DNA of 64,000 nt from an uncultured Acidobacteriota bacterium (GCA_963827655.1 CAWHCF010000006.1:64001-128000), one strand, 5' to 3'. Positions 1 to 64,000 are shown, numbered from the stretch's first letter. Notes: a model not told the origin generated them from the letters alone. A program made the numbers and translations.

Positions 1-126
1 CTCCTTTGGGCAATTTCTTAGCGTCTTCGCGTCTTCGTGGTTAAGTGTGAAGCTGGAGCTTAAGGCTTCGAGACGCAGGGCGTTGGGTCATACAAAGGCG
101 GGCAGCCGATCGGGGAAGCGAGATCG

Positions 127-1974
127 CTAGAACAGGTCGGGAATTTTTGACATGTCCACGTCTTCGGTTCGAGATCCGTCTGAAGTGCGGCTGGCAATGA
201 ACTCGCCCGTCACCATTTCTTTGTAACCCATGCCCGGTCCGACCATAGGATAAACGCAGGCATCCTGATCAATCATTACCTCGAGGAAGGAAGGCCCCCG
301 GTGTTCGACGAAAGCCTTCAGAACTTCCTTTACCCGGGCCTTCTCCGTGAGGCGCTCGGCAAACCCGAATCCGTCCGCCTCGGCGGCCTTGACAAAGTCC
401 TTCTGGTGGAGCGATTTGTCCGTTCCGGAGAAGCGATTGTTGAAGTACATCTTCTGCCACTGCCGCACCATCCCGTCCCCGAGGTTATTCATAACCAGAA
501 CCTTTACCGGGAGATTGTAGGTGGTTGCCGTTTCCAGTTCACCCAGGTTCATGCGAATGCTGCCGTCTCCGTCTACGTCGATCACGAGGCGATCGGGGCA
601 GGCCGCCTGGGCGCCTATGGCCGCGGGAAGGCCGAACCCCATGGTGCCCATGGAACCCGAGGTCAGCCATGAACGCGGTCTCTTGAAATCGAAGTACTGG
701 GCCGCCCACATCTGGTGCTGGCCGACGCCGGTCGAGACGATCGCTTCACCCTTTGTGATCTCGTTCAGGCATTCGATCACGTAGTAAGGCTGGATGAGCT
801 TGCTGTCGCGGTCGTAATTCAAAGCGTGGCGTCTCTTCAGTCGCTGAACGTAGGCAACCCACTTCGAGAAATCTCTTTTGAAGCTCTTCCTCCCCTGGGC
901 AATGAGGTCGCTTAGGCCGGTCTTGGCATCGCCGATAAAAGACCAGGTGACGTGCTTGACCTTGCCGATCTCCGCCGCATCAATGTCTATGTGAGCGATG
1001 TATTTGGCGCGCGGCGCAAATTCATGGACCTTGCCGGCGACCCGGTCATCAAAGCGAGAGCCGACCGCGATCAGAAAATCGCAATCCTCGACCGCGTAGT
1101 TGGCGTAGGCCATGCCGTGCATCCCCAGCATGTGCAGCGAGAGATCATGGGTAGTATCTATCGCGCCGATGCCGAGCAGAGTTGTGACCACCGGAATCTG
1201 GAAGGTGGCGGCAAAGGCGCGCAGCTGTTCGGCGCCGTTGCCGTTGATGACTCCGCCGCCGGCATAGATGAGCGGCCGTTCACTCCTGCCGAGCAGATCA
1301 AAGAATGCTGCGCCTCTCTCCTCCGAAACTCTGGAGAGGCGAAGCGCCTTCATTCGAGCTTCGTAGCCGCGAAAATGGAGGAGACCTCCACCCTGGAACC
1401 CGCCGCTCCAGTTCTGGACGTCCTTGGGAATATCTACCACGACCGGTCCCGGACGTCCGCTGCGGGCCATCTCGAAAGCCGTGCGCATGGTGGCTTCGAG
1501 CTCCTCGGCCTTGTGAACCAGGAAGATATGCTTGGTGCACGGACTCATGATGTTGAATACGGGAGCTTCTTGAAAGGCGTCCGTGCCGATGGCGTGTCGC
1601 GGCACCTGGCCGCAAATCAGCACCACGGGAATCGAGTCGGCCATGCAGTCGCGAATGGGAGTGACGCTGTTTGTGGCGCCCGGTCCCGATGTGACCAGAA
1701 AGACACCCACCTTGCCGCTGGCCCGCGCGTAACCTGCCGCCATGAAGCCAGCCCCCTGTTCATTGGCAGGCACGATCAAGCGGATTGGATTCGCGCCTCG
1801 CCCTTCCTGCACGGCGTTATAGCGGAAGATCGAGTCATAGGTCGGCAGGATGGCGCCGCCGCTGTAACCAAAGATCGTGTCGACGCCCTCATCCGCGAGC
1901 ACCTGAATGATCATATCCGCCCCGCTCATGGATTTGCCTGCGAGCGGATGCCGAGCCATCAATTGTGGCTTCAT
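127..1974 (-). CDS. ilvB: Acetolactate synthase large (catalytic) subunit
   Basis: FGYSGGAILP, EQGAGFMAAGYARASG, TSGPGATN, GQHQMWAAQ, SGSMGTMGFGLPAAIGA and the ThDP motif GDGS...NN; ATG at 1974 after GGGAG. Confidence 0.96.
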   Translation of the reverse strand: MKPQLMARHPLAGKSMSGADMIIQVLADEGVDTIFGYSGGAILPTYDSIFRYNAVQEGRGANPIRLIVPANEQGAGFMAAGYARASGKVGVFLVTSGPGATNSVTPIRDCMADSIPVVLICGQVPRHAIGTDAFQEAPVFNIMSPCTKHIFLVHKAEELEATMRTAFEMARSGRPGPVVVDIPKDVQNWSGGFQGGGLLHFRGYEARMKALRLSRVSEERGAAFFDLLGRSERPLIYAGGGVINGNGAEQLRAFAATFQIPVVTTLLGIGAIDTTHDLSLHMLGMHGMAYANYAVEDCDFLIAVGSRFDDRVAGKVHEFAPRAKYIAHIDIDAAEIGKVKHVTWSFIGDAKTGLSDLIAQGRKSFKRDFSKWVAYVQRLKRRHALNYDRDSKLIQPYYVIECLNEITKGEAIVSTGVGQHQMWAAQYFDFKRPRSWLTSGSMGTMGFGLPAAIGAQAACPDRLVIDVDGDGSIRMNLGELETATTYNLPVKVLVMNNLGDGMVRQWQKMYFNNRFSGTDKSLHQKDFVKAAEADGFGFAERLTEKARVKEVLKAFVEHRGPSFLEVMIDQDACVYPMVGPGMGYKEMVTGEFIASRTSDGSRTEDVDMSKIPDLF

Positions 1975-2056
1975 GGTTTTCTCCCGAAACGAAACAAATA
2001 CCACCAAGACGCCAGGACACGAAGACGAAGCATCGGTCTCTCAATCCGCAATCGTC

Positions 2057-3109
2057 TTAATTCCTGTCGCCTGCCTTGGCCATAACCTCATTGGGCTGCG
2101 CCTGAACCGTGTGCGACGTCTTGGGCAGGAACGACATCATCTCGCGCAGCCGCTTACCCACAACCTCCACCGAATGTGCCGCCTCCTCACCGCGCATGCG
2201 GTTGAAATTCTGACGGCCGGTCTCGTTCTCGGCAATCCATTCTTTGGCGAACTCGCCGCTCTGAATGTCGGCCAGTATCTTCCTCATGGTTTCCCGGACA
2301 TGATCGTCTACAACCTTGGGACCGCGGCTGTAGTCACCATATTCCGCCGTGTCGCTTACCGAATAGCGCATGTAGGCGAGGCCGCCCTGGTAAATCAGGT
2401 CGACGATCAGTTTCAGCTCATGCAGACATTCAAAATACGCGATCTCAGGCTGGTATCCCGCGTTCACCAATGTTTCGTAAGCAGCCTTTATCAAGGCCGA
2501 AACACCGCCGCAAAGCACCGACTGTTCGCCAAACAGGTCGCTTTCGGTCTCTTCTTTGAAAGTAGTTTCGATAACGCCCGCCTTGAGGGCTCCCAGCGCG
2601 TGCGCATACGCAAGCGCATTCTGCCGGGCCCGCCCGGAAGCGTCCTGGTGCACGGCCAAAAGCGCTGGAACTCCGACGTCCTCCACATAGAGTTCCCGCA
2701 CGCGATGGCCGGGACCCTTGGGAGCAATCATCGAAACATCCACCGTCGCGGGCGGGATCACCTGCTTGAAATGAATATTGAAGCCATGGGCAAACATCAG
2801 GGTCTGGCCCGGACGAAGATGGGGAGCAATCGACTCCTGATACACTTTTTTCTGAGTTTGATCCGGAATCAGGACCATGACGAAGTCAGCCAGTTTCGTT
2901 GCATCCTCCACGGCGCGGACCGCGAGTCCGGCTGCCTTTGCCCTCTCAGCGGATGGGCTGCCGGTATAACACGCGACCATCACGTCCACACCGCTATCAC
3001 GCAGGTTAAGCGCATGCGCATGCCCCTGGCTTCCATAGCCTACAACTGCCACCCGTTTTCCCTTCAACAGCGTGAGGTCTCCGTGCTGTTCGTAGTAGAT
3101 ATTGGCCAT
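2057..3109 (-). CDS. ilvC: Ketol-acid reductoisomerase
   Basis: [55 protein letters not shown]. Confidence 0.97.
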
Positions 3110-3131
3110 CGTTGTTCTCCCCAGTTTTTTT

Positions 3132-3698
3132 CTATGAAGTTGCGGTTAAAGAACTGTCGTCGCGCCCGGGCGCCGCCACGACAGAATTACGCTGCAGCGC
3201 CACTCTTCCCGTTCGCACCATGTCATCGATTCCGTACGGGCGCACAACATCGAGGAAGGCCTCGACCTTGCCCGAATCACCGGTAACCTCGAAGACATAG
3301 CTCTCCGGAGTCGCGGTAACGACCCGGGCCCGAAAAATCTCCGCCTCGGTCAGAAGCGTCGCCCGCTTTTCATGAGGCGCCCGTACCCGTACCAGCAGCA
3401 GCTCGCGCTCGACGCAATTCTCATTCGTCAGGTCGACGGCGTTGACAACGTCCATCAGCTTGTTCACATGCTTCAGAATCTGCTGGGCCAAATTGGGTTC
3501 GCAGCGCACGACCATGGTAATGCGCGAGAGCGACGGGTCGGAGCCGCCCGCCACGGTCAAGCTTTCGATGTTGTATCCGCGAGCGCTGAACATTCCGGCT
3601 ACCCGGGCCAGCACGCCGAACCTGTTTTCCACCAGGACCGACAGCGTTCTTGTCCCCTGTTCGTGATCAGCTTGAGACTTTGATCCGGTTTGCGCCAT
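3132..3698 (-). CDS. ilvN: Acetolactate synthase small (regulatory, ACT) subunit
   Basis: [45 protein letters not shown]; start taken at ATG 3698. Confidence 0.93.
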
Positions 3699-3825
3699 TT
3701 TGATTTCCGTCTGCGTTCCGTGGTTGCTCGAAAGCGCGTCAGGCGCTTGCAATGAAATGATGAACAGCGCGATAAGGCTATGAACGCTTCGCGCTGCGTG
3801 ATCCGTTCCCTCTCGACGCCTATCT

Positions 3826-3859
3826 AAAAAAAAAGCCGTCATCCGGTTCGGATGACGGC
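3826..3859 (-). terminator. Intrinsic terminator of the ilv attenuator
   Basis: Minus strand GCCGTCATCCG-AAC-CGGATGACGGC followed by T9, between the leader ORF and ilvN. Confidence 0.9.
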
Positions 3860-3886
3860 CTTGGGTATCCCCCATTTATTATGCCA

Positions 3887-4060
3887 TCATCCGAACCACA
3901 ACGGGCGGACAAGGACGGAAGCTACATTAATAATAAGTCCGAATACCAGAGAGAGCGCGACTACGAGAGGAAGAGACAGATCACCAAGGATAAATTTGCG
4001 AATCCGATCCTGAATCCGACCCTTAAGGAACCTTCTCATAAGGAACCTTCTCATAAGCAT
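3887..4060 (-). CDS. ilv operon leader peptide (57 aa, Leu/Val/Ile-rich)
   Basis: GGAGGA SD 9 nt upstream of the ATG; 18 of 31 codons in ILGD...VRPL are L/V/I; the stop codon lies inside the antiterminator strand (3883-3897). Confidence 0.8.
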   Translation of the reverse strand: MLMRRFLMRRFLKGRIQDRIRKFILGDLSLPLVVALSLVFGLIINVASVLVRPLWFG

Positions 4061-4092
4061 GACGTGGTATCCTCCGACTTTTGTAAAGCACG

Positions 4093-4122
4093 AAAGTAAC
4101 AATAATAACCAATCACTGTCAA
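4093..4122 (-). promoter_or_regulatory. Sigma70-type promoter for the ilv leader
   Basis: TTGACA-N18-TACTTT with an extended-10 TG, about 30 nt upstream of the leader ATG. Confidence 0.6.
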
Positions 4123-4408
4123 CAACTTTTACTCCTGCCGACCTTCGCGTCCTTGTGGTGAAGGTTTCTTATGTTCGCACCGCTTTTACTTCCTTTGCGC
4201 CTTCCCGTCCTTGGAGTGCGGTAGCTTGCTGCCGCTCTGGTTTGCTAAGCTCGCTTCTCCTTCCCGCTGCAAAAGCAAGGTGTGAATCAATTGACGGGTG
4301 CCCCTAGTCACGTTCTCAGGGACGGAGTCGGCGAAGCAAGCTTCGCCGTGGAGTTCGGACATTTTTTCGCCGGAGCCGAAGGTCCGGCACGCCTAGCCTA
4401 ACCCCGGG

Positions 4409-4546
4409 CCGTGGCCAAAATCCGATTACGACCACGTCCACGACTGCACGTGCTCGTGGTCGCCGGTTGCTGTTGTTCGAGGATTTGGCTCTCACAACCA
4501 TGGGCGCCAATCCGCGGCACTTGAAAGCTTCAATCAAAGACATCCA
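4409..4546 (-). repeat. Dispersed ~140-bp repeat, copy 1
   Basis: Reverse complement aligns with 32412-32582. Confidence 0.85.
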
Positions 4547-4567
4547 CAAGCTTCGCCCCTCACTGGT

Positions 4568-4596
4568 TTGCGCCTCAACATGCTATCCCGTATAAT
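4568..4596 (+). promoter_or_regulatory. Sigma70-type promoter for the rpoH-like gene
   Basis: TTGCGC-N17-TATAAT, about 30 nt upstream of GTG 4626. Confidence 0.6.
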
Positions 4597-4625
4597 TCCG
4601 CGACGGTTCACACCGGGGACTCTTC

Positions 4626-5613
4626 GTGAACGAGAAATCTGAAGAAACAGAAATCGAGCCGCTCCAAGCGGAACTCTCAGCCCGAAGAGACCAAACTCGA
4701 AGACTACCTGGAACCTAAAGAGGACGTCCAGATCGATTCAACCGAGCTGGCACGGTACGATCCCCTCAAGCGCTATCTCCTCGAAATCAGCCGATTCGCG
4801 CCGCTAACGCGCGAAGAAGAGCACCGGATGGCCCTTCTCTACCAGGAGGGCGACCGGGAAGCCGCGTATCGACTGGTGACATCGAATCTGAAACTCGTCG
4901 TAAAGATAGCCATGATCTACCAGAAGGTTTACCGCAATATTCTGGATTTGATCCAGGAGGGGAATATCGGCTTGATCCAGGCCGTCAAGCGTTTCGATCC
5001 TTTCCGGGGCACCCGCCTTCCCACTTATGCGGCCTGGTGGATCAAAGCCTACATCATCAAGTTTCTATTCGACAATTCCAGGATGGTGAAGATCGGAACC
5101 ACCAACACCCGGCGGAAAATTCTCATGAACCTCAATCGTGAGAAGCGGGAGCTCGAATCGAAAGGGATTACGCCGACGTCGCAGCTGCTGGCAAGAAACC
5201 TGGGCGTAGAAGAAAGCGAAATTATCGAAGTGGAGCAGGGAATGTCGGGTCCGGATATCTCCCTGGACGCGCCGGTAAAGGGCGACAGCGACCTGCGCAT
5301 CGTCGACACCCTCAACGTGGTCGAGGAAAGCGTCGACGATAAAATCGCGCGCGGCGAGTTCCAGGAACTCATCCAGGATAAATTCGCCGAATTCGAGCAG
5401 ACTCTTTCCGAAAGAGAGCGCGTGATACTGAACAACCGGCTTATTGCCGAGAGCCCTCAGACATTGCAGCAGATCGCGGACCCGTATGGCGTTTCCCGTG
5501 AGGCGATTCGAGTGGCGGAGAAAAAGCTGATCGCCCGGCTCAAGAAATACATGACTGATTCTTTCAAGGACGTTCGCGAGATAGAAATCCACCTCGGGAG
5601 TCAGGAGCATTGA
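4626..5613 (+). CDS. rpoH: Sigma-32/RpoH-like sigma factor; apparent frameshift near 4680
   Basis: Region 1.2 YDPLKRYLLEISRFAPLTREEE is in frame upstream of ATG 4828; DLIQEGNIGL; RpoH-box-like GTTNTRRKILMNL; region 4 GVSREAIR. GTG 4626 (after GGGGA) is in a different frame. Confidence 0.75.
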
Positions 5614-6608
5614 GGCATTTCGGCGTTCGCGTCACCGATCGCTTTCGCCTGGACACGCTGCGGACTCTCATTCTTGAAAACGAACTGCTTCGTGTCACCT
5701 TCCTGATAGACCAGGGTTGCGACATCATCGAGCTGTTGTACAAACCCAAGGATGTTGATTTCCTGTGGCGTTCGCCGCAGGGCGTCCGGCGCCGGGACCA
5801 CTTCATTCCTACCTCAAGCACGCAGCGGCCGTTCTTCGATTACTACGAAGGGGGCTGGCAGGAGTTGTTCCCTCACGCCAGCCGGGCTACCGAATATGCA
5901 AATGCGGAGCTGGGATTCCACGGCGAGGTGTGGGGCCTTCCATGGGATTACCAGATCCTGACCGACCAGCCGGAAGAGGTGGTCGTCCGATTCTGGGTTC
6001 GCACCGTGCGGCTCCCCTTTTATCTGGAGCGGACGGTATCGCTTCGCACGCAGGAATCGACACTGCGCTTCCACGAGGTTGTGCGCAACGAAGGCAAGAC
6101 GCCGTTGGACTTCATGTGGGGGCACCACCCGGCCTTTGGACGCCCCTTCCTCGACGACCACTGCATCCTCAATGCCCCTGCCCGGAAGGTGCAGATCGGC
6201 GAGGAGTTGGTTCCCTGGCCGGTCGATCGCAACGGGACCGACCACAGCCGGCTCGTCCCCGAGAAGTCCGACAGGGAAGTGATGAAGTATCTGCATCAGC
6301 TGCGTGAAGGATGGGTTGCGCTGACAAATCCCAGGAAAAAGCTGGGCGTCGCGCTGGTCTTCGATACCAGGATCTTCAGTTTTGTCTGGCTGTGGCAGGA
6401 GTTCGGATACACCCAGGATTTCCCGTGGTTCGGCCGCGCGTACGTGCTCGGCGTGGAGCCTCAAAGCAGCTTGCCGGGAGCGCGGGAATCAAACGGGAGG
6501 TTGTTGCACCTCGAGGGAGAGAGTAAGATCGAAACGGATCTCCTGGCTGTGGTTTATGAAGGGAGCGCAGTTCGCCGTGTTACGGCGGAGGGACGGGTCC
6601 TTCGATGA
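5610..6608 (+). CDS. Galactose mutarotase-like / DUF4432-type protein
   Basis: LENELLRV, YEGGWQELFP, FHGEVW, WGHHPAFG, LGVEP; TTG start overlaps the upstream stop. Confidence 0.75.
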   Translation: MRHFGVRVTDRFRLDTLRTLILENELLRVTFLIDQGCDIIELLYKPKDVDFLWRSPQGVRRRDHFIPTSSTQRPFFDYYEGGWQELFPHASRATEYANAELGFHGEVWGLPWDYQILTDQPEEVVVRFWVRTVRLPFYLERTVSLRTQESTLRFHEVVRNEGKTPLDFMWGHHPAFGRPFLDDHCILNAPARKVQIGEELVPWPVDRNGTDHSRLVPEKSDREVMKYLHQLREGWVALTNPRKKLGVALVFDTRIFSFVWLWQEFGYTQDFPWFGRAYVLGVEPQSSLPGARESNGRLLHLEGESKIETDLLAVVYEGSAVRRVTAEGRVLR

Positions 6609-6653
6609 TGAGACAAAATCCACCGCCAGGACCCGAAGGCACAAAGAAAAAAT

Positions 6654-8687
6654 ATGATCGAGATCAAGCGCAGCGTCTGCCCGCTGGACTGTCCTGATAC
6701 CTGTTCGATTCTGGTCACGGTCGAAGACGGCAAACTGGTCAAGCTGCAGGGCGACCCGGATCATCCTTTTACGCGCGGCTATCTCTGCGGGAAGGTCTCG
6801 CGCTATGACGAGCGGGTTTACTCGCCGGAGCGACTGCTGCATCCGATGAAACGGACAGGGCCGAAGGGAACCCAGCAGTTCCGGAGAATTACCTGGGATG
6901 AAGCCCTGGACACGATCGCCGCCCGTTTTCAGAAGATCGTGGAAGAACACGGCGGTGAGGCTATCCTTCCTTACTCATACGGAGGAACCCTGGGTGTAGT
7001 CCAGCGCAACGCGGGCCACCGGTTCTTTCACCGTCTGGGCGCCAGCCGGCTTGTGCGCACCATCTGCAGTCCCGCAGCAACCTTCGGTTTTAATTACACG
7101 GTGGGAGCGTCTCTCGGGCCCGATCCCGAGTCGGTTACGGAGTCGGACTACATCGTGATCTGGGGGCAGAATACCGCGGTGGTAAATCTCCACCTGATGC
7201 CTTTCATCAAGGAGGCGCGCCACTCCGGAGCGAAGCTCGTGGTCATCGATCCTTACCGGAATGACACCGCCCGCCTTGCCGACGTTCACCTGCAACCGCT
7301 CCCCGGCACGGATGCCGCCCTGGCCCTGGGCATCATGCACGTTCTAATTGCCGAAGACCGGGTTAATCGCGAGTACATTGCATCACACACCCTCGGGTAC
7401 CAGCAGCTAAGAGAGCGGGTCCTGCGGGAATATCCCCCCGAAAAAGCCAGCGCCATAACCCGCGTGCCGGTCGAATCAATCCGGCAACTGGCGCGCGAAT
7501 ACGGGTCCGCTCGGGCGCCCTTCATCAGGATCGGAGACGGGCTTTCCCGTCACACCAACGGCGGTATCGCAGTCCGCAGCATTGCCTGCCTGCCGGGACT
7601 GGTGGGCTCATTTGCCCGGAAAGGAGGAGGCGCTTTTCAGAGCACCGGAGGATCCTTCAAGATCGATGAAGACTACGTGCGCATGCCTGACCTCTCTCCC
7701 GACGGCGTGCGCAAGATCAATATGGTCAAGCTTGGCGACGTCCTGACTTCAGGTCTCAAACCCCCCGTTCTCGGCCTCTACGTCTACCATTGCAATCCGG
7801 CCGCCGTGGCGCCGGACCAGTCCCGCGTACTTCAAGGGCTTCGGCGCGAGGACTTGTTCACCGTCGTGCACGAACAGGTCATGACCGATACCGTAGACTA
7901 TGCCGACATCGCACTTCCGGCGACTACGTTTCTCGAACATGGCGATCTCTACAAATCATACGGCCACCTCTATCTGCAGAAAGCGGATCCGGCGATCGCG
8001 CCCCTCGGAGAGTCGAAGTCGAATCTGGAAGTGTTCCAGCTATTGGCCGCCCGCATGGGGTTCATGGAGGAAATATTCCAGGAGCCGCTGGAGAGCCAGA
8101 TAGAAGGTAGTTTGAACGTAGCGAGCAAGGAACTCGAAGGCGCCGGTTACCCGCAGATCAGAGACGGGAAGCCGCATCGTTTGAACGTGCCCGCGCAGCC
8201 CTACGAAAGCGGCTTTCCCACGCCTTCCGGAAAACTCGAATTCTATTCGGAGACGCTTGAAAAACTAGGGATCGATCCGCTCCCCTTCTACCGACCCTGC
8301 TATCACTCGAACGGGGAGGGGGAGGATGGAGCGCTCCATCTGCTGGCGCCCCCATCCAAGCATTTCCTGAATTCGACTTTCGGCGCCGTGCCGAGCCTGG
8401 TCGAGCGGGCTCGACGCCCTTCACTCCTCATTCACCCGGCCGAGGCCGCGGCGCGTAGTCTAGAGGACGGTCAGCTGGTGCGGGTTCACAATGAGAACGG
8501 AGAATGCAGGCTGTACGCAGCACTCACGGAGGATGCGCCTCGAGGCGTCGTCGTGGCGGCCTCGGTCTGGTGGCAAAAACATTCTCCCGACGGAAAAGGA
8601 ATCAACCACCTTACTTCACAAAAGACGACCGACCTCGGAGACGGCAGCACCTTTCACTGCAATCTGGTCCATGTCTCGCCTGCCTGA
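6654..8687 (+). CDS. Molybdopterin (bis-MGD) oxidoreductase family protein
   Basis: N-terminal Fe-S motif CPLDCPDTC...LCGK, DIALPATTFLE, FPTPSGKLEF, C-terminal molydop-binding domain. Confidence 0.9.
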   Translation: MIEIKRSVCPLDCPDTCSILVTVEDGKLVKLQGDPDHPFTRGYLCGKVSRYDERVYSPERLLHPMKRTGPKGTQQFRRITWDEALDTIAARFQKIVEEHGGEAILPYSYGGTLGVVQRNAGHRFFHRLGASRLVRTICSPAATFGFNYTVGASLGPDPESVTESDYIVIWGQNTAVVNLHLMPFIKEARHSGAKLVVIDPYRNDTARLADVHLQPLPGTDAALALGIMHVLIAEDRVNREYIASHTLGYQQLRERVLREYPPEKASAITRVPVESIRQLAREYGSARAPFIRIGDGLSRHTNGGIAVRSIACLPGLVGSFARKGGGAFQSTGGSFKIDEDYVRMPDLSPDGVRKINMVKLGDVLTSGLKPPVLGLYVYHCNPAAVAPDQSRVLQGLRREDLFTVVHEQVMTDTVDYADIALPATTFLEHGDLYKSYGHLYLQKADPAIAPLGESKSNLEVFQLLAARMGFMEEIFQEPLESQIEGSLNVASKELEGAGYPQIRDGKPHRLNVPAQPYESGFPTPSGKLEFYSETLEKLGIDPLPFYRPCYHSNGEGEDGALHLLAPPSKHFLNSTFGAVPSLVERARRPSLLIHPAEAAARSLEDGQLVRVHNENGECRLYAALTEDAPRGVVVAASVWWQKHSPDGKGINHLTSQKTTDLGDGSTFHCNLVHVSPA

Positions 8688-8761
8688 ACGGTGCAAGACT
8701 GACCGCGTTCACAACCGCGCTCATCGACAATTTGGCGAGAAGTTCGAAAGGAGAGAACTCA

Positions 8762-9157
8762 ATGCAAGCAGAGCAGAAAGTCACGGGTAACGCAGCAGCC
8801 AACTTGAGTGAGTATGATGCGATTACCAGGACGGTTCAGCACTATATCAATGGCGCCAGGTCGGGCCGAGGCGCCGACATGAAGCCCGCCTTCCACCCGG
8901 ATGCAACGATCTTTGGCTATGTCGGCGCCGATCTGTTCGCCGGGCCTATCCAGCAGCTCTTTGACTGGAATGATCAGAATGGCCCGGCAACAGAGCTTCA
9001 GGCGCGGATCGCCAGCATTGATATCATCGGCACGGTTGCCACGGTGCGCCTGGAACTCGACAACTGGACCGGCCATCGGTTCACCGACCTGTTTACGCTT
9101 CTCAACGTTGAGGGGGAATGGACGATTATAAACAAGGTCTTCTACCTGCACCCCTGA
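8762..9157 (+). CDS. NTF2-like (putative lumazine-binding family) protein
   Basis: YINGARSG..MKPAFHPDA, FTDLFTLL..EGEWTIINKVF; SD GGAGA. Confidence 0.8.
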   Translation: MQAEQKVTGNAAANLSEYDAITRTVQHYINGARSGRGADMKPAFHPDATIFGYVGADLFAGPIQQLFDWNDQNGPATELQARIASIDIIGTVATVRLELDNWTGHRFTDLFTLLNVEGEWTIINKVFYLHP

Positions 9158-9274
9158 AGGTGCAATAGCATTGAAACCTTCGCCTGATTCAACTGCCGCG
9201 ACGCGAGGTAGAACACTTACTCGCTTCTCCAGCGTTGAATAAAACCCATCATCCACAAGCAAGGGAGCAGCAAT

Positions 9275-9340
9275 ATGGCAAACCCTCGAAATCTGCTCAC
9301 GTCGTCTACAGCACAAGACGCTTCGAGGAAATGATTGATA
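9275..9340 (+). pseudogene. 5' remnant of a VOC/extradiol dioxygenase-like gene
   Basis: SD plus ATG, then (with 1-nt shift) KPSKSAHVVYSTRRFEEMID, resembling VOC N-termini; similarity ends abruptly. Confidence 0.4.
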
Positions 9341-9416
9341 GCTCGGCTTTACGCCAGGCCCGATGGCCCGGCGAATTCATCAACCAGCAGTACCAACTAA
9401 TGGGAGAACCTAATAT

Positions 9417-9821
9417 ATGCAAGGCGAAAAGATCGGCGAAGAATCAGGGAAGGTGACGTCACGGAGAGTTCTGCCGAACCCGGGTGGCAGCCCGAAGATG
9501 GAAACCTCCGTGCAGACCGACCTGACGTTGCTCGGTGTAAAAGCAACCAATACGGTGACCTACTGGTCAGCTGTCCGGCCCGATGGGACTTTGTATGGCG
9601 AAGGCCAGGGTATCGTCATGGGCAAGGAGGGAGACCTGGCCACATTCATAGGCCAAGGTGTCGGCACTATTAAGAAAGATGGCTCCGTCAGTTTTCGCGG
9701 CGCCCTGTACTATCAGAGTTCGTCCCCCAAGTGGTCGCGGCTGAACAGCGTTGCCGCGATCTTCGAACACGAGGTCGACAGCGCGGGGAACGTCCACTCA
9801 CAGTCATGGGAATGGAAGTAG
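9417..9821 (+). CDS. Conserved hypothetical protein (beta-rich)
   Basis: Clean ORF with SD GGGAG; RPDGTLYGEGQG, FRGALYY, C-terminal WEWK. Confidence 0.75.
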   Translation: MQGEKIGEESGKVTSRRVLPNPGGSPKMETSVQTDLTLLGVKATNTVTYWSAVRPDGTLYGEGQGIVMGKEGDLATFIGQGVGTIKKDGSVSFRGALYYQSSSPKWSRLNSVAAIFEHEVDSAGNVHSQSWEWK

Positions 9822-9886
9822 CACGCGGCTTAGCGGTTTTCAGCGAGGTGGTTCGACCGCCAAACGCGTGATACACTTTACACACT

Positions 9887-10099
9887 GTGAAGCTCGACGA
9901 TTACAAAATCATTCTCTATAGGCAGCCGGACGGTAGCTGGGTGGCTGAGGTGCCGGCGATTCCCGGCTGCTATGCGTTGATGCCGAGCAAAGACGAAGCG
10001 CTTGCTGAACTCGACGCGGTCTTCGTCATGCTGTCGCAGGAGTACGCCGAAAAGGGGCTGTCCCTCCCAGCGGATACCACTGAGATCGTGAATGCCTAG
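9887..10099 (+). CDS. hicB: HicB-family antitoxin (short form)
   Basis: DGSWVAEVPAIPGCYA...EALAEL; stop overlaps the hicA start. Confidence 0.85.
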   Translation: MKLDDYKIILYRQPDGSWVAEVPAIPGCYALMPSKDEALAELDAVFVMLSQEYAEKGLSLPADTTEIVNA

Positions 10100-10250
10100 C
10101 GCTACTGCGCGCGACTTCGAGGCGGTTGCGCGTAAGCTGGGCTTCGCCCGAACTCGGCAGACTGGAAGCCACGAGCGCTGGAACCACGCTGACGGGCGGG
10201 CTGTGACGATTCCACTCCTACGGTGGACGTGAGATCGGCCCGCCGCACCT
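10092..10250 (+). pseudogene. hicA: HicA-family toxin, frameshifted and apparently truncated
   Basis: MPSATARDFEAVARKLGFARTRQTGSHERWNHADGRAVTIPL (GSH motif), stop at 10230; the shifted frame continues YGGREIGPP and then degenerates. Confidence 0.75.
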
Positions 10251-10464
10251 TGCCGCAGGGGTTGGCGATAGCGACTACCGTGGACACGTCTGCTTCTAAC
10301 ACGCAGTCTTGCCCATCCTCTCGCACCAGATGAGATTGAAAGTCCGAAGGACGCGTGGGGCCAGAATTCAGGATCCAGTCCGGCGGTCCTGCCCGAATTC
10401 TGGATCCTGAATCCTAGGCTGGATTTCGAGACCGGCCGCTACGGCTGGTCCCGCAGATTACTTA

Positions 10465-11109
10465 TTAGAAAGTCCGGCCGGTGCGATTGCGATAGCGGCG
10501 GCTGCCGTTAAATCCGTCGCCGTATCCCTCTTGAAAGCCTCGGCGATATCCGGCTTGATAGTCACGCTTGTTGCCGTAACTCGATCGATAGCCGTCATCG
10601 GCATCCCGGTAGTCGCCATGCCGGTTGACATCCGGATTGCGGTTCTTCCGGTAATCTTCCAGACCCTTTTCCTGGCCGTCGCGGTATCCGCGCTCGAAGC
10701 CCATTTCAAACGCCTGGCTGTACCGGGTGTTCTGTGGATAACGCGAATCGGGGTAACGAGAATCATCCGGGTAGCGATTGGGGAAGCGAGAATCGCCTCT
10801 TCCGTTCCCTTGATAGCTGGCGCGATACCCAGTCTCGTACCCTTGTCGATATCCTTTCTGGTAGTCGCCTCTGTGCCCTATAGAATTTCTCCAGCCATCA
10901 TCGGCCCTTCTGTACCTGTCGTTCCGAGGATCGTGGCCCCTTCCGGCGCGATAATCGTTCTGCCCCTCGCGCGCGCCGTCTCGATATCCTTCATCGTATC
11001 CGAGTCTGAAGGCCTGGTCCTTGCTAACGGCCCCTTGCGCAGCGTGGGGCAGCACGAATGAACCCAAAAAGAGCGTGCATAAGATTGCAATCAAGAATTC
11101 TCTCTTCAT
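10465..11109 (-). CDS. Secreted Gly/Tyr/Arg-rich protein with two ~70-aa repeats
   Basis: Signal peptide MKREFLIAILC...AAQG; duplicated QAFxxGxxxGYRDG...DYQxGYRxG units. Confidence 0.8.
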   Translation of the reverse strand: MKREFLIAILCTLFLGSFVLPHAAQGAVSKDQAFRLGYDEGYRDGAREGQNDYRAGRGHDPRNDRYRRADDGWRNSIGHRGDYQKGYRQGYETGYRASYQGNGRGDSRFPNRYPDDSRYPDSRYPQNTRYSQAFEMGFERGYRDGQEKGLEDYRKNRNPDVNRHGDYRDADDGYRSSYGNKRDYQAGYRRGFQEGYGDGFNGSRRYRNRTGRTF

Positions 11110-11148
11110 CCTTCCACCTTCCTCAAACAGAGCATTTGTCATGTTCCG

Positions 11149-11176
11149 TTAGATGAATCGAGGAGTGAAATGTTTC
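11149..11176 (-). promoter_or_regulatory. ECF-sigma-type promoter
   Basis: TGAAAC-N16-CATCTA upstream of 11109; resembles the TGAAAC-N16-CGT consensus. Confidence 0.45.
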
Positions 11177-11262
11177 AATTTCTTGAAGCGAGTATAATCG
11201 CCTCTGTCCGGCGGGGACCCTAGTGTTTCAAGCGTCTTCGCCCCGTCGCTGAAGGAGAAAAC

Positions 11263-12298
11263 ATGAAACCTAAGATCGCTATGGCCCGATACCTGACTGC
11301 GCTGCTCTGCCTGGCAACGAGCGGGTTCTCTGAAACCCACACCATCTATCCCAACCACCATTCCCGCGTGTTTTCGGCGTACAAGACCCCCGTATTGCGA
11401 ATCAAGTCCGGCGACACGGTGATCACGCGCACCTGGGATTCCGGCGGCCAGGACTATCAGGGCGTCCGGCACATCCAGCACCCCTATGTCTACCCCGAAA
11501 GCGGGAATCCGCTGATGGGTCCGTTCTACATCGAGGACGCGGATTACGGTGATGCGCTGGAAGTGCGTCTCGACCGGGTGCGCCTGAACCGAGACTGGGG
11601 ATACACGAGCTACCGCTTGAGCCCCGCCGTGCTGAATCCGGGAACATCTCTGTACGAGAACTTCTACAAAATGGATGCTCTGCGTCCCAAACGGGCTGAC
11701 CTGATTCCGTGGGACCTCGATCTCAAGCGCGGCGTGGCGAGTCCGCGGCTGCTCGAGGGCTCCGGCGTCAAGATCGAGGTGCCGGTCCGGCCGATGCTCG
11801 GGTGCATCGGAGTCGCGCCGCCGGGAGAGCGGGTCGAGACGTCAGGGCCGTCCTCGACCCACGGCGGCAACATGGACTACAACGACATCATCGAGGGGAC
11901 CACGGTCTATTTCCCCGTGTATCACAAGGGCGCGTACTTCTACATTGGGGATGGCCATGCGCTCCAGGGCGACGGCGAAGGCCTCGGCTCCGGCGTGGAA
12001 ACTTCACTCGATGTGCAGTTCACGGTTCGGGTCCTCAAGGGCAAGCGCCTGTCGATTCCGCGGCTCGTGACCGACACGCACCTCGTCTCCATCGGCAGCC
12101 AGGCCGAGTTCTCGAGCAGCATGGATCACGGCCTGCGCATGGCCAATACGGACATGCTCAACTGGCTTACCTCGGAGTACAAGTTCACCCAGCCCGAGGC
12201 CCACATGCTGCTGGGGACCGTCGGTGGAGCACAAGATCGTCACGTACTTCGGCACCATCAGCACGCTCATGCCGAAGAAGTACCTCCCCAAGCGCTGA
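11263..12298 (+). CDS. Acetamidase/formamidase family protein with signal peptide; frameshift near 12222
   Basis: NPLMGPFYIE, PMLGCIGVAP, HGGNMDY, GDGHALQGDGE; the shifted frame ends VEHKIVTYFGTISTLMPKKYLPKR* at 12298. Confidence 0.85.
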
Positions 12299-12412
12299 AA
12301 CCAAGCGTCTGTGGAGAGCCCATGGGTTTAGGCTCTTCTTGTTCCTTCGGTCCGAAAGGAAAAGGAAGAATCGCTGGCGGCGCTTCTTCGGCTGCGAAAG
12401 CGCAAGAGTGTC

Positions 12413-14971
12413 CTACTTGCGGCTACGTTCCTCCTCGTCATCGTCGTCATCCCCCGATTTCGGCGGGATGATCGAGTGCCCTGTCTTACTCATCAGAGCG
12501 CGGCGCACCGGAGCCGGATAAGGAACCTCCACTCCCTTGATGCTGTGCCAGATGGCGCGGTTGAGCGTGTCTTCATCCGCAACCGTCAGCCGGTCGTAGT
12601 CGGAAAAATCGAGTTCGAGCGAGGCTTTCGCCCCGTAGGCATTGTCCGGATTCTTCGCCAAGAGGTCGACGCGCGCCGGAAGCGCGGTATACAGGGTAGA
12701 CTCCTGTTTCATCGTGAACGAGTTATACATGGGAGTTGCCGACGCATCATACTGGCTCATCGGGGGCAGCCCCAGGATCAGCTCGATCGTACGGAGCATC
12801 GAGACCGTGGTATAGAAGGTGCTGTCCAGGTGGCGACGCCTGGTATAAGGGGAAATCACCAGCGCGATCGTGCGGTGCGCGTCTACGTGATCGGGACCGT
12901 TCTGGGCATCGTCTTCGATCACGAAAATCGCCATCTCCTTCCAGTACTTGCTTCGCGTGCAGGCTTCGACAATCTTGCCCAGCGCTATGTCGTTGGAGGC
13001 AACGCAGGCCTTGGGCGTGAACGTGCCGGGACGCGTGCCGGTGGTGTGGTTTTCACCCAGTGACATGATCATGAAACGCGGCAGGCTGTTCGTGCGCTCA
13101 AATTCGGCAAGCTCCTTGATAAAAACGTCGGCTTTCTCCGGGTCTCGCTTGCCGGCTGCGCGCGCGGCCTGCCAGGCGGCGCTGGCGTGTCCCTTCAGTC
13201 CCGTGACTCCGTCGCCGCTGGTCAAGGGACCGGGCGGGGCCTCGGTCCCGGTGGCATAGACGTACTCGCCGTACGATCGGTAGGAAAGGCCCTTGCGCGC
13301 GCACAGATCCCAGATGTAGCCGGCCGGCGGGACGGTTACCTGCTCGGTCAGAGGCTGCCTTCCGCGACCGGCATACTGGGCGGGCCAGGAGCGAGCCGTA
13401 ATATCGGTGACATAGGCTCCGGTGCTCCAGGGGTGTCCGTCAGCCGAGACCTCGCCGCTGCAATAGGTGTTGTCCAGGAGCACATACTGTCGCGCAAGCT
13501 CGTGGTGATTCGGGGTAACATCCTCGCCAAACAGCGTGAGGTTGGGATCGCCGTTGCCGAGGGGTTTCCCGTTGCTGTCTTTGAAAGCGCCGAAGACCTG
13601 ATCGTAGGTGCGGTTCTCTTTGATGATGTAGAGAACATGCTTGATCGGAGAAGGATCGCCTACGCGCGAAGGTACCGGATTCGAGCCGGCGCGCGGAGCT
13701 CGGGCCGGACGATCTATCAGCGTGTCCTTGTACGGCGTATTGGCGTAAACCTGGCGCGTGAAGGCGGCCAGCCGGTCGTCATCGGGGAGCTCCAGCAAGG
13801 AAATCAGACCCCCTAGCAAGGTGCCGATATAGTCGTAACCCTTGGGAGCGACCGGATCGATAGGGAGCGTCTTGACAGGGTTGGCGCGGGTTCCAAGCCC
13901 CTTGCCGCTTGCGATGAACAGGCGCTTTCCATCGGGCATTGCGGAGACGGCTGTGGGATACCAGCCGGTGGGTATGAAGCCGCGCACCCGGCTGGAACCG
14001 GGACGTGAGATGTCGACCACCGCGACTGCATTGTTATCGGCATTGGCCACGAACAGCGAGTGCCCGTCCGGCGAGAGAGCCAGCGCGTTGGGAGTCGTTC
14101 CCGCGGGTGAGCGCGGCGTGAGCGAAACACGAATCTGCTCGTGGGTCCGGCCGTTCAAAGGATCGAGCACGACCACGGTGTCATCGTTGCCGCAGGATAC
14201 GAAGGCGCGCCCGTCAGGCGCAAAGACGAAATCGTTGGGGTGATTTCCGGTTTGCAGCACACGAGAGGTGGAAAGATCGTTCGGATTCAGGGCAAGAAGA
14301 CTGCTCAACGCCCATTGCGTAACGTAGAGCACGGAGCCATCCGGCGCGAAACGGAGGCAATAGGGACGCGCTCCCTGCGCGAGAGGCTTTCGGGTCTTGA
14401 CCTTGCCGTCCGGAAGGCTGAGCGCGTAGATGGTATCGGTCGCGATGTTGGCCGCATAAAGCGTCGAGCCGTCCGGAGAGAGCGCCAGTCCGGCAACATA
14501 GGCCTGCCCTTTCTCCTTCTCCTTCGAGGCATCCTGGGTGAGGTCCGGCAAGTCAATCTGCCGCCCGGCGCCAAACTTGCCCTGGTCTTCTTTCCTGAAA
14601 ACGTGAATACGGGGTGACGCGCCGCCGGAGACGTAAAGCGCGCTGCCGTCTTTCGACCAGACGATGCCGTTCCAGGCCCGTTCGAGCGGAAGCGATTGAC
14701 GTATTTTCCCCGTAGCGGTGTCTACCAGATGAAGCGTGTGAGGAGCGTACCCGGCGCTGGTCAGAGCAAGAGTCTGTCCATCGGGACTGAGGGCGCAGCC
14801 GAGCAGCATGTCGCCCGTCTCCTGGTGTTTGCCGGCTGGTGTGATGGTCCAGCCCGAATGAAGACGAACGCTCTTCTGGTCGCGTTCAGAATCGGCATAG
14901 ACGGCGGTGAGGAGAAGAGCGCAGGTAACCGCAACTCCCGCCTGCAGAGTTCGAGATTTCGAAAGGCGCAT
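12413..14971 (-). CDS. YncE-like beta-propeller plus alkaline phosphatase/phosphoesterase-family domain, secreted
   Basis: LSPDG repeats; IKHVLYIIKENRTYDQVFG, SADGHPW, EDDAQNGPDHVDAHR. Confidence 0.88.
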   Translation of the reverse strand: MRLSKSRTLQAGVAVTCALLLTAVYADSERDQKSVRLHSGWTITPAGKHQETGDMLLGCALSPDGQTLALTSAGYAPHTLHLVDTATGKIRQSLPLERAWNGIVWSKDGSALYVSGGASPRIHVFRKEDQGKFGAGRQIDLPDLTQDASKEKEKGQAYVAGLALSPDGSTLYAANIATDTIYALSLPDGKVKTRKPLAQGARPYCLRFAPDGSVLYVTQWALSSLLALNPNDLSTSRVLQTGNHPNDFVFAPDGRAFVSCGNDDTVVVLDPLNGRTHEQIRVSLTPRSPAGTTPNALALSPDGHSLFVANADNNAVAVVDISRPGSSRVRGFIPTGWYPTAVSAMPDGKRLFIASGKGLGTRANPVKTLPIDPVAPKGYDYIGTLLGGLISLLELPDDDRLAAFTRQVYANTPYKDTLIDRPARAPRAGSNPVPSRVGDPSPIKHVLYIIKENRTYDQVFGAFKDSNGKPLGNGDPNLTLFGEDVTPNHHELARQYVLLDNTYCSGEVSADGHPWSTGAYVTDITARSWPAQYAGRGRQPLTEQVTVPPAGYIWDLCARKGLSYRSYGEYVYATGTEAPPGPLTSGDGVTGLKGHASAAWQAARAAGKRDPEKADVFIKELAEFERTNSLPRFMIMSLGENHTTGTRPGTFTPKACVASNDIALGKIVEACTRSKYWKEMAIFVIEDDAQNGPDHVDAHRTIALVISPYTRRRHLDSTFYTTVSMLRTIELILGLPPMSQYDASATPMYNSFTMKQESTLYTALPARVDLLAKNPDNAYGAKASLELDFSDYDRLTVADEDTLNRAIWHSIKGVEVPYPAPVRRALMSKTGHSIIPPKSGDDDDDEEERSRK

Positions 14972-15070
14972 CGTGTGTTCTCCTTGAATAAAACGAAACT
15001 GAAGGCGAGAGGGGTCTCGGATGCGACTCTAGCAAAATTCAGATCGGAACACCACGAAAGTTCTGGACTA

Positions 15071-15303
15071 AGGGTTCGCGCAGAAATAAGTTCTCATTCT
15101 GCTGCAGGCCCCCAGGGCCCGCTGGCGAGGCGCGAGCGACGATGCGTACCCGGTGCGGTACGTGAGGAGCGAGCAACAAAGCCAGCGGGCCTGCGGGCCG
15201 CAGCCCGAAGGGGCGCGATCCTCAGCGTGTTAGCTTACAGACCGATTCATGATTGACCACCGACACTCGCGCCAGAATGTGAAGTTATTTCTGCGTGAGC
15301 CCT
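15071..15303. mobile_element. MITE-like non-autonomous element (233 bp)
   Basis: 31-bp terminal inverted repeats (15071-15101 and 15273-15303, 4 mismatches); GC-rich internal hairpins; no transposase. Confidence 0.75.
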
Positions 15304-15417
15304 GAGTGCAATCCGAGAGTCAAAGTTCTGGTAAGATTGATTTCTTGCTTTTTCTTGGTGTATCTTCGTGTCTTTGAGTCTTAGTGGTATTTGTTAGTTG
15401 GGTTCTGGAGACCTGCG

Positions 15418-16860
15418 ATGACGAAAGCCATTCGAGTCCTTTTGTTTGCCCTGTCGGTTCTGGTTGTTTCGGCGCCCGCGCAAGACAAAGCGGCAAAGAT
15501 CGACGAGCTGATGTCGCAATATCACGAGTACCGGCAATTCAACGGCTCGGTCCTGGTGGCGGATCAGGGAAAGGTCATCTACAAAAAGGGCTTTGGTCTG
15601 GCCGACATGGAATGGAACATCCCCAACACTCCGGAAACGAAGTTCCGGCTGGGATCGATTACCAAGCAATTCACAGCCGCGGTGGTTCTCCAGCTGGTCG
15701 AGGAAGGAAAACTCCGGTTCGAGGGAAGGATCTGTGATTACCTCCCGGAGTACCCAAGGAAATCCGGAGAGAAAGTAACTATTCATCAGCTGCTGACGCA
15801 CACGTCCGGTATCCCCAGCTACACAGGCCTGCCTGACTTTTTCGAGAAGATGAGTCGCGATCCCTACTCTCCAACTGATTTCCTCAAGGTATTCTCCGGA
15901 CTCGATTTTGAATTCGAGCCCGGGTCTAAGTTCCGCTACAACAACTCCGGCTATTTCCTTCTGGGAGCTATCATCGAAAAAGTCAGCGGCGAGAGCTACG
16001 AAAAGGTTCTCCAGGACAGGATCTTCAAGCCGTTAAACATGAAAGACAGCGGGTACGATCTTCACAAGACCATTCTCTCCAGGCGCGCCGCCGGTTACAG
16101 CCGCACTCTCGATGGTTATGAAAATGCGCCCTACCTCGACATGTCGCTTCCCTATTCCGCAGGCTCACTCTATTCGACGGTCGAGGATCTCTTCCTGTGG
16201 GACCAGGCCCTCTACGCCGATAAACCGGTCTCGGGGAGGTCCAAAGAGCTGATGTTCAAAGCCAACCTGGAAAATTATGGTTACGGCTTGATCATCCGAA
16301 AGGCGCCGATCATCGAAGGGAAAAACGAGGTAACGACCATCGGCCATGGCGGCGGCATCAACGGGTTCAATACCCTGATAGAACGCCTGGTCGAAGATAA
16401 GCACCTCATCGTCCTGTTGAACAACACCGGCGGAACCAGATTGGGCGAAATGAGCCAGGCGATAAAAAACATCCTGTACGGCGCGCCTGTCAAAAACCCT
16501 CTGAAACCGGTTTCGCAGGTGTTATACAAGACTATTCTCGAGCAGGACCTGGCTTCGGCTGTGAAGCAGTACCGGGAGCTCAAAGCGAACCAGTCCGCGC
16601 AATACGATTTCAGCTGGCCCGAGCTCGATATGGTCGGACGGCACTTGCTGCAGGCGAAAAAACACAAGGATGCTCTGGAGATCTTCAATCTGAATGTCGA
16701 AGCCTATCCCAAGATCGCGGCCGTGTACAACAGCCTGGGGGATGCCTATCGGGAGGCGGGAAACAAGGAACTTGCGGTCAAGAATTATGCCAGGGCTCTT
16801 GAACTGAATCCTGGGAACCGGGGACTGGTGGATAAAATCAAAACTGTGGTTGATAAGTAA
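15418..16860 (+). CDS. Serine hydrolase (class C beta-lactamase/PBP-like) with C-terminal TPR
   Basis: Signal peptide; SITK (SxxK), LLTHTSGI, YNN (YxN), HGGG; TPR tail YNSLGDAY...ALELNP. Confidence 0.9.
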   Translation: MTKAIRVLLFALSVLVVSAPAQDKAAKIDELMSQYHEYRQFNGSVLVADQGKVIYKKGFGLADMEWNIPNTPETKFRLGSITKQFTAAVVLQLVEEGKLRFEGRICDYLPEYPRKSGEKVTIHQLLTHTSGIPSYTGLPDFFEKMSRDPYSPTDFLKVFSGLDFEFEPGSKFRYNNSGYFLLGAIIEKVSGESYEKVLQDRIFKPLNMKDSGYDLHKTILSRRAAGYSRTLDGYENAPYLDMSLPYSAGSLYSTVEDLFLWDQALYADKPVSGRSKELMFKANLENYGYGLIIRKAPIIEGKNEVTTIGHGGGINGFNTLIERLVEDKHLIVLLNNTGGTRLGEMSQAIKNILYGAPVKNPLKPVSQVLYKTILEQDLASAVKQYRELKANQSAQYDFSWPELDMVGRHLLQAKKHKDALEIFNLNVEAYPKIAAVYNSLGDAYREAGNKELAVKNYARALELNPGNRGLVDKIKTVVDK

Positions 16861-16951
16861 AAGTAGAAGTTCTTTGCGTCCTGGTGTCTTAGGGTAGTTT
16901 GCGCAAAACCAGGAAGCCCTCTCGCCGGCGAGGCGAAGAACGGAGACTCTG

Positions 16952-18670
16952 ATGAGCATCGCACTTCTTGCCGCGGTTGTTCTGACGGTGCTGGCCGTGG
17001 GATACGTCCTGTACGGAAGGGTCGTCGCCCGCGTCATGGGTCTGGATGCCGCGAATCCCACTCCAGCCAATACCGTCAATGACGGAGTCGATTTTGTGCC
17101 GACCCGGAAGTTTTATCTGCTGGGCCAGCACTTTTCCGCGATCGCGGCGGCGGGTCCGATCGCCGGACCCATTCTGGCGTGCCAGCAATTCGGCTGGCTT
17201 CCCTCGATTCTGTGGATCGCTCTGGGTGTCGTCTTCATCGGCGCCGTTCACGACTTCTCCAGTCTCATAGCTTCAGTTCGTCACGGAGCGAAGTCGGTGG
17301 CAGAGATCATGCGGGAGCACGTCAGCCGCCGCGCCTGGAAGGCTATGATGACCTTTATCTGGGTCGCCCTGATCTACGTGATCGTTGCGTTCACCGATAT
17401 AACCGCCAGCACCTTCGTGGGTGTCACCCAGGAGTTCCCGCTGGAGAACGTGACCTTCAATGCCGGCGGGGCGGTGGCGCTCGCAAGCACGCTCTATTTA
17501 CTTCTTGCGGTGCTGATGGGATTCATCCAGAAACGCTGGAATCCGCCGCTCTGGACTCTGACGGTGACATTTGTTCCCGCCACCTTCGTCCTGGTATGGC
17601 TGAGCACCAAGGTTTCTACACTGTTTGTTTTCGCCATGGCCAACCCGGCGAAAATGTGGGGCCTGTTAATCTTGGCTTACTGTTTCGCGGCCTCGCTCGT
17701 GCCGGTGTGGAGTCTGCTCCAACCGCGCGGCTATCTCGGCGGGTTTGTCCTTTACGCGGCCCTTGCTGTAGGAGTGATCGGCATGTTCTTCGGCGGTTTT
17801 AACGTCGCCCAGGACTCATTCAAGACCTGGACCGCTACGTCTAGCGACGGCTCGCCTCTTCCCTTGTTCCCCTTCTTATTCGTAACCATCGCATGCGGCG
17901 CCTGCTCGGGTTTTCACGGTCTGGTCTGCTCCGGAACGACCTCGAAGCAGATCTCGCGCGAACCCGACTGTAGACCCGTAGGCTACGGCGCAATGCTGCT
18001 GGAAGGCTTTGTCGCGCTGATCGCCCTGGCAACCATCATGATTGTCGCTCCGGCGCAGACCAAAGGGATTGCCCCAGGGACGATCTACGGCAACGGGATT
18101 GGCGCTTTTCTCACGGTGCTGATCGGCGAAGAACATCGGCTGTTTGCGATTACCTTCGGCGCGATGGCCTTTTCGACTTTCGTATTCGATACGCTGGACG
18201 TGGCGACCCGACTGGGACGTTACATCCTGCAGGAGTTGTTCAGCTGGACGGGCAAGAGCGGCATGATTCTGGGAACGTCCGTCACGCTTCTGCCGGCTTG
18301 CATTTTCATAGCGACTGCCGAGAGAGGCGCGTACTTGAAGTACTGGACGTTGTTCGGCACGTCGAACCAGCTATTGGCCGCACTGACGCTTCTGGCGATC
18401 ACGAGGTGGTTGATGCGGACGGGGCGAAACTACTGGATTACGCTGGCGCCCATGCTGTTTGTTCTGACGGTAACGTTGTGGGCTCTCACCCTGCAGTTCG
18501 CCAACTTCTCGCGAACCGTGATGAATCAGGGTTTCGTGGCGGCAGGATCGACGACGATCAACGCGATCGCCGCTTTTCTCCTGTTGTTGATGACGGCGAT
18601 TATTCTTTGGGAAGCGCGTCGTTCTTTGGGAGGGCCGGGGAAACTGCAACTCGAGGGGGTCAGGCCGTGA
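16952..18670 (+). CDS. cstA: Carbon starvation protein A (CstA) family transporter
   Basis: NDGVDFVPT, GQHFSAIAAAGPIAGP, LLQPRGYL, TIACGACSGFHGL, FGTSNQLLA. Confidence 0.9.
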   Translation: MSIALLAAVVLTVLAVGYVLYGRVVARVMGLDAANPTPANTVNDGVDFVPTRKFYLLGQHFSAIAAAGPIAGPILACQQFGWLPSILWIALGVVFIGAVHDFSSLIASVRHGAKSVAEIMREHVSRRAWKAMMTFIWVALIYVIVAFTDITASTFVGVTQEFPLENVTFNAGGAVALASTLYLLLAVLMGFIQKRWNPPLWTLTVTFVPATFVLVWLSTKVSTLFVFAMANPAKMWGLLILAYCFAASLVPVWSLLQPRGYLGGFVLYAALAVGVIGMFFGGFNVAQDSFKTWTATSSDGSPLPLFPFLFVTIACGACSGFHGLVCSGTTSKQISREPDCRPVGYGAMLLEGFVALIALATIMIVAPAQTKGIAPGTIYGNGIGAFLTVLIGEEHRLFAITFGAMAFSTFVFDTLDVATRLGRYILQELFSWTGKSGMILGTSVTLLPACIFIATAERGAYLKYWTLFGTSNQLLAALTLLAITRWLMRTGRNYWITLAPMLFVLTVTLWALTLQFANFSRTVMNQGFVAAGSTTINAIAAFLLLLMTAIILWEARRSLGGPGKLQLEGVRP

Positions 18671-18715
18671 GAACCCACGACCTGACCCCTGGTGAACCTT
18701 GCTTCGCCTGAGATT

Positions 18716-19138
18716 TTATCTTCGGTCTTTATTCTCCGTCTGCCTGTGAAGCAGGTAGCCGGCCCCGGCTCCGATGGCGGCGCCGATCAAGGCGCCTTTG
18801 GTGCCACCCGCGATGGCGCCGGCAGCCGCGCCCGCTCCGGCGCTGCTTCCGATCAGGACCGTCTTTTCTTTGCCGGTACGTTCGACGCGGTGTCCATTGT
18901 TCTTGGTCGCGCCCTCGTAGATTGCGCTCCCGGCTCCGCCGATGATGGCGCCGGCAAGGGCTCCCTTCTTTCCGCCTGTCACCGCACCGATCACGGCGCC
19001 TGCCGCCGAGCTTCCGCCGATGATAAGGGCCTTTTCTTTGGTACTTCTTTCGTTATGGTCGGCCCATACCAGGGAGCTATTGGCGGTCATTCCGACCAGC
19101 AACAGCATCATGAAGAAAACTGATAATTTCTTTGTCAT
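18716..19138 (-). CDS. Glycine-zipper secreted/outer-membrane protein
   Basis: Signal peptide; two GAxxGAxxGGxKGAxxGAxxG units; SD AAGGAGG. Confidence 0.8.
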   Translation of the reverse strand: MTKKLSVFFMMLLLVGMTANSSLVWADHNERSTKEKALIIGGSSAAGAVIGAVTGGKKGALAGAIIGGAGSAIYEGATKNNGHRVERTGKEKTVLIGSSAGAGAAAGAIAGGTKGALIGAAIGAGAGYLLHRQTENKDRR

Positions 19139-19296
19139 CGTTTCCTCCTTGTCCCTCAGACAGAGACGAAAGGAGAGAGACTCCGACGAGCGGAAAGTTT
19201 CATCCCTTCCCCGAGAGGCTTCGCGACAAAGCTCTTAGCGTTTCTTGGAGTCTTCGTGTGCTCGAGGTTGGCTTTTCGAGAGCGTTCGAAAGCTTT

Positions 19297-19782
19297 TCAG
19301 TGACGCGCGGTTTTGTGGAGCGGAGCCGCATTCTCGATGAAACCCAGCGCAGCCGCCACTCTTCTTGCCTTGCGGGCCGGAACAAACTCGACGACGATGA
19401 CCGCCAGCACCAGCAGGATAAGGAAAGCCGGAATCCACGGGCTGTCCAGCGGCGAGGGCCAATCGGTTCGGATGATGATGTAGACGCTCAGGAGGGCGGC
19501 GAAAACCCAGTAGCCATGCAACCAGCGGCTTGCCTTCCGGCTCAAGGGCGGCGCCGGGATCTCTCTCTTGAGCCTGTTGCGCAGCCGATGATTGAAGTCA
19601 TCAGCCAGCAGCGGCGGCTCCATTCCGCGTCGCGCCCGGAGCAGCTCGGCATGAGCCAACCACTGCGCCTGGCAGCTTGCGCATTCTGCTGCATGCCGCT
19701 CGAAAGCCCGCCGTTCCTGGTCTGCATGCGTACCGCTCAACGCGAGCTCGAATTGATCGAATTCATTACAACCGCTTGCCAT
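19297..19782 (-). CDS. Putative zinc-finger (ZAS) anti-sigma factor
   Basis: C...FERHAAECASC (HxxxCxxC), two TM segments; overlaps the end of the ECF sigma. Confidence 0.8.
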   Translation of the reverse strand: MASGCNEFDQFELALSGTHADQERRAFERHAAECASCQAQWLAHAELLRARRGMEPPLLADDFNHRLRNRLKREIPAPPLSRKASRWLHGYWVFAALLSVYIIIRTDWPSPLDSPWIPAFLILLVLAVIVVEFVPARKARRVAAALGFIENAAPLHKTARH

Positions 19783-20389
19783 AAGCCACACTCTTCTTCT
19801 GCATTCGAGCATACAGACGCTGGCGTCCTCGATGCAAATAAGATTTCACGGTGCCTGGAGGAACCCCGAGGAATTCCCCGATCTCTTCGATACTGCACTC
19901 CATCCAGTAATGCAGGTAGAGAACCGAGCGGTACAGATCCGGAAGCTGCTCCATGCAACTCCGCACCAGCTGACGCTGCTCTGCGTTCTCGGCAACAGTC
20001 AGCGGGCTCGGCCTCGACCGGTCCGGGAATTCCTGAAGTGCTTCCACCGGAACATGGGGATGGCGGCTCCGCGCACGGCGTTTCGCGTCGATGGCGCGAT
20101 TAAAAGCAATCCGGTAAATCCATGTGCCAAACCGGCTCTCCTGGCGAAAAGTCTCCAGCTGTTTGTACACGATCACGAAAACTTCCTGGGTCACCTCTTC
20201 AGCTTCGGCGGCGCAGGCAGGACCCAGGATGGACAAGACAAGCCTGAACACGCGATCTTTGTAGCGCTCCACCAGAAGCTCAAACAAATCTTCGTCTGAG
20301 GTTCTCAGGAAATCTGCAATGATCTGAGAATCTTCCATTGAAGCGCTGGAGGTCTCAGGTTGCGTGCATGCGGTCACGGCGCCCATCAT
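19766..20389 (-). CDS. ECF sigma-70 factor
   Basis: AEEVTQEVF, FGTWIYRIAFN, LPDLYR, GTVKSYLHRGR; start at 20389 or 20338. Confidence 0.92.
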   Translation of the reverse strand: MMGAVTACTQPETSSASMEDSQIIADFLRTSDEDLFELLVERYKDRVFRLVLSILGPACAAEAEEVTQEVFVIVYKQLETFRQESRFGTWIYRIAFNRAIDAKRRARSRHPHVPVEALQEFPDRSRPSPLTVAENAEQRQLVRSCMEQLPDLYRSVLYLHYWMECSIEEIGEFLGVPPGTVKSYLHRGRQRLYARMQKKSVAYGKRL

Positions 20390-20495
20390 CGATTCCAGGA
20401 TGTCAGACCTCGAATATTTTCTTCCTGCGGGCGCGGCTGCCCAGGGCGCCATTTGCGAAAACGAAATACTCGCGGTGTGACACCCGTTTGGAAAC

Positions 20496-20885
20496 CTAAC
20501 GCAGTGATCGGCGAATGAACAGGTAGTATAGAACAAACCCGACCCCGATGAAGCCAGGTATGAGACCTACGCTCCACACTTTGTGTAGCTCGGAGTCCGG
20601 CACTATGAGGAAGGCCGCCACCATTCCGGCTCCGCCGAAGATCAGGATCAGACCGCACCCGAGTGCCAGCTTGGGAATCGCGATCGAACCCGACAGGTAA
20701 TCCAGCAACGAGCCGCTCGGTTCCTCCGCAAGAGTGGGGAATTCCGGCAGCGGAATCCCTTTTTCCATGGCCAGCAGCCTCTCCCGATGAAGCATCTCCC
20801 GCTCCAAATGCCGTTTACGGAGCTTCAGGTATTGTCTCCCCCAGATAAACGCGAGAATCACAGCCAACGCCAGTGCGACTTCCAT
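20496..20885 (-). CDS. DUF6249-like membrane protein
   Basis: TM - HRERLLAMEKGIPLP - two TMs ending GLIPGFIGVG; SD AAGGAG. Confidence 0.7.
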   Translation of the reverse strand: MEVALALAVILAFIWGRQYLKLRKRHLEREMLHRERLLAMEKGIPLPEFPTLAEEPSGSLLDYLSGSIAIPKLALGCGLILIFGGAGMVAAFLIVPDSELHKVWSVGLIPGFIGVGFVLYYLFIRRSLR

Positions 20886-21057
20886 CGATAGTCTCCTTTT
20901 CGAAATCAGCGTCCTTTTGACGGAGGAACGACGGCTTAGGTGGCAAAAAACAGTAGGCAGTAAGCGGTAGGCAGGGCTACTGCCTGAAAGCCTACTGCAT
21001 GATATGCTCGATGGAGGATGGCTGCAGCCACTGCCTACTGTTTCTGAGGAGTGTGAC

Positions 21058-22305
21058 ATGAAGCTTCAACGCGGAGTCGGAAAAGATCTTCGGGTTGTTC
21101 TATCGATCATTGCCCTGTGTCCGGCCCTTTGCCATGCGCAGGACTGGACGCAATGGCGAGGCTCGAATCGTGACGGCATTGTTATCGGGTTCTCTGAACC
21201 CAAAACCTGGCCGGAGCGCCTGACGAAGAAGTGGGAGGCCACCGTCGGGATCGGGCACTCGTCTCCCGTGGTAGTTGGCCGGAAGGTCTATCTTTTCGCG
21301 CGACAGAAGGAAGACGAGGTTATTTCCTGTCTCGACCTGGACACGGGGAAGGAACTGTGGCGCGATCAGTACCCCGTGCCTTACCAGATGAACCCGGCGG
21401 CAACGACGCACGGCAAGGGGCCGAAATCGACACCTGTCGTCAGCAACGGCAGGTTGTACACCCTGGGAATCAGCGGGATTCTCTCCTGTCATGACGCCCT
21501 GTCAGGAAAGCTCCGCTGGCGCAAAGACTTTGCTTCGCAATTCGCCAGCACTTCTCCCCACTTCGGCACCGCAATGTCGCCGGTAATAGACGCCGGCCTT
21601 CTGATCGCGCATGTCGGAGGTCACGACAGCGGAGCGCTGGCGGCCTTTGATGCCGAAACCGGCGAGCCAAGATGGACCTGGAAGGGGGATGGACCGGGCT
21701 ACGCTTCTCCCCTTGTCGTCGATCTGGGGGGCGTGCGGCAGGTTGTCACACAGTCGCAAAAACAGCTGATTGGAGTCTCGGCATCCGATGGCGCGCTACT
21801 GTGGAGCATTCCGTTTACTACGGCCTACGTCCAGAATGTCGTGACTCCCATCATCTACAAAGAGATGTTGATCTTCTCCGGCCTCAACAAGGGAATAATG
21901 GCCGTCCGGCTCGCCAGGAAGGGGAGCTCCTGGGTGCCGGAAAAAGTCTGGGAGAATTCAGAAATCTCCTTTTATATGAGCACACCGGTTCTCCACGGGG
22001 ACCTTCTGCTCGGAATGTCCAACCGCAACAAAGGACAGTTCGTCTGCCTGGATGCACGCACGGGGGCTCAGGTCTGGGCAGGGGACAGCCGTCAAGGAGA
22101 GAATGCGGCCATAGTGAAAGCCGGAGAGAAGCTGTTTTCCCTGACCACTGACGCGGAGCTGATTGTCTCCCGGATAACTTCCAACGGACTGGAGCCGCTG
22201 AAGCGCTACACCGTCGCAGCCAGCCCGACCTGGGCGCACCCGGTTATCGTCGGCAACCGTGTGCTGATCAAGGACGAGTCTACCCTGGCACTGTGGAGCT
22301 TTTGA
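21058..22305 (+). CDS. PQQ-binding-like (BamB-like) beta-propeller protein
   Basis: Signal peptide; DWTQWRG, GHSSPVV, repeated DxxTGxxxW blades, TWAHPVI. Confidence 0.88.
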   Translation: MKLQRGVGKDLRVVLSIIALCPALCHAQDWTQWRGSNRDGIVIGFSEPKTWPERLTKKWEATVGIGHSSPVVVGRKVYLFARQKEDEVISCLDLDTGKELWRDQYPVPYQMNPAATTHGKGPKSTPVVSNGRLYTLGISGILSCHDALSGKLRWRKDFASQFASTSPHFGTAMSPVIDAGLLIAHVGGHDSGALAAFDAETGEPRWTWKGDGPGYASPLVVDLGGVRQVVTQSQKQLIGVSASDGALLWSIPFTTAYVQNVVTPIIYKEMLIFSGLNKGIMAVRLARKGSSWVPEKVWENSEISFYMSTPVLHGDLLLGMSNRNKGQFVCLDARTGAQVWAGDSRQGENAAIVKAGEKLFSLTTDAELIVSRITSNGLEPLKRYTVAASPTWAHPVIVGNRVLIKDESTLALWSF

Positions 22306-22364
22306 GCCTCCCTGCGCGATTCGCGATTCCGCGTCCGTTGTTCTTTTTCGAAACGACCCGATAC

Positions 22365-22673
22365 ATGTGCGGACGGGCTATCAAGCCCGTCCGGCTCCCG
22401 AGGGGCACTACTGAACTTTTAAGGTTAAGGCTACGATTACGTAACTTGCGACGGGCCAATGGAGACTGTTGCAAAACTCGCCAGTTGATGTGCGGACGGG
22501 CTATCAAGCCCGTTCGGCCCTCGAGGGCCTACTGAACTTTTAAGGTTAAGGCATCGCGATTACGTAACTTGCGACGGGCCGATGGCCCGTCGCCACAGGG
22601 TGCTCTCAGAATGTCTGAGCCACACTACCAGGGGAATCTGAGTCTTGCGACAGTCTCGATGACCCGTCGCCAC
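22365..22673. repeat. REP/REPIN-like cluster (two tandem ~100-bp doublets plus a partial copy)
   Basis: GTGCGGACGGGCTATCAAGCCCGTCCG...GCGACGGGCCGATGGCCCGTCGCCAC; related copy at 42480-42591. Confidence 0.85.
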
Positions 22674-22751
22674 ATTCGGGGAATGGACGTGAAGCCGGCT
22701 GACAAGCCGAATTACTTTGAACCTTGCGCCCAAAACAGAATCTAATGAACC

Positions 22752-23447
22752 ATGATGCGCAGGCATAGTCTCTCAGCCCTGATCCTGTTCCTTGGCCTCA
22801 ATTCCTTCGCTTACACGCACGATAACGATTGTGATCACAACCTGTTGCGACTGCCGGATTATGTGACGATCACGGCTCTCAACGGCACACTGATGGCCCT
22901 CGACTCGATCCATGGCGGAATCGCTTACGAACGGCTCGGACCTGGAGAAGAACTCCGGTACCACTTCGAATCGGGGGTTGTGGGTATTGCACTCACGAAC
23001 TTCCGGATCGTGGGCTTTAGCGCAGCGTCGGGCTCCTGGGCATCGTATCGATTCTTCGGGAATGAAGTTCCTTTGAACGATGGCTTGCGACTCAGCTCGC
23101 GCCTGGCTTTGCTGGTCACGACGCGAAAGGCCGTCCTTTTCGATTCTGCAACCGGAAGCTGGATTCAAACCAACTTGCCCCCTTTCGATTCACCGCTCGG
23201 CCTCTATGTCACGGAAAACCTCGCTCTGGTAGTTACTCAACGGAAAGTGCTCGGCTATTCTGCCGGCTTTTGTGAAGATCAAAGACCCAGAGTGAGGGCC
23301 TGGACCGGGCTCGATCTCCGCATCAAGGAACCCATAACCGATATCGCCGTGGGCGACACCCTGGCTACCCTGGATACGCCTCAGCGATTGCTGGTATTCA
23401 ATGCGGCAAGCGCGTGGTCGTGGGTGGCCAAAAACCGGCTGTTCTAG
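22752..23447 (+). CDS. Secreted hypothetical protein with ~45-aa internal repeats
   Basis: Signal peptide; repeated LALxVTxRKxxxFxxxxGSW units. Confidence 0.7.
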   Translation: MMRRHSLSALILFLGLNSFAYTHDNDCDHNLLRLPDYVTITALNGTLMALDSIHGGIAYERLGPGEELRYHFESGVVGIALTNFRIVGFSAASGSWASYRFFGNEVPLNDGLRLSSRLALLVTTRKAVLFDSATGSWIQTNLPPFDSPLGLYVTENLALVVTQRKVLGYSAGFCEDQRPRVRAWTGLDLRIKEPITDIAVGDTLATLDTPQRLLVFNAASAWSWVAKNRLF

Positions 23448-23503
23448 CCGAACCGAATTACCCCGACGCTTCGCGTATTTTTAGAGTCTTCGTGTCTTCG
23501 TGC

Positions 23504-23989
23504 TTAGTACGATGGACGCGCTGCCCGCGCAAACAGCGCGCTCGGCAGTCCGACTCCGAGGGCATGAATCAGGAGTCCATTGACGAGCACGGGCAGCGAC
23601 ATCGGTCCCGTGGCGGCCGCCGAAAGCGGAATAACCACACGGTTCATGATCACGAACACAACAACACCATACAGTAGACCACACAGCACGGGGTGGCGCG
23701 TGAGAATGCCCAGCCGGCGGCTCACGAGGTAGTAGACGCAGACAATCCCAAAAGCAATGAAGAAGTGGAGCAGGGCACCGAGCGCGGCGGTCGCAGGCCC
23801 ACCGCGAAAAGCGTCGCGGCCCAGGAGTCCTGCCGCGATGCTTTGGAGTATCCGGACGGGCGTCACTCCCCGCAGGCCGAAGAACACCATCGCATCGATC
23901 AGGTCGAGCACCCCGACCGTGAGCGTGCCAAGAAGCACGGCCTGGGCTGGACTCAACGAGCGACTCGTGTAGGGTTGGCTCTCGGTCAT
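23504..23989 (-). CDS. Hypothetical membrane protein (4 TM)
   Basis: LQSIAAGLLG, GALLHFFIA, GLLYG, HALGVGLP. Confidence 0.75.
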   Translation of the reverse strand: MTESQPYTSRSLSPAQAVLLGTLTVGVLDLIDAMVFFGLRGVTPVRILQSIAAGLLGRDAFRGGPATAALGALLHFFIAFGIVCVYYLVSRRLGILTRHPVLCGLLYGVVVFVIMNRVVIPLSAAATGPMSLPVLVNGLLIHALGVGLPSALFARAARPSY

Positions 23990-24164
23990 CGAACAAATCA
24001 GAATCAGGATACAACGAATTCAGGCCCGATCCAGGATCAATCCAGGATATAGGATTCAGGCCCAACCCACCAGACTCGATCTCTGAATCCTGAATCTTAG
24101 ATCGTTAATCCGTGCCACGCTGCTTTTGCGTGGAACTGATCACAGAACAAGTTCTTTTCTGTTG

Positions 24165-25634
24165 TTACACGATAACCCCCAGTGAAGAACGCTGCGCAGG
24201 GGCTGCCGGACTGTAGGCTTTCCAGGCGCGGCCGAGACGCTCCACGCCTTCCCGGATCTCGTCCAGCTCGAGAGCGAAGGAGAGCCGCAGGAATTGTGTG
24301 CAGCCGTTTCGGGCCGAGCAGATCGGTCCTGGAACCACCGATACGCCGTGGCGTAGAGCAACCTGCGCGAATTCACCCGCGTTGGCCCGAGGCAACCGCA
24401 CCCACAGCGTGAGCCCGCCGGCGGGTCGCTGCCAGGACCACTCCGGCAGGAGCCGGGCAAGCTGTTTCGCCATCACGTCCAGCCGCTCGCGCATCTCGCG
24501 GCGCCGAATCTCCCGAATAGCGCGGGCGCGGGGCAGAAGGCGGGCGGCAATCGCCTGGCTGACCAGCGAACTGCCAAGATCGGCCATGACCTTGAAGCGC
24601 GCCAGCCGGGAGATGATCGGCTCCGGAGCGCGAATCCAGCCGATACGAAGACCTCCCCAGAGCAGCTTGCTGAGCGAACCAATCGTAAGAACCGGCGCAG
24701 ATCGAGCGAAAGAGCCCAGCGGCGGCGGCGGCAGCTGGCCATGATCCAGGTCGGCCAGCGTGTTGTCCTCGATGATCGGAATCTGCTTTTCTTCGGCCAG
24801 CCGGACCATTTCGCGGCGATTCTTTTCCGGCATGACCACTCCGGTCGGGTTCTGAAACGTCGGCATGAGATAGATCAGACTGGGGGTCTCGCCGGCCAAT
24901 GATTCTCGAAGAAGTTCCAGCCGAACCCCATCCCGGCCGACCGGAACAGAAATGAGTCGGGCGCCCGCCGAGGCGAAAACATCGATGGCGCCCAGGTAAG
25001 TCGGTTCCTCAAGAACGACGGTGTCACCCGGCTGGACATAGAGCGCGGTTATCAGGCCGATCGCCTGCTGCGCGCCGTGCGTGACCAGAATCTGATCGGC
25101 AGTTGAAGGGAGACCGGAGTGAGTAAGATGGGCGGCAATCGCCTCCTGCAAGGACGGAAGTCCGAGCGCCATATAGCCGTGGTGCCTGAGCAGCGGCGCG
25201 AGGTCTTCGCGTGCCTGGGCGACCGCCTCCTCAACGAACGGAGCGGCGGCGGGGAGATGGGCGCCGAGGAACTCGATCGTCGAACCATCCGATTCGATCA
25301 GGCCGCGAAAGACCGTGTTGCGCTGGAACGACCTCAAGGCCGCGCTCTCCCGATCGGTCGCGGCGCGTGAGGCGCCGGATCGGCGGACGCGCGTGCCACT
25401 TCCCTGCCGGCTTTCGAGCCACCCTTCGGTCCGCAAAATCTCAAAGGCTCGAACGACCGTGGTGCGGCTCACGGCCAGGGCTTTCGCGAGCGGACGCTCG
25501 GCGGGCAATCGCAGACCCGTAGAAAGATCACCGCGTTCGAGGATGCCACGCAAGGTGTCCGCAAGCTGCAGGTACATCGCCTCCGGTCCGGACGACCAGT
25601 TGCCCAAATTGTGAACCAGCTCAGCCGCTCTCAT
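24165..25634 (-). CDS. MocR/GabR-family (GntR HTH plus PLP aminotransferase-fold) regulator
   Basis: LPAERPLAKALAVSRTTV, TFQNPTG, IIED, GSLSKLLWGGLRIGW. Confidence 0.92.
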   Translation of the reverse strand: MRAAELVHNLGNWSSGPEAMYLQLADTLRGILERGDLSTGLRLPAERPLAKALAVSRTTVVRAFEILRTEGWLESRQGSGTRVRRSGASRAATDRESAALRSFQRNTVFRGLIESDGSTIEFLGAHLPAAAPFVEEAVAQAREDLAPLLRHHGYMALGLPSLQEAIAAHLTHSGLPSTADQILVTHGAQQAIGLITALYVQPGDTVVLEEPTYLGAIDVFASAGARLISVPVGRDGVRLELLRESLAGETPSLIYLMPTFQNPTGVVMPEKNRREMVRLAEEKQIPIIEDNTLADLDHGQLPPPPLGSFARSAPVLTIGSLSKLLWGGLRIGWIRAPEPIISRLARFKVMADLGSSLVSQAIAARLLPRARAIREIRRREMRERLDVMAKQLARLLPEWSWQRPAGGLTLWVRLPRANAGEFAQVALRHGVSVVPGPICSARNGCTQFLRLSFALELDEIREGVERLGRAWKAYSPAAPAQRSSLGVIV

Positions 25635-25795
25635 AACGCCTGCCTCAAAAAACAGTCCAATAATAGCAAAGTGGATATTGAATTGGAATTAAACTCCGCA
25701 CATCATGACCCAGAATGCTCCAGATTGGATTCTTTGGCTTGTTATGGCGGTCAATTGGCCTGCTTGCTTCCGGGCCCAACCAGAGAGGAAAAGTT

Positions 25796-26740
25796 ATGCT
25801 ACCGAAATACGCCTTCTTCAGAGATCGCATCGTTCCGTACGCTGATGCGAAGGTCGGGGTGCTGACACACGGCCTCAACTACGGTACCGGGTGTTTTGCC
25901 GGGCTTCGAGGTTATTGGAACAGCGACCAGGAGGAACTCTTCGTCTTCCGCCCGCACGACCACTTCAAGCGGTTTCTTGAATCGGCCGCCTTGCTGCGGA
26001 TGGACCTGCCCTACCGACCGGCCGACCTGGTGACCCATCTGTTTGATCTTCTACGCGCCGAGGAGATCAGGACCGACTGTTACATCCGACCGCTGGCGTT
26101 CCTCGCCGATGAAACCCTGGGCGTCAAGCTGCACGGCCTGACTCCTGTGGTGTCGATCGTCGCTTTCCCTTTCGGCAAATTCATCGAGAAAGACGACGGA
26201 GCGCACGTAACCGTTTCAAGCTGGCGCAGGATCGACGACAACATGATCCCGGCCCGCGGCAAAATCACCGGCGGTTATGTCAACTCGGCGCTGGCGAAGT
26301 CCGACGCGCACCATGCGGGCTTCGACGACGCGATCCTGCTTAACCAGGAAGGGCGCGTCTCGGAGGGCCCGACCGCCAATGTCTTCCTGGCCCGCGGCGG
26401 TGCCGTCGTTACACCGCCGGTAACCGACGACATACTTGAAGGCATCGTTCGAAGAACGATTATTTCGCTTCTGCGGGACGAAATAGGCGTGCCGGTCGTC
26501 GAACGTTCTATCGACCGTTCCGAACTGTTCGTGGCGGATGAGGCGTTTTTTGCAGGCACTGGAATCCAGATTGTTCCGATCACGCGTATCGACCACCGGC
26601 CGGTGGGCAACGGACGGCCAGGCGCGCTGACCACCAACCTGAGATCCCTCTACTTCGATGTTGTCCGGGGCCGGGTGGCGAAGTACCGTACCTGGTGTGC
26701 GCCGGTTTACGCGCCTGTGAGCGCGGCGCTTTCTGCTTAG
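25796..26740 (+). CDS. ilvE: Branched-chain amino acid aminotransferase (class IV)
   Basis: HGLNYGTGCF, CYIRP, KITGGYVNS, SEGPTANVF, ILEGI, EAFFAGT. Confidence 0.85.
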   Translation: MLPKYAFFRDRIVPYADAKVGVLTHGLNYGTGCFAGLRGYWNSDQEELFVFRPHDHFKRFLESAALLRMDLPYRPADLVTHLFDLLRAEEIRTDCYIRPLAFLADETLGVKLHGLTPVVSIVAFPFGKFIEKDDGAHVTVSSWRRIDDNMIPARGKITGGYVNSALAKSDAHHAGFDDAILLNQEGRVSEGPTANVFLARGGAVVTPPVTDDILEGIVRRTIISLLRDEIGVPVVERSIDRSELFVADEAFFAGTGIQIVPITRIDHRPVGNGRPGALTTNLRSLYFDVVRGRVAKYRTWCAPVYAPVSAALSA

Positions 26741-26793
26741 GAAACCGCGAAGACGCCAACAATCAAACGCGAAGGGTTTACGGAGACACGATC

Positions 26794-27306
26794 ATGAGTG
26801 CATACCGCGAAAGAATGCTGTCGCTCCTGGGCGACCGGTCGCCCGGCGAGGCGATGGATGCGGCTCGCAAGCGCATCGAGGAACTTGTCGATCAACTGGG
26901 CGAGGAGGGTTTCTCACGAAGCTATGGACCGGGAAAATGGACGGCAAGGGAGATACTCGTGCATCTGGCCGATGCCGAGCTGGCCACCGGCTTCCGCATA
27001 CGCCAGGCGCTGGCCGAAGAGAACCACACGGTTCAGGTTTGGGACCAGGACCTCTGGGCCACGCGGTACGGCGATTTCGACGCCCGGCTTGCCGCCCGTA
27101 CCTTTGGCTCGCTCCGGTCATGGAATCTGGCGTTGATACGAACCCTCAGTGCCGAGGATCTCGCCAGGCCCGTGATGCATCCCGAACGCGGGATCGAATC
27201 GATCGGGCTCATGATCCGCATGCTGGCCGGACACGATCTTAATCACCTGGCGCAGCTCCAACAGATCGCCGGGCAGAAGAAAGAGGCGGCGACCAGAGAG
27301 TGCTAA
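26794..27306 (+). CDS. DinB/YfiT-family protein
   Basis: PGKWTAREILVHLADAE, HPERG, AGHDLNHL. Confidence 0.88.
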   Translation: MSAYRERMLSLLGDRSPGEAMDAARKRIEELVDQLGEEGFSRSYGPGKWTAREILVHLADAELATGFRIRQALAEENHTVQVWDQDLWATRYGDFDARLAARTFGSLRSWNLALIRTLSAEDLARPVMHPERGIESIGLMIRMLAGHDLNHLAQLQQIAGQKKEAATREC

Positions 27307-27414
27307 AGGCGGGTGATAGCAAACGAAGGACTTTTCAAATCTGTCGGAATTCTCGCTAGCAGGGGAGAGTTTTCCAGTGCTCAATGGCGCCTCAGCACGA
27401 GCAGGTTATTGACA

Positions 27415-28299
27415 ATGACACGACGCCCGAATTGGTTCAGCCGCGAATTCTCCTTCGATCTTCCTCTCTGGACATACCCCAATATCGTCGAGCGCTTGCG
27501 AGGGACGCCGGCGCGGCTGGAAGACCGGATCAGCTCGTTGCCGGGGAAAACCCTGACCAGGCGAGATCGCAATAACTGGTCGATCCAGGAAAACGCCGGT
27601 CATTTGCTAGACCTCGAGCCCCTGGGAATGGACCGGCTCGATGACTTCGCCGCCGGGCGGCAAACTCTGCGGGCTGCCGACCTTGCGAATCGAAAGACTT
27701 ACGAGGCAAATCACAACTCGAGTGCCATCAAAGACGTCTTGCTCTCCTTCCGGGCGGCACGCCTGGCGTTCGTCGAGCGATTGGACGGCTTCGACCAGGC
27801 ATTCGTTCAGCGCACGGCGACGCATCCCCGTCTCAAGAAGGAGATGCGCGTCCTGGACCTGGCTTTCTTCATCGCCGAGCATGATGACCATCATCTGGCT
27901 CGCATCACGGAACTGATCCGACTGTTCGAAAGCCAGGTACGCCGCGCGCTACGGGCGGCAAATTGGAACGAGCGAATAGGCTTGAAGGTATTGCGTTTAG
28001 TTCCACGAGGTCAGGGTAAGACCCCGTCTTTCCCACCGCCGCGCCGGGCGCCGCGGCGATGCTGGAGACGCTACGGTTCAATATCGGTCACATTGCGTCG
28101 TCGATCGAGTTCGACCCGGATAGCATCCGCTTCGTGCTTGATTTTACCGTCCCGGTACATCAGAAGGAGTCCAGTCTGGGACGGCGACGCTACATCGCCG
28201 CCCGTCACCCCCAGAATGGTGAGGGTGCTGCTTCCGCCTGCCGGTACGCCCGTTGCAGGCACTCCCGAACCGACGAAGCGAGGCGTAGCCGGCGTATAG
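27415..28299 (+). CDS. DinB-family protein; recognisable domain ends near 27930, remainder is probable read-through
   Basis: ERLRGTPARL, WSIQENAGHL, HPRL, AEHDDHHLARI. Confidence 0.75.
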   Translation: MTRRPNWFSREFSFDLPLWTYPNIVERLRGTPARLEDRISSLPGKTLTRRDRNNWSIQENAGHLLDLEPLGMDRLDDFAAGRQTLRAADLANRKTYEANHNSSAIKDVLLSFRAARLAFVERLDGFDQAFVQRTATHPRLKKEMRVLDLAFFIAEHDDHHLARITELIRLFESQVRRALRAANWNERIGLKVLRLVPRGQGKTPSFPPPRRAPRRCWRRYGSISVTLRRRSSSTRIASASCLILPSRYIRRSPVWDGDATSPPVTPRMVRVLLPPAGTPVAGTPEPTKRGVAGV

Positions 28300-29030
28300 G
28301 TAATGTCCTCGATCGCGTCTGTCAGAATTCCAGTAAAGTAGTTGTCGAACGCAAACACTGAAAAATCGAAGCGGCTGTCAAGGGTCAGACCAAGAGCGGA
28401 CAGCGGCGCAGTCAGGATGGCATTGCCTGAATTCAGATCTGCATCCGTGAAGAAGAAAACCGGAATAGGCGTACCCGGCGGCGCGGCAAGGTTAGCGACT
28501 GCCACGACATTCTGGCCGGTCACCGCAAATCCTCCATTCTCGACATTGAAGACGACATAGTCGGGCGCGCCATCACGATTCGAGTCGACGTAGATGTCGA
28601 ACCCGGCGGATAGTTGGGATGAGCACGCTCTCCGAAGGTACTGATGGCAACTGAATTGCCGGATCCAATGAGCTGTTCACCAACAGGGCGCCGACCCCCT
28701 CATGTCGACGATGGCGAAGTTATCACCCGGGCCGGGCAACAGTGGTTTCGGAATTTTGCGGCTCTTCCCCAGGAGCGAGAAACGTCGACACGACCGGGAA
28801 CCGCTCCTTGTACGTGTTCAGAATGACCGTTGCGGTGCCGTGCACTGGACCTCGTCCGAATCGGGACGCACGGCAGCTGCGCGGTGCGGCAGTATCTGCC
28901 AGGGCAGGCGGATGGTGTCGGTGCTGTCGGCCAACGTCACGAATCCGTCAAACTCCACGTCCTGCAGTCTGAAGCCATCGCCGCCGCGGCTGCCACCGTT
29001 CAACGTCCATATGGAATTTCGTTGCATCTA
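28071..29030 (-). pseudogene. C-terminal remnant of a large S8 (subtilase-like) peptidase gene
   Basis: Frameshifted pieces EFDGFVTL...RLPWQILPHRAA, FDIYVDSNRDGAPDYVVFN, FFTDADLNS, AFDNYFTG; no catalytic N-terminus. Confidence 0.55.
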
Positions 29031-29165
29031 TCCTCAACCGGATTCTGAATGATGCGCTCCCGTTGGCGGATGCCGGTGCAAGAATCGTCATGAGGTCCTG
29101 AACCAGGGATGGCATTTGAGTCTGAGCTACGCGGGGCCATTGAGTACGGCAGCCACATGTTCCCG

Positions 29166-29582
29166 CTATGTGCCGGTTTTCGTGATGTGTGCTACCGATT
29201 GCTGGATCAGTTTCTTCAGCGTAGGCAGATCGACGTCTTCGATTCTCTTGATGTACAAACACCCCTTCCCGGTCTTGTGCTTTCCCAGTTTTTTCAACAA
29301 CTCGCCCTGACCCTTGAATCCCGGCATGAAGTAAAGCGTCAAGGCCTCTTTGCGCGGAGAGAATCCGGTCAAGAACCAGTCCAGCTCGCGCCCGCTTTCG
29401 TACCTGTAGCAATAGCTGCCGAACCCCACAATGCTGGTTCCCCACATCTTTGGTTCGGACCGGGTGACCTGTTTCATGATCTCCAGGACCGTCAAGCAAT
29501 CGTTCCGTTTTTTTTCATCCGCGACGCCATCCAGGAATTTCTCAACGCTTGCGTCATTCTGTTTCGTCTTGAGTTCCGCCAT
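29166..29582 (-). CDS. DUF1801 (YdhG-like) protein
   Basis: PKMWGTSIVGFGSY, GFSPRK, LGKHKTGKGCLYIK. Confidence 0.9.
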   Translation of the reverse strand: MAELKTKQNDASVEKFLDGVADEKKRNDCLTVLEIMKQVTRSEPKMWGTSIVGFGSYCYRYESGRELDWFLTGFSPRKEALTLYFMPGFKGQGELLKKLGKHKTGKGCLYIKRIEDVDLPTLKKLIQQSVAHITKTGT

Positions 29583-29612
29583 CTTTAACTCCTTCAGGAT
29601 TGTGTCTGCGCG

Positions 29613-30095
29613 TCACCGGTTTTTCCGCTCGAGGGCGAGCAGGATTTCTTTGATATGGAGTCCCCCGCCGTATCCCGTCAAATGACCGCTGCTTCCGACG
29701 ACGCGATGGCAAGGGATGACAATCGGAAGCGGGTTCCGGCCATTCGCCGCTCCTACGGCGCGAATTGCCGAGGGCCTTCCGATGGCACGGGCCAGATCCC
29801 GGTAAGAAGTGGTCGCGCCGTACGGTATCGAGAGCAGCCCGCGCCACACCGCTTGCTGAAAAGGAGTACCCGCCGGGGCCAGCGGGAGGTCGAAGGTCTT
29901 GCGCGTACCTTCAAAATACTGTGAGATTTGCCGGATTGCGTCCCTGAACGGGACGCCATCATCTTCCCAGTGCGGATCAAGCTTGATTGTTTCTGTTTCC
30001 GAACAAAACTCGATCCGCTGCAGTCCGGCACAATCGCCGGCAAGGAACAATCTTCCTACCGGTGTTTCTGTGAAGCTGTAGAACAGTCTGGTCAT
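29613..30095 (-). CDS. ogt: Methylated-DNA-protein-cysteine methyltransferase
   Basis: GTPFQQAVW, RAVGAANGRNP, active site PCHRV. Confidence 0.93.
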   Translation of the reverse strand: MTRLFYSFTETPVGRLFLAGDCAGLQRIEFCSETETIKLDPHWEDDGVPFRDAIRQISQYFEGTRKTFDLPLAPAGTPFQQAVWRGLLSIPYGATTSYRDLARAIGRPSAIRAVGAANGRNPLPIVIPCHRVVGSSGHLTGYGGGLHIKEILLALERKNR

Positions 30096-30457
30096 CAGGC
30101 ACCGGTCACAACGAAGACTCAGCGCGGCCATCCGGCCGCGCTCTGGATTTGGCCAGTCAGGCCAAGAGCGCTCGCGCGGGGATTCCACGACTTGTCCGAG
30201 ATCCGAGTCGGCACTCCGATGTGTCGCACCTTCGGCGCTCGTTTCTAAACCTGAACTCTTCCCGGTTCCGCTGCCGGCCTCGGCTGCGCGCACCCGAGGC
30301 CGTCAGCTATCAGCTGTAAGCTTGCCGTTGCTGCGAGAGACGTAAGCATTCGTTTTACTTCGATCGCCTGGGCTTCTAATCAACGTCCGCCAACTCGCGG
30401 CATAAAAACGTCGCTCGGAAAACAGGATTTCACCGTCGTGTACTGCAATGAAGAAAA

Positions 30458-32227
30458 TCAATCGAGGCGCGACAGCCGGACGGCTTTCAATTCCATGACA
30501 GACTCGCCAGGTTTGCTGAGAGCTTTCACGTAGAGCCGGTTCCGGCCTTGCCGGAGGTCCAGGACTCCGGGCGTCAGGGGCGCCCAGACCTTTTCGTAGA
30601 CTTCGCCCCGCGGAACGCGATCAGGGCTGGGAAGAGACTCAGGGTCGTGGGCCCGCCCGATCACGCCCTCGACCGCCTGACCTGCAACCTCGACACGAAT
30701 TCGCGATCCGACATCGCGCTCGGGGCAGGTAAACAGAAGCGTCACTTCGAAACGACCCGGCTGCACGACGTCAATCTCCCACGACACGGAGTCTTCGATT
30801 CGTTGCCATCCGGTAATCCAATCGTTAGCCCAACCCTGGCCTCCTTTGAATCTAAGGTTCCCGCTGAAATAGCTCTCGGGCGCCGGGAGTTCAACCATGC
30901 GCGCCTGCGGATAGCCCACCGGTATCGGTAATCGTTCGATGCCGTTCTGCGTCACGTCCTTTAACCAGGCGTCATAGGCAGACCGCAGGGTCTCTACCAG
31001 GCTGGTATTCTCGCCGGCGATGTCTTTTCGTTGCTCCGGGTCTGCAGACATATCATATAGCTCGCAGCGCTTCCCGTCGGTCACAAGCCGATGGCGCTCG
31101 CTCCTGACCGCCCCCAAAGCAGAATTCATCGCCCCGCCGCGCGATTGAACGGTAAAGATCCTGCGCTCGGGCCAGCCTTCGGACTTTCCTTTCAGCAGCG
31201 GTACCAGGCTGGTGCCATCGAGCGGCAATGTTCGCGGCATTGGAACCCCGCACAGTTCAAGCAAGGTCGGAAAGAGATCGATGTGAGCGGCAATCTTTTC
31301 CACTGTCATGCCCGGCTGGATGCGCCCCGGCCAGCGGATAAACAACGGCACGCGCACGCCTCCTTCGTGGACACTCCCTTTGATTCCTTTCATGCCGCCG
31401 TTGTAGCGTTCACCGTTCGGGCCGTTATCCGTGAGAAAAAGAACGATGGTCCGATCGGTCAACCGAGCCGCCTCGAGCTGCTTCAGGATCCGGCCCACGT
31501 TATCGTCGATATTTTCGACCATGCCGTAGATAGCCGCGGTCTTGTCGTCGAACCCACGTCCCTTATATTTACTGAAGTAGCGTTCGGGCACCTGAAACGG
31601 GCCGTGCGGCGCGTTGTACGGAATGTAGCAAAAGAAAGGACGGCCGCGCTGTTTGTCGATGAACGCGATCGCCGCGTCGGTCAGCACGTCGGTGATGTAA
31701 CCGTTCGTCTTGAAGGGCCTGCCGTTGTGCTCCAGCGTGGTGTCAAAGTAATTGTTCCAGTGGCCGGCACAGAAGCCGAGAAACTCGTCAAAACCCTGGC
31801 CCCCGGGACTGTGGGGATAGTGCGCGCCGTTATGCCACTTGCCGAAGCATCCGGTTGCGTACCCGGCATCCCGCAGAGCCTCGGCCAGAGTGAGCTCCTC
31901 GCTGCGCATCGTTTCCAGTCCGCGAGTCACCCAGGCGACACCCGTCCTCGGGTGGTACCGCCCGGTCAGCAAGCTTGCCCGCGTGGGAGCGCAGACCGGA
32001 CTGACGAAGAACCGGTTGAAGCGCGCTCCATCGGCCGCCAGCCTGTCGAGCACCGGCGTATCGAGTCGATCGTTGCCGTGCGAGCGGACGTCGCCCCACC
32101 CCATATCGTCCGCGACGATCAGAACCAGGTTCGGCCTGCTCTGAAGCCCCGCCTGATTCGAGCCGGCGAAAGGGACGGCGCACAGTTGGATGCACAGCAC
32201 CAAGCCGATAACCACCGCGTGTTTCAT
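30458..32227 (-). CDS. Arylsulfatase (formylglycine-dependent), secreted
   Basis: ADDMGWGD, CAPTRASLLTG (CxPxR), GKWH, APHGP, TDNG. Confidence 0.93.
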   Translation of the reverse strand: MKHAVVIGLVLCIQLCAVPFAGSNQAGLQSRPNLVLIVADDMGWGDVRSHGNDRLDTPVLDRLAADGARFNRFFVSPVCAPTRASLLTGRYHPRTGVAWVTRGLETMRSEELTLAEALRDAGYATGCFGKWHNGAHYPHSPGGQGFDEFLGFCAGHWNNYFDTTLEHNGRPFKTNGYITDVLTDAAIAFIDKQRGRPFFCYIPYNAPHGPFQVPERYFSKYKGRGFDDKTAAIYGMVENIDDNVGRILKQLEAARLTDRTIVLFLTDNGPNGERYNGGMKGIKGSVHEGGVRVPLFIRWPGRIQPGMTVEKIAAHIDLFPTLLELCGVPMPRTLPLDGTSLVPLLKGKSEGWPERRIFTVQSRGGAMNSALGAVRSERHRLVTDGKRCELYDMSADPEQRKDIAGENTSLVETLRSAYDAWLKDVTQNGIERLPIPVGYPQARMVELPAPESYFSGNLRFKGGQGWANDWITGWQRIEDSVSWEIDVVQPGRFEVTLLFTCPERDVGSRIRVEVAGQAVEGVIGRAHDPESLPSPDRVPRGEVYEKVWAPLTPGVLDLRQGRNRLYVKALSKPGESVMELKAVRLSRLD

Positions 32228-32411
32228 CGGAATTCCCGGCATCTGAGAGCCTTATACCGATTGGCGCGACCGATTTCAATCTCGCGTTTTCTGACCCGGC
32301 TCAACCACGAAGATGCCGCGCCGCGAGGAGACGCGGCGGCTGATTCCGCCCCACAGAACGCCACAATTCTGATAACCTCACGAGTTGGTTGGGTGTGGAG
32401 TTTGGACATTT

Positions 32412-32582
32412 TGGATGTCTTTCATTGAAGCTTCCAAGTACCCGCATTGGCGTTCATGGTTGTGAGACCCAAATCCTCGAACAACAGCAACCGCCGACGA
32501 CGAGCACGTGCACGACCACATCAACGTCCACGTTGACGTGCACGCGCTCGTGGACGTGGTCGTAATCGGCTTTTGCCCACGG
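32412..32582 (+). repeat. Dispersed repeat, copy 2 (with hexamer expansion)
   Basis: Inverted homolog of 4409-4546 with extra CACGAC/CACGTT-type units. Confidence 0.85.
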
Positions 32583-32623
32583 AACCCGTAGGGCCATTGG
32601 GTAGGTTTGAGGAATCGGATTCT

Positions 32624-33376
32624 ATGGCGGATCGACAGGGACGTCATCCGGGCCGTGACGGCTTTCCCATCACAAGGCTATCCGTCATCGAAGCGCTGCG
32701 CAGCGCACAGCACGAAATCCGGTCCCGGGCCTTCGACCATATCGTCGCGGCCTACTGGAAGCCGATATACAAATACGTTCGCATGCGATACCGTCCGAGC
32801 GTACCGGACGCGCAGGACTTCACCCAGGGATTTTTCACTCGTGTGCTGGAAAAGGATTTCTTAGCTTCCTTTGATCCCGGCAAAGCGCGCTTCAGAACAT
32901 TCTTGCGCGTCTGTCTCGACCGCTATATTGCCAATGAGTTCAAATCGCACAGCCGCTTCAAACGCGGGGGCGACTGCGCAATTCTGTCGCTCGACTTCGC
33001 CGGCGCCGAACGAGAGCTGCAACGCGCGGGCGCCGTCGCGCCGGAGACTGCGGGCGACTACTTCGAACACGAATGGCTGCGGTCGGTGATGTCGCTCGCC
33101 ATTGAGAAGCTGCGCCAGCAGACCAGCCGGCAGCAGAAGGAATTGCATTTCCGGCTGTTCGAGCAGTACGACCTTGAGCCTCCTGAAGGAGCCGAGAAAA
33201 TCACCTATCGTCAACTGGCCCAGATTCACGGCCTGGCGCCCACCGACGTAACCAATTATCTTGCCGATATGCGCCGGCAATTTCGGTCCATCGTGCTGGA
33301 AATCATTCGCGAACTTACCGCGAGCGAAGCGGAGTTCCGGCAGGAAGTCCGCGCCATCCTTGGTGTTGACCGGTGA
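32624..33376 (+). CDS. ECF sigma factor, kinase-associated type
   Basis: FPITRLSVI extension, YWKPIYKY, DAQDFTQGFF, RFRTFL; overlaps the kinase start (GTGA). Confidence 0.85.
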   Translation: MADRQGRHPGRDGFPITRLSVIEALRSAQHEIRSRAFDHIVAAYWKPIYKYVRMRYRPSVPDAQDFTQGFFTRVLEKDFLASFDPGKARFRTFLRVCLDRYIANEFKSHSRFKRGGDCAILSLDFAGAERELQRAGAVAPETAGDYFEHEWLRSVMSLAIEKLRQQTSRQQKELHFRLFEQYDLEPPEGAEKITYRQLAQIHGLAPTDVTNYLADMRRQFRSIVLEIIRELTASEAEFRQEVRAILGVDR

Positions 33377-34413
33377 CCCGCTTCGTATCCGACTCCAGAC
33401 TCGATCACCTGCGATCTCTCGTGGACCTGCCCGATTTGAGCGCCACCAAGTACGCGCTGCTCCGAAGAATCGCCCGGGGCGGAATGGGAACCGTGTACCT
33501 GGCGGAGGATCGGGATCTGAGACGCCAGGTGGCCCTGAAAGTTCTCACGGTACCCGACCCATCCGGCCATCTGGCCGGCAGGATGCTCGCTGAGGCCAGA
33601 ATTGTCGCGCGGCTCGAACATCCGGCAATTGTGCCTATTCACGATGTCGGCAGACTCCCGGACGGGCGCGTCTACTACACCATGAAATACGTCCAGGGCC
33701 AGACCCTCACCGAATACCTGGCGGGCGATCCGCCGTTGCCGGACCGCCTGCGGCTTGTCCAGCAGGTGTGCCAGGCCGTTGCCTTTGCGCACTCGCGCAA
33801 CGTCGTTCATCGCGATCTGAAGCCGGACAACATCATGGTAGGGGCCTTTGGAGAGGTTCTTGTGATGGATTGGGGAGTGGCCAAGGTATTGCGCGACGTG
33901 GCCGCGCGCGCCCCTGAAGGGACAGAAGACACAGTCGAAACGCCGACTTCCGACGGTTATGTCATCGGCACTCTGGCTTTCATGTCCCCCGAGCAGGCCG
34001 AGGGAAGCGTGGAAGACGTCGATCAACAGTCGGACATCTACATGGCGGGAGCGACCCTGTACTATGCCCTCACGGGTCAGGCTCCTTTTTCCGGGGCTAC
34101 CACGCTCGAATTACGGAAGAAGATCATCGAAGGAGGCCCGCCCAGCCCTCGTCAGTTCAACAACAGAATCGCCCGCCCTCTCGCCGCAATCTGTCTAAAG
34201 GCGACGGCGCGACTCAAGGAGAAGCGGTATCTGCGAGCCGAGAACATGGCCCTCGATATCGGTCGTTTCCTGACCCAGGAACCTGTCGAAGCCTATCCCG
34301 AAAATCTCTTCCAGAAAGCGGGCCGGTGGATCGCAAAAAACCAATTCGTCGTTTACCTGGTCGTGGTCTACCTCATCGTGCGCGCCTTGATTTTTTTTCT
34401 CCTTAAACGTTAA
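33373..34413 (+). CDS. Hanks-type Ser/Thr protein kinase with a C-terminal TM anchor
   Basis: GGMGTVY, VALK, HRDLKPDN, DWG, GTLAFMSPEQ. Confidence 0.95.
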   Translation: MTRFVSDSRLDHLRSLVDLPDLSATKYALLRRIARGGMGTVYLAEDRDLRRQVALKVLTVPDPSGHLAGRMLAEARIVARLEHPAIVPIHDVGRLPDGRVYYTMKYVQGQTLTEYLAGDPPLPDRLRLVQQVCQAVAFAHSRNVVHRDLKPDNIMVGAFGEVLVMDWGVAKVLRDVAARAPEGTEDTVETPTSDGYVIGTLAFMSPEQAEGSVEDVDQQSDIYMAGATLYYALTGQAPFSGATTLELRKKIIEGGPPSPRQFNNRIARPLAAICLKATARLKEKRYLRAENMALDIGRFLTQEPVEAYPENLFQKAGRWIAKNQFVVYLVVVYLIVRALIFFLLKR

Positions 34414-34458
34414 ACAAACGGGGCGAGCCGTTTAATAGAACACCGAAAGGAGAAATCT

Positions 34459-34827
34459 ATGTCCAAAGTAGTCCTGGGGATTATCCTCGGCACCGTGCTG
34501 GGTATTCTGGATGGGCTTACTGCCCTCCTGTATCCCGGCACGGAGTCAATGATATTCGGGATCATCGTGGGGTCGACGTTCAAGGGTCTGGTGGCAGGTC
34601 TGGTCATCGGCCTCGTCGCGCGCAAGCTGAATTCGATTAACCTCGGAATCTTGATCGGCCTGGCGGTCGGCTTCTTGCTCGCGCTTCCGTTCGCCATGAT
34701 GCCGGCCGAAAACGGCCAGGTGTATTTCTGGGAAATCATCATTCCCGGCTCGCTGGTCGGTTTGATAGTCGGTTTTGCCACCCAGAAATATGGCAAAAGA
34801 CCCGTTTCCAGCGCGGTCCACGGCTAG
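34459..34827 (+). CDS. Small Gly-rich 4-TM membrane protein
   Basis: SD AAAGGAG; hydrophobic; GSTFKG, GFATQKYG. Confidence 0.75.
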   Translation: MSKVVLGIILGTVLGILDGLTALLYPGTESMIFGIIVGSTFKGLVAGLVIGLVARKLNSINLGILIGLAVGFLLALPFAMMPAENGQVYFWEIIIPGSLVGLIVGFATQKYGKRPVSSAVHG

Positions 34828-35105
34828 CGCGCAAACCGGCGGCTCGGAATTCTTCGCGGCACTCGCCGGTGTTTTTTTGGCAAAGATTCTTGGTGTTTCT
34901 TCGTGTCTTTGAGTCTTGGTGGTATTTGTTAGACAGGTCTAACCACGAAGATATCAGGACGCCAAGAAATGCAAAAAAAGCCCGTCGCGTCTGCGTGGTT
35001 GATTCTGGCACAAGAGCCCTTGACGAATCCTCCCGGATCAGGTTTATTCCAACCTGTATCAGGATACGAAAATCCAAGCAGGTCAACTACGACGGGAGGA
35101 AGTTA

Positions 35106-36176
35106 GTGAAGAGTGAAGCCCAACCAATCAATGAGGAAAAATTAAACGCCTTTATCGGCAAAGTTGTGGGAGATTTCGGCGCGGCTTTGAGCTCTGCGCT
35201 AGTCTATATCGGTCTGAAGCTGGGGCTTTACAAAGCCATGGCCGGCGCCCAGCCGGTCACTCCGGCCGAGCTTGCCCAACGCACCGGCACGGTCGAACGC
35301 TACGTGCGGGAATGGCTGATCAACCAGGCCGCCAGTGGTTATGTGGAATACGATCCGGCGAGTGGACGCTACCATCTGCCGCCGGAACAAGCAGTGGCGC
35401 TGACAGATGAGAACAGTCCATTTTTCGTTGGGGGAGGTTTTTACGTCATCAAGGCGATGCTGCGCGCTGAAACTCGCATCGCCGAAGCCTTTCAGAAGGG
35501 GGGCGGCATGCTCTGGAGTGAGCATGATCCCGATCTATTCGTCGGTACCGAGCGCTTCTTCCGGCCGGGTTATGCGACTCACCTGGTCGCAGCCTGGATT
35601 CCTGCGTTAACAGGCGTGGAAGCCAGACTCAAATCGGGGGCAAGAGTGGCTGATGTCGGCTGCGGACACGGCGCTTCTACCATCATCATGGCCAAAGCGT
35701 ACCCGAAGAGCCGCTTTTATGGGTTTGACAACCACGAACCCTCCATCCGGCATGCCCGGCAGGCGGCTACCCAGGCGGGAGTAGCCGATCGGGTGGAATT
35801 TGAGGTGGCGGACGCCCGCAGCTTCCCAGGCGAGAACTACGACCTTATCGCTTTCTTCGACTGCTTCCACGACATGGGCGACCCCCTTGGGGCGGCGACA
35901 CGCGCGTGCCAGACTCTGGCCGCCGACGGCAGCCTGCTCATGGTCGAGCCCATGGCGGGCAACACCGTGGAAGAGAACTTTAATCCGGTCGGCCGGACCT
36001 TCTCGGCGGCTTCGACGTTGTGCTGCACGGCGAATTCGCTGGCGCTCGGGGGCCCCGGCTTCGGAGCGGTGGCGTCGGAACAGACCCTGCGCGAGACCGT
36101 GCTGGCCGGTGGGTTCAAGCATTTTCGGCGCGCCACGGAAACTCCCTTCAATCGCGTCTTCGAAGCGCGGAGGTAG
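35106..36176 (+). CDS. Class I SAM-dependent methyltransferase with N-terminal wHTH (Rv2258c-like)
   Basis: ERYVREWL, VADVGCGHG, DCFHDMGDP, TPFNRVFEAR; GTG after GGGAGG. Confidence 0.9.
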   Translation: MKSEAQPINEEKLNAFIGKVVGDFGAALSSALVYIGLKLGLYKAMAGAQPVTPAELAQRTGTVERYVREWLINQAASGYVEYDPASGRYHLPPEQAVALTDENSPFFVGGGFYVIKAMLRAETRIAEAFQKGGGMLWSEHDPDLFVGTERFFRPGYATHLVAAWIPALTGVEARLKSGARVADVGCGHGASTIIMAKAYPKSRFYGFDNHEPSIRHARQAATQAGVADRVEFEVADARSFPGENYDLIAFFDCFHDMGDPLGAATRACQTLAADGSLLMVEPMAGNTVEENFNPVGRTFSAASTLCCTANSLALGGPGFGAVASEQTLRETVLAGGFKHFRRATETPFNRVFEARR

Positions 36177-36216
36177 TCGCAGCCAGATCTCTGTTCGGGT
36201 TTGCACTCACACATTG

Positions 36217-36332
36217 TCGATTCAAGCCTCATGCGCTTGATAACAGCCTTAAAGCGCGGCTCGGATCGAAGTTTGTCCATCTGTGGATCGACTCTTATCC
36301 AGATCAACGGGTCGAGCGACTCATGATAAGCA
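36217..36332 (-). pseudogene. C-terminal remnant of a TPR protein
   Basis: AYHESLDPLIWIRVDPQMDKLRSEPRFKAVIKRMRL, the typical tail of kinase/adenylate cyclase-TPR proteins. Confidence 0.55.
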
Positions 36333-36425
36333 GTCGATCCATCGGATGAAACTCAAGCGCTGTTGTGCAACACGAATCGGGGGAGCGGGTCGAGTGCATC
36401 GACGGGCAAAGCCTGTCCCGTACGT

Positions 36426-36978
36426 TCATGCCCGGCGTTCACTGGATCCAATGGTGCGCGACATTCGAACCACCGGGACCTCCACTCCATCGGGTAGCCG
36501 CAGGCTGAACCGCTCTGTCTCGACGAAACCGGCCGCCCTATAAAGAGGCTCCCCGGGAAGCGTGGCAATGAGCTCCATCCTGAGGAACCCTGCCGCGCGC
36601 GCCGCCTCGATACTCCGTTCGATCAGGAGACTACCCAGGCCACGCCGTGCCCATTCGGGATCGACAAAGAAAGCACGGATTCGGGCAGCGTCGGTTGCCG
36701 GATCGAGCAGCGGATCCTCACCCTGCTTCATCTGATCGCCTCCGAAAAGCGTCCGCCGGCGGCTCCACCCGCCGCACGCGACCATGCGCCCTTCCGCCTC
36801 CACGACGTAATAGGTGCCGTCGGCGATGAGCCGTGTGTCCGCACCGAAGACGTAGCGCAGGCTACTCTCGATCTGCGACGCCGTGTAGTATCCGACGCTC
36901 AGGCCGCGGGCCGATTGTTCGATGAGCTTCTGGAGCTCGGGTACGTCCGCCATGCGTCGCAAGGCGCACGTGATGCAT
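36426..36978 (-). CDS. GNAT N-acetyltransferase; 5' frameshift
   Basis: ACGGWSRRRTLFGGD, IRAFFVDPEWARRGLG, ATLPGEPLY; MHHVRLAT start in an adjacent frame. Confidence 0.85.
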
Positions 36979-37160
36979 GGTGTTTTTCGCGTTCTTCGCG
37001 GGCTTCGCGCCTCAGCGGTTAGTTTTGTTCCGCCGCACTAACCGCGAAGACTCGAAGACGCTAAGGTTCGTTCGGGGACTTCGCCCCGAACGAAAGGCCC
37101 CTTGTGAACGACAACATGTTGGTTTGAACGTTTCACTAAGCGCCTAAGAAACGCCAAGCA

Positions 37161-38434
37161 TCACATGAAATTCGGGGTGTGCAGCTGGGAAAGCTCCGCG
37201 GCCTCGTCTTCCGTAAACCCGACCGATACCAGTCTCCTGATGCGATTCTCATGCATCGTGTGATACAGATCCTGGCGCGCTTGCATTCCTTGCGGCAGAC
37301 GCTCCGGTTGTAACCCCCGGCCGCCAGAATCGAAAGCGATTCCTCAACCAGCGGGTTCAATCCCTTAACCTCGGACAGCGCCGATGAGCGGTTGAAAACG
37401 GCTCGCCGGAGCTTTTCCTTCAGTCCGCTGATCTGGCCGATGGCAGCGCGCACGTGACCGAGAGCAAAGTGGACGTGGCGGGACTCATCCCGGCGCGTGC
37501 GGCGAGCAATCTCTCTCGTGACCGGCTCCGGGGCGTGGGTGTCGATATACTGAAGAAGATCGAGGAAAGTTCCCTCGCCGAGCACGCTCAGCAGAAAACT
37601 CGCCTGCAAGAAATCCTCCTGGTCGAGAAGTGACTTCAGCGAGGCCTGGGTGGATGCCGTCGAGAATTGAAGTCCTCCTCCGTTGGCCAATGCCCGTTTC
37701 ACAAAGACTTCTATATGACGCGCCTCGTCGCGCACCTGGGTCGAAAGGAAGAACACGGTCTCGGCGAATGCCGGGTGAATCCGGGCAATCCACTTAGCGG
37801 GAACGTAAAGGGCGGAAAACTCATTTTCCGCCAGAAAGGTCATCAACTGGCAGATGGCGCGCTCGAGTTCTTCCTCCAACGGCGTCAACTGGGCCCAGGG
37901 TATGTCGCGCGCGCTGTCCCAGTGTCCTCGAGTCGCCTGCTCATAGAGCTCGGACGCCGAGTCCGACCAGGCCTCGTTCGCGCGTACAACATCGAAGGAA
38001 AATTCAGGGCTTCCTTCCTCGACCACCGCCCCCCGCGGGGAAAATCCGCGAGAGAGATCGGCCTGCTCAGGGATTTCCGCGGACCGGCCCAGAAGCAGTG
38101 CCCGGGTGTCCAACCCTTCTTCACCACTCGACGCTCTCAAACCCCAGTCGGCCGATTCCCGAGTCAGGATGCGGGCTGCTTGCCCCTTCTCCAGCCATAC
38201 CGAGGTATTCCCGTCCGATCGTGTAACATCAAGACAGCGATTGGCTGTGAGCCTGGCCCACGCCGTCAGATCGTGTTCGACTGAAGGATTCCCCGAATCG
38301 ACCCGGAGCACCTGACCCGGCTTCAGGCGGTCCAGCATGCGAGTGACGAGAAGGAGCAAGCCTCCGCCGGCAGAGAGCCGGCCGACGTCACAGCTCAGAT
38401 CCGAGCGCCTGGTCTCCTCACGCACGCTCTTCAT
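37161..38434 (-). CDS. TusA-like domain fused to a ferritin-like di-iron domain; frameshift in a G-run near 37315
   Basis: N-terminal LKPGQVLRV...DLTAWARLT; ENEF, DEARH, EGTF, DESRH; the shifted frame ends ...ELSQLHTPNFM* at 37161. Confidence 0.8.
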
Positions 38435-39248
38435 ATGGGGCGAAAAAATTGAGGGCCTCCACCGCCTCGAACAGAGCCTGGTAGCCGTCCATACTCGGAG
38501 GAACCCACCGCTTGAGACCTTCCATGTCCATAATCGGGCGATGGGCCGGGTTGTTGTATTCCATCGCCAGCAAGGCGTCCGTCCAGGGCCGAAATCGGTC
38601 GACGTCAGCGTCCGACCGCACGGTGAAATTGCAGTGACAGTACGGGGGGGACGTCCAGAAGGCCTTCACCTCTCCGCTGGCGGCCGGACCCTCGCCCAGG
38701 GCTCGCGCCCAGTACTGGTCGCCGACCGCGCCCGCATCGGCTTCTCCCCGGGACACGGCGTTCAACACTTCCACTTCGCTCGTCCCGGTGTCGCCGTGCT
38801 TCCCGACATCGAGGTCAAACCGGATCGCCGTGAGGTCCCGCCCAGGATCGATTCCGCTCTGCTTGAGAAAATACCAGGGAAGAATGGCGGCCTGGCCCGA
38901 GTCGCGGCTGCCGAAAGCCACCCGCTTACCTCTCAGGTCGTGCACAGATTCAACGCCGCTTCCGGCCCGGGCGATCATCTTGGTTGTGAAGCCCACATCC
39001 GTATCGCGCATCGCCAGGGCCCGGCACTTTCCCTTCGTAAGGCGATGCGTCTTGATATAGGCCAGGTTCGTATTCCATGCGATCTCGATGGCATCGGCGA
39101 GCAGCGCTTCCACCTGGGCATCGTAGTTTGAGAACAGAACGTAGTCGGTTGCGATCCCACGGCTGCGAAAGTAGTCCTTGAGCGCTTCCCAGATTGTAAC
39201 CACCTTGGGATCGTAAGCCACCGCTCCGACTCGAACCATATCTTTCAT
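38418..39248 (-). CDS. PhnD/SsuA-type substrate-binding-fold protein without a signal peptide
   Basis: GAVAYDPKVVTIWE, IAWNT, DLRGKRVAFGSRDS, GKHGDTG, ADAGAVG, YCHCNF. Confidence 0.85.
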   Translation of the reverse strand: MKDMVRVGAVAYDPKVVTIWEALKDYFRSRGIATDYVLFSNYDAQVEALLADAIEIAWNTNLAYIKTHRLTKGKCRALAMRDTDVGFTTKMIARAGSGVESVHDLRGKRVAFGSRDSGQAAILPWYFLKQSGIDPGRDLTAIRFDLDVGKHGDTGTSEVEVLNAVSRGEADAGAVGDQYWARALGEGPAASGEVKAFWTSPPYCHCNFTVRSDADVDRFRPWTDALLAMEYNNPAHRPIMDMEGLKRWVPPSMDGYQALFEAVEALNFFAPYEERA

Positions 39249-39281
39249 GACGCCCTCCGGGATCGATGCCCGCGATCGAAA

Positions 39282-40454
39282 TCAAAACAATGGGATTCCC
39301 GCTACAGCCTTCCCGATGAAATCGCAAAGTACGTCGGTCGTCGGCGCCATCACCGAAGCCGCGCGGGCATCACGGAAGTTGCGCTCAATGCTCAATTGAC
39401 GGCCGAATGCCGCGCCGCCGCAGGCGCGCATCGCCTCATCGGTAACTTCAAGAGCTGCCTCGCCCGCCACCGCCTTCACCCCCAGGACCGAGAGCATGGC
39501 CGACGGGCTATCGGCTTCTATCGCGCCCAGGGTCTGTTCGAGGAACGCGCTGGCCGAATCGAGCGCCAGTTTCATGCGAGCGAGCCGGGCCCGAATTCCG
39601 GGCACGGCCGAGGCGAGGCTCTCGCCCAGATGCTCCAGCCGGGCCGTACTCGTATGCTTTACGGCGCCGGCGAAGGCGGATTCGCCGATCCCAAGCGACA
39701 CCGACGCGCTTCCAACCTGAAACCAGGGGAGGGCGACACCCAGCATCATCTTCAAACCTTCCCCTTCTTCGGTGAGGCGGTAGTCGTCCTTTACGCGACA
39801 GTCGCGCAGCTGCATGGGAGCGCTGGCGTTTCCCCGCAGCCCCAGGCCGTTCCAGCGCCCGCTGACCTCTATCCCAGCCGCCTCACGCTCCACCAGATAA
39901 ATGGTTGAATCAAGCGGCCCTTTCGCCGTCACGGCACCCGACGATGCTACGTAATAATCCGCGTAGCCGGCGCTGGTGACAAACGACTTGTCACAGTTGA
40001 GAATGGTCGAACCATCGTTTCGAGCCGCGCGGCTCACGGGAGCCCAGAAATGACTGCGCGATCCGCGTTCGCTGAATGCCAGAGTCGCAAGCGCGTTGCC
40101 GGAGACAATCTTGCGCATGACTCTTTCCTTCTCCGGCGAACCCGAGGCTGCAATGACCTGGGCCCCGCAAACGTGCATAAGGTAAATCATGGCGGTCGAA
40201 GCGCAGGAGCCGGCAATTTTTCTCGTGACCGCCGCGAACTCTCGCATCCCAAGTCCGGCGCCTCCTGTCTCGTGAGGCAGTGTAAGGCCTAGCAGCCTGG
40301 CGGCGCTGACGGCCTCGATGGACTTTTGAGGCCAGCGTCCTTCGGCATCGACGCCGGCCGCCTCCGCTTCCAGGATGGGGCGCACACTCTCTTCGATTGT
40401 CTTCAGACGTTCATCACGCGCGCTCGACGTTGCACTGGTGCTCATTGGCTCCAC
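39282..40454 (-). CDS. Acyl-CoA dehydrogenase-fold flavoprotein (non-canonical)
   Basis: CASTAMIYLMH, LAFSERGSRSHFWAP, KSFVTSAG, GLRGNAS, ERNFRDARA. Confidence 0.88.
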   Translation of the reverse strand: MEPMSTSATSSARDERLKTIEESVRPILEAEAAGVDAEGRWPQKSIEAVSAARLLGLTLPHETGGAGLGMREFAAVTRKIAGSCASTAMIYLMHVCGAQVIAASGSPEKERVMRKIVSGNALATLAFSERGSRSHFWAPVSRAARNDGSTILNCDKSFVTSAGYADYYVASSGAVTAKGPLDSTIYLVEREAAGIEVSGRWNGLGLRGNASAPMQLRDCRVKDDYRLTEEGEGLKMMLGVALPWFQVGSASVSLGIGESAFAGAVKHTSTARLEHLGESLASAVPGIRARLARMKLALDSASAFLEQTLGAIEADSPSAMLSVLGVKAVAGEAALEVTDEAMRACGGAAFGRQLSIERNFRDARAASVMAPTTDVLCDFIGKAVAGIPLF

Positions 40455-40588
40455 TCTCCGGATACAAAGGCGTTTTCATTTGCAGGTGACGCATTCGCTC
40501 TGCGCCCTGCCGGCCCGAGCCAAGGAGGTTATGTCAACCCGATTTGAAACGCAAGACACCGCGCGATGACAAGTGACCTCCCACTCCA

Positions 40589-40622
40589 CCCAATCGTCAA
40601 TCGTCAATCGTAAATCGTCAAT
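40589..40622 (-). repeat. GATTGAC heptamer array
   Basis: 34 nt identical to 48048-48081; contains the stop codon of the upstream radical SAM gene. Confidence 0.9.
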
Positions 40623-41672
40623 TAGAGAAGAGCTGCAACTGCGCGGCGCTCCCGCGGGTGAAGTGATGGGTGGACAGTTCAACGCGAGTTTGGTTCAGGC
40701 CGTACTTCCGGCACGACAGATTGAATAGAGTTCGAAGACTTTCCGCCAGTTTACCCTCGCCGCGCATTCGCGTTCCGAAACGGCTGTCGCTCAGTTTCCC
40801 GTCCCGCATGTCGCGCAAGCGCCCGAGTACTTTCGGGGCGCGCTCGGGTAACTCGCGCTTGAGCCAGTCGAGAAACAAGGGCTCCACCGCGCCTGGTAAT
40901 CGGACGAGAATGTAAGCCGCAGTGAGCGCTCCACGCGCCGCTGATTCTCTCAGAATCGACGGCAGTTCCTCGTCGGTCAGGCCCGGGATCAACGGAGCCG
41001 CGTTGACCCCGACCGGTATCCTGTTGGCAGCCAGGGTCTCCACCGCCTCCAGCCGCTTTGCCGGCGCCGACGCGCGCGGTTCCATGATTCTGGCCAGGCC
41101 GGGATCAAGGGTCGTGATCGAGAGATGTACATGTACCAGGTTCAATTTCGCCAGCTGCCGCAATATATCGAGGTCGCGCGTAATCAGAAGATTCTTGGTG
41201 ATCAATCCCACAGGATTGCGATACTTGAGAAAAACTTCAAGACAGCGGCGCGTCAACTGAAGCTTGCGCTCGATCGGCTGGTAGGCATCCGTGTTCCCCG
41301 AGAATGCAATAACCTGCGGCTTCCACGATTTTCGCTGGAAAGCTTGCTCCAACAACTGCGGCGCTTCCGGCTTCACGAGTATCTTCGATTCAAAGTCAAT
41401 CCCCGCGGAAAAGCCCAGGTACTCGTGAGACGGCCGGCGCATAGCAGTAGATGCAGCCATGCTCGCACCCGCGATAAGGATTGATGCTGAAGGTAAAGGG
41501 AACGTCCGGACTGTCATTTCGAGCCAGGATTTCGCGCGTGGAGTCGATAAAAAGCTCGGTCGGGACAGCCGGCTCGTCGTCGCAGAAACTCATCCAGGGG
41601 CTCGAACCGCATGGGCTCGAACCGGTTGGGTGGATTGAAGCTGGCCCCACGCCCTTTTTTTGCCTCCGCCAT
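40618..41672 (-). CDS. PA0069-family radical SAM protein; frameshifts near 41440 and 41600
   Basis: KGRGA..NPPNRF, SINPYRGCEHGCIYCYA, SGNTDAYQP, ITK, MEPRAS. Confidence 0.88.
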
Positions 41673-41838
41673 GGGGTAAAGATAAAAGAACTCGACCCGC
41701 GATGCAAATCAGCGGCCGCTGCCCGTGTCGTCATCGGTTGAGCAGATCCCTGGAATTCGGCGCTACAATCCACGCATCATTTTGATATAGTCCGCCCCGG
41801 TGGTAACTCTGGTTACAACTATCCAAAGGAGGGATCCG

Positions 41839-42273
41839 ATGCTCAAGGAATTCAAAGAATTCGCCATGCGCGGAAACGTGCTGGACCTGGCCATCGGTTT
41901 GGTTCTCGGCGCAGCCTTCGGCACGATCGTGACCTCGTTTGTCAATGACATCCTTATGCCCCCCGTCGGTCTTGCACTCGGCAAGGTTGATTTTGCAAAT
42001 CTCTTCATCGATCTTTCCGGGAGGGGTTTCAACACGCTGGCCGAGGCGAAAGCTGCAGCCGCGCCCACGATCAACTTTGGAGTGTTCCTGAATGCGGTCA
42101 TCAATTTCCTGATAGTTGCCTTCGCGATCTTTCTGCTCGTCCGTCAGATCAACAAGCTGAAGACGAAGCCGGAGGTAACTCCGACCAGCAAGCCATGCTC
42201 ATTCTGCTTCTCCGTCATCCCGATACAGGCCAAAAGGTGCCCGAACTGCACGTCCACGTTGAGTCCTGCCTAG
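41839..42273 (+). CDS. mscL: Large-conductance mechanosensitive channel
   Basis: [31 protein letters not shown]; C-terminal CxxC...CxxC. Confidence 0.95.
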
Positions 42274-42479
42274 GTTCCTGGTGCGGAGAAAGTTCACAAT
42301 TCGATCAGGTTTTTTTGAGCTAGACTAGAACGGCAGAATCGGTGGAGGATGGAGTGCGGTAGCTTGCTTTGAACCTTACACGCAAGTGCCGCGCCTTGTG
42401 CGCTCAGGGTTTGCGTTTGTCCCGGCCTTCTTGTTGGCGCGGGTGCATTGTGAGGCTCGTTGCAAGAGTCGCCGGGCTT

Positions 42480-42591
42480 ATGTGCGGACGGGCTATCAAG
42501 CCCGTCCGGCCCGCTAGTGGCAGCAAAGAACTTTTTAAGGCTAAATGCTCACGATCACGTTACTGCGACGGGTCTGATGACCCGTCGCCAC
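42480..42591. repeat. REP/REPIN-like doublet
   Basis: Same palindromes as 22365-22596. Confidence 0.85.
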
Positions 42592-42839
42592 TGACGAATT
42601 TTTTCACACCATCTGACGGGCGGGGGACTGGAAGACCTCAAATCCGAGGTCCGATGGACCGGCACTCCGACTGCGCCGCACCTTGTGCGCTCATCGTTGT
42701 GAGACCCCGCCTTCCCGGGCTTTACGGCCGGGGCTAGCGCAGCTTCGCGCACTACTGCCGGGCCAACGTATTCGTCGTGTCGCGAAGGTTGGTTCGCCAG
42801 TTCCAATAACTGTTACACCCGGGACTCGCCAGCTCAATG

Positions 42840-44051
42840 ATGGCCAAACCTTACGATGTCGCGATTGTCGGAGGCGGAATCGTCGGCCTGGCAACCGCGC
42901 TCGCCCTTAACGAACTTAATCCCGCGCTGAAACTGGCGCTGCTCGAGAAGGAGTCGGGCGTCGCGCGTCATCAAACCGGGCATAACAGCGGCGTCATACA
43001 CGCCGGTATCTACTACAAGCCTGGCTCCTACAAGGCCAGGTTGTGTGTTGAAGGCGTGCGCCTGATGACCGCATTCTGCGATGCCAGCGGCATTCCCTAT
43101 CGAAGGTGCGGGAAGGTAATCGTCGCCGTTAACGAAGAGGAGTTACCGCGTCTTGAATCGCTTTATGAGCGGGGGAGAGCCAACGGCGTCCCGGGTCTGG
43201 AGATGATCGACGCCGCCCGGCTGCGGGAAATCGAGCCTCACGCGGGCGCACTCCGGGCGATCTACTCGCCCAACACCAGCATCGTAGATTTCGCCCAGGT
43301 CGGCCAAACCATTGCCGATCGCTTGCTCGGGCGCGGAGTCGAGATTCTGACTCGCGCCAGAGTACACCGGATCCGGCGAGTGGATGGAAGCATCCTGCTC
43401 GAGAGCGAGCGTGAACCGGTGGCGGCTCGCAACATCATTAATTGCGGAGGCCTCTATGCCGACGCCATCGCCCGGTTGATGGACATCCGTCCCAATCTGC
43501 GCATTATCCCCTTTCGAGGCGAGTTCTACGTGCTGCGACCCGGATGCAATCTGGTGCGCGGCTTGATTTACCCGGTTCCCGACCCGCAATTTCCCTTCCT
43601 GGGTGTGCACTTCACCCCGCGTATTCAAGGCGGGGTCGAAGCGGGACCGAACGCAGTCCTGGCTTTCGCTCTCGAGGGCTACCGAATGCGGGACATCCAT
43701 GTCGCCGAGGCGCTTGGCATGATTGCATACCCAGGCTTCTGGGCGATGGTGGGGCGGTACTGGCAAACCGGTCTCTACGAGTTTTACCGCTCGCTGAGCC
43801 GCCGTGCGTTTGTGACAGCCCTTCAGAGACTTGTCCCCGAGCTTCAGCCGAGCGACGTGAGCCGCGGCGGTTCCGGAGTGAGGGCGCAAGGCGTCAGCCC
43901 GGACGGCACTCTGGTGGATGATTTCAGCATCGTCGAAATTCCCAATGCCATTCACGTCTTGAATGCCCCGTCTCCGGCAGCGACCGCTTCACTCGCAATC
44001 GGCCGGCACATCGCCGGCCTGGCCTCCCGGTCGTTTGATCTGGGCAAGTAA
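42840..44051 (+). CDS. lhgO: L-2-hydroxyglutarate oxidase
   Basis: GGGIVG, HQTGHNSGVIHAGIYY, IYPVPDPQFPFLGVHFT, NAPSPAATASLAIG. Confidence 0.92.
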   Translation: MAKPYDVAIVGGGIVGLATALALNELNPALKLALLEKESGVARHQTGHNSGVIHAGIYYKPGSYKARLCVEGVRLMTAFCDASGIPYRRCGKVIVAVNEEELPRLESLYERGRANGVPGLEMIDAARLREIEPHAGALRAIYSPNTSIVDFAQVGQTIADRLLGRGVEILTRARVHRIRRVDGSILLESEREPVAARNIINCGGLYADAIARLMDIRPNLRIIPFRGEFYVLRPGCNLVRGLIYPVPDPQFPFLGVHFTPRIQGGVEAGPNAVLAFALEGYRMRDIHVAEALGMIAYPGFWAMVGRYWQTGLYEFYRSLSRRAFVTALQRLVPELQPSDVSRGGSGVRAQGVSPDGTLVDDFSIVEIPNAIHVLNAPSPAATASLAIGRHIAGLASRSFDLGK

Positions 44052-44113
44052 ATGGCGCGGCGGTCGATGCCTCAAAGATGACCGAGCGTCATTGACGCGA
44101 TGGGCTGACATGA

Positions 44114-44142
44114 TTGACACAGTGACACTCGCATGATAGGGT
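44114..44142 (+). promoter_or_regulatory. Sigma70 promoter, probably giving a leaderless TA mRNA
   Basis: TTGACA-N17-TAGGGT with extended TG; ATG 7 nt after the -10 with no SD; TGACA occurs three times (possible operator). Confidence 0.6.
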
Positions 44143-44148
44143 AGCGTC

Positions 44149-44442
44149 ATGCCTCGAAATTCTCCATCCGCCCTTGTGAGCGTAGACGAAGCGGGTCGCG
44201 TCCTCGGAATCTCCCTCTCCACGGTTTGGCGGCTAATCCGACGTGGCGCCCTCCCAAGTATCCGAAAAGGAGGACGGCGTTTTATTCCGAAAACAGCGCT
44301 GGTCGCGCGGGCCGTACAGAGGCAGAAACAGGTCATTCCACCGCTCACTCGCGATCACCCCATCTTCCGGCTTGTCGGTGCCGGGCGAGGTGGCGGAACC
44401 ATGCCCGGAGCCCGGGACAAACACGCCGTCCTTGACGAATGA
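44149..44442 (+). CDS. Excisionase-like HTH (HTH_17) protein, putative antitoxin
   Basis: VSVDEAGRVLGISLSTVWRLIRRGALPSIRKGGRR; ATGA overlap with the PIN gene. Confidence 0.8.
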   Translation: MPRNSPSALVSVDEAGRVLGISLSTVWRLIRRGALPSIRKGGRRFIPKTALVARAVQRQKQVIPPLTRDHPIFRLVGAGRGGGTMPGARDKHAVLDE

Positions 44443-44846
44443 GACGCAGCGTTCTTTGGGATTCAAGCGCCATTCTCGCCCTGCTCGACGCAGATGACGC
44501 CGATCATGAGCGCGCGGTCCGGGCTGCGCAGGGAATCGCATCGGGGCGACGGCCGAGCTTCATCACCAACTATATTGAAGCAGAAACTCACGCCCTGCTC
44601 TTGCGCAAACTCGGTCGCGCTCTGGCACTGGAGTGGCTTCTGAGAGGAGGTCTCCCGGTCCTCAGGGTCCTTCCGCGTGAAGAGGAACGGGCCAGAGAAA
44701 TTCTCTCGCGTCACGCGGATAAGGATTGGAGCCTGTGCGATGCGATCTCGTTCGCCGTAATCGAGCTACGGGAGGTTCGGACCGCGTTCAGTTTCGATCG
44801 ACATTTCCGCCAGTACGGTCGATTCGAGGTATTGGGACCAAAATAG
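44439..44846 (+). CDS. vapC: VapC/PIN-domain toxin
   Basis: WDSSAILALLD, SLCDAISF, FSFDRHF. Confidence 0.9.
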   Translation: MRRSVLWDSSAILALLDADDADHERAVRAAQGIASGRRPSFITNYIEAETHALLLRKLGRALALEWLLRGGLPVLRVLPREEERAREILSRHADKDWSLCDAISFAVIELREVRTAFSFDRHFRQYGRFEVLGPK

Positions 44847-44920
44847 CAATCCACTCTTCTAAAAGTAACCGCGAACGCGCCGATTAAGGAGGGGCTGAAT
44901 GAACTCGAGTAAAGAAGACA

Positions 44921-46582
44921 ATGGTTGAATCGTGCCGCTGCCGTGATCTGCCGATGGTATTGATCAGTCAGGCCGGCTTCACGCCTCAACCCGCCGGCCC
45001 AACAAAGAAAGTTTTTCGCTGGGCGCGGTTCGAAGCCCAGTTCACGAGTTCGGGCGACTATGAAAACCCTCTGCAGGACGTCCGGGTTGAGGTCGATTTC
45101 ACGTCTCCGACTGGAAAGACCCGAAGTGTCGAAGCCTTCTGGTACGGCGCCAGGAACTGGAAGGTACGCCTCGCACCGGAAGAAACCGGAAAATGGACTT
45201 ATAGGTCTCGCAGCTCGAAAGCGGACGATGCGGGACTGAACGGCCAATCGGGTTCCTTCGACTGCGCCGCTTATTCCGGGCGGAACCCATTGTATCTGCA
45301 CGGAGGTCTCAAGGTTTCCGACGATCGCCGCTACCTTGCGCACGCGGATGGCACCCCTTTTTTCTGGCTGGGCGACACGGCATGGAACGGTGTGCTCAAG
45401 GCTGATCCCGGGAGTTGGGACCTCTACCTCAGAGACCGTGTGGCGAAGGGATTCAACGTAGTCCAGTACGTGACGACGCAGTGGCGCACTGCCTCCGGAA
45501 ATGCCGACGGGCGGCCGGCTTTTTACGGGCGAGAGAAAATCTCGATCGATCCGGTCTTCTACCAGTGGATGGATGAACGGGTTGATGCCATGAACGATCT
45601 CGGAGTGGTGGCTGCGCCCGTCCTGATCTGGGCCATCGCCGGCGCCACCGCCATGCTGAATCCCGGCAACATGCTCCCCGACGATCAGATCATCACGTTG
45701 GCCCGCTACATGGTGGCGCGCTACGGCGCCCACCACGTGGTTTGGTTTCTTGCCGGCGACGCAGACTACCGCGGCGAGAAAGCCGAGCGCTGGAAAAAGA
45801 TCGGGCGCGCAGTTTTTGGCAGCCAGCCGAACCGGCTCGCCACCATGCACCCGGGAGGCCGAATGTGGGTTGCCGACGAGTTCCGCGACGAACCCTGGTT
45901 CAGCTTCAACGGATATCAGAGCGGGCACAACGACAGCGCAGAATCAATGCGCTGGCATGCGGAAGGGCCTCCCAGCCAGGGCTGGAAAAAAGAACCGCAC
46001 CATCCCGAGATAAACCTGGAGCCCAACTATGAAGCCCATATTGCCCGGCCCTCGATGAAAGTCTTCGATGCGCATGCAGTGAGGCGCGCGGCATACTGGA
46101 GCCTGCTTATCGCGCCTCCCGCCGGCGTGAGTTACGGCGGCCATGGAATCTGGAGCTGGGAACTCAAGCCCAATCCCCCGATGACTCACCCCTACACTGG
46201 CACAGCGCCGCCGTGGCACGAAGCGATGAAACACCCCGGCAGCACGAGCATGAAACATCTAAAGGATCTCTTCTCCTCGCTCGACTGGTGGAGACTGCGC
46301 CCCGACCAGGACGCCCTCGTCGATCAGCCAGGACGGGAGTCGCCCGACCGGTTCATCGCTGCCGCCCGGAGCGAGAGCGGCGACGCATTCCTGGCCTACA
46401 TTCCTGAAGGGGGCAAGGTTGCGATCAAGATGGATCGCTTCAAGTCCGGTGTCGCCGCACACTGGTTCAATCCCGCGACCGGGGCGCGTTCTTCGATCGG
46501 CAGGATTTCGAACCAGGGAACTCACGAGTTCGCGGCGGAGGGAGGCAGGGATTGGGTTCTGTTGCTGAAGGCTGCGAAGTAG
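44921..46582 (+). CDS. DUF5060 + DUF4038 (apiosidase-like) + collagen-binding-type domain putative glycoside hydrolase; 5' end uncertain
   Basis: WKVRLAP..GKW, HADGTPFFWLGDTAW, YQSGH, NLEPNYE, WFNPATG, DWVLLL. Confidence 0.82.
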   Translation: MVESCRCRDLPMVLISQAGFTPQPAGPTKKVFRWARFEAQFTSSGDYENPLQDVRVEVDFTSPTGKTRSVEAFWYGARNWKVRLAPEETGKWTYRSRSSKADDAGLNGQSGSFDCAAYSGRNPLYLHGGLKVSDDRRYLAHADGTPFFWLGDTAWNGVLKADPGSWDLYLRDRVAKGFNVVQYVTTQWRTASGNADGRPAFYGREKISIDPVFYQWMDERVDAMNDLGVVAAPVLIWAIAGATAMLNPGNMLPDDQIITLARYMVARYGAHHVVWFLAGDADYRGEKAERWKKIGRAVFGSQPNRLATMHPGGRMWVADEFRDEPWFSFNGYQSGHNDSAESMRWHAEGPPSQGWKKEPHHPEINLEPNYEAHIARPSMKVFDAHAVRRAAYWSLLIAPPAGVSYGGHGIWSWELKPNPPMTHPYTGTAPPWHEAMKHPGSTSMKHLKDLFSSLDWWRLRPDQDALVDQPGRESPDRFIAAARSESGDAFLAYIPEGGKVAIKMDRFKSGVAAHWFNPATGARSSIGRISNQGTHEFAAEGGRDWVLLLKAAK

Positions 46583-46782
46583 CACGCCGTTGCCGCCTCA
46601 GTTTTGGCAGGATTCTTGGTGTTTCTTCGTGTCTTGGAGCGATAATCTTGTTCCCGGGCAAGATTCTCCACAAGTAGAGCGCAAAATTCTGCTACGGATT
46701 ACACAATTTTCACAGAGCCAATTCAGGTTTCGTGAAATTCGTGGAATCTGTGGCGAGTATTTGGTTGTGGCCAAAGACAGCT

Positions 46783-46913
46783 GCAGGTGAATGCATGACA
46801 ATTCTACCGTCGAGGTATTCCCAGTCGCTGTCTTCGTCCGCCAGGCGGTAAAACTCTTCTTCACTGACCCCGGGTTTGACAATAAGATAGGGCGGTTCCA
46901 GGCTGAGTCGCAT
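46783..46913 (-). pseudogene. 5' remnant of a Uma2-family endonuclease gene
   Basis: SEEEFYRLADEDSDWEYLDGRIVMHSPA, then runs into a 9-mer repeat element. Confidence 0.7.
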
Positions 46914-46969
46914 GGAAGCATTATAACACCCGCGACTCGACCGATCGGTCACCCTGTGTTCTTGTCTTC

Positions 46970-48052
46970 GTGGTTGAAGTGACGAGATCTCGCTTCCTCT
47001 TTGTCGCCGTGATGGCCTGCTGTTTCACAAGAGCTGCGCTGGGCCATCCGATTCCTTTCAGCTACCTCGATCTGCGCCTGGCACCCCACGGACTCGACGG
47101 AACGCTCACCGTTCATGCCATCGACCTGGCTCACGATTTGAACCTGGAGTCGCCGGGTCTTCTGCTCAGCCAATCCTTCGTCGAGGGTAACAGAGCGGGG
47201 ATCGTGGCTCTGGTCCAATCGCGTCTGGTCATGATGGCCGACGGGGCAACCCTCCAGCTCGAACCGGGGAAGATCGAGGCGTTGCCCGAGAGACAATCGG
47301 TCGGCTTGCAGATGTCCGCTCGCTGGACTCGCCTCCCAGGCGTGCTGGAAGTGCGGTGCGGGCTATTCCCGTATGATCCCCAGCACCAGACATTTCTGAA
47401 CATCTATGAAGGAGAGAGACTTGCCCACCAGGAAATATTCGACAAGGATCGCCAGGTGTTCGAGTACTTCACCGGCAGCCATCAGGGCACACGGGCGGTG
47501 GTCAAGAAATTTGTTCCCGCCGGCGTCCACCATATTTTTATTGGACCGGACCACATCCTCTTCATCATAGGGCTCATGTTGATGGGCGGGGGACTTTTTC
47601 GGTTGTTGAAAATCGTGACCGCCTTTACCGTCGCCCACAGCATTACGCTTGCGCTGGCCACGCTGAATATCGTCAATCCGCCATCACACATCATTGAACC
47701 CGCCATCGCTCTGAGCATCATGTATGTCGGGGCTGACAACTTGATGGTAGGCAAAGAAGGCCGCGACTTGCGGACGTGGATTGCGTTTTTCTTCGGGTTG
47801 CTGCACGGTTTCGGCTTCGCCACCGTGCTGCGCGAATTCGGCTTGCCGGCGCAGGCCCTGGGCTGGTCGCTCTTCTCGTTTAATCTGGGAGTTGAAATCG
47901 GCCAGGCCCTCATCGTGCTGGCCGTGGTTCCTTTGCTGGCGATGATCCGCAGGCGCAATCATCGGCTTGCGGCCCGAATCGTCAAGGCCGGGTCGGTATG
48001 CGTCATTCTGGCAGGCGGCTACTGGTTCCTGCAGCGCCTCTTGTTCGATTGA
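46970..48052 (+). CDS. HupE/UreJ-family protein
   Basis: GVHHIFIGPDHILF, TAFTVAHSITL, FGLLHGFGFA, FNLGVEIGQ. Confidence 0.9.
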   Translation: MVEVTRSRFLFVAVMACCFTRAALGHPIPFSYLDLRLAPHGLDGTLTVHAIDLAHDLNLESPGLLLSQSFVEGNRAGIVALVQSRLVMMADGATLQLEPGKIEALPERQSVGLQMSARWTRLPGVLEVRCGLFPYDPQHQTFLNIYEGERLAHQEIFDKDRQVFEYFTGSHQGTRAVVKKFVPAGVHHIFIGPDHILFIIGLMLMGGGLFRLLKIVTAFTVAHSITLALATLNIVNPPSHIIEPAIALSIMYVGADNLMVGKEGRDLRTWIAFFFGLLHGFGFATVLREFGLPAQALGWSLFSFNLGVEIGQALIVLAVVPLLAMIRRRNHRLAARIVKAGSVCVILAGGYWFLQRLLFD

Positions 48053-48143
48053 CGATTTACGATTGACGATTGACGATTGGGGCTGGGTGGCTGCCGGGCG
48101 ATCATGCAGTTCAATCGTCAATCGTAAATCGTCAATCGTCAAT
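48048..48143. repeat. Inverted pair of GATTGAC/GTCAATC heptamer arrays
   Basis: 48048-48081 and 48112-48143 are reverse-complementary, forming a long hairpin. Confidence 0.9.
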
Positions 48144-48183
48144 GATGATATGATCCGACTCAACATCCACAGGAGATGACCTC

Positions 48184-49050
48184 ATGAAGCGTTTAGCCGT
48201 TCTCGCAAGTCTGCTGATCGTGGGAGCGCTGCCGGTTCTGATGACCCAGGGACAGGCGCAGCAGAATGTCGCTGAAATCCAGAAGGTCAAAGACAATCTC
48301 TACATGATCAGCGGGGGTGGCGGAAACACCGCCGCCTTCATCACGGACAAAGGGGTGGTAGTGGTCGACACGAAGCTCGCGAAGTGGGGCCAGGCAATAC
48401 TGGACAAGATCAAGTCGGTCACCGACAAGCCTGTGACTATTATCATCAACACTCATACCCACGGCGACCATGTCGGCAGCAACAATGAATTCCCGGGCAA
48501 CATCGAATTCGTCGCTCACGAGAATTGCAAGGCCAGCATGGAGAAGATGCCCCAGTTCCAGAGTGAGGAGGGAAAGAAATTTCTTCCCCGCCGGACTTAC
48601 AAGGACAAAATGAGCCTCCTGGGCGGGAAGGATAAAGTAGACCTTTACTATTTCGGACGCGGTCACACGAGCGGCGACACGATCATAGTTTTTCCGGCGC
48701 TTAGGACCATGCACACCGGCGACCTCTTCGCCGCGAAAGCAACTCCTCTGATCGACACGAACAACGGCGGCAGTGGAGTCGAATATCCCAACACCTTGAA
48801 AAACGCAGCGTCCGGAATAAAGGATGTCGAGACGGTTATTCCTGGTCACAGCCCGGTGACCGATTGGAAAGCCTTCCAGGAATTCGCCGAGTTCAACCGC
48901 GCGTTCCTTGAAGCGGTACAGCAGTCCAAGAAGGAAGGCAAGAGCGCCGAGGATGCAGCGGCTGCCCTCAAGCTGCCGGAGAAATTCAAGGACTTCGGCA
49001 CGCCGCGTCTCAAGGACAACGTTACCAAGATCTATACTGAGCTGAAGTGA
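48184..49050 (+). CDS. Secreted MBL-fold metallo-hydrolase (cyclase-like)
   Basis: NTHTHGDHVG, GHTSGD, TGDL, IPGH. Confidence 0.9.
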   Translation: MKRLAVLASLLIVGALPVLMTQGQAQQNVAEIQKVKDNLYMISGGGGNTAAFITDKGVVVVDTKLAKWGQAILDKIKSVTDKPVTIIINTHTHGDHVGSNNEFPGNIEFVAHENCKASMEKMPQFQSEEGKKFLPRRTYKDKMSLLGGKDKVDLYYFGRGHTSGDTIIVFPALRTMHTGDLFAAKATPLIDTNNGGSGVEYPNTLKNAASGIKDVETVIPGHSPVTDWKAFQEFAEFNRAFLEAVQQSKKEGKSAEDAAAALKLPEKFKDFGTPRLKDNVTKIYTELK

Positions 49051-49054
49051 ACCT

Positions 49055-50731
49055 ATGAAGGCCCTCTACATTCTTCTGTTCGGGCTCGCCCTTGCTCCCC
49101 AGGCTCCCTACGATCTCGTGATCCGGGGCGGGCGCCTCCTGGATGGTGCCGGTAATCCCTGGGTTCGCGCCGACCTCGCAATTCGGGGCGATCGCATCGC
49201 CGCCATCGGGCAACTCGGCGACCTGCCGGCTCGCCGCACGATCGACGCGCGCAACCGTATCGTCGCGCCCGGATTCATCGACATGCACAGCCACTCCGAC
49301 TTCGCCCTGCTGGTCGAGGGGCGCGCCGAGAGCAAGGTGCGGCAGGGAGTCACGACGGAAGTTCTGGGCGAATCGGGCTCAGCCGCTCCGGTCATCGGAC
49401 CGGTGGTGGACGCGATGAAAAACTCCCTCGCTCCTCTGGGGCTGCAGCTCGACTGGAGCGATTTCGCAGGCTACTTCGCTCGTCTTGAAAAACAGGGTAT
49501 CTCGGTCAACGTCCTCACGTTCGCCGGATCGGGACAGCTTCGTTCAGCTGTCATGGGGTACGACAACCGGCCGCCGTCGGCAAGCGAACTCGAGCGTATG
49601 AAGACACTGCTGCGCGACGCCATGTCGCAGGGCGCCTTTGGGCTCTCCAGCGGCCTGATCTATCCTCCCAACAGCTATATGAAGACCGACGAGCTGGTCG
49701 AGCTGGCGCGCGAGGCTGCGCGCGCCGGCGGCTTGTACATTTCGCACGTCCGCGGCGAAGGTACCTCTCTGCTCGAGGCGCTGAAGGAGGCGGTCGCAAT
49801 CGGCGAGCGCGCCGGCCTGCCGGTGGAAATTTTTCACTTCAAAGCGACCGGCTTTATGCGCGGGAAGATTCTCGAAGCGGTCCGGATCATCGAAGAGGCG
49901 CGGGCTCGCGGCCTTGACATCGCCGCCAATCAGTATCCTTACGTGGCGGGGTCTACCGGCCTGAGCGCCAGCATTCCGTCGTGGGCTCACGAAGGCGGCC
50001 GCCTCAAGCTGGTCGAGAGGCTCAAGGACCCGCAGGCGCGCGAGCGCATCAAGGCCGAAATGAAAACGGGAGCGCCGGGTTGGCACAATCTGGTCAAAGA
50101 GACGGGGAATTTCGAGAATATCCGGGTCGCCTCGGTACGGTCCGATAGCAACAAGAAGTTCGAGGGCCGGTCGATCGCCGCAATTGCGAAAGAACGCGGC
50201 ACGACGCCGGAAGACGCATTGATGGATTTGCTGATCGAGGAGCAGGGAAACGTCGGCGCTATCTATTTCTCGATGATCGAAGACGACGTGAAGACGGCCA
50301 TGAAGCTTCCCTGGGTCAGCATCGGCTCGGATGGCACGGCAGTGAGTCCGGAGGGCGTCCTTGGCAGGGGAAAGCCTCACCCGCGCTTCTACGGCACTTT
50401 TCCCCGGATTCTGGGCAAGTACGTCCGGGAGGAGAAGATCCTGACGCTCGAGGATGCCGTGCGCAAGATGACTTCCCTGCCGGCCGCGCGCCTCAGGCTT
50501 TCGGATCGCGGACTCCTACGAGCCGGGATGGCGGCCGATGTCGTGGTGTTCGATCCTGAGCGCGTGATCGATCGCGCCACTTTTGACGATCCCCACCGAT
50601 ACGCCGAAGGAATCGACGTTGTGGTTGTGAACGGCCAGGTTGTGTTGGATGAAGGCCGGCACACCGGAGCAAGCCCGGGCCGCGCATTGCGGGGTCCCGG
50701 ATATCGAAGCGCGGCACTGCGGACCAACTAG
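49055..50731 (+). CDS. N-acyl-D-amino-acid deacylase (D-aminoacylase)
   Basis: APGFIDMHSHSD, GLIYPP, YPYVAGST, GSDG, HPRFYGTFPR. Confidence 0.92.
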   Translation: MKALYILLFGLALAPQAPYDLVIRGGRLLDGAGNPWVRADLAIRGDRIAAIGQLGDLPARRTIDARNRIVAPGFIDMHSHSDFALLVEGRAESKVRQGVTTEVLGESGSAAPVIGPVVDAMKNSLAPLGLQLDWSDFAGYFARLEKQGISVNVLTFAGSGQLRSAVMGYDNRPPSASELERMKTLLRDAMSQGAFGLSSGLIYPPNSYMKTDELVELAREAARAGGLYISHVRGEGTSLLEALKEAVAIGERAGLPVEIFHFKATGFMRGKILEAVRIIEEARARGLDIAANQYPYVAGSTGLSASIPSWAHEGGRLKLVERLKDPQARERIKAEMKTGAPGWHNLVKETGNFENIRVASVRSDSNKKFEGRSIAAIAKERGTTPEDALMDLLIEEQGNVGAIYFSMIEDDVKTAMKLPWVSIGSDGTAVSPEGVLGRGKPHPRFYGTFPRILGKYVREEKILTLEDAVRKMTSLPAARLRLSDRGLLRAGMAADVVVFDPERVIDRATFDDPHRYAEGIDVVVVNGQVVLDEGRHTGASPGRALRGPGYRSAALRTN

Positions 50732-50779
50732 TCTCTGACAACCGCAAAAGACGCAAAGAACGCCTGGAGGTCGAGCCAT

Positions 50780-51967
50780 ATGCTGCTGTCACGTTTCGGC
50801 GCGTGGGCCGTTTTCTTGGTTCTCCTCGGACAACCCGATCTCCCTCAACCGGCCGAGTTCCGCGAGCACGTAATCGAAGCCAAGATTCCCGGCGGCTACG
50901 CCGTACTGGTTCGAGACCTCAACAAAGACGGCCGGCCGGATGTCATCGGACTCACATCGCGCATTACAGAACTGGCCTGGTATCAGAATCCGGACTGGCA
51001 GCGCCACGTCCTGGTCGCCGGAATGAACGGCCTGGTGAACATGGCGGCTCATGACCTTGACGGCGATGGGTTCCCGGAGCTGGCGCTCGAGAGCGAGTTC
51101 AGCATGGTTGCGGCCAAGAGCCAGGGCGTGGTCTGGTTGCTGAAACACCAGGGAGATCCTCGCCAGCCCTGGCAGGCCACGAAGATCGATGCGCTCACGA
51201 CCTCGCATCACCTGGGATGGGCCGACGTCGACGGAGACGGCAAGAAGGAATTGATCAACGCGCCGCTCATCGGTCCTCAGGCCTTGGCTCCCAAGTATGA
51301 GGACCGAGTACCGCTCGTCTATTACCGGACCGACGACTGGAAGCGCCGGGTGATCGATGACCAGCTCACCGGTGTGTTGCACCGCTTGAGGGTCGTGCGC
51401 TGGAAAGAGGGAAAGCGCGAGCAGATATTGACGGCGGGCTTCGACGGAATCGTGCTGCACCAGGCCACGGGCGAGGGTGACCGAATCCAATGGGAGAACA
51501 CGCGGCTGGCCCGCGGTCACGAGGAAGCCGCGCCCAGGGCAGGCTCAAGTGACGTCGGGCTCGGGCGATTGAAGAAACGTCGCTTTCTCGCCGCCGTCGA
51601 ACCCTGGCATGGCAACGAAGTGGTCGTGTATACGGAAGATCCGGCGGGCCGCTGGCAGCGCAAGGTTATTTTTTCAGAGCTGGTCGAGGGCCACGAGGTC
51701 GCCCTCGCCGACTTCAATGGCGACGGGCGCGACGACATCGTGGCCGGAGACCGGGGCAAGGGCGCCAGCGTTCATGTTTTTTACGCTGAAGACGATGACG
51801 GAAATCAATGGCGGCGCCAGGTCATCGATCAAGGGGGCATGGCTGCCTCAGGCTGCACTACCGCAGACCTCAATGACGACGGGCGCGCCGATATCGTCTG
51901 CATCGGGAGCTCCACCGGCAACATGAAGTGGTACGAAAACATGTCACGCCACGGCCGGCCTCGCTGA
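50780..51967 (+). CDS. FG-GAP/VCBS beta-propeller, aldos-2-ulose dehydratase-like
   Basis: DLNKDGRPD, DLDGDG, DFNGDG repeats; EPWHGN, GHE. Confidence 0.75.
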   Translation: MLLSRFGAWAVFLVLLGQPDLPQPAEFREHVIEAKIPGGYAVLVRDLNKDGRPDVIGLTSRITELAWYQNPDWQRHVLVAGMNGLVNMAAHDLDGDGFPELALESEFSMVAAKSQGVVWLLKHQGDPRQPWQATKIDALTTSHHLGWADVDGDGKKELINAPLIGPQALAPKYEDRVPLVYYRTDDWKRRVIDDQLTGVLHRLRVVRWKEGKREQILTAGFDGIVLHQATGEGDRIQWENTRLARGHEEAAPRAGSSDVGLGRLKKRRFLAAVEPWHGNEVVVYTEDPAGRWQRKVIFSELVEGHEVALADFNGDGRDDIVAGDRGKGASVHVFYAEDDDGNQWRRQVIDQGGMAASGCTTADLNDDGRADIVCIGSSTGNMKWYENMSRHGRPR

Positions 51968-52108
51968 CCTTTTCGCGTTTCTTCGGGTCTTTGCAGCTTA
52001 CCAACGTTCTCACCGCCAGGACGCGAAGACACAACGAAACTCACGATCTGGTATCTTGTATACTAATGTATGACTAGAGATGATAGAAGATGGATCGGGG
52101 TTCCGACA

Positions 52109-52432
52109 ATGAACCATACTCTCTTGACAGTCACAGAAGTCGCTGCTCGACTAAAATGTCATCCCCACACGATCCGCCGGTGGATTTGGGACCGTAAGCT
52201 TCGGGCCGTGAAAGTAGGGGACCTTGTGCGGGTCTCCGAGCAGGAAGTCATGAGATTCATCAAGCCGGTCGCCGTTAAGAAAAACCCTCGCCCGTCACGA
52301 AGAGGTTCGTCGGCTCTTATTGCCACCATGCGCAAGCTAAGAAAGAAAGTGAATCCGGCGGACGTGAAACTCATGGAACGCATGATTTCTGAGGCAGAGC
52401 AGCCGGCAGACTGGAACAATCCGCTTGGTTGA
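52109..52432 (+). CDS. Excisionase-like HTH (HTH_17) protein, putative antitoxin
   Basis: LLTVTEVAARLKCHPHTIRRWI..KLRAVKVG; overlaps the PIN gene. Confidence 0.8.
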   Translation: MNHTLLTVTEVAARLKCHPHTIRRWIWDRKLRAVKVGDLVRVSEQEVMRFIKPVAVKKNPRPSRRGSSALIATMRKLRKKVNPADVKLMERMISEAEQPADWNNPLG

Positions 52433-52859
52433 TCGTCTCCTTGACACCAACGCCGTCAGCGCTGCGATGGCGGGACGGGAAGTCTTCGTCTCATACCTGG
52501 CTCGCATTGAAGAACAAGGGCTACTCTTGACCTCGGTGACTGTCGAAGGAGAGATCTATTTTGGTATTTCGCGCTTACCCAAGGGAAAAAGGAGGAACAA
52601 CCTGGCGGGTGTGGCCGCTCAGGTGATAAAGCAACTCCATGACGTCCTTCCAATCACTCGAGCAGTTGCGGCGCGATATGCCGAGATAAAGGCGGATCTG
52701 TGGGCGCGCGGAAAACCTATGGGCGAAAATGATCTATGGATTGCATCAACGGCGTTAGCGCATAACCTGACGCTTGTGACCAGCGATGCCACCTTCGGGA
52801 ACATCAAGACGCTCCTGATCGAAAACTGGTCGCGGGCTGCGCGCGAAAGAACCGACTAG
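52425..52859 (+). CDS. vapC: VapC/PIN-domain toxin
   Basis: LLDTNAVS, GEIYFG, GENDLWIASTALAHNLTLVTSD. Confidence 0.92.
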   Translation: MVDRLLDTNAVSAAMAGREVFVSYLARIEEQGLLLTSVTVEGEIYFGISRLPKGKRRNNLAGVAAQVIKQLHDVLPITRAVAARYAEIKADLWARGKPMGENDLWIASTALAHNLTLVTSDATFGNIKTLLIENWSRAARERTD

Positions 52860-52865
52860 GACACG

Positions 52866-53519
52866 ATGAATTCAGGCTTTCGATTTCAGTTCACCACGAT
52901 TCTAGCCCTGATCCTATGGGCCGGCTACCCTGCGGCTCGTTCTCAAGTGGTCAAGCCGGTCCCGGCGGACAAAGAACAGCGCCTTTTCGACGGTCAGAGT
53001 CTGAAAGGTTGGAAAGCAACCAGCTTCGGTGGCGAGGGGCGGGTTTATGTCGAAGGCGGGCGGCTCATCCTCGAAATGGGAAACAATCTGACGGGCATCA
53101 CGTGGGACGGCGGCGAACTCCCGCGTATCGACTATGAGATCAGCCTCGAGGCAATGAAGGTCGACGGCAACGACTTCTTCTGTGGCCTGACATTCCCGGT
53201 GGCCGACTCGTCCTGCTCCCTTATCGTCGGCGGTTGGGCTGGAAGCGTCGTTGGGCTGTCGAGTCTCGACGGCCTTGACGCCTCCGAAAACGATACCACC
53301 CGACACATGAGATTTGAGCAAGGACGCTGGTATGGTATCCGAGTGCGGGTCAGCCCGAAGAAGATCGAGGCCTGGATCGACAACGACAAAGTCGTGGATG
53401 CCGATACGGCCGGACGCCGCGTGGGTATTCGTCCGGAGATGGAGCCGTCCGAGCCGCTCGGGATTGCCACCTGGATCACAACGGCGGCCCTGCGAAAAAT
53501 CGAAATCCGAAAGCAGTGA
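52866..53519 (+). CDS. DUF1080 (3-keto-disaccharide hydrolase-like) secreted protein
   Basis: LFDGQSLKGW, DFFCGLTFP, GGWAG..GLSSLDG.DASEN. Confidence 0.85.
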   Translation: MNSGFRFQFTTILALILWAGYPAARSQVVKPVPADKEQRLFDGQSLKGWKATSFGGEGRVYVEGGRLILEMGNNLTGITWDGGELPRIDYEISLEAMKVDGNDFFCGLTFPVADSSCSLIVGGWAGSVVGLSSLDGLDASENDTTRHMRFEQGRWYGIRVRVSPKKIEAWIDNDKVVDADTAGRRVGIRPEMEPSEPLGIATWITTAALRKIEIRKQ

Positions 53520-53611
53520 TCCAGGAGTGCTGAGTAAAAAGTCGGAGTCATCGCAGCACTTTCTACTCAGCACTTTCTACTTTTTACTCAAATGATTACG
53601 GAGTAACAGTC

Positions 53612-56473
53612 ATGGTTAACCGGAGAAGGGGACTGATTGGCGGCGCAACCCTCAGCTTCCTCACGTTGATCGCGTGGCAGCAGCGAGCCGTTCTTTTTCC
53701 GCAGGCCGCGCCCTCCCCGTCACAAACCGATCTTGCGCCGCTGCTCGACAGTTCCCTCGTGTCATTTCGCCTCCAGTTCGGCGTGACGGACGGTGAACCG
53801 CGGTCCTGGGATGGTTCGCTGGCCCTCGAGAAGGGCGAACTCCTGAACCTGCGCAACTGGCATCCCCGGCCTGGAGACAAGATCGCGGGCAAGGAAAGCT
53901 GGTCGCTTTCAACTCGCAAAGGCCCCAATTTTCAGCGCCGTCCGTGGGAAGACGAACTCACGGTAGCGCCTGAGCCTTACTTGCTGATTCCAGGAATCAT
54001 TGTCGACGTGAGAGCCACCCCCGAAACGAAGGTCGTGTTCAAAACCAAGAACGGTGAATTCCAGGTAAGTCCGTCGGAACTGCGACCCGGGCAGCCGGTT
54101 CGGTTTTTGTCAGGAAGCGTGATCTGCGATCGCGTGCCCGCGGCGCAACTGCTATCGACTCGCGAGTATGAAGACGACTTCGTCGCCATTCTTGGCGGCC
54201 GATCCGGCGAAGTCTGGACGGCCTGGGTTGGTTATCGCAACCGTGGAAACGAAGTCTTTGCCCGATCCTTCGATGGCAAGAGCTGGAGCGGATTGCTCAA
54301 GGTAACCGATAAACCCGGCGACATTTTTCTGGTCAAGCTGGGGCGCGATCGCAACCACAATCCGTGGGTGGTATGGTCCGCCCAGGCCGGAAACAACTGG
54401 GATCTCTACGGCCGCCGTCATGACGGCAAATCGTGGTCGGCGATCGAGCGGCTGACGGACGATCCTCAACCCGACATCTACCACAACCTGGCCCGGGACT
54501 CGAACGGGAATCTGTGGTTGGTCTGGCAAGGATTCAGAAACGGCAAGTCGGACATTTTTGCCCGGCGCTACGATGGCTCGACCTGGTCGCCCGCCGAGCG
54601 CATCTCGGGATCGCCCGCCAACGACTGGGCGCCTGCCATTGCAACGGATGGCGCAGGCCGGGTCTACATAGCCTGGGATAGTTATGCCGGCGGCAACTAC
54701 GACATCATGATGCGTCAATTTGACAGCGGCAGGTGGTCGGAGGTTTTCAATGTAGCCGCCACGCCTAAATTTGAAGCTCATCCCAGCCTTGCCTGCGACA
54801 ACCAGAACCGTCTATGGGTAGCCTGGAATGAAAGCGGAATGCAGTGGGGCAAAGATTCGGGCTTTCTGGTGAAGAAGGAAGCCACGCGTCTGTACCAGTC
54901 GCGCTCGATGACCGTGGCCGTCTACTCGAGCGGCAACTGGCAAGAACCGGTAGCGGAGCTCGACTCATCGCTTCCCCACGAACTGCAGGGGTACAACGAC
55001 CTGCCGGTCCTCCAGCCGGACGGCATGGGACGCATGTGGCTCTTTTTCCGGCACCGCACCTTGAGAATTCGCGATACGCACAACAACGCTCCGGCGCATC
55101 GAGCGGCCTGGGAAATCTGGGGTACGGCGTATGACGGAGAACGATGGACGACGCCCATCCAGATTCCTTTCAGCCAGGGACGCACCGACATGCGCGGCGG
55201 CTTCGCCTCGGACGAGGGCGGGAATATGTATGGCGCCTGGGCCACCGATAATCGTGATTTCGAGGAGTTTCTCTTCCAGCACGCGGACGTGTACGCGGCG
55301 CGCATCCCGCTGCCCGACTCCCGCGCCGGCGCTCCCAAGCTGAAACCGCGATTGACTCCCCAACTGACGACCTTCCCCGTCCACGCCAGCGAAGCGGAAG
55401 ATCTTAGCCGCATTCGCAGCTATCAAATGCAATCAGAGGGAAAGACGTACCGCATCTATAGAGGCGACACCCACCGGCATACCGAGTTCTCGATGGATGG
55501 CAACAACGAAGGCTCCCTGCTCGACACTTACCGTTACGCAATGGATGCCGCTGAGCTTGATTTTCTCGGAGTCAGCGAACACAACGGTCTTGGTGGTCCG
55601 GACATCGAGTATATCAACTGGCTGCTGCAGCAAATGGCCGATCTGCTCTTCTTGCCCAGCACCTTCACGCCGCTGTATGGATATGAACGCAGCGTGGTTT
55701 ATCCCAACGGCCATCGCAATGTGATGTTCGCGCAACGAGGCAATCCGACATTGCCGATCCCCGCCGAGGAGAACCAAGGAAAGATCGGCGCCGCGGCGCT
55801 CTACGAATACCTGAAGCGCTACCGCGGCATCGCCATCTCACATACTTCAGCCACCAACATGGGCACAGATTGGCGCGATAACGATCCTGAAGTTGAGCCC
55901 CTGGTTGAAATGTACCAGGGCGATCGCGTTTCGGCCGAATACGAGGGCGCTCCCAAAGCGGCCAACAGCGGAAATCCGGCGTCAGCGCCGGGAGGCTTCC
56001 GCCCGGCGGGGTATGTGTGGAACGCCTGGGCCAAAGGGTACAAGCTCGGCGTCCAGGTCAGCTCCGATCATCTCTCCAATCACATATCGTATGCCTGCAC
56101 TCTAGCGACAGAATTCACGCGCCAGGGGTTGCTCGACGCCATGCGCCTGCGACACTCCTATGGCGCGACGGACAACATCATTCTCGATTACCGGCTGCAG
56201 GCCGGAGGCAAGGAGTATCTGCAGGGCGATATCGTAAAAAGCCCCGGCGCTTTCAAGCTCTTGATCAAGGTGATCGGCACAGCTCCGATCCGTCAAGTCG
56301 ATATCATCAAGAACAACACGTTCATTCATAACCGGCAGCCGCTCGAAAAAGAAATCAGCTTCAGCTTCGTCGATAACCAGGCGGGCTCGGGTGAAAACTA
56401 CTACTACGTTCGCGTGATCCAGGCCGACGACCAGATGGCGTGGTCGTCTCCCATCTGGATTCGAGCCAATTAG
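53612..56473 (+). CDS. Secreted beta-propeller plus PHP-fold metallohydrolase (DUF3604-like), paralog A
   Basis: GDTHRHTEFS, SEH, GHRN, SHTSAT, SSDH, YGATDNI, YYYVRV...AWSSPIW. Confidence 0.75.
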   Translation: MVNRRRGLIGGATLSFLTLIAWQQRAVLFPQAAPSPSQTDLAPLLDSSLVSFRLQFGVTDGEPRSWDGSLALEKGELLNLRNWHPRPGDKIAGKESWSLSTRKGPNFQRRPWEDELTVAPEPYLLIPGIIVDVRATPETKVVFKTKNGEFQVSPSELRPGQPVRFLSGSVICDRVPAAQLLSTREYEDDFVAILGGRSGEVWTAWVGYRNRGNEVFARSFDGKSWSGLLKVTDKPGDIFLVKLGRDRNHNPWVVWSAQAGNNWDLYGRRHDGKSWSAIERLTDDPQPDIYHNLARDSNGNLWLVWQGFRNGKSDIFARRYDGSTWSPAERISGSPANDWAPAIATDGAGRVYIAWDSYAGGNYDIMMRQFDSGRWSEVFNVAATPKFEAHPSLACDNQNRLWVAWNESGMQWGKDSGFLVKKEATRLYQSRSMTVAVYSSGNWQEPVAELDSSLPHELQGYNDLPVLQPDGMGRMWLFFRHRTLRIRDTHNNAPAHRAAWEIWGTAYDGERWTTPIQIPFSQGRTDMRGGFASDEGGNMYGAWATDNRDFEEFLFQHADVYAARIPLPDSRAGAPKLKPRLTPQLTTFPVHASEAEDLSRIRSYQMQSEGKTYRIYRGDTHRHTEFSMDGNNEGSLLDTYRYAMDAAELDFLGVSEHNGLGGPDIEYINWLLQQMADLLFLPSTFTPLYGYERSVVYPNGHRNVMFAQRGNPTLPIPAEENQGKIGAAALYEYLKRYRGIAISHTSATNMGTDWRDNDPEVEPLVEMYQGDRVSAEYEGAPKAANSGNPASAPGGFRPAGYVWNAWAKGYKLGVQVSSDHLSNHISYACTLATEFTRQGLLDAMRLRHSYGATDNIILDYRLQAGGKEYLQGDIVKSPGAFKLLIKVIGTAPIRQVDIIKNNTFIHNRQPLEKEISFSFVDNQAGSGENYYYVRVIQADDQMAWSSPIWIRAN

Positions 56474-56507
56474 CCGGCAAGGAACGGATCGCTTATTCCT
56501 CGCATGC

Positions 56508-57124
56508 ATGGGGCGCATGGACGATGCTCTCACAGAGTTGAAACGAGCGCACGAGCTGGATCCGGTCTCTCTCATCACAAACACCGAGGCCGGATGGATT
56601 CAATACCTGAGGCGACAATACGACGATGCGATCGATCAGTACCTGGGGACACTGGAGCTGGATCCGAATTTTTACCTCGTGTATTGGGGGCTCGGGCTGG
56701 CCTACGAGGCGAAGTTCATGTTCGACAAGGCCATCTCGGCGTTCGAAAAGTCGCGGGCACTCTCGCAAGGAAGCGGCGCCGTGGTTGGGGCGCTTGGACA
56801 CTGCCTTGCCCTACGCGGCAAGAGAGCGGAGTTCGCAACAGCTGCTCAAGGAATTGAGGGAGCTATTGCGACGAAGGTGCATTTCCCATGTGATGCAGCA
56901 GTCATCTATGCCGGCCTCGGCGACAACGAGCGGGCGATGAAATGGCTGGAGGCTGCCCGTGCGGAAGGTGACCCGTATAAAAGCGGGAGGTGGCTGGTTC
57001 ATCTGAAAGTGGATCCCAGATTCGATGGTCTTAAAATAAAAAAAAAAAATATCCCAGATTCGATGGTCTGCGCTCGGAGCCGAGGTTCATTGACCTGCTG
57101 GAGGAAGTGGGCCTGCAGCATTAG
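56508..57124 (+). pseudogene. C-terminal TPR fragment with frameshifts and a 38-bp insertion
   Basis: AHELDPVS, LELDPNF, IYAGLGD, LKVDPRFDGL|RSEPRFIDLLEEVGL* once the insert is removed. Confidence 0.75.
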
Positions 57125-57338
57125 CCTCCCGGGAAAACTCTCTAGCCAACCCAAACCAAGAGAAGTGGATCCCAGCGGGCAAGGTCTGCCATTGGGGCGA
57201 GACGACCGACCGGGGCATTGTCGAATACCGCGCTTTCCTGGTCTGGTGGTCAAACTATGCGAGAGTCCGAAAGCACTGCTGACTGGCTGAATTGGAGCCT
57301 CGCCTGACAGCCGGCGGTGTATTTGTGCTTGAACTGCT

Positions 57339-58070
57339 TCACGCGTATGGCTGATGAGTCGGTTTGATCACCAGCTCCGGGATGTGCGCGCGCCGCGGCA
57401 AGCGAGCCACCATCACGACCGCCTGGGCAATGTCCTCCGGCTGAAGAATCTGCGCTCGATGCTCATCCGTAACCGGCTGCGGCCGTTCATCGAGGATAGG
57501 CGTGTTGACCTCGCCTGGATAGATATTGGTCACTCGAATGCCGTTCTTGCCTTCTTCCAGGGCGGCGCACATGCCCAGCGCCGTCATGGCGAATTTTGAT
57601 GCAGTGTAGGCGACGCCACTCAGCAGACCGGCGCGCTTGCCGGCCACGGACGAGATGTTAATGATCAGCCCGTCCTTTCTCTCGCGCATCTGCGGCAATA
57701 CGGCGTGGATGCAATTAAAGGATCCAGTGGCATTGATCTGCAGCACCTTGTCCCACTCGGCCGGGTCGAGATCGGCCATCAGCCGTCGTCTGACATTAAT
57801 TCCGGCGCTCACAACCAGAATGTCGATCGGCCCTAGCTGATCGGCCGCCCAGGCAAAAAGTCCCTCAACACTCCGTCGATCCGCAACGTCAACCTGGAAG
57901 ATGCGAATCGGCGGTTCGCCGGTCCACAGGCCGGCGGTCTTGCGCAGCCTGTCCTCGCGACGCCCGCTGATTGCCACGTGACATCCTTCCTGTGCCAGGG
58001 CGAAGGCTATTTCCTGACCGATTCCGGTGCCTCCGCCTGTTATCAAGACCTTCTTGCCACGCAGATCCAC
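57339..58070 (-). CDS. Short-chain dehydrogenase/reductase
   Basis: TGGGTGIG, SAG, ISSVAG, YTASK. Confidence 0.93.
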   Translation of the reverse strand: MDLRGKKVLITGGGTGIGQEIAFALAQEGCHVAISGRREDRLRKTAGLWTGEPPIRIFQVDVADRRSVEGLFAWAADQLGPIDILVVSAGINVRRRLMADLDPAEWDKVLQINATGSFNCIHAVLPQMRERKDGLIINISSVAGKRAGLLSGVAYTASKFAMTALGMCAALEEGKNGIRVTNIYPGEVNTPILDERPQPVTDEHRAQILQPEDIAQAVVMVARLPRRAHIPELVIKPTHQPYA

Positions 58071-58176
58071 GGTTATCTCCTTTTCTTGGTGTTTCTTCGT
58101 GACTTTGAGTCTTCGTGGTATTGGTTAGACAGCTCTAACCACGAAGACACGAAACACCCAGAGCACTTCGGTTTGC

Positions 58177-59298
58177 TCAGCGAACGGCCTTAGAGACCTC
58201 GACCCAGGCGCCCTTTTCGTGCGAGTCAAGAACGGCATCCGCCACGAGCTGGGCATTGAGGCCGTCGTGGAAGCTGGGTATGGCCTGCCGCTTCTCGGCA
58301 ATCGCCGACACAAACTCCCAGACCAGGTCATAGCGAAATACCGTTGCCGGCTCACCCCGGGCGGGATCTCTCGGGCTGCCTGACGGCTTCAGGTATTGTG
58401 CGGGCACCTCGATGGGCTCGAGGTCGTGTCCGGTTTTGCCGAGAAGGATCTGGTTGGGGACATGGAGCCGATAAACCGCAGAACCCTCGGAGCCATTAAC
58501 CTCGGCCCATTCGTGACCGAATCCCTGAAGGCCATATCCTTTGGCCAGTGTTGTTCCCTCCCAGACACCCACGGCCCCGGATTCGAACTCTCCGATCATG
58601 GCCGACCAGTCGTCTACGTCCGAAGCCGGACAGGAAGAGCCTTCACCAGTCCGCTCGCGCGGCGCGAAGCGCGCTACCGCTCCGCAGATGCGACGCAAGG
58701 GTCCCAGAAGGTCGAGCGCAAAGTCGATGCGGTGAATCATCATGTCGAAAAGATTTCCGGCGCCCGCGCTCTCCTTGTATTGCCTCCATCCCCAGCTGGT
58801 CTCGGGCCAATCAAGAAACCGCTGGCTGCGGAAGTGACGCGGTTCGCCCAGGGCGCCGCTTTTCACCAGATGCCTGAGATAACCCATGGCGGGGGCGAAC
58901 CGATAGGTGAAGGCCGTCATGTGCACAACACCGGCGTCGCGCGCCGCGCGGTACATCTCTGCAACCTCGCCTGAATTCAACCCAAGCGGCTTCTCACACA
59001 TGATGTGCTTGCCGGCGCGGGCTGCGGCCACGGCGAGCGGGCGATGCGTAAAGTTGGGGGTAGCGATGATTACGCCGTCGACCTCGGGCCAGGAAAGAAG
59101 AATTTCGGGGTCGGTGGTGACCTGCTCCACGCCCCAGTCCTTCCTCCTCTTCTCCACCAGCACGGGATCACTGTCACACACACCCACGAGCCGGGTTCGC
59201 TGATCGAGCGCGATGCCCGGAACGTGGTGGTAATCGCTCACTTTTCCCGCGCCAATAATGGCCAGACCAACCGGTCGGTTGGCGAAGTTCATTGCCAT
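58177..59298 (-). CDS. Gfo/Idh/MocA oxidoreductase
   Basis: IIGAG, ATPNFTH, CEKP, DMMIHRID. Confidence 0.93.
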   Translation of the reverse strand: MAMNFANRPVGLAIIGAGKVSDYHHVPGIALDQRTRLVGVCDSDPVLVEKRRKDWGVEQVTTDPEILLSWPEVDGVIIATPNFTHRPLAVAAARAGKHIMCEKPLGLNSGEVAEMYRAARDAGVVHMTAFTYRFAPAMGYLRHLVKSGALGEPRHFRSQRFLDWPETSWGWRQYKESAGAGNLFDMMIHRIDFALDLLGPLRRICGAVARFAPRERTGEGSSCPASDVDDWSAMIGEFESGAVGVWEGTTLAKGYGLQGFGHEWAEVNGSEGSAVYRLHVPNQILLGKTGHDLEPIEVPAQYLKPSGSPRDPARGEPATVFRYDLVWEFVSAIAEKRQAIPSFHDGLNAQLVADAVLDSHEKGAWVEVSKAVR

Positions 59299-59358
59299 GG
59301 TTTTCCTCTAGCGTGCTTCGCGTCTTGGAGTCTTGGCGTTTTGGCAGCCGTAGTCCGA

Positions 59359-60606
59359 TCAGATGAATGCCACCGATCCGTCGGCTCGATACTCAAATCC
59401 GCGGCGCCAGGGCTTGGGAGGATAATTCTTGAATGCCTCTTCGTTGAGCTCAATGCCGAAGCCGGGTTTGTTCGGGAGCGGAATATAGCCATCCTTGACC
59501 ATCAGCGGCTCCTTGAGCAAATCCTTGCGCGGCGCCACATCATCGGGGTGATATTCAAGGATCAGGAAATTGGGCGTGGACGCAGCGAAGTGGACATTAA
59601 CCGTGGTTGCAACAGGTCCCATCGGGTTGTGAGGCGCGACCATCACATAGTGGGCCTCTGCCATTGCGGCAATTTTCTTCATTTCCATCAGCCCGCCGCA
59701 AACACAGATGTCCGGCTGGATGATGTCGAGAGCCTGCGCGGCCAGAATGTCGCAAAACTCGAACTTCGTGTAGTTGCACTCGCCGCTGGCCAGCGGGATA
59801 TTGACGTGATCGGCTAGCTTGGCCATCGCCGCGGTATTCTCGGGACGAATCGGTTCCTCAAGCCACATAGGATGGTAAGGTTCGATCTCTCTGGCCAGGC
59901 GAATCGCGCGCGCCACTTCAAAAAACTTGGCGTGAATGTCGACCCCAATATCGACGTCGGGACCCAGCGATTCGCGAACGGCGCGGACGCGCTGGCCCGC
60001 CATGCGCGTGACGTAGTTGTACGGCCTGGCATTGGTGCCTGACTGGTGGGGCGACATTTTGACTGCAGTGTAACCGTATTTTTCGACCAGTCCCTTCGCA
60101 TTGTCCGCCACCTGCTTGGGCTCGCCGCCCCCGGCGCTCTGATAGACGCGGATCTTTTCCCGGCACTTTCCTCCGAGGAGCATATAAACCGGCAGGCCCG
60201 CCGCTTTGCCGGCGATATCCCAAAGCGCATGCTCGATGCCGCTCATGGCTGCGTTCACGACCAGGCCGCCCGGAAAGCGGGTAAAGTTGTACATCGTCGC
60301 CCACAGGTGTTCGATGTTCCGGGGTTCCTGACCTACCAGCCACCGCTTGAAATCCTGGACCGCCGCCACGGTCGCTTCATCCGGACCGCAGGAGTAGGCT
60401 TCGCCGATTCCATGAATGCCCTGATCGGTCTCTACTTTCACAAAAACCAGATTGCGATTTCCGACCCCGACCAGGAAGGTCTTGATGTCGGTTATCTTGA
60501 TGGCAGGTCGAGTCCCTAACTGCGGCGCTGCCTGAAGAAACGGCGCTGCCGCCATCGGAATCGCCGGCATGGCCCCCGCTTTGCCCAAAAACTCCCTTCT
60601 TCTCAT
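59359..60606 (-). CDS. Galactonate dehydratase-like mandelate racemase/enolase-family enzyme with a Tat-like leader
   Basis: MRRREFLG; SGIEHALWDIAGK, VDIH, EEP, GE, IIQPD, APHNP, PGFGIE. Confidence 0.85.
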   Translation of the reverse strand: MRRREFLGKAGAMPAIPMAAAPFLQAAPQLGTRPAIKITDIKTFLVGVGNRNLVFVKVETDQGIHGIGEAYSCGPDEATVAAVQDFKRWLVGQEPRNIEHLWATMYNFTRFPGGLVVNAAMSGIEHALWDIAGKAAGLPVYMLLGGKCREKIRVYQSAGGGEPKQVADNAKGLVEKYGYTAVKMSPHQSGTNARPYNYVTRMAGQRVRAVRESLGPDVDIGVDIHAKFFEVARAIRLAREIEPYHPMWLEEPIRPENTAAMAKLADHVNIPLASGECNYTKFEFCDILAAQALDIIQPDICVCGGLMEMKKIAAMAEAHYVMVAPHNPMGPVATTVNVHFAASTPNFLILEYHPDDVAPRKDLLKEPLMVKDGYIPLPNKPGFGIELNEEAFKNYPPKPWRRGFEYRADGSVAFI

Positions 60607-63416
60607 GACGCCTCCTTGACCCAGATTGGCGAACTCCACGCCAGTTGCCCGTCCTCCTGCAGCACGCGCACGTAGTACCAGCTCTCTCCCCTGACGGGTT
60701 CCTGATCGGTAAACTCGAAACTCGCCTCCTTCACCCCCGGACGAGTCGTATAGACGAACTTCTGGTTCCTTATCAAGTCTATCTGTTTGATCGCCCCGGT
60801 CCCGATCGCCCGCACACTGAACTGCGCCGTGCCGGCCGCCGCGATACTATCGCCCATGATGTAGTGCGCGCCGTCCAAGCGAGCCCGAAAATCGAGAATG
60901 ATATTGTCGGTAGCCGCGTAAGCATGCCGCCTCCGGATTGCCTCCATCAGCCCCTCGCGGGTGAAGTTCTCGGCCAGCAAGCACGCATAGGAAATATGGG
61001 TCGACCAGTGATCCGAACTGGATTGCACACCGAGCTTGTAACCTTTCGCAAGCGCATTCCACCAGAATCCCTGGGGCTGCCAGCCGCTCTTCTGGGCATG
61101 TTCGTTGAGCCGCGACGCTGCTCGAGGCGCCCCCTCATACTCGTAGCTGGTGCGGTATCCCTGATAGATCTCGATCAGCGGTTCGACTTCCGGATCGTTG
61201 TCGCGCCAGTCGGTCCCCTGGTCTGTCGCCGAGGAATGCGGCATTGAAATGCCCCGATTCGCGCGCAGGTACTCAAACAGTTTTGCTGCGCCTTGCTTGC
61301 CGGACCTCTCTTCCGGGGGAATCGGAAGCGTGCGCACGCCTCGCTGAGCGAAAACGATATTACGATGCCCGTTCGGGAAAGGGAGGCTCCTCTCGTAAGC
61401 GAACAGAGGAGTGAAAGACCCCGGGACCAGGAATAGATCGACGAGCTTCTGGTTCTGCCACCAGGTGAACTCCTGATCGTAGCCGGTCTGGTGATCGGTA
61501 GGCGCAACGTAGTCAAACCCGGCCGCGTCGAGAGCGTAGCGATAGACCTCGATGAGAGACCCGTCGTACTTGAAGTCAGGCGAGACATCAGTATGCCGGT
61601 GCATATCGCCCCGATAGATCTTGTAGCGCTTCTCGCCGGATGAAACCACGTAGGCACGAATCGCCTTTACGTCCTCGGCTTCATTGCTGTGCACCGGAAT
61701 CGATTCAACGAAGGGTTCCTGCAAGGGCCGGACCAGATCCGCGCCGGGCGGCATCGATCCGATGGCTCCCAGCCGCGAGACATATACCTCGGCATTCTGC
61801 GGCACCATGGTTGCGAAGGGGCGTTCATCGGTCATCCAGGCAGCCCAGAGTTCACCCCGCGGATCGCGCGTCATCCTGGGATGCTTCTCGATCGAGCCGC
61901 CACTGTGTATCAACGGCCGCGGCGTCGACCATGACGACCCGTCAAAGAGCGCCAAATAATTCTCCCACACCTGCGGGCTTCCGATTGCGCGCGCGTTGCG
62001 GCGGGTCCACCGGCGGAATAGAACGTGAAGCATGCCCTTTCCATCAAAGGCAATCTGGGGATGTTCGCTGTTCTCACGGAATCCGGCGGGCCACACTTCG
62101 CCAGGTCGCTGCTGCGGTTCGACCCATTGGCTTCCGTCCCACCGGACGACACGAACCGTGCGCTCTTTGTGAAGCGGAAACCCCAGAGAGGTGGGAATCA
62201 GGAATCCCTGGTCTTTGCCCCAATTGATGCCCGATTCATCCCAGGCCACCCACGGTCGATTCTGTAAATCCACGGCAACCGAGGCGTGGGCCTGGAAATA
62301 TGGGCTCGTGGTAACAGCGCGAACCGGAGAGAAGCCGCCTTTCTGATACGAGCGGAAGTGTACGTCGTAGTTTCCTTTGTCATAGCTGTCCCAGACGACA
62401 TGAGCCGTCCCGTCGCTCCCCGCCGCAACCGCCGGTTCCCAATCATTGGCGGGCGATTCGCTTACTCGAATCTCGCGGGACCAGGAGCCCTGTGAAAAGG
62501 CTCGCAGCAGAATATCGCTCTGTCCCGATCGAAAGCTTTGCCATACGACAAAAATGTCGCCCGTGGTCGAAGCAGCCGCCGCATGAAAGGTGTTCGAACC
62601 CTCGCCGCTCACGCGCTCGGGAGCCTGCCAGGAATCGCCCCGCTTTTGCCTGGCCCAGATGTGCCACCGCCCATTCTCACGTTCGCTCCAGATGACCCGG
62701 AGCGCGCCGCGCCCATCTGCAACCAGCGAGCAGCGAAAAATATCTCCCGCCTTCGGCGTCACCTCTTCGACCGCGGACCACGAGTCTTTAGCGCGCGTCC
62801 GAAGCAGAATACGGTCTCCTCGATCACGGTACGCTACCCAGGCGACGGCTATCGACCCGTCGGGCAAGGCTGCGATAGCGGGTTCGTCGTCTTCGAGCTC
62901 ACCCGTGGTGAGTTTCTCGGTTGCCGGAACCCGCGCGACCGAAGCGCGTCCTCCGAGGTAAGAAACCTGGTTGGCCCCGATCTCGGCGAGTTTGAAATCA
63001 AAGCTCCCCTGCGCCGTTTCAATAGCGATCTGGGTCGCGGCGCCGGGTTCGAGCGTCAAGAAGATGCCGACGGGATGAAACCAGATTTCAGGGCGCGAAC
63101 CCGGACGCATCTCCGTGTAGTGAATGTCTGCGTAGGGAGCGACCTCGTCGCGGCGAGTGGCGCAGCGCCACGTGCCCGGACCGGTCACCTCATCTCCTGC
63201 GGAAAAGTGATGCCCTTCGGTGGAGATCAAAGTCCCGCCGGCGACTCGCGCCGAGCCGTCCCAGCGTTCGACCGATTTTGCCTGTTCGCCCAGCGTGATG
63301 AGGAGCGCGACGGCGCTGGATGAAGATGGCGCCGGCTGGTAGACGGCAGTTCCTTGCAGCACAATCGTGCTCGCCACAGCCGTCAAGAGAACGACCAGAC
63401 CCAAGGTTCTCTTCAT
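60603..63416 (-). CDS. Secreted beta-propeller plus PHP-fold metallohydrolase (DUF3604-like), paralog B
   Basis: GDMHRHTDVS, TDH, GHRN, PHSSAT, SSDH, YAATDNI, WYYVRV...AWSSPIW. Confidence 0.75.
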   Translation of the reverse strand: MKRTLGLVVLLTAVASTIVLQGTAVYQPAPSSSSAVALLITLGEQAKSVERWDGSARVAGGTLISTEGHHFSAGDEVTGPGTWRCATRRDEVAPYADIHYTEMRPGSRPEIWFHPVGIFLTLEPGAATQIAIETAQGSFDFKLAEIGANQVSYLGGRASVARVPATEKLTTGELEDDEPAIAALPDGSIAVAWVAYRDRGDRILLRTRAKDSWSAVEEVTPKAGDIFRCSLVADGRGALRVIWSERENGRWHIWARQKRGDSWQAPERVSGEGSNTFHAAAASTTGDIFVVWQSFRSGQSDILLRAFSQGSWSREIRVSESPANDWEPAVAAGSDGTAHVVWDSYDKGNYDVHFRSYQKGGFSPVRAVTTSPYFQAHASVAVDLQNRPWVAWDESGINWGKDQGFLIPTSLGFPLHKERTVRVVRWDGSQWVEPQQRPGEVWPAGFRENSEHPQIAFDGKGMLHVLFRRWTRRNARAIGSPQVWENYLALFDGSSWSTPRPLIHSGGSIEKHPRMTRDPRGELWAAWMTDERPFATMVPQNAEVYVSRLGAIGSMPPGADLVRPLQEPFVESIPVHSNEAEDVKAIRAYVVSSGEKRYKIYRGDMHRHTDVSPDFKYDGSLIEVYRYALDAAGFDYVAPTDHQTGYDQEFTWWQNQKLVDLFLVPGSFTPLFAYERSLPFPNGHRNIVFAQRGVRTLPIPPEERSGKQGAAKLFEYLRANRGISMPHSSATDQGTDWRDNDPEVEPLIEIYQGYRTSYEYEGAPRAASRLNEHAQKSGWQPQGFWWNALAKGYKLGVQSSSDHWSTHISYACLLAENFTREGLMEAIRRRHAYAATDNIILDFRARLDGAHYIMGDSIAAAGTAQFSVRAIGTGAIKQIDLIRNQKFVYTTRPGVKEASFEFTDQEPVRGESWYYVRVLQEDGQLAWSSPIWVKEAS

Positions 63417-64000
63417 GCGCCCGTTCCGTATTCTTCAGCCGGAAGCAGTGGCCGGCTCGCGTCGATCTTCAGCCAGAGAAGGAAACTGATCGACAGCATT
63501 CCCACCATGATCAGGATTGCGGTATTCCACTGCCCGAGGCCGACAAAATAACCGAAAACCGTAGCCGCTATGGCGCCCGCGATCTGGGCCCCGGTATTCA
63601 TGAAACCGGTCACCGTGCCGGAATACCTCTTTCCTATATCCAGGCAGACCGCCCAGCAATTGGGCAGCATGAAATCGGTGGAGGCGAAACCCAGTGCCAG
63701 CGCGACCACCGCCACGAGCCGGTCGGTAGAGGCGATGGAAAGCAGGACGAAGCACGATGCTGCCCCCGAGCCCGATCAGACCGACCGAACGACGTCCCCA
63801 TTTCAGCCCCAGGCGGCGCACCAGCGCATCGCTCGACCATCCTCCAAGAGCATTGGCGATCGCTCCAAGGAAAAAAGGCAGCGAAGCATAGGCGGCAAAA
63901 TTCGTGATCCCGAGTTCCTTGACCAGATACGTGGGGAGCCAGGAAAAGTAGAACTGCACGCCGTAGCCGTAGGTGAAATACATTGCCGTCACGGCCCAGA
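63413..64000 (-). CDS. MFS transporter (ACS/sugar-acid type); partial at the window edge, frameshift near 63750
   Basis: FYFSWLPTYL, GGWSSDAL, WAVCLDIGKRYSGTVTGFMN. Confidence 0.85.

Follow-up and report, generated by a model that had tools for sequence, protein, structure and literature searches.

The three minus-strand genes called at positions 37161-40454 of the window, the 64,000-nucleotide stretch of DNA analysed here, are best explained as a di-metal variant of the widespread Rv1679-Rv1680-Rv1681 cassette. Our leading interpretation, held with about even confidence, is that they encode a self-contained cytoplasmic enzyme system, a three-protein oxidoreductase, and not a transporter. The gene for an ACAD-fold flavoprotein resembling Rv1679/FadE16 (39282-40454; 390 aa) is separated by 33 bp from that of a presumably cytoplasmic PhnD-fold protein resembling Rv1680 (38418-39248; 276 aa), hereafter the SBP-like protein, which in turn overlaps by 17 bp with a gene for a fusion of a TusA-like and a di-metal domain (37161-38434). 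The ORF coordinates thereby reproduce the co-orientation, gap and overlap given in the initial annotation. The GC content at the locus is unremarkable.

The M. tuberculosis cassette Rv1678-Rv1681 (NCBIfam models NF049986, NF049984, NF049985 and NF049973; Rv1681 is MoeX), whose genes would be neighbours judging by their locus tags, supplies the full-length best models for both the ACAD and the SBP-like protein of the window. The ACAD matches NF049984 ('Rv1679 family acyl-CoA dehydrogenase') with 452 bits (E 1.7e-135, profile positions 8-371 of 371), which is its best NCBIfam match by more than 300 bits, and the SBP-like protein matches NF049985 ('Rv1680 family SBP-like protein') with 348 bits (E 3.9e-104, positions 4-261 of 268; next best model 120 bits); these scores lie below the curated cut-offs of 600 and 400 bits, respectively. 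The ACAD-SBP adjacency and a TusA-like N-terminal domain in the third protein are common to both systems. In contrast to the M. tuberculosis cassette, the window has a ferritin-like di-metal domain in place of radical SAM and lacks an Rv1678-like membrane protein, in addition to scoring below the curated cut-offs. With NCBIfam models already in existence, the system is not the orphan that the initial annotation took it for. No function for the Rv1679-Rv1681 cassette was found in the literature searched, in which Rv1681 figures only as a urine biomarker.

All three Pfam ACAD domains scored above their cut-offs on the flavoprotein (PF02771, PF02770 and PF00441 with 51.9, 45.7 and 55.5 bits, respectively). 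In HMMER alignments with butyryl-CoA dehydrogenase (9w60) and human SCAD (2vig), RDARAASVMAPTTDV aligns with RDAKITEIYEGTSEV of these reference enzymes, whereby MAPT occupies the catalytic YEGT site, and LPWFQVGSAS is placed opposite LDGGRIGIAS. The replacement of Y-E-G by M-A-P, and with it the substitution of the catalytic Glu, was observed in 67 of the 67 family ACADs aligned. The helix-G position, which we take to be the alternative catalytic-Glu site of IVD and LCAD, is occupied by an invariant Phe (x-F-x-x-G), and a catalytic glutamate is absent from both sites among these 67 proteins. This supports the view that the window ACAD is probably not a standard alpha,beta-dehydrogenase, as had been proposed from the altered YEGT motif and from WFQVG at the GRIG helix, both of which were borne out by the alignments.

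The SBP-like protein belongs to the phosphonate-binding family PF12974 (134 bits), and among PDB entries it matched PhnD 7s6g at E 2.5e-24, while the family profile matched 7s6g, 5lq5 and AioX 6esk at E 1.5e-32, 2.8e-28 and 7e-7, respectively. It carries the motifs MRDTD, GSRDSGQA, GKHGDTG and YCHC, the latter two as first annotated. GKHGDTG and HC occur without exception in the 81 SBP-like genes of the cassette, but among closer relatives the initial Cys of YCHC varies. The SBP-like motifs do not differ between loci that have the di-iron fusion, those that have the radical SAM protein and those that have neither. The periplasmic proteins PhnD, PtxB and AioX share the fold and Pfam family and have the SNY, RDxD and GSxS motifs partly in common with the cassette protein, but the latter lacks a signal peptide as well as a partner permease or ATPase, and it possesses the invariant GKHGDTG and HC.

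Export signals were judged from the ORF length ahead of the profile start and from the presence of a hydrophobic stretch. The PhnD fold begins at residue 5-6 in the window protein, and even on the longest possible ORF no more than 10 residues precede the fold in 68 of the 81 SBP-like genes; no hydrophobic signal-like stretch was found in the other 13. The genes called in the window up to about 12 kb to each side of the trio include no ABC permease or ATPase. Across the 81 loci, the transporter search covered ATPase-like ORFs recognized by Walker-A and LSGG; such ORFs were present within 10 kb in six loci, never adjacent and at the nearest 2.6 kb away. The lack of a signal peptide and of adjacent ABC genes, in the window and its relatives alike, suggests a cytoplasmic system without a transporter, in agreement with the initial annotation. 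Signal-peptide-bearing relatives form a separate clade in the SBP tree with 28-38% identity, and in two of these (P0263 and P0268) GKHGDTG is missing or changed. FMO-like flavin monooxygenase fusions were found in 6 of the 17 long relatives of the SBP-like protein scanned, which we count in favour of SBP-like modules cooperating with flavoenzymes. Cytoplasmic solute-binding-protein folds in metabolism have precedents in the enzymes MqnA, MqnD and Thi5/NMT1, to which the similarity is not significant beyond the fold (a weak Pfam NMT1/THI5 match reached 23.5 bits). As far as can be judged from sequence, the ACAD-fold protein devoid of the catalytic glutamate and the signal-less PhnD-fold protein form a constant core, with the same motifs across the lineages examined.

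The third gene is frame-broken in the window. The frame ending in HTPNFM-stop (stop codon at 37161-37163) is shifted by -1 from the upstream frame, and comparison with the intact relatives P0001-P0003 (87-97% identical, 424 aa) places the frame loss in a run of five G at 37314-37318 on the minus strand, in line with the G run near 37315 suspected beforehand. Over this run the relatives read SILAAGGLQPERLP, with GG-LQPE across the five G themselves. Since they read through at this place, the window is one base short, which reflects either a mistake in the assembly or a gene inactivated very recently. The di-iron gene is also degraded or missing in loci L002 and L005; counting the window, this concerns three of the seven loci in the clade to which the window belongs, so the gene could be dispensable there. 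The fusion protein family is large: of 8000 candidates scored, 4392 matched at E ≤ 1e-3.

The N-terminal domain of the fusion (approximately residues 12-90; 38165-38401, minus strand) is TusA-like. Pfam TusA (PF01206) scored 29.4 bits on the window protein against a cut-off of 28.6, and the AF2 model shows a confident beta-alpha-beta arrangement with a pLDDT of 90-95 over residues 11-80. The cysteine of the CPxP motif is absent from the window protein, from all 28 aligned fusion proteins and from the 22 locus-derived fusion N-domains; by ungapped extension of the profile alignment, TusA residues 19-22 map onto G-G-G-L in the window. The lack of the persulfide Cys stated in the initial annotation therefore holds throughout this set.

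The SBP-like gene is present in at least 588 species genomes of the scan, and the best 80 of these 588 related loci, namely those most similar to the window, cover about ten phyla; the M. tuberculosis locus itself is not part of this sample. In 67 of the 70 loci that could be evaluated, an ACAD gene immediately precedes the SBP-like gene. The third partner varies: across all 80 loci, the TusA/di-iron fusion occurs in 23 (including L002, whose di-iron gene is internally deleted), a radical SAM protein of the Rv1681 family in 38, and both in none, while the 57 evaluable loci comprise 29 with radical SAM, 18 with the di-iron fusion, 10 with neither and none with both. Hence, within the trio put forward in the initial annotation, the ACAD/SBP pair proved constant, whereas the di-iron gene is one of two alternative partners. 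The three refuting conditions of the initial annotation that lend themselves to computation, concerning export and transporter genes, co-conservation and the nature of the ACAD, all turned out in its favour. No Rv1681-type gene was found anywhere in the 64-kb window. Three loci (L054, L061 and L079) contain SBP-like and radical SAM genes without the ACAD. The di-iron trio exists in two gene orders, with the di-iron gene downstream of the ACAD/SBP pair in 12 loci and upstream in 11, and in Bacillota it forms a compact unit of three genes whose flanks are unrelated.

The di-iron loci are confined to one side of the SBP tree, the branch with the di-iron clade has 82% SH-aLRT support, and one change suffices to explain the partner labels. 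Because about one evolutionary switch is enough, the mutual exclusivity of the partners counts for little statistically. Among aerobic actinomycetes (Streptomyces, Arthrobacter) the radical SAM variant is frequent, so a simple aerobe/anaerobe split does not explain the swap.

The alternative partner matches NF049973 ('Rv1681 family radical SAM protein') with 472.6 bits (cut-off 380) and begins with a TusA-like domain of about 80 aa. Alignment of the N-domains of the fusion and the radical SAM proteins by hhalign gave a probability of 97.5% and an E-value of 6.9e-12; positions 6-91 of the fusion profile matched the radical SAM ORFs (E 2e-7 to 3e-4), and the reciprocal HMM match from radical SAM to the fusion N-domain was also obtained. 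A joint N-domain profile recovered all di-iron and radical SAM proteins, the only other hits being two broken fragments of the same genes, and it matched E. coli TusA (1dcj/3lvj) at E 8e-6. At the CPxP place, none of 12 radical SAM N-domains has a cysteine. These profile comparisons identify the TusA-like domains of the two partners as homologous. Pfam detected no radical SAM domain in the third protein of the window, and the ferritin-like domain takes the position held by the radical SAM domain in the other variant.

This ferritin-like di-metal carboxylate domain extends from approximately residue 155 to the end (37164-37972, minus strand). All 28 fusion sequences aligned retain E203/E205, D236-E237-x-x-H240, E287, D316-E317-x-x-H320 and the C-terminal HTPNFM unchanged, including all six metal-ligand positions (E, ExxH, E, ExxH), which agrees with the di-iron four-helix domain ending in HTPNFM described at the outset. 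R2lox was the best PDB sequence-profile match (E 1e-7), followed by a VlmB homologue (E 3e-5), and both ExxH motifs align with their R2lox counterparts. The Foldseek comparison suggested in the initial annotation was run on the AF2 model of the third protein (pLDDT 78, pTM 0.80) and returned ferritin-like di-metal proteins, namely VlmB/6d9f, R2lox, RNR R2 and aldehyde-deformylating oxygenase, at E 4e-5 to 7e-4. R2lox (4hr0, 6f6c; 4ac8 from M. tuberculosis) has the same fold and E/ExxH/E/ExxH ligands as the window protein, with a target-normalised TM of 0.47-0.65; compared with R2lox, the window protein is only 17-20% identical and adds the TusA-like domain and the conserved HTPNFM tail. The R2lox model NF006200 reached 37.7 bits, far from its cut-off of 194, and covered residues 146-246 only. 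Combined, alignment and structure prediction show a ferritin-like domain (R2lox/VlmB/ADO-like) with a complete predicted carboxylate/histidine ligand set.

For the cytoplasmic three-protein system, the following mechanism can be envisaged. The TusA-like domain would be an adaptor docking the metallo-catalyst on the flavoprotein/SBP-like core, and the SBP-like protein would hold the substrate, possibly a small molecule with a tetrahedral oxyanion or a similar anionic group. The di-metal domain could then perform an O2-driven hydrogen abstraction or oxidation, a step which the radical SAM domain would carry out with SAM, while the flavoprotein may contribute a coupled two-electron step or supply electrons without classical alpha-proton abstraction. 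More tentatively, and with roughly one chance in three in our estimation, the cassette may represent an unrecognised class of modular three-component oxidoreductases, in which the Cys-less TusA-like adaptor plugs either a radical SAM or a ferritin-like Fe/Fe or Mn/Fe catalyst into the base-less ACAD and PhnD-fold core to act on one common metabolite. Unrelated metallo-catalysts that take the same place in a constant system are known from AcsF/BchE and from class I R2 and the class III RNR activase, which are pairs of O2-dependent di-iron and radical SAM proteins. Unlike in those pairs, both catalysts of the cassette sit on a homologous adaptor domain, and aerobes commonly have the radical SAM form.

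The structural matches also bear on a different, rather unlikely interpretation, valanimycin-type N-oxygenation, in which the ACAD would be a flavin N-hydroxylase similar to VlmH, DnmZ or KijD3, the di-iron protein would be of the AurF/VlmB type, and the SBP-like protein would bind an anionic amine, e.g., an aminophosphonate. In valanimycin biosynthesis, the ACAD-fold N-hydroxylase VlmH is paired with a ferritin-like di-iron enzyme, and the top Foldseek matches of the third protein were 6d9f and the azoxy synthase VlmB (8wvr) at E 4e-5 to 1e-4. The window ACAD matched the ACAD-fold N-oxygenase DnmZ (4zxv) at E 1.8e-20, and the FMO-like fusion partners of the SBP-like relatives matched the N-hydroxylating Lys/Orn oxygenase family in part. 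However, true short-chain ACADs (E 1e-33 to 1e-35) are better matches to this ACAD than DnmZ/DszC (1e-15 to 1e-20), and no conserved flavin reductase gene was found near the loci. Despite precomputed PF11583 assignments on some relatives (e.g., P0001), Pfam AurF (PF11583) scored 23.8 bits on the window protein, below the gathering cut-off of 29.6. To our knowledge, the valanimycin system includes neither an SBP-like protein nor a TusA-like domain, and we know of no N-oxygenation counterpart for a radical SAM enzyme as interchangeable partner, which counts further against this interpretation.

Somewhat less probable still is a role of the third protein as radical generator or activase, whereby the R2-like or radical SAM protein would place a radical or another post-translational modification on the ACAD or the SBP-like protein. 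This would parallel class I R2 and the class III activase of RNR, with HTPNFM as a docking tail comparable to the C-terminal tail of R2. The structural matches to RNR R2 and R2lox, the invariant extreme C-terminus and the occurrence of di-metal and radical SAM alternatives on a common adaptor domain are consistent with such a role. On the other hand, the residue four positions past the first ExxH histidine (F244) is Phe throughout the 28-sequence alignment, while radical-bearing R2 proteins have Tyr at what we presume to be the equivalent position.

Sulfur or selenium trafficking with the TusA-like domain as a persulfide or perselenide carrier appears very improbable. Apart from the Pfam TusA match, it would draw on matches of the SBP-like protein to TIGR04553 ('putative selenate ABC transporter SBP'; 120 bits) and of the ACAD to the SfnB and 3-sulfinopropanoyl-CoA desulfinase models (107-132 bits), and on a LysR regulator near some loci approaching the selenium-metabolism-associated type (230 bits, cut-off 250). 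However, the TIGR04553, SfnB and desulfinase matches are far below their curated cut-offs, and the carrier cysteine is missing from every fusion and locus-derived N-domain aligned. A chance neighbourhood of a beta-oxidation ACAD, a periplasmic ABC phosphonate-binding protein and a TusA sulfurtransferase, as Pfam domain matches and source annotations would have it, was rejected as next to negligible in probability, being contradicted by the adjacency kept over about ten phyla, by the lack of export signal and adjacent ABC genes, and by the loss of both the catalytic Glu and the TusA Cys.

The interpretation of the trio as a cytoplasmic di-metal variant of the Rv1679-Rv1681 cassette offers a testable framework for a system distributed over hundreds of species, and cross-complementation of the radical SAM and di-iron variants is suggested by the use of one adaptor domain for two alternative metallo-catalysts. 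If the modular oxidoreductase class holds true, solving the system would also provide a function for Rv1679-Rv1681 (MoeX) of M. tuberculosis. Furthermore, the SBP-like protein is a candidate member of the small group of solute-binding-protein folds that have come to serve in cytoplasmic enzymology. Annotation regularly gives the cassette proteins wrong names, presenting them as an enzyme of beta-oxidation, a component of a phosphonate transporter, a sulfurtransferase or a molybdopterin enzyme. Mislabelling as transport was foreseen in the initial annotation and is indeed encountered: JGI labels on relatives read 'phosphonate transport system substrate-binding protein' and 'TusA-related sulfurtransferase', and one publication (PMC8562490) terms Rv1680 a 'putative phosphonate transporter component'.

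The trio lies on the minus strand (37161-40454) and comprises a gene for a 390-aa ACAD-fold protein (39282-40454), a gene for a 276-aa PhnD-fold, SBP-like protein (38418-39248), and a gene starting at 38434 that encodes a fusion of a TusA-like domain with a di-metal ('di-iron') domain. The ORF coordinates reproduce the spacing first reported, namely a 33 bp gap between the ACAD and SBP-like genes and a 17 bp overlap between the latter and the third gene. The initial annotation regarded this arrangement as an orphan system, a label that has to be withdrawn, since the linkage is kept in related loci and two of the proteins find their best NCBIfam matches, both over the full length, in the 'Rv1679 family acyl-CoA dehydrogenase' (452 bits, cut-off 600) and the 'Rv1680 family SBP-like protein' (348 bits, cut-off 400). 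Among named systems, the closest is the NCBIfam family set Rv1678-Rv1681, which takes its name from a Mycobacterium tuberculosis cassette. This kind of cassette, itself uncharacterised, is known; new is the window's variant with the di-iron fusion. In open-access papers and preprints, we found no functional study of Rv1678-Rv1681, nor one pairing TusA-like, R2lox, AurF, PhnD, SBP-like, radical SAM and ACAD proteins. Rv1680 is labelled a putative phosphonate transporter component in PMC8562490 and is among the efflux-pump genes listed in PMC12195134.

In the SBP-like protein, Pfam Phosphonate-bd scores 134 bits, the fold begins directly at the N-terminus, and the anion-loop motifs of PhnD are kept in part. 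In the PDB, it is closest to cyanobacterial PhnD (7s6g and 5lq5), with PtxB and AioX next. Among 81 SBP-like genes, from the window and 80 related loci (L001-L080), 68 have 10 or fewer residues before the fold even when the longest possible ORF is taken, and the other 13 have N-terminal extensions that read into the upstream gene, rich in Arg and without any hydrophobic stretch. This agrees with the initial claim that the protein lacks a signal. The accompanying claim that no permease or ATPase is nearby also stands, as no ABC component was found among the window's neighbours within ~12 kb; in the 81 loci, ORFs with Walker A and LSGG motifs lie within 10 kb in six, the nearest 2.6 kb away. Judged from sequence, the absence of a signal peptide places the SBP-like protein in the cytoplasm. 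True signal peptides are carried by the relatives P0263, P0268, P0298, P0328 and P0346 (31-38% identical), and such signal-peptide-bearing relatives form an outgroup clade with 99% support. Of 17 unusually long SBP-like relatives, four are tandem SBP domains and six (P0282, P0289, P0336, P0361, P0367 and P0373) are fused to FMO-like flavin monooxygenases, the FMO-like domain preceding or following the SBP module; these fusions support the view that the SBP-like module serves flavoenzymes. Two further relatives, P0271 and P0272, keep GKHGDTG but have N-termini extended by 40-55 aa; these Arg-, Ala- and Ser-rich stretches resemble organelle transit peptides more than bacterial signal peptides.

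The ACAD-fold protein contains three Pfam ACAD domains, and the closest PDB structures are short-chain and butyryl-CoA dehydrogenases (E 5e-35 to 3e-31). In the HMMER alignments, MAPT faces the catalytic YEGT and PWFQVG faces GGRIG. To describe the family, the window protein was aligned with those of 66 loci having a full-length ORF of at least 200 bits, fragments and split ORFs being excluded. The Y-E-G position is M-A-P in 67/67 sequences, and what we take to be the helix-G position of IVD-type enzymes is an invariant Phe. Therefore, the catalytic base has been lost in the whole family and not by chance in the window copy, which bears out the suggestion that this is not a standard dehydrogenase.

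The third protein scores 29.4 bits on Pfam TusA, just over the cut-off, and 23.8 bits, sub-threshold, on AurF. Source databases label such fusions 'TusA-related sulfurtransferase' or 'hypothetical', the clusters retrieved from the Atlas were all 'hypothetical' or AurF-bearing, and no NCBIfam model matched the fusion beyond a weak R2lox hit. With the TusA-like domain as a single sequence, the PDB search gave chance-level matches only; similarity emerged with profiles, the family profile matching R2lox (E 1e-7), a VlmB homologue (3e-5) and E. coli TusA (5e-5). An AlphaFold2 model of a 97% identical relative (pLDDT 78, pTM 0.80) has a confident beta-alpha-beta N-domain joined by a disordered linker (residues 121-152) to a helical bundle, which Foldseek matched to 6d9f/VlmB, R2lox, RNR R2 subunits and aldehyde-deformylating oxygenase (E 4e-5 to 7e-4; target-normalised TM 0.47-0.79). 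The set of metal ligands is complete: E203/E205, D236-E237-x-x-H240, E287 and D316-E317-x-x-H320 are invariant in an alignment of 28 relatives, as are F244 and the C-terminal HTPNFM; these positions include the di-iron motifs and protein end recognised earlier. When the profile alignment is extended, TusA residues 19-22 (the CPxP site) fall on G-G-G-L in the fusion, and no Cys occupies this place in the 28 + 22 fusion N-domains examined, in line with the earlier remark that the persulfide Cys is missing. Longer fusions containing the di-iron protein were looked for and none turned up, which is weak evidence.

At E<=1e-3, 6763 SBP-like and 4392 fusion relatives were found (8000 candidates scored per search), the SBP-like relatives forming 140 clusters at 50% identity (E<=1e-30). 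When one genome per species was scanned, at least 588 loci with an SBP-like relative emerged, and the 80 most similar ones were examined by HMM and tblastn searches for partners. These loci represent Acidobacteriota, Planctomycetota, Armatimonadota, Chloroflexota, Bacillota, Actinomycetota, Myxococcota, Dormibacterota and Melainabacteria. The window probably belongs to an acidobacteriotal organism close to the gp5, Solibacteraceae and Sulfopaludibacter genomes; its SBP-like protein shares 66-72% identity with those of L001-L005 and L017. Of the 70 loci with enough upstream sequence, 67 have a family ACAD gene immediately before the SBP-like gene. In the three exceptions (L054, L061 and L079), the SBP-like gene and an Rv1681-type radical SAM gene are adjacent without an ACAD upstream, its place being taken by MFS transporter, response regulator or thiolase-like genes. 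The third gene varies: among 57 evaluable loci, the fusion occurs in 18, the radical SAM gene in 29, neither in 10 and both in none (in all 80 loci, fusion 23, including L002 with an internally deleted gene, radical SAM 38, neither 19). Against NF049973, 'Rv1681 family radical SAM protein', the alternative partner reaches 472.6 bits; Rv1681 is reportedly a diagnostic antigen. The di-iron protein is thus one of two alternative partners. Apart from this point and the orphan label, the initial interpretation, a cytoplasmic oxidative system liable to be mislabelled as transport, is supported.

Two gene orders occur: the fusion gene follows the pair in 12 loci (Acidobacteriota, one Gemmataceae, one Armatimonadota) and precedes it in 11 (Bacillota, Dehalococcoidia, some Actinomycetota, one Armatimonadota). 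The Bacillota trio forms a compact unit whose flanks are unrelated and mostly in opposite orientation, and some actinobacterial loci contain an Rv1678-like membrane protein. A longer conserved cluster follows the SBP-like gene in radical-SAM-type loci of Acidobacteriaceae and Myxococcota (L043, L056, L057, L059, L061, L067, L069, L073, L079 and L080), with the radical SAM gene, an unknown 235-278 aa protein, a GT87-like membrane protein, a TIGR04282 (DUF2064/CofC-like) protein, a GT2 resembling dolichyl-phosphate hexose transferases, and DoxX; it may hint at a connection with polyprenyl-phosphate sugars or the cell envelope. Five loci (L007, L009, L011, L067 and L075) have a LysR regulator close to the cassette, and the one scanned (L011, 4003-4929) resembles the NCBIfam 'selenium metabolism-associated LysR' (230 bits, cut-off 250). 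As a known defence system, the trio was discarded, PADLOC giving no match.

The two alternative partners share their N-domain. The di-iron fusion profile matches Rv1681-type radical SAM ORFs at profile positions 6-91 (E 2e-7 to 3e-4), the radical SAM profile conversely matches the window's fusion protein (E 6e-6), and hhalign aligns the two sets of N-domains with 97.5% probability (E 6.9e-12). Their joint alignment follows the pattern D-x-G...GLL...G..L.V...DL..WCR.TGN...R.G, and the joint profile retrieves E. coli TusA (E 8e-6). In the 81 loci, it finds all di-iron and radical SAM proteins and beyond them only two broken same-gene fragments. By this homology, the third partners are [TusA-like]-[radical SAM] or [TusA-like]-[di-metal], two catalytic domains interchanged on a homologous N-domain. 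The SBP-like motifs (SNY, AWNTN, MRDxD, GSxDSxQA, GKHGDTGxSE, YxHCxF and EGLxxW) are unchanged between partner types. On the SBP-like tree (quick IQ-TREE with a short search, rooted on the periplasmic relatives), one change suffices for the two partner labels, with an SH-aLRT support of only 82% for the branch of the di-iron clade; the partner swap was about one evolutionary event.

We propose a cytoplasmic system in which the TusA-like domain would be a docking adaptor and the di-metal domain would use O2 for the step in which its radical SAM counterpart uses SAM. The SBP-like protein would hold a small anionic substrate, for which the partial PhnD anion-loop motifs are merely suggestive, and the flavoprotein might perform a coupled two-electron step or supply electrons. 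We give this proposal as a whole, including the predicted binding and catalysis, an even chance. Against it count the radical SAM form being common in aerobes, the absence of a third partner nearby in 10 of the 57 evaluable loci, and the decay of the di-iron gene in the window's own clade. An N-oxygenation pathway like that of VlmH/VlmB, the latter being among the profile and Foldseek matches, is possible but unlikely. The di-metal and radical SAM domains might also act as radical generator or activase, by analogy with R2 versus the class III activase; this is rather improbable, as the fusion has an invariant Phe where, in the numbering we assume for R2, the radical-bearing subunit has Tyr. 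Sulfur or selenium trafficking, as the TusA match might imply, is contradicted by the missing Cys and very improbable, and the annotations taken at face value are hardly credible.

The proposed di-metal partner is interrupted in the window. As listed, the third ORF has 432 aa (stop 37136) and an unconserved C-terminal tail, while the frame ending HTPNFM-stop (stop 37161-37163) is -1 relative to the upstream frame. Three intact 424-aa relatives (87-97% identical) read ...SILAAGGLQPERLP...HTPNFM in one unbroken frame; therefore, the window is one base short in the G run of five at 37314-37318. Since the sequence past the break is still nearly identical to the 97% relative, the break either is very recent or stems from the assembly. 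A frame break also splits the PA0069-family radical SAM gene that immediately precedes the trio (40618-41773, minus), near 41430-41445 in a C/G-rich stretch (profile positions 28-77 in ORF 41396-41773, 75-348 in ORF 40618-41517), and with two breaks in 4.3 kb, indel errors of the assembly seem favoured. On the other hand, two loci of the window's own seven-member clade favour real decay: in L002 (10761-11317), the di-iron gene is internally deleted, with about residues 30-91 and 338-424 left and the contig running on past the gene, and in L005 (1192-3267) it is absent, UvrB lying directly downstream of the SBP-like gene. Thus, the break in the window is either an assembly indel error or real decay.

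Scans for promoters and terminators found sites no more often than in shuffled sequence. The flanking GNAT (36426-36962) and PA0069-type radical SAM genes were dropped as system members, as neither is kept beside the trio in related loci. A sulfatase gene 5 kb from the trio (30458-32242, minus; Pfam Sulfatase 219 bits) is not conserved beside the cassette elsewhere. At 26695-28299 (plus), the window contains two consecutive DinB_2 superfamily ORFs of 203 and 328 aa, which could be a tandem pair or a split gene.
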